Below, one piece after another: positions 1-64,000 of a DNA stretch of 64,000 nucleotides. The stretch covers positions 36,524,401 to 36,588,400 of the forward strand of contig CM120641.1 of assembly GCA_051362555.1 (NCBI GenBank), in the 5' to 3' direction. Position 1 is the stretch's first letter, and every line of letters begins with the position of its first letter. The translations under genes and the position numbers were made by a program. The stretch comes from Lingula anatina. Lineage: Eukaryota; Animalia; Brachiopoda. The notes beneath the pieces are model-generated. The model was not told where the DNA came from. It searched no databases and saw only the letters and a list, made by a program, of their open reading frames with translations.

Positions 1-281
1 ATTGTGGCAATCCAAGATTTTTAACCAACTTTTTTAAGATTAGAATAATTAAAACTTGTTAAAATTTAGAGTGTTTGGGATGGAGATAGAAATAAATGTG
101 ATATTTTTATATCAAGATGTTATTTCACTATATACAGATAAAAAAAATTAATATGAAATTATAGGCAGATGTAAGCCACTAGCTAAGATCTTGCGAATCA
201 AAGTATGTCGATTTGGTCATGTGAATAAAGATTCATAAGTTCAAACTCTGATTACCGAAAAATAATACATTTTCCATCCAG

Positions 282-26407
<26,126 letters not shown>

Positions 26408-28051
26408 CATTGAGGGAGATTTAAAGTACATATATAATGGGGATAAGGAAAGGTTTCTTAACTGTCTGATAAACATTACCACTGAGGGAGACCAAGAAAG
26501 CCAAAGAAATTTTAAGAAAAACAAAAAGTTGTATTGGGGTTTATTCAAAGTGTATGATAAGTGATAAAAGAATTTTCTCTTTGTGCAATGCTCACAGAGC
26601 AAAGTCATTCATAATATAAGGTTATGGTAGCTTTATGAGTAGTTGATGATTCAACTATTTGTATACAAGTTCAGATTGGGCATCTTGTTGTAAAATACTG
26701 TTTGATATATGGAAGTCTTTAATGGGCAATGCACTTAATATTCAGAGAGAAATTTTAAAACATACCAGCTATTCATCCTTGTAAAAGAAGTTTTGATCTG
26801 TGTTCAATGTAAACAGTAGAAGAAATCCTCTTGCTTTATCAGAGATCCTGTTAAATTTATACAATATTTATTACAGTGTTTACAAAATATAAGGATACTA
26901 GGACTTGTGACTTCTAAAAGTTTCACTTTCATCTTTATATTAAGTGATTTTTAAAAAATACAACAATACCTCTACCAAAACATAACAGAATTGTAGATCT
27001 TAAGCAAAGAAATAGCACTTAAACATTCTTCTGACCACTTTATTACACAGCTGAAAATAGAGGGTATTATTTGTTGGAAATATGTATGTTTATATTCACA
27101 TAAAATTGTCTCACAAGTCTTTTAGGAAAGTATGTGCAAGTTTTGAAAGTATTTCAGTGGAAAAAGTCTAAACTAGATATTGTCTTTAAATAAGAAGACT
27201 TCCAACCAAGTATTGTAGTTTACAATTATACAACTTGATATCAATGTCACCATTTAAATACTGTATTAATACTGTTAAAGTCAATATACTCCAATAATGT
27301 GCAATGTTTTAATGTTTTGTGATTCTGTTTCATGTGACCATGTACATTGTTAAGTAGAAAAGCATGTTGAGCTGTAAAAACATTTAAATGATGCTACATT
27401 TATGTATATAAATTAACTTAAAAATGAACCCATCACATATTTTAGTTCTGAATTAGAATATGTGACAAGTATATGCTTGTATTTCTGCAATATTTGTATT
27501 TATTTGTATTTGTCTTGTTTGTTATTGGCTTTATATGCCTTTATTTCAGTCTACCGCATACTGCAAACCTACTGTAAAAAGGTGTCACAAATTGCGGCCT
27601 TCATTCCAGGAACAAAAAAATACCTGACAATTTGTAGCCAATAGATGGAGCTACAATCTTGTACATTTCAGTGTTGTCAAATAATGATTATTGTTTGGAA
27701 TATCCTAATGTTGAAAAAGAGGCGCTGGAAAGACCACACCAAGCAACCACTCTTATGAAATACTGGTATTCCGTAAATTGATATTTCCTCAAAAACATTT
27801 GCTTGTTTGCGCATATATACTACGTTATGATTGGCTGGTAACTTTGCTGTTGGGTATAGATGTTCGGAGATACAAGTTTGCAAAGTAAATATAAAGAGAG
27901 AAAAGTAAGATTATCACATAACTTAACTGACACCAGCTTTAGCTAAAAAGGGCATCACTACTTGAGTGTGGTATGTCATGTACATTGTAATTTGAATTCG
28001 CGTGCATTGTATTTCTGTGTAAACAGAATATGACATCAGTTACAGTGACTA

Positions 28052-28057
28052 AATAAA
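28052..28057 (+). terminator. Candidate polyadenylation signal of WDFY3
   Basis: AATAAA about 1.65 kb after the stop, followed by a GT/T-rich tract. Confidence 0.45.
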
Positions 28058-29214
28058 AGAGAAATGAAATCATATGGTATTTGTATTTTTTTTTCATGAA
28101 ATAATTTGGGGACGGGGACGGAAGACTTTTCAGAATTAGACATTAAACGTTTGGAAATGGGCGATTTCTTGCATAAATTTGAAATTTTTCTTAATTTTGA
28201 CTATAGGGGTGAAAAAATCGTAGTGGGCTGCAGCGACAACATATCGATATTCGAGAAGGCGTCGTGGAAGGCGTGCGGCAACTAATTGCACTGAAACTGA
28301 ACGGGCTTCGTCCGATCACTTTTCAATCGAAAAACCGATTTTCCCCTATCCGACCTCAAGGTTATGTCGGAGAAATGGCACAAAACGCCCTATGTAATGT
28401 AAACATACGCTTTAGTCTGTAGCTATTACTATGTCAAAAAAAAAAAAAAATAACGTTCGGAAAATCGTACGATGCCCGTGCCAAATGTAATCTAGGCTTT
28501 ACTTCGGGGATAGTACAAAATTTTTGGTTTTATGCATTCCATCCATAGTGATTGATATTGCTTATTTCTTAGTTCAACTGCCGTATAAAAAAGTCATAGA
28601 TGGCACCGAGCATATACAATGTTTGCTGCTTGTTTCTTTTGAATCAGTGAAGTGTATGGTAGACATAATTGGGAGAAATCTCGGCAAACAGTTACATGCC
28701 AAATTTTGGTCAAACTGCTTCGCTATATTTGCCATATTTCTTTTAAGATAGCGTTTTTACAATAAATAAAGACATATGCCAACACGGAAGACCATATGAC
28801 ATGCATCTATTTATTTTGTTTGACTGTGTCGTGGCGAAGTACCCTAGGTTCTAGATTCCAGTTTTGCCAGCTCGATCTTGATTTCATATATAACCCATAT
28901 CAGCAAAACTAGTAAAAACGATCCCATCACAAGATTTTTAAAAAACTAGCTTTTACTGTGCTCTGACACTCAGGGTATGGCGAATCATTTGAAAGAATGG
29001 CATAGGTTAAAACCCCAGCAGCTTGAAACGACTTGGTTCAAATTCTGTCATTTCTTTCTTTTTCCTCTTCTTTTTCATTAAGATTCGACCTCGGCCAATA
29101 TTCCTTATCTATTCACACATAGGGAATGCCAATAATTATTCACCAGCTAATTTAAAATATAGTTATCTTATCCCGTCATGGAAGACGAAAAATTATGATA
29201 TCATAACGTTGTTG

Positions 29215-29255
29215 TGACGTCATATTGCTGTGGGTTATAGTCTTTTATTACGTCA
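29215..29255. promoter_or_regulatory. CRE/bZIP sites upstream of the orphan gene
   Basis: Perfect TGACGTCA (29215-29222) and TTACGTCA (29248-29255) within about 80 bp of ATG 29296. Confidence 0.4.
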
Positions 29256-29295
29256 TAATGCTAAAGACGTTGGTTTTACTAAAAAGAAAGCAGGA

Positions 29296-31603
29296 ATGGT
29301 CTGTAATGCTGTCCTTTTCTTCATTTTGGCAGCTCTCTGGAAACCAACAGGTATGGGATTTATCAAGGGCATATTCACTTGAATATTGATGTTCACGATT
29401 ATCGTTACATTTTTCTAAAATAGAAATAGGTGCACTTAAAACGTAATTTTACCATTTTGAACTTGGGATACTCTGCGGGTCTGTCGTGAAAGAAGCTGCA
29501 TTTATATGGATAATATTTCCCTTTCCAATCGTATATTTATTTAAGATTATATTTGGTTCTCGTTTAAGTCGATCAATATTAAACATGTTTATGACTATGT
29601 CTCCATCAGAAATTTACGAAGATTATATAATTACCAAACCAAACTTATTTTACTTATTTATTTGTTTGTTTATTTATTGATATAAACACATTTAGTAGAT
29701 GAATGAAAATGAAAGAAAATATTAAATATTATATATAAAATATTAAATTAATCTTTAATTTGTAGATTTTTAAAAATCTTTTTACGGCAAAAAAAAAAAA
29801 AGAAAGAAAAAAGATTTTTATTACTTAAATTTTTTTCCAGATACCTTCACTCTGTCAGTTAAGAGAAATATCACCGCAACAGCCGCACTTCAAAATGATA
29901 TACGAAACAGATCAAATGAAATTGTTCTACAGTGGAACCACATAGAATTGCGAACCAAAAAGCGTTCCATTTCCAAGAGAGCTGCAACAACAGCCGATCC
30001 GGATTACGATTATTCATATGATGCATACGATGTAAGAAAACTTGCTGTGTGCCTCATCTGATATCAAGAAATAATAATAATAAAGTTTATTCAACCCCTA
30101 TATATATATATTATTAAATACACACAAACGGGAATTTTTTACCATCTCAGGCTTAAGAAAGATCAAACAGATAAATAAAATTAAGATAAAATCGGACAAA
30201 AGTACCGGCAGAAATAAAAAGAAGGGTTAAAAGTAATTGTTAAAATTATCATGTTTTACTATTAAAAAGAGATGAGCTTTTTTCGAAACCGTTTGCTTCC
30301 TCTAAGAGTTAAAAGTCTACATTGGGGGAGATTAATAAAACTGGGACATTTCAAGTGCAGTCACAATCATATAGGCCTACAGTATTCTCGAGTTATATCG
30401 ATTGTATTGGTCAGGTTATCGGTAAGCTCTCAATCTTTATCACTATTATAGTTATAGCTCGTGTCCTTTTTTTCTGTAATTGTTAAATAATTGTACAATA
30501 ACGCTAAAAACAATATTTGAGCTCGGAAGTATTATAAAAAATTTTTTTAACTTTTACCCACAAAGCTATCAATCTATCTGTCAATTTTCTCCTAAATATA
30601 CTACACTAGATTTTGATGACTATTTCCTGTGATGTATAAATAATTTACTTTTTTTTACCAAAGAAAGAAGATTACTCGATCGTTCATATAAAAGAAAATT
30701 ATATTGTTGCCAACATTAATGTTTTTCGGATAGATGCATTGTTTATCAAGTTGTTATAATTAATATTATCTAAAAAAGATTAAAAAAAACAAGCTTATTT
30801 TAGTTCTTGGTACAGAACTAGGACTACTGCTTTGACGGTTTGTAACCAATGAATAAGATGATTAATGGATACAGTGAAAGAAAAGATCAATTCATAAGGT
30901 CTATTCAACCTTGATGCCAGTGTAGCGCCGTTCTTAAATTTCTCAAATGCGGTCTTTTTCTTTATAGGCAGAGGACGAGGAGAAGACATTATTGGATAAA
31001 ATCAAGGAAAAAATCAAACCATTCCTGATCATAGGCCTTGTGGCTACTGCGGCTTTTCTGTGTTGTTGCTGTACTTGCGTTATGCCTGTGATAAAAGTTT
31101 GCGCAGCTTCTTTCGCCGCTTGTAAAAGAAACTGCCTTATGTGTCTTGATTGCTGCTGTTGCAGAGACCCAGGTAAATAATTTTTTCACACAAACTATTC
31201 TAAAATATTCTGTGAAATAAAGATTCTTTTTCCAGAAATTATTCATGAATATTCTGTGAGCGCCTCATGTATTTCTACTGCACTTACCTAAAGTCTGCGA
31301 TTCAGCCTCTGTTGCTTTTTTTGTGTGTATTTGTCTTTTTCGTTAATATGTTGATATTGCCAGTTATTTGTCTAAACATGTTTCGAAAAAAGAAAAAAAA
31401 ATGAATATTGCTTTGGTTGCTTTTATATAATGAAAAATACATAAATTCACCATTTATTTCCAGGTTATCGTCTTTTTAAAGACGCTGGAGCCGGCGTTGG
31501 AATAGAAATGCCGGATTATGAGGGCTATAAGTTAATGCGTGATCAAGTCATTGATGTTGGAAAAGATGTTGCTATGGACACGGCCATGTCGAAGGTCGGA
31601 TAA
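29296..31603 (+). CDS. Uncharacterised 196-aa type I membrane protein with Cys-rich cytosolic juxtamembrane region
   Basis: Four phase-compatible exons 29296-29350, 29841-30031, 30968-31172, 31464-31603 (591 nt). Signal peptide MVCNAVLFFILAALWKPT, basic sites RTKKR and SKR, DPDYDYSYDAYD, TM FLIIGLVATAAFL, CCCC twice; AATAAA motifs follow the stop. Confidence 0.8.
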
Positions 31604-31899
31604 TACAAAGACAATAAAGCACCAAAAATAATTTTGTTTATATGATTCCTAGAACTGATTTTCAATAAATAAAAAACAACAACAAAAGATAGACACGTCG
31701 TATTGAGTCAGTCATTTACTATTTCAAGCCATTTTTTATGGCAACTTATAAGAGTGAGACCAGGATTGTTCACTTAGCAAATGTTGCATGAAAACAAATT
31801 AATAATAATAAAAGAAACGTTCATGCAACAGGCGGTATCTTTGCATCTCAGTTTGACATGTTCGAAAGGTAAGCCCGTAGCTCTCGTTTGTGTATGGGA

Positions 31900-32160
31900 C
31901 AAGTGGCGGGTTTATGGGGCTGTCAGGGGGTCCTAAGCCCCCCCCCCCCCCCCCCCCCTCACCTTCGATTCCTGAAAGAAAATCACACCAACGGTCCCCT
32001 CTTGAAATTAGAATTTTGACTAGCTTAGTTCTAAATCGTACCAAATGGCGCCGTTCGCACTCTAGCTGTCGCCAGTAGACTATAAAATTCCTAGATATAT
32101 TTCTATGTATTGCATGTCCGACTTTCGTGACCTCCATACATGGCTACCCTTTGAAAAAAA
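31900..32160. repeat. Degenerate interspersed repeat related to 49900-50147
   Basis: Shared core gaaaatca(c/t)accaa...aaattagaatttt...cgtaccaaat...gttcgc and poly-C/G tracts. Confidence 0.5.
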
Positions 32161-32916
32161 CTAAAAAACAGGGATTTTGAATGTCGAAACGGATTCATTA
32201 ACCTTAGGTTAAATATGGGATTATAGTCGTTTACCCTAGTAAACTCCATTTTAGACCAAAATAAACAGTTCTCCTTTAAAATAGGCTAGTAACCGTTTTG
32301 TAATTTGTCAACGTCAATGCAATAAAGGGATAACCCAGTGCCTTATTATCCTCACTGGGTTGGTTCTTAGCATTGAAATATAGGTAAATTTTGAGAACTA
32401 TATTCGTAACAGCTTTATTTGTATATTTTTCTTGCAATTGTGCATTGACATCGTTATATTCTGCTTTATGTCTGCACATTTGATAGCTTTGTTGCCTTGT
32501 TTAAAAGACGCCTCAAAAACGCCCTCAAACCCACGGGAAAAGTATGTACCACACTTGCAAGGGACATCAGCATTTTTTTCTTATTCTTTATTTACAAAAA
32601 TAAATAAGAACTGGCAAAATATAGTGCTAATTGACCCCAATTGAAATCCCCTTCAACATCTAAGGTGTTAATCATAATTTTAAACTTCAAAAGCATTGAC
32701 AATTGGCATAGGGTGGTAAAAACACGAAAATGCAGAGGGTTCCTTCATACATACAAGTTGTATTTATTAGTATTCACAGATCATGGATTGTGATTTACAA
32801 TAATAGATCAGTCCAATGAGAAGACGATCAATTCACTTAATAGATAAAAGTCATTGCTTTCACATGATGTTCTTATTTGAATGTCCACAAATCATTAGCT
32901 CCTCTGCTGCAACTGC

Positions 32917-34690
<1,774 letters not shown>

Positions 34691-34713
34691 GTTGACTCTC
34701 TCTGTACATTCGT

Positions 34714-34960
34714 AAAAAGGATCGATTACGGGTTTTCTGTTGGGAACTACACGGAGGACCGGAAGTTGCACATGGTTGTGAAATTATATTTCTGGATGTT
34801 ATGAAACCATAACTAAGGCTATTGTTGCTAAGTTGTAAAGTATAGTTGAACTTTGATACCTGGTAAATAAATTACGGTTGTGCGTTAAGGTAAAAATTCG
34901 GACTAATTATAGAAATTTAAGCTCGTTCCCGCCATCGGGATCAAACCGGAAGTACAATAA
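34714..34960. promoter_or_regulatory. Probable bidirectional promoter of RPS27 and SLC38A10, including the RPS27 5'TOP start
   Basis: Minus-strand CCTTTTT (34720-34714) 30 nt upstream of the RPS27 ATG; ETS-type CCGGAAGT at 34759 and 34946; E2F-like TTCCCGCC at 34926; local CpG enrichment. Confidence 0.6.
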
Positions 34961-35509
34961 ATGGTGAACTCGCTTTTGCAGTCTTCTAAACTAAAGAGTG
35001 CTTTTATTTTGCGACGTGTGAATTTAAATGGCAGAATGCAGTGAATATTAAAGAAGAGTATGTGTCGATGATCCAGTTGCACGATGCAGTAGTTAAAACA
35101 AAATGTAAGATGTAAACCCTCTGGTTTTAAATATATGATATGTATTTTTCCCAGTGAATGAATTTAACAAGTAGCTAACAGTTTTAAAATGCCTCTGCCA
35201 AGGGTAGACAGTCCACTGAGAACAATAAATAATGACATCTGTAAGTGTAAAGAAAGTTTACAATTAATTATGATGTTTATAGGTCAGTAATGCTATTTTG
35301 TTGCGGTTATATTGTTAAAGTGACAACATCTTCTTATGAGATTCATATATTATGTACAACAAATACAGTTATAAACAACTCATAGAAATATTACATATTC
35401 CATTTTTACCACCAAAGCAATGGTTATTGCAATTACTCTGGAATCTGTGCTTGCCATAGAACCACATGGATCTTCATAGATGGCTATGCTTCTGCAATTT
35501 ATCCCTTAA

Positions 35510-35662
35510 AGAGATAATTACAAAAAACCAAACTTAAAGAAAAAGCACACTGACTAGTTTTGAAAGTCGGAATGGATTCATTAACCATTACCAAGTATAG
35601 GAAAACCATCTTTAATTCCTGGAAAAAACATGTTTTGGCCAAACCGAATAGTTGTTATCTCT
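35510..35662. mobile_element. Small MITE with TTAA target duplication (Kolobok/piggyBac-type)
   Basis: ttaa-agagataattac ... gttgttatctct-ttaa; interior ggattcattaacc also seen near 32190. Confidence 0.55.
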
Positions 35663-35793
35663 TTAATGTAGCTTTGGATTTTGTTTTTCATGGTCATTTA
35701 GCTGAATACTGTCATGTGTCATATTTTCATTGATAAGAAAATCAAAAAGGGCCTAGTAAAGCACACGTCCAAGTTCCAGCCAAACAGTTCACA

Positions 35794-38700
35794 ATGCATG
35801 GAAGTGGACAAGCGAGGAATTGGCCCTATGTCATCAACTTGGGGAACAGCATCATTGGCGTTAGCGTGCTGGCTATGCCATTTTGCTTCAAACAGGTAAT
35901 TTGCCAGTTTTTAGTATCAAACTGCATTTGCTTATAAAAATATATGTTCACTACTAGTAACTAATATTGTTAAAGTGACGGTGATGAATTCCAGTTTGTA
36001 ACACAAGTAGTGTCCTTTTACTAGACCCTCTATTTTCATACCAGAGCTCTTGTGCTTACAATGTAATGTGTAGAAATTAGCCGTACATTTAGCATATGGT
36101 TTTCATTATAATTCATTATAATTCAAGAATAACTTGAAATAATGAACAAATAATAAACGTGTTAGAGAATAAAATGATGTTAAATAGTGATGATAATTCT
36201 GATGGTCAGTCTATATTTTGTTTTAGTGTGGTGTAGTGTTGGGCACTGTGCTTCTGCTAGGCAGTGCCTGGTTAACTGAGACAGCATGTTGGATTCTCAT
36301 GAAGGCTGCTTTCACTGCAAAGAAGAGGTCTTATGAATATTTAGGTGTGTCATTTGTTAAAACTGGTCTTTATTTCTTAAATTTTTTCTTGCACATTGCA
36401 TGGCACAATGAACTTAAGTTAGTCTCATTGGCATTTTTCTGTCAGATTATTAATGGATTTAGTGCAATATTTATTTGACTAAAATTATCGAGAAATTTTC
36501 TGTTAGTTAGCGCCTTTAGTTGTGGTTTGACACAAACAACTAGTGTAGTATAAAATACTTAAGTATGGTGTAACTTATCTTATAGCTCTCCATACATTTG
36601 GCGCTGCTGGGAAGTTGGCAGTGGAAGTCAGGTATAGATGAATTACTTGTCATTATATAAACTTTATTATCAACTTATTTGAGATTCGGATTTGACTCAA
36701 TTTGTTTGTCAGAAAGGTGTACTGGAATTCAATACAATATTGTTTTTATATATAGATATAATGAAAAAGTTTCTCTTGCTGGTATTTTAAATTTAAATGA
36801 TTTATAGTGCTTATTTGTACATGTATACAAATTAGGCATACCATAAAACACTTCAGAGAATTGATACAGATTCAAATGCATAACATATTTTTCCTTCTTC
36901 CAGCATAATAGGCCTGTTGATAGGAACATGTATAGCATTCTTTGTGATAATTGGAGACCTGGGGCCGCCCATTGTATCAAAAATATTTGGAATAGAGGTA
37001 AAGTTTATCTCAAGTTTATATGCCTTAGTTTACAGCAAACCATATTTTCATTGGCAGACTGCATCATATAAGGCTTTGGCTTTCCTGTTCATCCAATTGA
37101 TAATTATTGAGTGTGCATGTTTATGACTACATCCTGATTAGGTCTGTAGTTGTCTTGTATGAGCATGGCTTTAGAAAGAAAAACTGATTTATACCAATTA
37201 TGGGAAGATAAGGAAAATAATATGCAAGGGTTTGTAAAAAAGATAAAAAAACTAATTGCTAGTTTCCATCTGTGCTTATGTTTTTGAATCCTAATTCCCT
37301 CACCAGTATATGCTTCATAAGAGCTGTTTATGTATTTTACAAGATGTCTTAAACTCCAAGAACAGAGCAAACATTTCAGTTAATATTCTCGTAAAAAAGG
37401 TAAGGTTGGTGCTCTTGTTTCAGAATACCTCAACACTGCGAACTTCTTTGATGGTGTTCTTAGGCCTGTTTGTGGCGCTACCTTTAGGAATGTTAAGGAG
37501 CATAGAGAGTCTCAGTAACATAAGTGCAGTATCCATAGGGTTCTATACAGTATTTGTGGCAGAGGTAAGGATGAGAAATTTGGGTGAAGTTTTATTTTCT
37601 AATATTGTATTCTTAGAGAACTGCATGAAAATGTTAAAAAGTCGTGCTTGTAAAAATTTATTTTCTCCTTTATAATTATTGTGTGAATAATCTATGTGGA
37701 TCTTTTATTATAGATTAAAAGACCACATCATGGGATGAAAGATTTAATGTTTGCTTTCTTTATTAGCATGGTCTGTTCGTATCTCTGCATAAAATCCCTC
37801 TTTTATTTTACCACTAGGTTGTCCTGACAGCATTCCCACACTTGTGGTCAGGGGTGTGGGTAGCTAAAGTGGACTTCTGGAAAGCAGATGGCATGTTCCA
37901 GTGTCTGCCTATATTCTCTATGTCTTTAGCATGTCAGACGTAAGTTTTCTTAAGCTTATAATCATGCACGCATCTGTATAAGAAGAGCACTTAAATTTCT
38001 CGATTTCAGTCAGCACAAATGGTTAAGAAAATTTGTTATTAAGACTTGCTCGATTAAGAAAGAAAAATTCACCGGTAGGACATTTTAAATGTGTTTATTT
38101 TTCTTTTTTATCCTTTCAGCTATATATTTGTGATATATGATGCCCTGCCTTTGCCATCATTGAATAGAATAATGTCAATAGTCAAAAGTACTATATGGCT
38201 CAGTATTGTAATCAATTTTGGTGTAAGTTTGCAAACAAGGTTGCTAATATTATTATATCCTTTATGGTATGCAGTGTTAGTTACTTTTCATTAAAATCTC
38301 ACAGTGATGACAAAAAAACGAAAGTGTGCTGTTAATTGTGATGTTATGTGTGGTGGGTTCATTCTTGTATATGTATACAAATCCTAAAGACAAGCTGCAA
38401 AAGCTAAGGAAAATTTAAATATATTTATATTTTGATAATAATTTTCAGCCATGAGCTTCAGCTAAATATTCAAGAGTGAGCTCAGATGTCTTAACATAAA
38501 AGATATCAAGCATTCACAGTTTTACAGTATTTTTTTTATGCCCAAGACATTAACTTATCTTCTCAATTTTGTACTCTGAAACTCAGGGTGTTAACAAACA
38601 CATAAAAGGAATAGTATGAAAGTGGGCTAACCTTTGTGTCTTTTTTCCTTACAGTCAGTTATTTGTAATGTATGATGCCCTGCCGGAACCGTCAGTGAAT

Positions 38701-41700
38701 AGAATGAACTCTATAGTGAAGAGCGCTGTTTGGTTCTGTACTGCAGTATATTTAACTGTAAGTTAATATTAGTAATGGTCATAACAGCATGTTTACTGAT
38801 TTTGTTCAGATTGTTTCACTCAGGTGGCAGACTTCATACAATACAGTGTAGTTACTGCTAATTCTTTCTACTTAATTTTTTAAAAGGCATAAGGGGCATC
38901 ACACCATGAAATGGATTTTGATTGAGTTTTAGAGTCTTTCTTAAAGTCAACTTCGCTTTATCAATTAAGTCAAAGCACTGTATCCAAAATCATTTTGCAG
39001 ATCTTGTTTCTTTAAATTTCAGTTTTACCTACGTAAATTCATTACCATTTGGTATTATGAGCCTCTTTTTTTAAGTATTTTAAATGTATAGCAAATAAGA
39101 CAGAAATGCTGAGAAATCGCAAAAAGTTGCTTCATTTTGATACGAAAATTTGCCCCCTGTACCCTAAGTCTAATAGGTTGCACATGATGTGTAAATACAT
39201 ACTCTGCTTTATTATCATTGCCTTCCTTTGCCCATAGCTGAGATTATTTTGTGATAAATGGTTGCTGTTTGATTTTCCATCAATCATCTCTCAGTCTCAG
39301 TGGTTCACTGCTTCATATCTAAGATATTAGCTGCATTGCAATGAGTAGATAGTTAACACCCATTGACACCATTGAATGCTCAAAGCTGTGCTTATTAGAT
39401 TAATTCCAATTGTTATATCTGCATTATAGTTAAATATGTTCAACATATATAGTAAAAGTATAATAGCATTTATAAAATGTGATAGCAATTTAGTTTTTAT
39501 GAACTATTTTCCAGCAAAATTATGTCATGGTTTAATGAAAATGGTTTATTTTATGTTTTCCTCTCACTTAAGTGTCAGACTTTTGACTCAGATTTATAGC
39601 ATGGCAGATGTTGAAGACATAAAAAAACATTTCTTTTCAGGTTGGATTCTTTGGTTATATAGCATTCTGTGATGTTTCGGTCAGTGGAGATGTGCTCATG
39701 AACTTTAAACCTACAATATTCAGTGAGGCCATTAAGATGGGTTTTGTGCTGTCAGTGGCTGTCAGTTTTCCACTCTGCATTTTCCCATGCAGGGCCAGTA
39801 TCAACACTTTGTTCTTTTCTGAGGTAACTATGCTCATGATCACCAACCACACCCTGGTTTAATATTCTCCAAAAAACAGTCATTGTAATTATAGATTTTT
39901 TGTCACAAAAATGCAGTGGAGTTTTGGTGAACTGTTTTTTTTTTAAGTCAAATACTTTTGCAGTGTGTATCTACATGTATGTTAGAAGAAAGCAGATGTG
40001 AAGCTTTCTTGATTTTGAATGTCATTGTTTTATAACAGGCTCATCTCCATGGTAATATTGGTGGGGCCCCAGTTATTCCTCCATGGCGCTTTAAAATCAT
40101 CACCATCTGTATTGTACTTTTTACTCTGGTACTGGGTATTTTGGTCCCAAATAGTAAGTAACTTAGATGTTATATTAAATTCAGTTGTTGTGGTCTTCAT
40201 ATGTTTGATTTCAATCTTTCTTAAACATTAATATGAACTATGAAGAACAAATAGCATGTATAATATGCTGTTAAAGGGAATTCTGCAAAAGATCTGTAAG
40301 ATTTTTCTAAATAAAAGTATGATAATGGAAGAATCTGTGATTTATTTGCTTGTTAATTTTATTTGTTGATCCTATCAATAGAAAGCAAAGGATCAATATC
40401 AGTAGGGTATTTAGTCTTTGCATATTTAGTGAAATAATGTATTTGATTATTATAGATAAATTTATGTCTTTAAATGTCACATGGAACATTGTGTTATACT
40501 TTTTCTCTTAAATGAATCCTTTTTTAATTTCAGTTGAGTTTGTATTGGGTCTGACAGGGGCCACAATGGGCTCTATGATTTGTTACATCTTTCCATCTGT
40601 CATGTTCATCACTGTCATGTCCTCTTCAAGTGGTGGAAGCAAGTCAACAGCACAGGTAAATATTCCACTTACAGATCAATGTACTGTCCAGGTTCCAGTG
40701 TTGAACCCAGAATGCTTTAAATTAAGTTTTTTAATTTATTACTGGACAATTTAGTCTAATTGACAACATTGCTTTCCCTCTCAGAGACTTTGGTCAATCA
40801 GCCGATTAGAATGAACAATTTACCCACATACACATAGTATTCAGACCCAAAGTGTATTTGAAAGGAATAAAATAAAATGAGTTTAAGTTACAGATGCTTA
40901 TTATGTTTAAAGCACTAAGACAAGCTGAGCCCTGAGAAAGTTTTACTGCATTTTACTACCCTCTACCAGGGTGGCAGATTATATAGGGAAAAAATGGAAA
41001 AATCCACAGAGCCAAATGACTGTTTATTTATCTAGAGACATATCAGTTTTTTTGTGAATATCAATGAAAAATCAATCTGTAGCCCTGGTAGAAGGTAGCA
41101 TTTTACTATTTCCACAGTATCTGTTGACAAATTTGTTGACAGTGTATTTTGTCCATATTGCTGAACCTAAATGTTGCCCTCACTACAGTCCTTGTACTCT
41201 GATTTATATGCTTGCTTTGTTTTAGATGGTGTTAATCTTTATATCAATATTATTGCCCCTGATCTCTGACAAATATAATGGTCTTGTTTCAGATGGTGCT
41301 ATTTTTAGGTGTAACCATCCTTCTAGCCAGCACCTATACCACTCTCCAGTCCCACGATGAGGCCCAGTCACGCCAGGCTCTGGTGGTCCCTGATGACCAT
41401 CAACACCCTGTAGTGGACCAAGGTCAGGCGCCCACAGAACCACCAAAGTCAGCTGATCATGATGAGGGAGACGAGGTCAAGAAGCAAGCAGGTTGGGGTA
41501 TAGGAATTCTCGGTTTCACAGTGGTGAAAGTGCTTCTGATAAATATAGCACAAATAACAAGTTCATGCTTAAATATAGCACAAATAACAAGTTCATGCTT
41601 AAATATAGCACAAATAACAAGTTCATGTTGATTTAAGGAGTTTTCTTCAAACTGAATATGGATATATTTACTAGGGATATAGCTTTTAACTTAACACTTT

Positions 41701-44545
41701 GGTCTGATAAAAAATATGCATGTGTTGGTGTTTGTGTGGATGGGCACATGCATACATGCCTGTGGCTTTTTAAAGATAAGACATTTCTGTCATGGAAGAG
41801 TTCTGATGCAGTTACAAATTCTAAAATGACCACTTTGATATTTTTTGTTGTAGGAGATGATGTAATAAAGGATGAAGGTAAGAAAGGTGAAAAGGACACA
41901 GAGAAAAGTGGACAGCTTATAGAACCTCCTGTCAAGGGGGACAGCAAGGGGGACAAAGCTGATGTTAAAAAGAAAGAAGGGGAGAAGGAAAAGGCAGTGG
42001 CTGTTGAGAAAAAAGAGGGAGAAGGTTGGTGGTGGGCATATATGTTGTCTTTTGTCGCTTTTATGCTTTTTGGACATGGTTCACAGAGGTGAAATCTGTA
42101 CTTGCTCAAATCCTCATTTTCTTCTCTCTTAATATACATTTACAAGATATGATATTCAAACTATTATATGGCAGATTCTCCCCTCTGTAAAATTATGGTA
42201 AATAATGAATTTACGTGATCTTGATTTCAAATTTCCAAACATTTTAAAGCAGTTCTGTCTTGCAGTTTTTGGAGGAAAAGAGAACTGCCTGCAAAACTAC
42301 AACATCAGTGTGCATAAGAATTGCCTGAAATATGCAATGTATTTCAGATGCTCATCTGCATCTCCATTGTTTGGTTGTTTGCCTATTGTGAATGAAGTCT
42401 TTCAGTTATTTTGGACAGATTATGGTTTGCTATTATTGCATATAAAATCTCCCTGTTATGGGGCATTTTATATTTTGCACATTCATCTTCCCTTATTTTT
42501 AGGAAAACTTTATACAACAGTATAGGCCTGTTGTAAAAAAAGCTTTGTGGAGATTTATGCATTACCTTTGATTCGGGAAAGATATTTTGGGTTTAAATAT
42601 TTTTGCTCTTTTTTTGTTCAGTTGCCTCAACTTTGGCACAATTTCGGATCTTATGAGCATTTTCTTCTGCTTTTCCATCCACCTTTTGCAATATTATCCT
42701 GCATTCAGTTTTTAAAACATAATTGTTATATTCTCCCAGATGTTGATGACAAGCGTCAAGAACCTCCAATTCCCCATGAGCCTGATGACAAGGTGCCAGA
42801 AGAAAAGGAAACTGATAAAGAAGGAGAAAAAGATAAGAGTGTAAAAGAAGGGGAAAATGCAAAAGACACGAAAAAGGTATGTTATTAGGGAAAATGGTCA
42901 AAATTCGCTCCAGATTAGCTAGGTAGAAAGTTATGCATCAAAGATTTCTGTTTTGTCGAAAAAATTTTCTGCACTAGAAGACATTTTTCATACATTATTC
43001 ACTCATACACATTTTAGCAAGAAAAGGATGATGTTAAGGACGTCCCAAACACAACTCCTTCAATGAAAGCAAAAGTGAAAAACTCAGAGGACAAAGAAGT
43101 GGCTGAAGACAAAAAAGAATTGAAGAAAGAAGATAAAGCAAGCGCAAAGAGCTCAAACAAAACACAGGCATGTACATGTATCAGTACCTTTTCTTATGCT
43201 GATCATTTTAGATGAAAATATGAGATTGAGGGTGACATTTTTTTTACCAGATATGAATAAATATTAAAACAAACATGATACAAGTTCTTAAATATGTTTT
43301 AAGATATTTCCTTTATAGCAGTATTTTTTGTCATACAATGTTTAGAGGTTAACTTTTGGCTTTACTTTAAAGGACCATATTGAGGAGAAACAGGAAGCAT
43401 TGCTGAAGGAATTACAGAAACAGCAAGTGGAAGCAAAGCAACTGCTGCAGGAACAAAGAGAAATCATAGAAGAATTGAAAAAACACAAAGAAGATCACAA
43501 GGGAGAGGTGTGTTAAAAGGAAACTGATTGACATCAAAGCTAACTATTTTAGTGAGGGAATTTTCATTACTGACCAGTAATAGTAATAAAATAGCTGTTT
43601 AATGTGAAAATAAATGTCTCTATTAATTTTTAGGAAGGAAAGATAGCCAGTGACCAAAATCAGCAGCCAGTTCAACAACAACAGCAATTGCCAGGACAGC
43701 AGCCACTAGTTCAAGGCAACCAGTTGGGGGTACAACAGCCACAACAGGGCCTAGGACAGCAGCCTGCTCAACAACAGCAAGTTCCAGTACAGCAACAACA
43801 GCTACAGCAAGTTCAACAGCCAGTGCAATTGCAGCAAAGTGCACAGCTGAAACAGAATGTACAACAACAGGCAGTGCAGGAACAACAACAGCAACAACAA
43901 CAACCATTACAACAGCAACAAGGGCAACAAAACATACCAGTACAACAACAGCAACAGGTACAAGTGCCTCAGCAGGCAGCGCAACAGCAGCAGCCTGGAC
44001 AGCTACTGCAACAACAGGGACAACAACCAGTGCAGCAACAGCAGCAGGTACAACAGCAGCAAGGACAACAAAACATAAATGTACAACAACAACAACAACC
44101 TGTACAGCAGCAAATGGGGATAAATGGACAACAATATCAAAACCAAGCACCTGCTGTAAATCAGCAGCAACAACAGCCAGCTGCACAGCAACAAAATCAG
44201 CAACAGCAACAACAGGTTTTGCAACAGCAAAAACAGCAGCCCATAGTACAACAGGGACAGCAGTTCCAACAAGTCCCACAAAACCAGCTTGCTGGTCAAC
44301 AACAACAACAACAACAAGATGTACCAGCAGGCAATGTGCTGCAACAAAATTATGGGCAGAATAACAAACAACAGGGTCAGGTGCCTCAAGGTGTAAACCA
44401 GGGCCAAAATAATGTGCCTGGAAATGTGGCTGGACAAGGATTACCACAACAACAACAACAACAACAACAACAACAGCAGTTTCAAGGGAAACAGCAGAAT
44501 CTCAAGCAAAATGACTTAGTGCAACAAGTTATGAATGGGGGTTAA
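35794..44545 (+). CDS. SLC38A10: Putative sodium-coupled neutral amino acid transporter 10 (SNAT10)
   Basis: [77 protein letters not shown]. Exons 35794-35895, 36227-36344, 36586-36631, 36904-36997, 37424-37564, 37818-37939, [38120-38222 or 38655-38757], 39641-39823, 40039-40153, 40534-40655, 41293-41491, 41854-42024, 42740-42876, 43018-43167, 43373-43507, 43634-44545. Confidence 0.93.
38120..38222 (+). CDS. SLC38A10: SLC38A10 alternative exon 7A (103 nt)
   Basis: tttcAG acceptor, GTAAGT donor; [34 protein letters not shown]. Confidence 0.75.
38655..38757 (+). CDS. SLC38A10: SLC38A10 alternative exon 7B (103 nt)
   Basis: ttacAG acceptor, GTAAGT donor; [34 protein letters not shown]. Confidence 0.85.
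41541..41630 (+). repeat. 30-bp minisatellite x3 (intronic)
   Basis: aaatatagcacaaataacaagttcatgctt repeated three times. Confidence 0.9.
43661..44500 (+). repeat. CAA/CAG-rich low-complexity coding region (Gln-rich tail of SLC38A10)
   Basis: In frame with exon start 43634; roughly half the residues are Gln, interspersed with P, V, G, N. Confidence 0.9.
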
Positions 44546-46451
44546 GCCAGTTTTGCATCTGGTATGCGAGGAGTTCCATATTGATTGTTACCATTAAACT
44601 ATGAAGAATTTAAAAATGTTACTGTTTTTTTATATGGAAGGAAAATAGACAGCGTGGAAAGAATGCTCCTCAGGAGTTGAGTATGATGATTTGATCAGTT
44701 TCAGTGATATCAGTTTCACTACATGAATTGAAATGCTTTAAGGTTTCTTTATCTGTTGAGAGATGTCAGTTGTATCATTTCACTACGTTGGTCCAAGTTT
44801 GAGTGTATATATTTTGTGTTGGAATAGGATCAAGTCATTTATTTTTCAAAATGCCTGTGGTATCTTGAAATCAAACAATTCTCGTATTGTTCTGTTCAAC
44901 CTACAGGCTATCGCTCGACATACTTGGCGATCAAATATGAATATTGAAGCTTTTGATAGTAAGAAGTAATTGTTTGCAGTAGCATTAAATGTTGTAATAA
45001 GCGAACCCCATCTTTAATTCCAGATTCTAAAATAGTGAAGTAAGTTAATTGATCATGTGTGATTGATATAGATTGTACAGTACATGAATGGGCTAAACAA
45101 ATAAAATTTGTTTAGTTTTGTTTAAACGGAATTTGTTTAGTAAGGACAACTGTAGTGAATCCATTTTAATTTATAGCAGAGCATTCTGTTTTCAGCATAT
45201 TTAAAGACAAATTTAATCTGGAAGTAACTAGGGTTTTAAGGTAATTCATGTGGTTTGTAGTAAAACCCTCAGGAATGTGATAAATGTGAAGGAAATTAAG
45301 TGTAATTACTCAAAAATGTAAAAAAATACCAAAAAATGTTACGATATATATTCCTTGGCTTCAGTTCCTTCTTAAATGCATGTGCATTTTGCAATAGCAT
45401 ATACATGTTAGGTCAGACTTTGCACACAGGCATACGAGTAATAAGAGGTTTGTAGTATTTATGGTGGGAGATTTTATAATAAAAGGTGCTGTTACACAGA
45501 AGTTTACTTATTTAACTATACAAAAAATATAAATAAATAAACAAAAATTAAAAAAAAACTTTTATAATATATTTTATAAAAGCATTTAAAACAAAATGGT
45601 GACCCAGTCGTTTAACAAGATACCAACACAGTAAACCACTATAAACAATGGAAATGGTATATTGAAAGTAAATTTATACAGCAAATGTTATTGTAAAAAT
45701 GAATCATGCTTGATAATTTTTTTGTGCTTTTGATTTATGATTAGCACTTCGATTTCAGATTTTCTAATGTTGACTAATGTTAAAATCAGTAACCCAGAAG
45801 TCTCATGTTTTAAAAGAAGAACATAGCTTTGTGCCAGGAATACAAACCCATCAGGAAAACAACTGGTCATTTATGACAAATATGTAATTTTATAAATTAC
45901 AATTTTATTAAATATAGTAAACATTGGCACAGCATAAAATTAGAACACAACTAGCATTGAAATGCACAAAATATTTTCCTTATAAAGATGCCATTTATAT
46001 TTCATATAATCAGTTCAATTCAAATATATAGTTGACGTATGGAATGCTGCATTACTAAGTTGAAAAAATAATTGCTTATATTTATCTCTTTTTACATAGA
46101 ATATTTTTTACATATAATCAAATGCATTTTTCAATGGGCTTAAAATGTTGTCACATTTGCTGAGAAACAAGATTGCATTTGCCCTTAACATTCAACAAAC
46201 ATAAATATACTTATCAAAAACTGACTGATTATTTTGTATACAAATAGTATTTTAAATACTGATTGTTCATAGACTTGAAGTAATATTTCAGAAAAGATGT
46301 AAAAGCAGCACCAGACATTTACAAGGTTTGGTTTTGAAAAAAGCACCAGACATTGATGATCTAAATATATGTAAATTGTATTTTTAAATAAAATATGAAA
46401 TTACTGAGTAGTTAATCCATTTTACCACTTAAGAACCTATTTTGGTTGTTC

Positions 46452-48765
46452 TTAGGCTGGAAACATTCCTTTGCAATGTGAGAGAGAATGCTGTGGCCAG
46501 TCTCCCATGAAGCACAATCCCCAGAAGACCAGTGGTGCAAAGCTTAGAGTAGCTGTCAGTAGTAATAGAGCTCCCATATGACCACTCCCACTCTTGCTGC
46601 TTTAAATAATAGATCCAGAACAATTTGAAAGTACATTGTGCCCACAACACGACTTGGACTTTTCTACATTAAAACTAAAACATTAACATATTCTGCAAAA
46701 TGAACAAAAATGAATATCAAATGCAATTGAACTTGCCTTTTCTTTATCAATTCTTAGAGCACAACTTGGTGGAACTAAAAATAACTCCAAGATTAAAATT
46801 GTTTGAAAAGAAAATTTATATTCTCAATAAACTTGATTGCACATACCTTCCAATACCGGAAAATCTGAGAATTGCCAACCATGCCATGACCAGAATCAAA
46901 CCACCAAGTTCTCTGAAACAAGGATAATACTGTTATTTACATCAAAAGCCCTGACACTATATTCCAAACAAATCTTAAATTTTTAAAACTCAAACTAAAA
47001 AACAAAACTTTTTTCAATATGGATGCCTGTGCAACATTTTGTCATCTGATGTTTGGATTCTTCCCCAGCTTCTATCATAATAACTGCTACAAACTCTGAT
47101 TTTAAACAGTTAAAACTGTTTCTTTACCTTCCTTCCTCATGCTGAAGTGGATTGACTCTAGTGCTTAAAGTCATTTCTAATACAGTAACAGTTAAGTACA
47201 GTGTTCCAGCCAAACAAATGGCCATGTGTATCACACAAACGCTCCTCCATGCAGTGTTTTCTGAAATAGAAGATCTACCATAAACAAAATTCAACCCCAC
47301 ATGTTACACTTTTGTTAAGTGCCATTTTCAAACTTTCAGATTACCATTTTGATGAGCAATGAGTTAGCAGTAGAAAAATTGCAAATCTCATATAGATTTG
47401 GCTTTAATTGACCAAATATAAATAAATGTATCTATTGTGTTTGCCATTAATGTCTTTAATGATCTCCCTAGTACCTGGTGTGAACAAGCTATAAAAGTTT
47501 TCATTCTTATAATTTGTTAATACTAAGTCAATTTTACCATTCAATATGAAAGAACTTACCAACAAGAATAGGCTTGATAGCAATTGTAAGACACAGCAGT
47601 GTAGGAATGAAATAAATAGGCTAAAAGAAAAAATAACTACCTATGAAATCATGTTGTCAACAAAAACTATTTGATCATTTTATAAACTCTATATTCATGT
47701 TGTTTAATTTAATGTTGTCATTGAAGTTGTTAATTTTTTAGTTAAATTTTTATTCTGAAAAATTACAACTGAACTATGACAGTAAGATCAGAAATTCAAG
47801 TACTGTACATCAAAATCTGAAGAAACGATTTTGTAATGTGTACCACAAATGTACAAATACAATAATATTATAAATATGAACATCTACCATTTTGAAATAT
47901 TATCACACTGCTGCATTATTTACACATGACAAAAAATACTTACAATCCAAATGTATGGGTCAGGATCATTAATCTAAAATCAAAAAATAAAAAAAACTGA
48001 ACAAATATGTATCTGACAAGACTTCCAGAATTATGCAATATCACCTTATACAGGATTACTAAGTACCCAGTATATATCATTAATGCCCTGTCCTTAGTTC
48101 AGCAGAGACCATATCATATGACAGCACAGAGTACAAGGTACCTGACTTCTATTCTTTCATCAATTATGGAGCAAACATCACACCTACAGAGACCTAATAA
48201 GTACAATTATTATATAGTAAGATAAGCATTGTTTTGTGAGCTTGTGTGAAAGTTACAACTGGAATAGGACATATAACACCACTGCCCTTTAACAGTAGTG
48301 TAAGACCTTCCACACATTTCCTGCCAGTGTCAGCAGTGATACCTTCTACACAATGATTACAAGATTGAAAGTTTCAGAATTATTATACAGTGTAAGTAAG
48401 TTCAAACTTACACCCTGAAAATCTTATTAAGTAAAGATTGAACTTACTTACACTGTGTAATGATTAATACAAGCATTACATTCTACTCTTTTGTTCATCA
48501 TTTGTATGAATTTACTGCAAAACAGCTGAAATTTAGGTATGGAATGATGGATGATTACTTCAATTTAGTTGTTACTGGCACAATTGGTAGTATAGATACT
48601 ATGTTACATTAAAGATGATGCAAAAGAACAATGAATGTTTCTTACCTGCACATAGGCTGCCAAAGCAAAGAATACAGCAGCAACCACATTAATGGCCTGC
48701 CATGCCTTTTGCCACCCAGCACTACCTTCCATGGAACTCTCCTCTACATCCTGGGGTTTTGTCAT
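46452..48765 (-). CDS. TMEM220: Transmembrane protein 220, about 185 aa
   Basis: Exons 48765-48646, 47973-47944, 47620-47560, 47260-47128, 46912-46847, 46599-46452. WQAINVVAAVFFALAAYVQINDPDPYIWIPIYFIP and PLQHEEGRELGGL match the remembered TMEM220 signature; ends HCKGMFPA. Not in the ORF track because the exons are short. Confidence 0.88.
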
Positions 48766-48840
48766 TTTCTGCATAAAGAGCAGAAAAAAGATTAGTTGTA
48801 TATTAATTGTTAGGGTAGTAACACCCCAGTCACCTCCCTA

Positions 48841-50809
48841 CGGTGGCCCACAAGTGCACTCCAAATTCCAAACGACACTCCCAATTCTAAACCTCACACC
48901 GAATACTTAAACTTCACTCTCAATTCTTAAACCCCACTCCGAATTCGTAAACCCCACTCCGAATTCGCAAACCTCACTCCGAATTCATAAACCCCACTCC
49001 GAATTCGTAAACCTCACTCCGAATTGAAAAAGCTCACTCCGAATTCGCAAACCTCACTACGAATTCGTAAACCTCACTCCGAATTGAAAAAGCTCACTCC
49101 GAATTCGTAAACCTCACTCCGAATTCGTAAACCCCACTCCGAATTCGTAAACCTCACTCCGAATTGAAAAAGCTCACTCCGAATTCGTAAACCTCACTCC
49201 GAAATCATATTTTAACCCCGTTCACTGCCGTATAAAGTCGGAAGTAATATTCTAAGATGGGCTAGGGGATTTTACCAATAGAGGGCTTCGTGTGAAAACT
49301 AGTTATTTTTCATACTACTTGGTGCGCTGTATTCCCATTCACAAAATGATGACGTAGACGTATGACCCTTTTAAGCTCAAGGAAATAGAAGAAATGAAGA
49401 AAATAGGGATAAACATACATGTACTTAACAGCAAGTCACAATTAAAATATATTATGTTTACGTGTTTTCTTGTGTGTGTCGTTTTAAGGAATTATACATG
49501 TATTATGAATATGAGAACAGAATTACGAGTTGAAACAGCGTTGGAAGGAACAGATTTATGCACTACATGTATGTAAATAAACGTGCGTTATTTATTATTT
49601 AGGCTACAACTTCAAGCATTTTCACATGATTATTTTGAAATGAATGGTTAATACAGATAACATGTTTCAGGGTGTCGACATTGGCTTATATTATTTATAA
49701 ATGGGCAAAACAATCCGTATTATCATATACTGTAGGCCTACACATGTACCTGTTATATAACCGAGTATACTTGATAACAGTAATTAGTAGCCCCTCACTC
49801 TTTTGCAGCTGAAATATTCATCTAAGATCATAGATAATCTAATAATTGAAATTAATCAGATTAATTACACTTTATTAATCGATTTCGAATGAATAACATG
49901 CAGAGGTGGATGGGGGGGGGGGGGGGGAGGCGTGTGAGGGGGGTCTTGACCCCCCTTTTGAATTCTGTAAAAGAAAATCATACCAATGTTAAAATTAGAA
50001 TTTTAAATAATAGTTATAAAACGTACCAAATAGCACTGTTCGCCCTATAAGGGGGGGGGGGGGGGGCAGCTCTGCATGTGTAGCCTGTTATTCCAAAAAG
50101 AAAAAAAAAAACAGATCCCCCTTCAAATAATCCTGGATCCACCCCTGACATGTATGGATTATTAGTAGTATCAATCCTATGTTGAGAAAATTGGGAGCAG
50201 TGTCACTTAATTTGTCCTTTTATTTATAATGGTAAACCTGTAAATTGCTTCTTGCCCCCAATTTGTGTCCCTGGCGAGAGAGAGAGTGTGTGTATGTGTG
50301 TGTATGTAATTGTGAAAAATACTGAAAATATCTGGAGAAGTCAATTGACCTTGTGACGTAACATGACGTAACTGCTGTTTTATTTTCGTAAGGTATGTAC
50401 TAGTATCACGCAAACCAAAATGTAACACAATTCGCACTGTTTGCTAAAACTCTCTTGAAGCTTTCACTGGAAGCGCCCAGCTAAAAAAAAAATTATTTGT
50501 CCCAGACAAATTACTGTTTCATAAGATTTCTCGAAGAGAACTTTGATGAGAATGGGCATAGTGGAATTGGGAGTGAGCTTTTTGAATTCGGAGTGAGGTT
50601 TACGAATTCGGAGTGAGGTTTGCGAATTCGGAGTGAGCTTTTTCAATTCGGAGTGAGGTTTACGAATTCGGAGTGAGGTTTGCGAATTCGGAGTGGGGTT
50701 TACGAATTCGGAGTGAGGTTTAAGAATTGAGAGTGAAGTTTAAGTATTTGGTGTGAGGTTTAGAATTGGGAGTGTCATTTGGAATTTGGAGTGCACTTGG
50801 GAGCCACCG
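48841..50809. mobile_element. Foldback-type transposon with tandem-repeat TIRs
   Basis: Ends cggtggc..caagtgcactccaaattcc and its reverse complement; 20-bp unit GAATTCGTAAACCTCACTCC about 17x on the left (48861-49203) and about 11x inverted on the right (50563-50790); flanks cacctcccta / cacctcccga (10-bp TSD, one mismatch). Confidence 0.85.
49900..50147. mobile_element. MITE with CAGGGGCGGAT-type ends nested in the foldback element
   Basis: cagaggtggat ... ggatccacccctg with poly-G tracts; acatg on both flanks. Confidence 0.55.
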
Positions 50810-50918
50810 CACCTCCCGACTATTTCAAGATATATCATACACATACACACATATTAATTAAAAATAAATAAATTTCCCAAACTCAATGAGCACTCAAGTT
50901 CTTTCAATTTCTCTCAAG

Positions 50919-51646
50919 TAGGTAGATCACAATCCGCTAGGGGCGCTACAGTCGTAACTGTCCACGGGCAGTGAAGTGTTAAACTGAAGTCGGCCTGCTG
51001 ACAGTTCGCCTATGGAACCCCTTTTTTAAATCTCTCTTTTAGCGCTGCGTAAAAAAACTAATACAAGCCATTAACTAAATAAGTTGTAAATCAAAGAGTA
51101 AAATCCGGTCACATGATTTTCCCATGTTGCAGTCTTTGACAAGTTTCGGTTCTGCTTGTTTTAAGTTTTGCCTCTACAAAATGCTAAAAAATTTCAGGTA
51201 AGTGCTGGTATCATCTTTTTGAAATTTATATCCAGCAAAGTTTATGAAATTTGCTATATTATGTAGAAAAATCATGAAATTTGAAGGTTGCGAAGTATAG
51301 TTAATTTAATCCGCAATATTACATGATGTGAAAATTACCACAGGGAAATAGCTCTGCCCTGATTAGTCACAGGCTATGTGAGCCAGACAATAGGCTGAGC
51401 ACACAAAGACACACAGGGTGCTCTGCTGCGCCTGAGTGATCACTGCTGGTCAGTGGGCACAGGTTTTGAGCTGAGAAGTGTGGACACTTTTGGTGGATTT
51501 TTGCAGTTAAAAAACTTCAATATCTTTGTTGCTTGTAGGAATATTTAAAAAATTCCAAATGATTTCATCCGGTTTTTGCATTACCTTTCAGATGATATAA
51601 GTATTTTAATTTTCTGATCAGTTTGAAAATTTTTCTGATATACCTA
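50919..51646. mobile_element. Non-autonomous DNA transposon (short TIRs, 7-8-bp TSD)
   Basis: tctcaag-taggtagatca ... tgatataccta-tctcaag. Confidence 0.6.
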
Positions 51647-51794
51647 TCTCAAGTGAGTCTTGCCTCAGAGAATGAATACAACTTTCCCAAGAAATCTTAC
51701 AAAGGCGTAATTATTAATTATGATCTAGGATCTAATATCATATATTGCTAACAAGTTGAAGTGATAAACACATGTCAATGATGCATTAAAGAGA

Positions 51795-51900
51795 AATTAC
51801 CTACATTTCAAATACGTGCATTTCTGTCAGGAACTTAGGACCGGAAGTTACAGGAAATATGCTGGCTGTAAGTAAAAGAAGGATTTTTTGTACAGGGTCG
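51795..51900. promoter_or_regulatory. Probable bidirectional promoter of TMEM220 and the VWA-Cache gene
   Basis: CCGGAAGT at 51841; minus-strand donor ATGTAG|GTAATT at 51800 could end a non-coding first exon of TMEM220, whose ATG exon has an acceptor at 48769-48770; plus-strand ATG at 52089. Confidence 0.45.
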
Positions 51901-52088
51901 TAGAGCCTTTTCCTAAAATAATATTCGGATTTGATGCTTTGTTCAAGCTTTTTTGTTAACATAAAATTTCAATAACATTTTAGAATTGTGTTTTTCCATG
52001 TAGATGATTTTACATTTTGGTGAATTTTTGCAAAACTGTAAATATGCGCATCCAGAATTTCTAGGAAGCAGACGAATAACAACCAAGC

Positions 52089-55000
52089 ATGAAGATCAAT
52101 AGGACTGCTGTGTTTTTATGTGCAGTTGCACAATTTTTCATTTTATCAGCTGTTAAGAGCAGCGAAAGTGGAAGCACAGTTTTGCAGTACTGTTCATTTT
52201 TTAATAATAGAGCGCCGAAACCGCAACCCGATTTGAAAAATTGTACATGGTACAAGGAAAACAGTTGCTGCCTTCAGAGAGAAATTGATGCCACATTCGG
52301 CAAGGTTAAACCGCTTCAGGGAGCATCTAAAGACTGCTCTGATTATATTAACTATTTAATGTGCTATATATGTGCCCCAAATCAGAACTTATATTATAGG
52401 ATAGAGAGATTATATGTATGTGAAGGATTTTGTGACTCTCTGTACAGTGCTTGCAATTCTGCAATTTTGAAAGGATCAGTGATTAGAGACTTGTACTCAA
52501 ATGGAAAAGAATTTTGTGAAAGTAGACGATTCATTGTTAGAAATGCATCTGCAGAGAGTTGCTTTGATTTACATGAGTCACTTGTGAAAAGTGGAAGTAT
52601 ATGCCATAGTAATCCTAGCATAATTGTTGTCATCATAACTACATTTTGTGGCTTCCTTCTTACTCAGTTCATTAGTGTTGCCAATTCCAGTGAATCCCAT
52701 TTTCAATTTTTCAATCGTAGAAAGGCCAGTTGTGACAGACAAAGCAGTCTTGAAATTTCAAATAGCAGGGAGAAAGAAGAAACCTTTCTGTGTTTCAAAA
52801 CTCGCACAAAGAGTCTGTATTGTACACTGTCATTATTGTTGTTGTTTATATGTGGGATAAGTGCAAATGGTGCTGATGAGGCGAATTTTGCATCTAGAGC
52901 AGAACACTGGGCAGAGCTATTGTCTCAAGAGCTTCATAGTTTGGCTGACAAGGGACTGAAGGCAAATGATGCACAGAAACTTTATGATAATGCTGAGTAC
53001 CATACTAAGACCATAAATGGGACATCCATACTTCTGAAGTTGAAGAATAAGCTTGGTAGGTGTTTTCTATATTTATCATTTCTTGTGTGTTTTTACGAAT
53101 TCTAATAGGTATAATTTTTAGTTATAGATTTTGTTTTTAAGAAATTTTGATTTGAAAGTGATATTTTATTTGAGGATTTTGTAGTAATTAATACATATTT
53201 CAGTGGAGTGTGTTTTTTAATCAGGTAGAGGTATATTTGCTTTTTGAAGTTATTTTATATCATTCAGAATAAGAGACGTTTTAATAAGTTCACAATCTTT
53301 TCTCTCGCTTTTCAGAGTCTTTCTTTCAAAAGAAGAAGGAGCTAGCTGTTAAAATTGCTGAGAGAATAACGTTTCTGTATGATGACTGGGTGAATGATAA
53401 GAATAACACCATACCAAAGAGCCTCAAAGATTTGAGTTTTGAGGTGTTCAAAGATGCCGACAGTGACAAAGTTTTTCCAAGAGAGTTTGTTAAATACAGC
53501 AGGTGACCACTGAAATATATTAAAGTGCATTACAATGAAAAATTTTATTATGGATGTAAATCAGGGGCGGATTTAGGCCGTCTTCTGGGTCTTCCGGAAG
53601 ACGGTCAGATTTTCAAGTTTACATTGACGGGTATCTGTTTTTTTCTGTCGGAAGACGGTCAGAAATGGAGGATGGATCAACAAAGATAATTTGGAAGACT
53701 GTCAGAAAATATCTCTGGATCCGCCCCTGTGTAAATCACATATAATTTAAACCTAAGGCAATGACAGTTTTGTGTTAAAAAAATGAAAGAAGTATCAGTA
53801 TGGATAAATTAATGCCATTTTTTTGAGGAAATTAATAGTTTACATGCAACAATTTACATTCTTTGAGTTATTAAACATACATTGTATGTTTCATTTATTT
53901 TTATCTTAATTATTAATGTATTGATTAGTTTTTGATGAGATAAAATAATTTCCAGAGTATTCAAGGCAGAGGTGATGATGAACAGCAGTGTGGTCAAAAT
54001 ACCTGAAAAAGTAAACAGAAATAACCCAGAAGTAATTGGCACAGTTGCATGGTCTGCAGCCCTAGATAAGCTGTTTATTCAGAATGCCCAAGAAGACGAG
54101 GATATCAGGTTATCACACTTTTCTTAGCTGTGCATGTGTGACATGAAGTTTTTAAAGGAGATTGCTACTAAAGATTTCATGTATTTGCATCCATTACTTA
54201 GTATGTGTGAAGAACATTATTCTTAGAGTGATGTATTGTTATAACTTATAAATAAAAATTATTTACATATATCAGACTGTGTCCTATGAATATCATACTG
54301 AAATAGAGTTGTGACATTTAAACTAGGTTCAGTGAATAACCAATGGCCCAATAGCTGGAAGTTCATGAGAATATCTTTGTTAAAGTCCCATATGCCATTT
54401 TGACTGAGCTCTTTGAATGACAGCAGCATTGTGGATAGTATACCATAGAGAGTAGTTTGTTAAATGTATCCTGTATTTTCTAGGTGGCAGTATTTTGGGT
54501 CTAAGCTTGGAGTTCACAGATCATTCCCTGGAAAAGAAAGCAAACGTAACTTTATAGGTTTCCAACAGGACTATGATCCAAGAACAAGACCGTGGTATAT
54601 TGCTGCTACATCAGGGCCGAAACATATGGTCATCATTATGGATGTCAGTTCGTCAATGGAAGAAAATCATAGGTAGAATGAATTAGATTTTTGAACCATT
54701 TAATATAATGTAATAATTATACATTCATTCAATTTTCCGAACGTAAGTAAAAAAAATTTGATTAATTTAAACTTTTCATTACGACATACAGTTTAGTTGC
54801 CAGTATATTAAAAAAAGATAAAAAAGATATATCAAACGTGAAATGACATTTTTAACTTTATGTACCCAATAGAACCTAATATTTATCTTTGACAAGAAAA
54901 TGTTCGATAAACTGTCTTATATTATTTAAGGTTTTCTCGGATGAAGGCTACAACTAAAGCACTAATCAATTCAATGACAATGCAGGACAGGCTCAGCATT

Positions 55001-58000
55001 ATAGCTTCAAAATCATTTTACTACACGAAAGATGGAAAGAAAATGGAACATAGTCCAAAGGTTCTTGGTTGTGTGAAAGATACTCTTGTGCCTGTCTCAA
55101 ATTCCCACAAGCGTGAACTGTTTGCTGTAATTGCTGGATTAAAAGCAGAGGGTGGATCAGATCACAGGTTAGAAGATAAGATGTTTCAGGCCTTTATTAG
55201 TTTATAAATATTTGACCTGTCAGGTTTATCCATATGTCCATTAAACTGCTTGGTTATAACCAGCCTATTGATTTTATCATAAACTTTCAAAATTTAAAAT
55301 TAAAGTTATCAAGATATTTTTGATGATTTGGTTGTATAAAGTATTGGTTATAACCAAAAACAGTTACACCTTTGAATGCTTGGTATTAAGCAAGTGACAA
55401 GTTGATTTCAATTTGTCAGGGTCCATTGCTTTACCTCGTGTTGAAGGCTCTGGGTGTCACATATTGCAGTTGACATCCACTAAAGTGCTATATGTATGTG
55501 TTTTTAATAGACTACTCATAACTTTGTCACAGTTGCACATTTAAGACCAAGCCAAGCAATAATGATTAAATGTTATTTTTCATGAAATGATTAATTTTAG
55601 GGCTTCTTCTTGTTGTTGTTTCTAGAGTAGCTTTTCAGATGGCATTTAGTCTATTGAACAACTCTAAGAGTGGCTGCCAGTCTTTTATAGTTTTCATTAC
55701 TGATGGTGATGACAAAGACAGGGATCAGAGGTGCAAGCCAGGTATGTGATTTTTAAAAGAATTTTATGGTGTAAATGATTAACATGATGTGTTTTTATGG
55801 CTAAAATGTACTGATAAAATGTGCAATTGATAATATGCCAAATTTCAATTGGGACAAAGGATAAAAAAAAAAAAAGAATATGACCTTTGTCCCTTGTCTT
55901 ATATAGTACATACATATACCAGCTGGGTATTGCATACTGAAAGAGTGTATTTTAGCAAATGAAGCTGTTTGTAAGTGTTTCTTCAACTCCCAAACTAAAA
56001 AAAGAATTATTATGTTAGAGAAGAAGCCATGTAAGTGAGTTATAGATATCTAATGATTGATTTTTAAGGTGCTGTTCTTTTTTTTGTGTTGAAACATTAC
56101 TTTTTTAATTATACCATATTGTGTCATTTGCAGGTTATTACAGATATGATTCAGAAAATAAGCGTTACTTTGTCCCTGGAGATTTCTGTATTTACCACTA
56201 CAAAAAGCTTGTTGTTCAAGTTAGAGGGCTAAAAGAGGAATATACACAACAAAAAGTGAGGGTCATATTATTTTTTTTTCTTACTGGTTATATATTTTAC
56301 ATTACTTTATGAATGGCTTGTTGGAAAATATAATATATAACTGTGTCTGTGTGCAACATTGTTGATGTATCTCATTAACAAGGTAAACAGCAAATGTTTG
56401 CAAAACATTTTCAAAAAAATCCTGAGATTTACTAGGTGAAATTAACCATAAATAATGTCCTGTAAAATGGTTGAAAACTTGAAATGGTTTGCACACTTAG
56501 CTCTGAAAGTAAGACAAAGGGTTTTGTTTATTTTACATTTTAAAATAAATCCTACTGTTGTAGCCCATATTGTTCACCATCTTGGTAAGTTCTGTGAAAG
56601 ACGCAGACCTACAGAGACTAGCTTGTGAGAACGATGGCTCCCTGATGAGAGTGAACAGTGATTACAACCTCCCAGAGCAGCTCAGTGATTATTTCAGCCA
56701 TATTGAGGCCAGTTCAGCCTCCCATCAAGCTGTGTGGTCATCCCCTTATTTAGACCACGATGGCCTAGGACTGATGGTCACCGTAGCAGTGCCTGTCTAT
56801 AGCTACTTTACTGATCAGTGAGTGAATCTAATGGTATTATTAAGTCTTGCTTCACCCTTAAATTTTAATGTTCATCTATGTTTATGATTGCATACTTGAT
56901 TTGGCTAGAGAAAAAACAAAAACTAGTTTGATTGTTTAACATTGACCGATAAAAATTATTTTTTTGCGAATGAATTTTTAGAAAGTTTACTCTGATATCA
57001 AAAACAGTTGATATATTTTGCAATTTGGTGGTGTTATACTTAATAAAACATATGGTTACATTGGCTAAGTTGCTTACAGTGTATGTCCTGATTAAGAAGT
57101 GAAATTAAGGTATGAAATTGAGGGTTTTTGAATTGGTAAATCTTCTAATTAATATTATACCTGCACAAGATTATGAAATACATTGTTATTTTGCTGTGAA
57201 TTTTCAGATTTCTAGGTGTTGTTGGTATAGATTTTACACTTGTAACTCTGGAAGAACTTGTGTTACTGGAGACCTGGGGAACTGCTTATGCTTTCATTGT
57301 GGATGTAGATGCACATGCTGTGGTCCATCCATCTATGAAGTCTTCAACAGATGTGAGTGTCTGTGGTTTCTTTAACTTCAGTATTTTTTTTAATACCATG
57401 TGCAAGCATGACAGAAATTTATATTGGTTGTTGTGGTTGTTTTTCTTATGGTACAATAATTAATTTATCTTTGATCATGAGATCCTGATATTGGAAGATA
57501 ATTCAAAATTTGAAAATATGTATTAGTGTGACTTTTTCTATATTTTTTACAGTTGAAAGACGACCCAATATTTCTGAAGATCTGGGAGCTTGAAGTTAAC
57601 CATCTGACTGAGGAGTTTTTTGCTGCAGCACTTATGATGGTAGGAAATGAGACAGGAGACTATAGGATTACTAACAATGCCCAAAGAGCATATCACGTCC
57701 ATGGTGAATTGATTTGGAAGCCCACTGAGCATATACATTATTTCTTCACTCCTTTAGAAGGTGAGAAGTAATGCACTTTAATTATCAGGAGCACACCAAC
57801 AGTTTCTATGACCTATAAAGTTCTGAACAAGTTAATAATTTTATAATCTAGATGAAAATGGCACTCTTTATCTGATAAATATGCTAAAATTCAGAAGTAT
57901 TAGCATTATTGAAAAAAAAAAGGATTGTATAGATACTGTATGGAGGGTTCACTTTTAATCAGCAGGGCCTTGGTGTTAGTTGATTTGGTTGTGCTTATAT

Positions 58001-61000
58001 TTTCCCTCAAAAAATTTGCCCCCCTTTTTTAAAAAGAATTCTCTTTTCTCTCTTATCATCTATTCATTCAGTTTTAAATTTCAATCAACCTGTGGATGGT
58101 TAATTATGATAGCTTAATGAATATTAAATTGATTGTAGGAGCAGACTTTTTCTTAGTGCTGAATCTAGCCAAAGTTGATGAAACCTTCAGATACCCAGAA
58201 GAGCCTACCAACTTTGTCTACAGCCGTGTCATACCAGACAAACATGTCATTTCTGATAAGAATCCTGTTATTTCATTGCTTGACCCCCCTGACCCCACCT
58301 CAGGTAACTTAATTGGTTATTGAATCAGTATGATAACAGAATATTGATGCATGCCATCTCAAAAGCCCATGATGTATAGCATATGGGGATGTTAAATATG
58401 TTTTTATTGGTTATTGAATCAGTATTATAAAAGAATATTGATGCATGCCATCTCAAAAGTCCATGGTGTATGGCAAACAGGGATATTAATTTTTTTTATT
58501 ATTTTGGTTGAATTGCAGGCCCATGGTTTTTAATGACCGGTATTTTGAATGATAAATTATAGAAGTATTTGTGGTATAGCTTATTGTTTGATTTTTAATG
58601 CATCACAGTCCTTAATGCAAATGTCTTTATATATTTTCAGGTCTCAAAAATTACTCATATATTCACATGACAAAGTGGTCCATGTGCAACTTATTTGATG
58701 ATGACATGGAGATGCATATCAATGCTTCCCAGTTAGAACAAAATTTAAATGCTGTGGATGGTGTTCAGGGCTGTCCTGAAGGAGGAATATTCAGGGTTGG
58801 CGTTCGGTAAATGTCTTTGGTTTCAGTAAATTTAATGAGCTCAAGTATACATTGTTTTATGAAGGGAAGCTTATATTACCAAAATCCAGTCTAAAGAAAT
58901 TTAAGCGATTTTTTTCTGCATCATTAATTATCTTCAACTCTTGTTTTGCTCAGAGGTAATGCATTTGCTCATCTTGTTTGTTTTAACAAAAATGATTAGT
59001 TTTAAACTTTTAAATGACAGAAATAGTAAATCTTTAATTTTTTAGACTGAAATATAAGACTAATTATATCTCTGATTGAAGCTAGTTTCACTTGTAGTTT
59101 GAAAAATCTGATGAAGCAAAATAAAATAGGCTTTTTGTATTCTAGTGCTGATGTTAAGATAACCTCACGATTAGAATCTCTTTGGAAAGCAAGAAACACA
59201 GAGCTTCAGAGACAGATTTCATCAACCTACATAGCCACTGCTACTGGAATGATGAGAATTTTCCCTGGAGACCAGATTCCCAGCAGCTATGATCCAACTA
59301 GGTGAAGTAGCATGAAGGTTTTTAGTCAGTTGCTTACAGCTTAGAGGAAAAGTGATTTGAATCCACATGAAAATGACAAGACTTTGTAAGCAAGAATTGT
59401 CTAAAAGGTACATGACCTTGCAAATTGTTGACTATAAAAGAAAATTGTATGTTTTGAAGATATTTTTGATTCTTTTTCCCTAATGGTCTGCATGTGTCTT
59501 GTTTTAAACAGGCGACTGTGGTATAATCTTGCACTGGTGCGTCCTGGCAGTGTGGTCATGTCCAACATCTACAGAGGAATTAAAGAAGGTCACAAAATAA
59601 TCACCCTCTCGAAAACTGTGCATTCTGGCAAACCAACAAAACCAGCTGAGTGTAACACTGGTAACACCACTTTTTATATTATTATGTTATATCTCCCTTT
59701 TATTTTGTACTCTTCTTTAAGAGATTGAAATAAGCAAATTATGGTGCTTCCTCAAGAGGAAATAGATGGATATAATGTTAAGGATATTGTTACCCTGAAA
59801 ATGATTTTTTTCCTGCGTCTATTTATTCAATAATGCTTCTATCTTTGGGCTGATTTAAAACAATGAAAAAACTTGCAAAAATATGAAATATCGGCTTTTA
59901 TATTTTTTCGTTGCAATGTATAAGCATAGGCAACTCAAAGCTTTAAATGTCAATTTAATACCTTTCTATTTTGAGGTGAGATAGCAATCAGTATGGGGCA
60001 TTAATTCATCCTTGAACAAGATTTTAGCATGAAAATTGGCAGAGTGGACCACAAGTGTATGAGCTAAAATCCCATGCCAGCATTTTAGTTTAAATGCTTT
60101 TGTTATGGAGTTATGCGTAATTACAGATTTTCATTAAACAAAGGGATTATTTTGCTTTATCAACAATAAAATCTGAACTAAGACTAAAAATCGGTGGCAG
60201 GATTTTGGTGTACTAAATAATGTTATCAAATCGGCATTGAAACGGTGATCGTGGATGCTCAGGCAAAAGAGACATTTCAGAAACCGATTTTTCAGTTTTT
60301 ACCCCAAAATCACGATGAGGACATCACTCATAGGATGACATATGGGTAAATGTTACTTAATTTAGTCACTGATCACTGGAGATTTATTTATTACCCAAAA
60401 GAATGTACCATATGTAAGGCAGTAAATACGGAGTTTTGGACAAGGAGTGACAATATCCTTAATGGTATTTTTCTTTGATAAAGACAGACAAAATTAACAA
60501 GGTGTTTAATAAGCGACAACTCTGCAAAAAGGATCAGTAAACAGAATGAATTTTTTTTGTATTTCAAATATATAATGTTTAACTGGAATAACAGCTAAAT
60601 TTTAGGGTCAGTTGGTGTTCCTATGGGAAAAGATGTTAAATCCTCAGTGTGGATGATTTTTGAGCATAAAAACCTCAGCATCAGAATGTGTTCTGGGATC
60701 AGCTGTAAAACTTTCCTACTTACATAATAGCATGCAGTGCAGTTTGACTATTTGAAAAAAGATGCCCTCAAAATTAGGTTTCGTCAGGTTTGTTATCAAT
60801 ATTGTCTTTACATGAATATTAGGATAAAAATTCAATAGTATCAAACTGCCAATAATTTTTTGTAAATCCCATATCTTTAATAATGTTTTACAGGTAAAAG
60901 AAGGCAGGATGGTTGTCCTTGTACAAACAATGCTGATTGTGGCTCTGAGTACTGTTATAACCAGTCCTGTGCCAATTCTGACGTTGTGGGTGTGGCTGGC

Positions 61001-63224
61001 CTTGACCTTCTGTATGTAGAGTTCTTCAAAATGGTCCAGAACATCACAAAGACTGGTTTAAATTCCGATTTCTGTGACAGAATATACAGTTGTGGGACTA
61101 ACAAAACCTGTACAACACTGTAAGTTAACTTTCTGAAGCTGTCACAGAAGCAAATTTAGATAATAATAATAATAATGGTATTTTCATCATGTGAATTGAT
61201 ATCAGAATATATTTTGGAAGAAAGTCTTAAGAGGGTAGCCATCTTTGAAGATTTATGTGGTCTAGTTGCAAGCACAGATTTCATTTTGGTGGTAAAATAG
61301 AATTTACCATATTTCTGTGTGTTGTGTACATTAATTGTATTTACATGTGTGGAATTTTTATCTCTTGTGAAGAGTTGTTTTCCTTTTAAATTCCCTTAAA
61401 ATTAAAAATGAAATAAAACATAGAATCCAAGTCCAAGAAGCAGTTATTTGTGAGTAGGAAATCCTGTGGTGTGGCCCTTTTAGCTTTTATTTTGGTCAAC
61501 AAGCTCATTTCTTTGGCATTGGTACTATAGATTTTTAAGGTTTTAAGATATGAAAAATTCATGCATTTTGGATTATGATTATCTGTTTATGTTGATTGAA
61601 ACAGATTAATGACTGAATTAAATTTGTGCTGCATGTGCTGTCAAATACAAAAACAAAATGTTATTTTATAATGGAGTTTAATACAAACTTAGGCTATCAT
61701 TATACAATATTCTAGGTGTTATCTGGTCAATGATGAGGTTCAATTAATCTTGGATTCCTCCTTTCTCACTGTGCCGGACTACTTTGAAACTCGCTATGGT
61801 GAGATATCTCTGGCCGAGCGCCATGGTTCAGTGGTACAAAAGCTTATGCAGAAAAAGGTGGTGATTCCCCTTACCCGTACTGATTTTGATGCTATTTGTC
61901 AACGATCCAATGACATACCAGAGGTATGTGCCTGACATAGAATTATTTTACAGAATTTTTTTAACTGTGCATAAAATGCAACCATCTTTTTGGTGTAATT
62001 GACATAAATATCAATATTGAATAATACTTAATGTGAATATAATATTATCTTTCATTAGTAAATTATTTTCACTATGGATATTGCTCTTTGCAAATTATGC
62101 CTTTTAAAAACATTTAAGGGTGTATATTGCCCTTTATGATTTACGGTTTCTTTTTGAGAATTTAAAATCTACACAAGGTTTTCATTCTTTTTTTTTTTTC
62201 AGAAAACTGACTTTGAAGATCCCTCAAAGAGAGGACCACTTCCACCATTTCAAAACGAATACGCCTGTATTAAAGCAAGGCAAAAGTACCACATTAATGG
62301 CACTGCTTTGGCTGAGCATGGTGGAAAAATAGTGGCAAACCTTGACAACGACCCCTGTGCTGATGGCACCTTTGTCTTTGTAATTATTCCTAACACCAAT
62401 ACTTACCTTTTGACCATCTTCAATTACTGGGAGAGAAAAACAGTTTTCAATTGGAACTGCCATCTCCTGAAAAGGTATGTTGTATTGATGTCAACTTATA
62501 AAAGTCCACACATTACGTGTAATTGGAATGATCAATATGCAGCTAGGTCATATTTTTTATGTTGATTTATTAATGTAAATCAAGTATATGACCCCATTCC
62601 CAGAGATTAGATCGATCCAACTAGATTGACCTAACTCCCTGGAGGTTCACGCTAAATAGCTGTCATCCAAGCGGGCACGAAAGTTAATTACCCCCTTACA
62701 GCTTGTAGTAGGCGGGACAGACATTTAAGCCAGATTATCTGACAGTAATCTAGTGAGACTCCCCACGGGGATAGATCGATCTAAAATATATGGGAATGCA
62801 CCCTAGGATAATGTTATATAAGAAAATAGCTGCAGGTGGACATTTCTAGAATGTTAGGCAATGTTGAAATTAGCTTCATGTACATAGCTCGTCTATTTAA
62901 TATTATTATAATGGTTCAAATTTCATTATCAGTTGACTTTAAAAAGAGGATTTGTTTATAAGTGAAGCCAGACCTAGTACCTTTCACTCTTTTTCTATTT
63001 CCAGTGTGTTTGTCCCCAAGTCATTTGAGGTTACCGAAGGGTTCTGTGAGCAGTCAGAAGTGGCAGTCCGCCACAATCCCATACAGCTGTTAACTAAAGA
63101 ATGTCCAGTTATTAAACCTGTGAAGCCTTTGTGTCCAGCTATCATCAGTACCGCCAGCACGTTATTGAGTTCACTGTATATGTCTCTTTTGATGAATTTG
63201 ATCTGGATCTCTTTAAGTAATTAG
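52089..63224 (+). CDS. Folate-receptor-domain plus alpha2delta/CACHD1-like VWA and Cache domain protein, about 18 exons
   Basis: Exon 1 52089-53055 (signal peptide, Cys-rich folate-receptor-like domain NCTWYKENSCC...YLMCYICAP...VCEGFCDSLYSAC, TM, second hydrophobic signal). Later exons give RWQYFGS, YDPRTRPWYIAA, VIIMDVSSSM, FITDG, LQRLACEN, WSSPYLD..GLGLMVTVA, TGMMRIFPG, YDPTRRLWY, IPNTNTYLL and a hydrophobic C-terminus; stop at 63224. Confidence 0.88.
53562..53729. mobile_element. 168-bp MITE
   Basis: TIRs caggggcggat ... atccgcccctg; tgtaaat duplicated on both flanks; internal ggaagacggtcaga about three times. Confidence 0.75.
58313..58500 (+). repeat. 94-bp tandem duplication (intronic)
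   Basis: ttggttattgaatcagtat...gatgcatgccatctcaaaag at 58313 and 58407. Confidence 0.85.
59782..60458. mobile_element. Non-autonomous TTAA-targeting DNA transposon (Kolobok-like)
   Basis: ttaa-ggatattgttac ... gtgacaatatcc-ttaa. Confidence 0.7.
62596..62797. mobile_element. About 200-bp MITE-like repeat, copy 2
   Basis: Colinear with and highly similar to 22294-22496. Confidence 0.75.
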
Positions 63225-63609
63225 GATATTTGGATTGTTTAGATACTCAAAATTATTTTGTTAGCTATCACTGTGATCTTAGCCTAGGTGAGATGTGAAC
63301 ATTAGTGTTGTTAGCCTTGAAGCTCACTACATCTTACACAAATTTGCCTAATTTCTATACCTTACTAACATCGAGCATGAATTTTTTTTTTTTTTTTTTG
63401 CATATACCAAAGGTCATTTACTTTTATTGATTGCAGATTCATTAATAAATATTTTCTAAAAGTCATGAAAATTTAATATGACTGTTTGATGTCAGAAACT
63501 TTATGGGGCTAAAATTTTTGGCTATTTATCATGGATTTTTATGATAGAGTGATCCCAGTACTGGACTCTGTGGAAAGAATTTATAAATTACAGTTTTCCT
63601 GATGCTATT

Positions 63610-64000
63610 TCACCAACTGATGAAGGGTTGTGAAGTGATCTGATGTACAGTTTTATAACCTATTGGTTTTCTGTATAAGAGGATCAGTTATTTGTTAATG
63701 CACATATATAATATAATTATTATACTAAAAATGCTCAGGGGTAAGGTTGCAAGAGATATAATTAAGGCATTTAGATTTGTATTTGTTTGTGTAATGGATT
63801 TGTAGTTGTAATTATTGTTTGCTTGGTGTTATAATCAGTATATTTTCAAACCCATTTTTTTTTTCTGAAAAGTAAATTTGTTATACCTTTCAAATGCCGA
63901 GCATTCCATCTGCTTTCTTTTTCATGTAATTCCTTTACCTTCTCCATCTGCTTTGTCCAGATTGATAGTGCCATAGAGAAGTACATGTTAATCAGCATTT
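63610..64000 (-). CDS. Possible last two exons of an unidentified minus-strand gene
   Basis: 64000-63887 is open in one frame (MLINMYFSMALSIWTKQMEKVKELHEKESRWNARHLK), donor AG|GTATAA, acceptor tatacAG, then 63670-63610 in phase (RKPIGYKTVHQITSQPFISW*). No family recognised. Confidence 0.35.

What the first reader, a model, noticed from the sequence alone, without database searches (positions are those of the whole stretch)
52089..53055. Apparent cellular polyprotein: folate-receptor-like membrane protein joined through an internal signal peptide to an alpha2delta-like protein
Seen: one uninterrupted exon encodes a signal peptide, a Cys-rich domain, a TM helix (IIVVIITTFCGFLLTQFISV), a ~45-aa polar loop (RRKAS, RQSS), then basic residues plus a short hydrophobic core and small-residue cleavage-like site (KTRTKSLYCTLSLLLLFICGISANG-ADE), then the helix typical of the alpha2delta N-terminus (AEHWAELLSQEL). 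There is no Met between the TM and the second signal, so the downstream module cannot start from its own AUG there. Known: alpha2delta/CACHD1 proteins start directly with one signal peptide, and folate receptor/Juno/riboflavin-binding proteins are normally stand-alone. Inference: signal peptidase could release two surface proteins 1:1 from one ORF, as in viral envelope polyproteins, or the uncleaved hairpin could display a vitamin/ligand-binding domain beside a VWA-Cache sensor.
Basis: partly seen in the sequence, partly recalled or inferred. Interest (0 to 1): 0.85.

Follow-up and report, generated by a model that had tools for sequence, protein, structure and literature searches.

The report
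Ancient two-in-one surface receptor polyprotein
A lamp-shell gene, laid out the same way in worms, a sponge and a single-celled relative of animals, encodes a folate-receptor-shaped protein and a relative of calcium-channel accessory subunits in one reading frame, which is likely cut, like a viral polyprotein, into two membrane-anchored surface proteins that are predicted to bind each other.

Summary
Exon 52089-53055 is one open frame (only in-frame ATGs: M1, M91) and is spliced to 53316 in RNA reads. The protein is Lingula XP_013417008.1. The layout Folate_rec domain, hydrophobic segment H1, loop, hydrophobic segment H2, VWA-Cache occurs in 34 proteins: brachiopod, annelids, nemerteans, the sponge Sycon, the choanoflagellate Salpingoeca and unnamed eukaryotes, some with two tandem Folate_rec units. 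Of 33 with two segments, 29 have a signal-peptidase-type site after H2 (13 after H1) and 29 a GPI omega-like triplet before H1 (10 of 28 before H2). Most stand-alone homologues end at H1, so H1 is likely an internal GPI signal, not a plain TM helix. The second module is a 'double-AA-motif' protein, the group ancestral to alpha2delta and CACHD1. The folate-binding Asp is a conserved Leu. A structure model docks the loop beside the amino-acid-binding motif into the Folate_rec domain (0.77; best control 0.01). Cleavage, GPI addition and binding are inferred, not shown. Three of six RNA runs suggest a shorter transcript starting in the loop. No description was found in ten literature searches.

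The parts
52089..52157 (+). N-terminal signal peptide SP1 (about residues 1-23; end estimated)
   Evidence: Sequence and hydropathy
52191..52562 (+). Folate_rec-family Cys-rich domain (C35-C158); Leu90 at the FRalpha D103 position; Glu65 invariant in fused copies
   Evidence: Pfam E 7.5e-17; model pLDDT 85; Z 12.0 to riboflavin-binding protein
52590..52598 (+). Candidate internal GPI omega site S168-G169-S170 (inferred)
   Evidence: Omega-like triplet before H1 in 29 of 33 fused proteins
52620..52679 (+). Hydrophobic segment H1 (178-197), homologous to the terminal GPI-type signal of stand-alone relatives
52680..52814 (+). 45-residue loop, predicted cytosolic, net positive, no Met; sequence not conserved between species; RNA depth rises near 52750 in three runs
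52815..52871 (+). Internal signal peptide H2/SP2 (243-261); predicted cleavage ANG|ADE or one residue later; begins with a CTG codon that has A at -3
52872..53055 (+). N-terminal helix of the mature VWA-Cache module; exon ends at a phase-1 intron at the same codon as in L003 and L027
53316..63224 (+). Remaining exons of the double-AA-motif VWA-Cache module, ending in a C-terminal GPI-type signal (omega-like STA) and the stop codon
   Evidence: tblastn of P0002; four splice joints in RNA
54545..54565 (+). Loop R457-Q463 (RNFIGFQ) predicted to insert into the Folate_rec domain
54572..54598 (+). First amino-acid-binding motif YxxxxRxWY (Y466-Y474)
   Evidence: motif defined in PMC8915833
54641..54655 (+). 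MIDAS DxSxS motif (D489-S493) of the VWA domain

Best explanation
The gene encodes a folate-receptor-fold domain and a VWA-Cache protein in one reading frame, which is likely cut in the ER into two surface proteins that are predicted to bind each other. Shown: one open frame, splicing, domain identities, and the conserved H1-loop-H2 hairpin. Inferred steps: SP1 opens translocation and the Folate_rec domain enters the lumen; H1 stops transfer; the basic loop stays in the cytosol; H2 acts as an internal signal peptide and signal peptidase cuts after about G261, freeing the VWA-Cache protein with its own C-terminal GPI-type anchor (about 0.8). GPI transamidase likely also takes H1 as an internal GPI signal and anchors the Folate_rec domain at about S168, discarding the hairpin (about 0.55; otherwise the domain stays tethered by the hairpin, as in astrotactins). 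The two products likely form a 1:1 complex in which the hydrophobic loop 457-463 sits in the former vitamin pocket (about 0.65). That would make the small domain a co-receptor or folding partner next to the amino-acid-binding site, not a vitamin carrier.
For: 34 fused proteins from Lingula, Owenia, Tubulanus, Lineus, Helobdella, Sycon, Salpingoeca and unnamed records, including raw genomic frames L003 and L027 with the same intron position. Signal-peptidase rule after H2 in 29 of 33 against 13 of 33 after H1 (Fisher p 8e-5); omega-like triplet before H1 in 29 of 33 against 10 of 28 before H2 (p 4e-5); loop net positive in 31 of 33, 8-117 residues long, with no significant similarity in 6 of 6 pairs tested. 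131 of 163 stand-alone homologues end within 15 residues of H1. Tandem units repeat the two-segment junction between Folate_rec domains in P0167, P0182, P0196, P0218. Fused and stand-alone forms mix on the tree, at least 3 changes forced, as expected if splitting at the loop leaves two complete proteins. Complex model 0.77 against best control 0.01; runs agree in at least 93% of contacts, partner pLDDT 86; the mark was reached by 51 of 78 solved complexes and 2 of 108 mismatched pairs, and on eukaryotes by 39 of 65 solved pairs without a like complex and 2 of 126 unrelated pairs. The NF[IA]GF loop is kept in Owenia, both nemerteans, Sycon, Salpingoeca and unfused Saccoglossus. Precedents: astrotactins; an internal GPI signal works in an engineered protein.
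Against: No experiment shows cleavage, GPI addition or binding. The site rules are my own simple patterns, with 34% and 28% background rates, and related sequences are not independent. P0182 has a single hydrophobic segment before its VWA-Cache module. Depth upstream/downstream of 52755 is 0.03/4.8, 0.4/4.2 and 1.2/5.8 in X1-X3, against 3.8/4.1 in X8. The 21 predicted interface residues of the Folate_rec domain are not more conserved than the rest (0.63 vs 0.59; 2895 of 10,000 permutations). Helobdella keeps the fusion but lacks the loop. The complex job held a magnesium ion, which the calibration did not, used only residues 263-1125, and a distantly similar complex (CACHD1 with a Frizzled CRD) is solved.
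Confidence: 0.6

Rival explanations
1. The protein is not cleaved: H1 and H2 form a two-pass hairpin that tethers the Folate_rec domain to the VWA-Cache ectodomain in one chain, and the predicted contact is intramolecular.
For: Internal signal-peptidase cleavage is uncommon in cellular proteins (10.1101/493858 discussion). The complex model fits either case. 4 of 33 proteins lack my strict cleavage pattern after H2.
Against: Small -3/-1 residues follow H2 but mostly not H1. The sequence after H2 lines up with the mature N-terminus of alpha2delta-1, and H2 with its signal peptide. Omega-like sites are kept in fused forms (29 of 33) at least as well as in stand-alone ones (70 of 117). Repeated splitting.
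Confidence: 0.15
2. Most VWA-Cache protein is made from a shorter transcript that starts in the loop, from an AUG in most species and a CUG (L243) in Lingula; the long fused form is a second or minor product.
For: Rise in depth near 52750 in X1-X3. In-frame Met in the loop of 24 of 33 proteins. CTG with A at -3 at the start of H2.
Against: X7 and X8 have depth in every bin across the exon. 24 is not above the 20.7 expected by chance (p 0.13). 9 of 33 have no Met, some with loops of 8-13 residues. No start pile-up or loose end was listed in the loop. Separate starts would not keep the frame open in so many lineages. Read counts are low (13-35 per run).
Confidence: 0.15
3. The chain is cleaved 1:1, but the products act apart: the Folate_rec domain captures a small hydrophobic ligand (flavin, sterol, lipid) and fusion only co-regulates the two.
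For: Fold shared with riboflavin-binding protein, NPC1 and HHIP. Interface not extra-conserved. Many stand-alone genes exist.
Against: Complex score 0.77 against 0.01. The docking loop is conserved here but differs in alpha2delta-1 and CACHD1.
Confidence: 0.08
4. The fusion is an artefact of assembly or gene models joining two neighbouring genes.
For: Two other long hits (Glandiceps P0006, Diadema P0007) look like such merges.
Against: The junction lies inside one exon of raw DNA here and in L003 and L027, is covered by RNA and recurs in 34 proteins.
Confidence: 0.02

Closest known systems
Astrotactins 1 and 2 (bioRxiv 10.1101/493858; abstract, introduction and discussion read)
   Same: Signal peptide, lumenal domain, two hydrophobic segments around a cytosolic loop, large lumenal domain; signal peptidase cuts at the second segment.
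   Different: No astrotactin-type domain was reported by Pfam. Astrotactin halves stay linked by a disulfide and the large half has no anchor of its own; here each module ends in its own GPI-type signal, the junction is repeated in tandem forms, and the layout reaches to choanoflagellates.
Viral envelope polyproteins (Flaviviridae, bunyaviruses; search listing only, plus recall)
   Same: An anchor segment followed by an internal signal peptide releases successive ectodomains 1:1.
   Different: Cellular, intron-containing gene; the first anchor looks like a GPI signal.
DAFhGH chimera, Caras 1991 (PMC2288913; abstract read)
   Same: A GPI signal placed inside a chain still directs anchor addition.
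   Different: Engineered; no downstream signal peptide and no natural gene family.
Double-AA-motif dCache_1 group, Gumerov et al. 2022 (PMC8915833; passages, section 12, Dataset S3 part 1 and supplement search)
   Same: The Lingula, Helobdella, Salpingoeca and Saccoglossus proteins found here are listed in this group, which the paper places at the root of alpha2delta and CACHD1.
   Different: 'folate' occurs 0 times in the main text and in the six supplements held as text, 'signal peptide' 0 times in the main text: the upstream domain and the hairpin are not described there.
CACHD1-FZD5 CRD complex (bioRxiv 10.1101/2022.05.16.492129; passages read)
   Same: A VWA-Cache protein binds a Cys-rich domain of the wider CRD fold, at the CRD's lipid site.
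   Different: CACHD1 uses a C-terminal FZI domain, not the loop beside the first amino-acid motif; Frizzled CRD is only Z about 3 from this domain; separate genes.
Folate receptors, Juno, riboflavin-binding protein
   Same: Pfam family and fold (Z 11-12); GPI-type tail. Juno is a precedent for turning this fold into a protein-binding surface (PMC4751342, passages read).
   Different: About 125 residues against about 200, 17-26% identity, Leu at the D103 position, and fused.

Membership tests
Folate_rec (PF03024) | Pfam score above the gathering cut-off | tested here: met
   62.1 bits against 29.8
Folate_rec (PF03024) | Fold of folate receptor / riboflavin-binding protein | tested here: met
   Z 12.0, rmsd 2.4, 126 aligned to 6hce; Z 11.1-11.8 to Juno and FRs
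Folate-binding receptors (FRalpha/beta) | Ligand-binding Asp (FRalpha D103) | tested here: not met
   Profile alignment puts Leu90 on D103; Leu in 92% of fused and 90% of stand-alone domains; role of D103 from PMC4751342
Folate-binding receptors (FRalpha/beta) | Binds folate | not testable with these tools
   Needs a binding assay
alpha2delta (CACNA2D1-4) | VWA_N, VWA with MIDAS, double dCache | tested here: met
   DxSxS and the later Asp kept, Ser at the Thr position
alpha2delta (CACNA2D1-4) | Falls in the alpha2delta cluster | tested here: not met
   XP_013417008.1 is listed under 'Double motif group' in Dataset S3 of PMC8915833; this is their tree, looked up here, not rebuilt. The database name 'alpha-2/delta-3' is a similarity label.
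alpha2delta (CACNA2D1-4) | Associates with a CaV channel | not testable with these tools
   No data
CACHD1 | Falls in the CACHD1 cluster, with the amino-acid motif in the second dCache only | tested here: not met
   Best PDB hit (E 7.6e-39), but the first motif is intact here and Dataset S3 files it apart
Double-AA-motif dCache_1 group | YxxxxRxWY in both dCache domains, with downstream Tyr and Asp | tested here: met
   Y466-Y474 with Y719 and D750; Y1018-Y1026 with Y1042 and D1109, the latter spaced by a Cys-rich insert; listed in the group
Astrotactin-type processing | Signal peptide, lumenal domain, two hydrophobic segments, lumenal domain | tested here: met
   Hydropathy and charge in 33 of 34 fused proteins; a prediction, not a topology map
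Astrotactin-type processing | Signal peptidase cleaves at the second segment | not testable with these tools
   Pattern supports it (29 of 33); needs a microsome assay
GPI-anchored proteins | Omega site, spacer, hydrophobic tail, processed by transamidase | tested here: inconclusive
   Pattern present in 29 of 33, but internal; processing untested

The most novel reading that the evidence does not exclude
A natural cellular polyprotein cassette, 'GPI signal - cytosolic loop - signal peptide', older than animals, lets one mRNA make two or three separately GPI-anchored surface proteins at fixed ratio. Its products form a complex in which a folate-receptor-fold subunit caps the loop beside the amino-acid-binding site of the ancestral alpha2delta/CACHD1 protein: a lost partner subunit of that family, still paired after the gene split in molluscs and deuterostomes.
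Probability: 0.35. Interest if true: 0.92.

Novelty: new variant of a known kind. Interest (0 to 1): 0.8.

Why it matters
Internal cleavage by signal peptidase is routine in viruses but has few cellular examples, and I found no natural gene that pairs it with an internal GPI signal. A cassette kept from choanoflagellates to brachiopods gives ER biologists a natural substrate for both reactions, and warns annotators that 'two TM helices' between ectodomains can be a polyprotein junction. It also names a testable partner for the group at the root of alpha2delta and CACHD1, whose original job is unknown, and gives a candidate function to a conserved family now labelled 'riboflavin-binding protein-like'. 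Salpingoeca rosetta carries the gene (PTSG_05636) and is, from recall, genetically tractable.

Tried and rejected
No whole genome is held for the window, so Lingula paralogues were not searched. No RNA holder was listed by the index; nine raw-read runs of the same species label were offered and six were laid (X1, X2, X4, X7; X1, X2, X3, X8). A search with the VWA-Cache part returned only P0002 and Saccoglossus P0126 among 7991 scored candidates, so mollusc orthologues of that half were not seen. ESM Atlas gave nothing for residues 1-420; for a stand-alone homologue it gave Folate_rec clusters and a weak Mid1 lead at 0.77. 41 of 43 metagenome loci had no VWA-Cache match, but they hold only 1 to about 5200 bases downstream, so linkage after splitting is untested. 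I expected invariant Glu65 to bind the MIDAS metal; the model's listed interface holds neither Glu65 nor MIDAS residues, so that idea got no support. Met in the loop is not enriched. The domain tree is poorly resolved (12 of 88 branches starred; quick method) and no order of events was tested; the 11-row tree only groups the unnamed P0167, P0182, P0196 with Salpingoeca, so their taxa are unknown. Earlier scan findings: nothing. Literature searches listed no paper on this architecture, judged from titles and abstract starts; the library lacks most subscription journals. A survey of CRD families that I recall (Pei and Grishin 2012) was not held and may mention it. bioRxiv supplements were not seen.

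Full report
Observation. Its only in-frame ATGs are M1 and M91. Residues 37-145 match Folate_rec above the curated cut-off and later exons match VWA_N and Cache families. The protein is Lingula anatina XP_013417008.1, 1379 residues, whose exons map along the window to the stop at 63224. RNA reads show the GT-AG intron to 53316 (8, 3 and 4 reads in X1-X3, and 2-3 divergent reads in X8) and three later introns. X8 has depth in all 17 bins from 52084 to 53035 and X7 in all six bins from 52002 to 53003. None of 24 listed variants in the exon makes a stop, and the single indel is six bases in the loop. The loop is open against 3.4% of shuffles and 4 of 1054 intron stretches. No single molecule spanning both modules was available.

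Spread. The first search found the same layout in Owenia, Tubulanus and Lineus. A full-library search (297 hits, best 150 listed) and a metagenome scan (43 loci) added many more. With profiles of both modules, 34 proteins carry a Folate_rec domain followed by the VWA-Cache N-terminus. That count leaves out P0001, P0143 (near copy of L003) and the cluster co-members P0249-P0282; the L027 frame has the same junction as P0135 and is counted once; P0148, P0202 and P0218 show hairpins but missed the profile cut-off. Named members include Helobdella, Sycon ciliatum and Salpingoeca rosetta PTSG_05636. L003 and L027 are raw genomic frames that end at the same phase-1 intron as the Lingula exon, so gene models cannot explain the fusion. 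Three unnamed proteins that group with Salpingoeca have two Folate_rec units ahead of the VWA-Cache module, and the junction between units again has two hydrophobic segments.

Anatomy of the junction. Stand-alone homologues occur in molluscs, echinoderms, Nematostella, amphioxus and some annelids; 131 of 163 with a complete domain end within 15 residues of the segment that matches H1, after a run of small residues. That is the shape of a GPI signal (established knowledge). In fused proteins, 33 of 34 have two separate segments; P0182 has one before its VWA-Cache module. An omega-like triplet precedes H1 in 29 of 33, against 10 of 28 before H2 and 70 of 117 in stand-alone forms. A strict -3/-1 signal-peptidase pattern follows H2 in 29 of 33, against 13 of 33 after H1. 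The loop is 8-117 residues and net positive in 31 of 33 (Fisher p 4e-5 and 8e-5). These are my own simple rules, with backgrounds of 28% and 34%, and related sequences are not independent. Loops of the four named spiralians show no significant similarity in 6 of 6 pairs: length and sequence drift while frame, charge and both signals are kept. H2 aligns with the signal peptide of alpha2delta-1. The VWA-Cache module ends in a hydrophobic tail in 9 of 10 full-length proteins, with an omega-like triplet in 5. On the domain tree fused and stand-alone forms mix (18 changes, at least 3 forced by starred branches; poorly resolved), with close pairs that differ, such as P0133/P0012 and P0130/P0034.

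Identity of the modules. Gumerov et al. 2022 (PMC8915833) list this Lingula protein, with the Helobdella, Salpingoeca and Saccoglossus proteins found here, in the 'double motif group', which they place at the root of alpha2delta and CACHD1. They do not mention folate in the text or in six supplements. Both YxxxxRxWY motifs and the MIDAS DxSxS are present. The Saccoglossus member has its own signal peptide and no Folate_rec domain. The small domain folds like riboflavin-binding protein, Juno and folate receptors (Z 11-12), but Leu90 stands at FRalpha D103, a position whose change is tied to Juno's loss of folate binding (PMC4751342), and is Leu in about 90% of 195 domains. Folate binding is therefore unlikely.

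Why stay fused. A complex prediction of residues 32-162 with 263-1125 scored 0.77, best of three controls 0.01; runs agree in at least 93% of contacts and the partner's pLDDT is 86. The mark was reached by 51 of 78 solved complexes and 2 of 108 mismatched pairs (eukaryotes: 39 of 65 without a like complex, 2 of 126 unrelated), and the job, with a magnesium ion, is unlike the calibration. The model supports binding; it does not show it. The closest contacts put F459, I460, G461 and F462 against I87, L90, M91, Y93 and R146, the helix that carries D103 in FRalpha, so I read it as the former vitamin pocket (inference). This loop lies just before the first amino-acid motif, is NF[IA]GF in Lingula, Owenia, both nemerteans, Sycon, Salpingoeca and Saccoglossus, varies in the three unnamed proteins, is missing in Helobdella, and differs in alpha2delta-1 and CACHD1. 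Against it: the interface as a whole is not more conserved than the rest of the domain. A CACHD1-Frizzled CRD complex is solved, but it uses a C-terminal domain of CACHD1 (10.1101/2022.05.16.492129), so simple recall by the model is less likely, though not excluded.

Mechanism and rivals. Most likely (0.6): signal peptidase cuts after H2, as shown for astrotactins (10.1101/493858); transamidase probably also uses the internal GPI signal, as it can in an engineered protein (PMC2288913); the two products pair 1:1. Rivals are an uncleaved hairpin (0.15), separate initiation in the loop (0.15), unpaired products (0.08) and artefact (0.02). The main result against a single transcript is the RNA step: upstream/downstream depth of 0.03/4.8, 0.4/4.2 and 1.2/5.8 in three runs of one study, against 3.8/4.1 in X8, on 13-35 reads per run. 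A short RNA may exist in some tissues, and in Lingula it could start only at a non-AUG codon such as the CTG of L243; 3' bias or a divergent allele could also give the step. Met in the loop (24 of 33) is at chance level (20.7 expected).

Novelty and verdict. Each ingredient has a precedent; the combination, its age and the predicted partnership were not found in ten searches (titles and abstract starts), in a library that lacks most subscription journals. The domain string is visible in public Pfam annotations, so it may be catalogued without being interpreted. I file it as a new variant of a known kind, interest 0.8.

Noticed in passing
window 53562-53729: MITE-like element in intron 2 with 11-bp terminal inverted repeats and a 7-bp direct repeat on both flanks; RNA depth of several hundred with varied flanks shows many transcribed copies elsewhere.
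   Followed up: partly
P0034 against P0130: 82% identical over 191 residues up to the start of the loop, then unrelated. By eye the P0034 tail reads like another frame of the P0130 loop: a frameshift that would split the gene, or an assembly error. No DNA was at hand.
   Followed up: partly
P0182, residues 361-410: Only one hydrophobic segment, preceded by small residues and followed by a cleavage-like site, separates the second Folate_rec unit from the VWA-Cache module; the topology is unexplained.
   Followed up: partly
P0147 (Helobdella): Keeps the fusion and hairpin but has lost the predicted docking loop and the second amino-acid motif; long branch.
   Followed up: partly
P0006 (Glandiceps), P0007 (Diadema): Folate_rec domain joined to unrelated proteins without the two-segment junction; probably gene-model merges.
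   Followed up: partly
P0126 (Saccoglossus), about residues 351-525 and 526-700: A duplicated block, likely an assembly or model error.
   Followed up: no
window 60884-60970 (P0002 about 1069-1097): Small Cys-rich insert in the second dCache, shared across the family; only a weak Prokineticin match, E 0.34.
   Followed up: no
P0002 Glu65 (window 52281-52283): Invariant in 36 of 36 fused and 155 of 159 stand-alone domains but outside the predicted interface; role unexplained.
   Followed up: partly
Named hits against Dataset S3 of PMC8915833: No vertebrate, insect or nematode name appears among the named Folate_rec homologues, and these lineages also have no double-motif protein in that table; Nematostella has the small domain but no listed double-motif protein. 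Most hits are unnamed, so this is a lead only.
   Followed up: partly
window 48604-48837 (-) and 43634-44545 (+): Upstream neighbours: an exon that looks like TMEM220 (recalled; no Pfam match) on the opposite strand, and a long Gln-rich frame.
   Followed up: no
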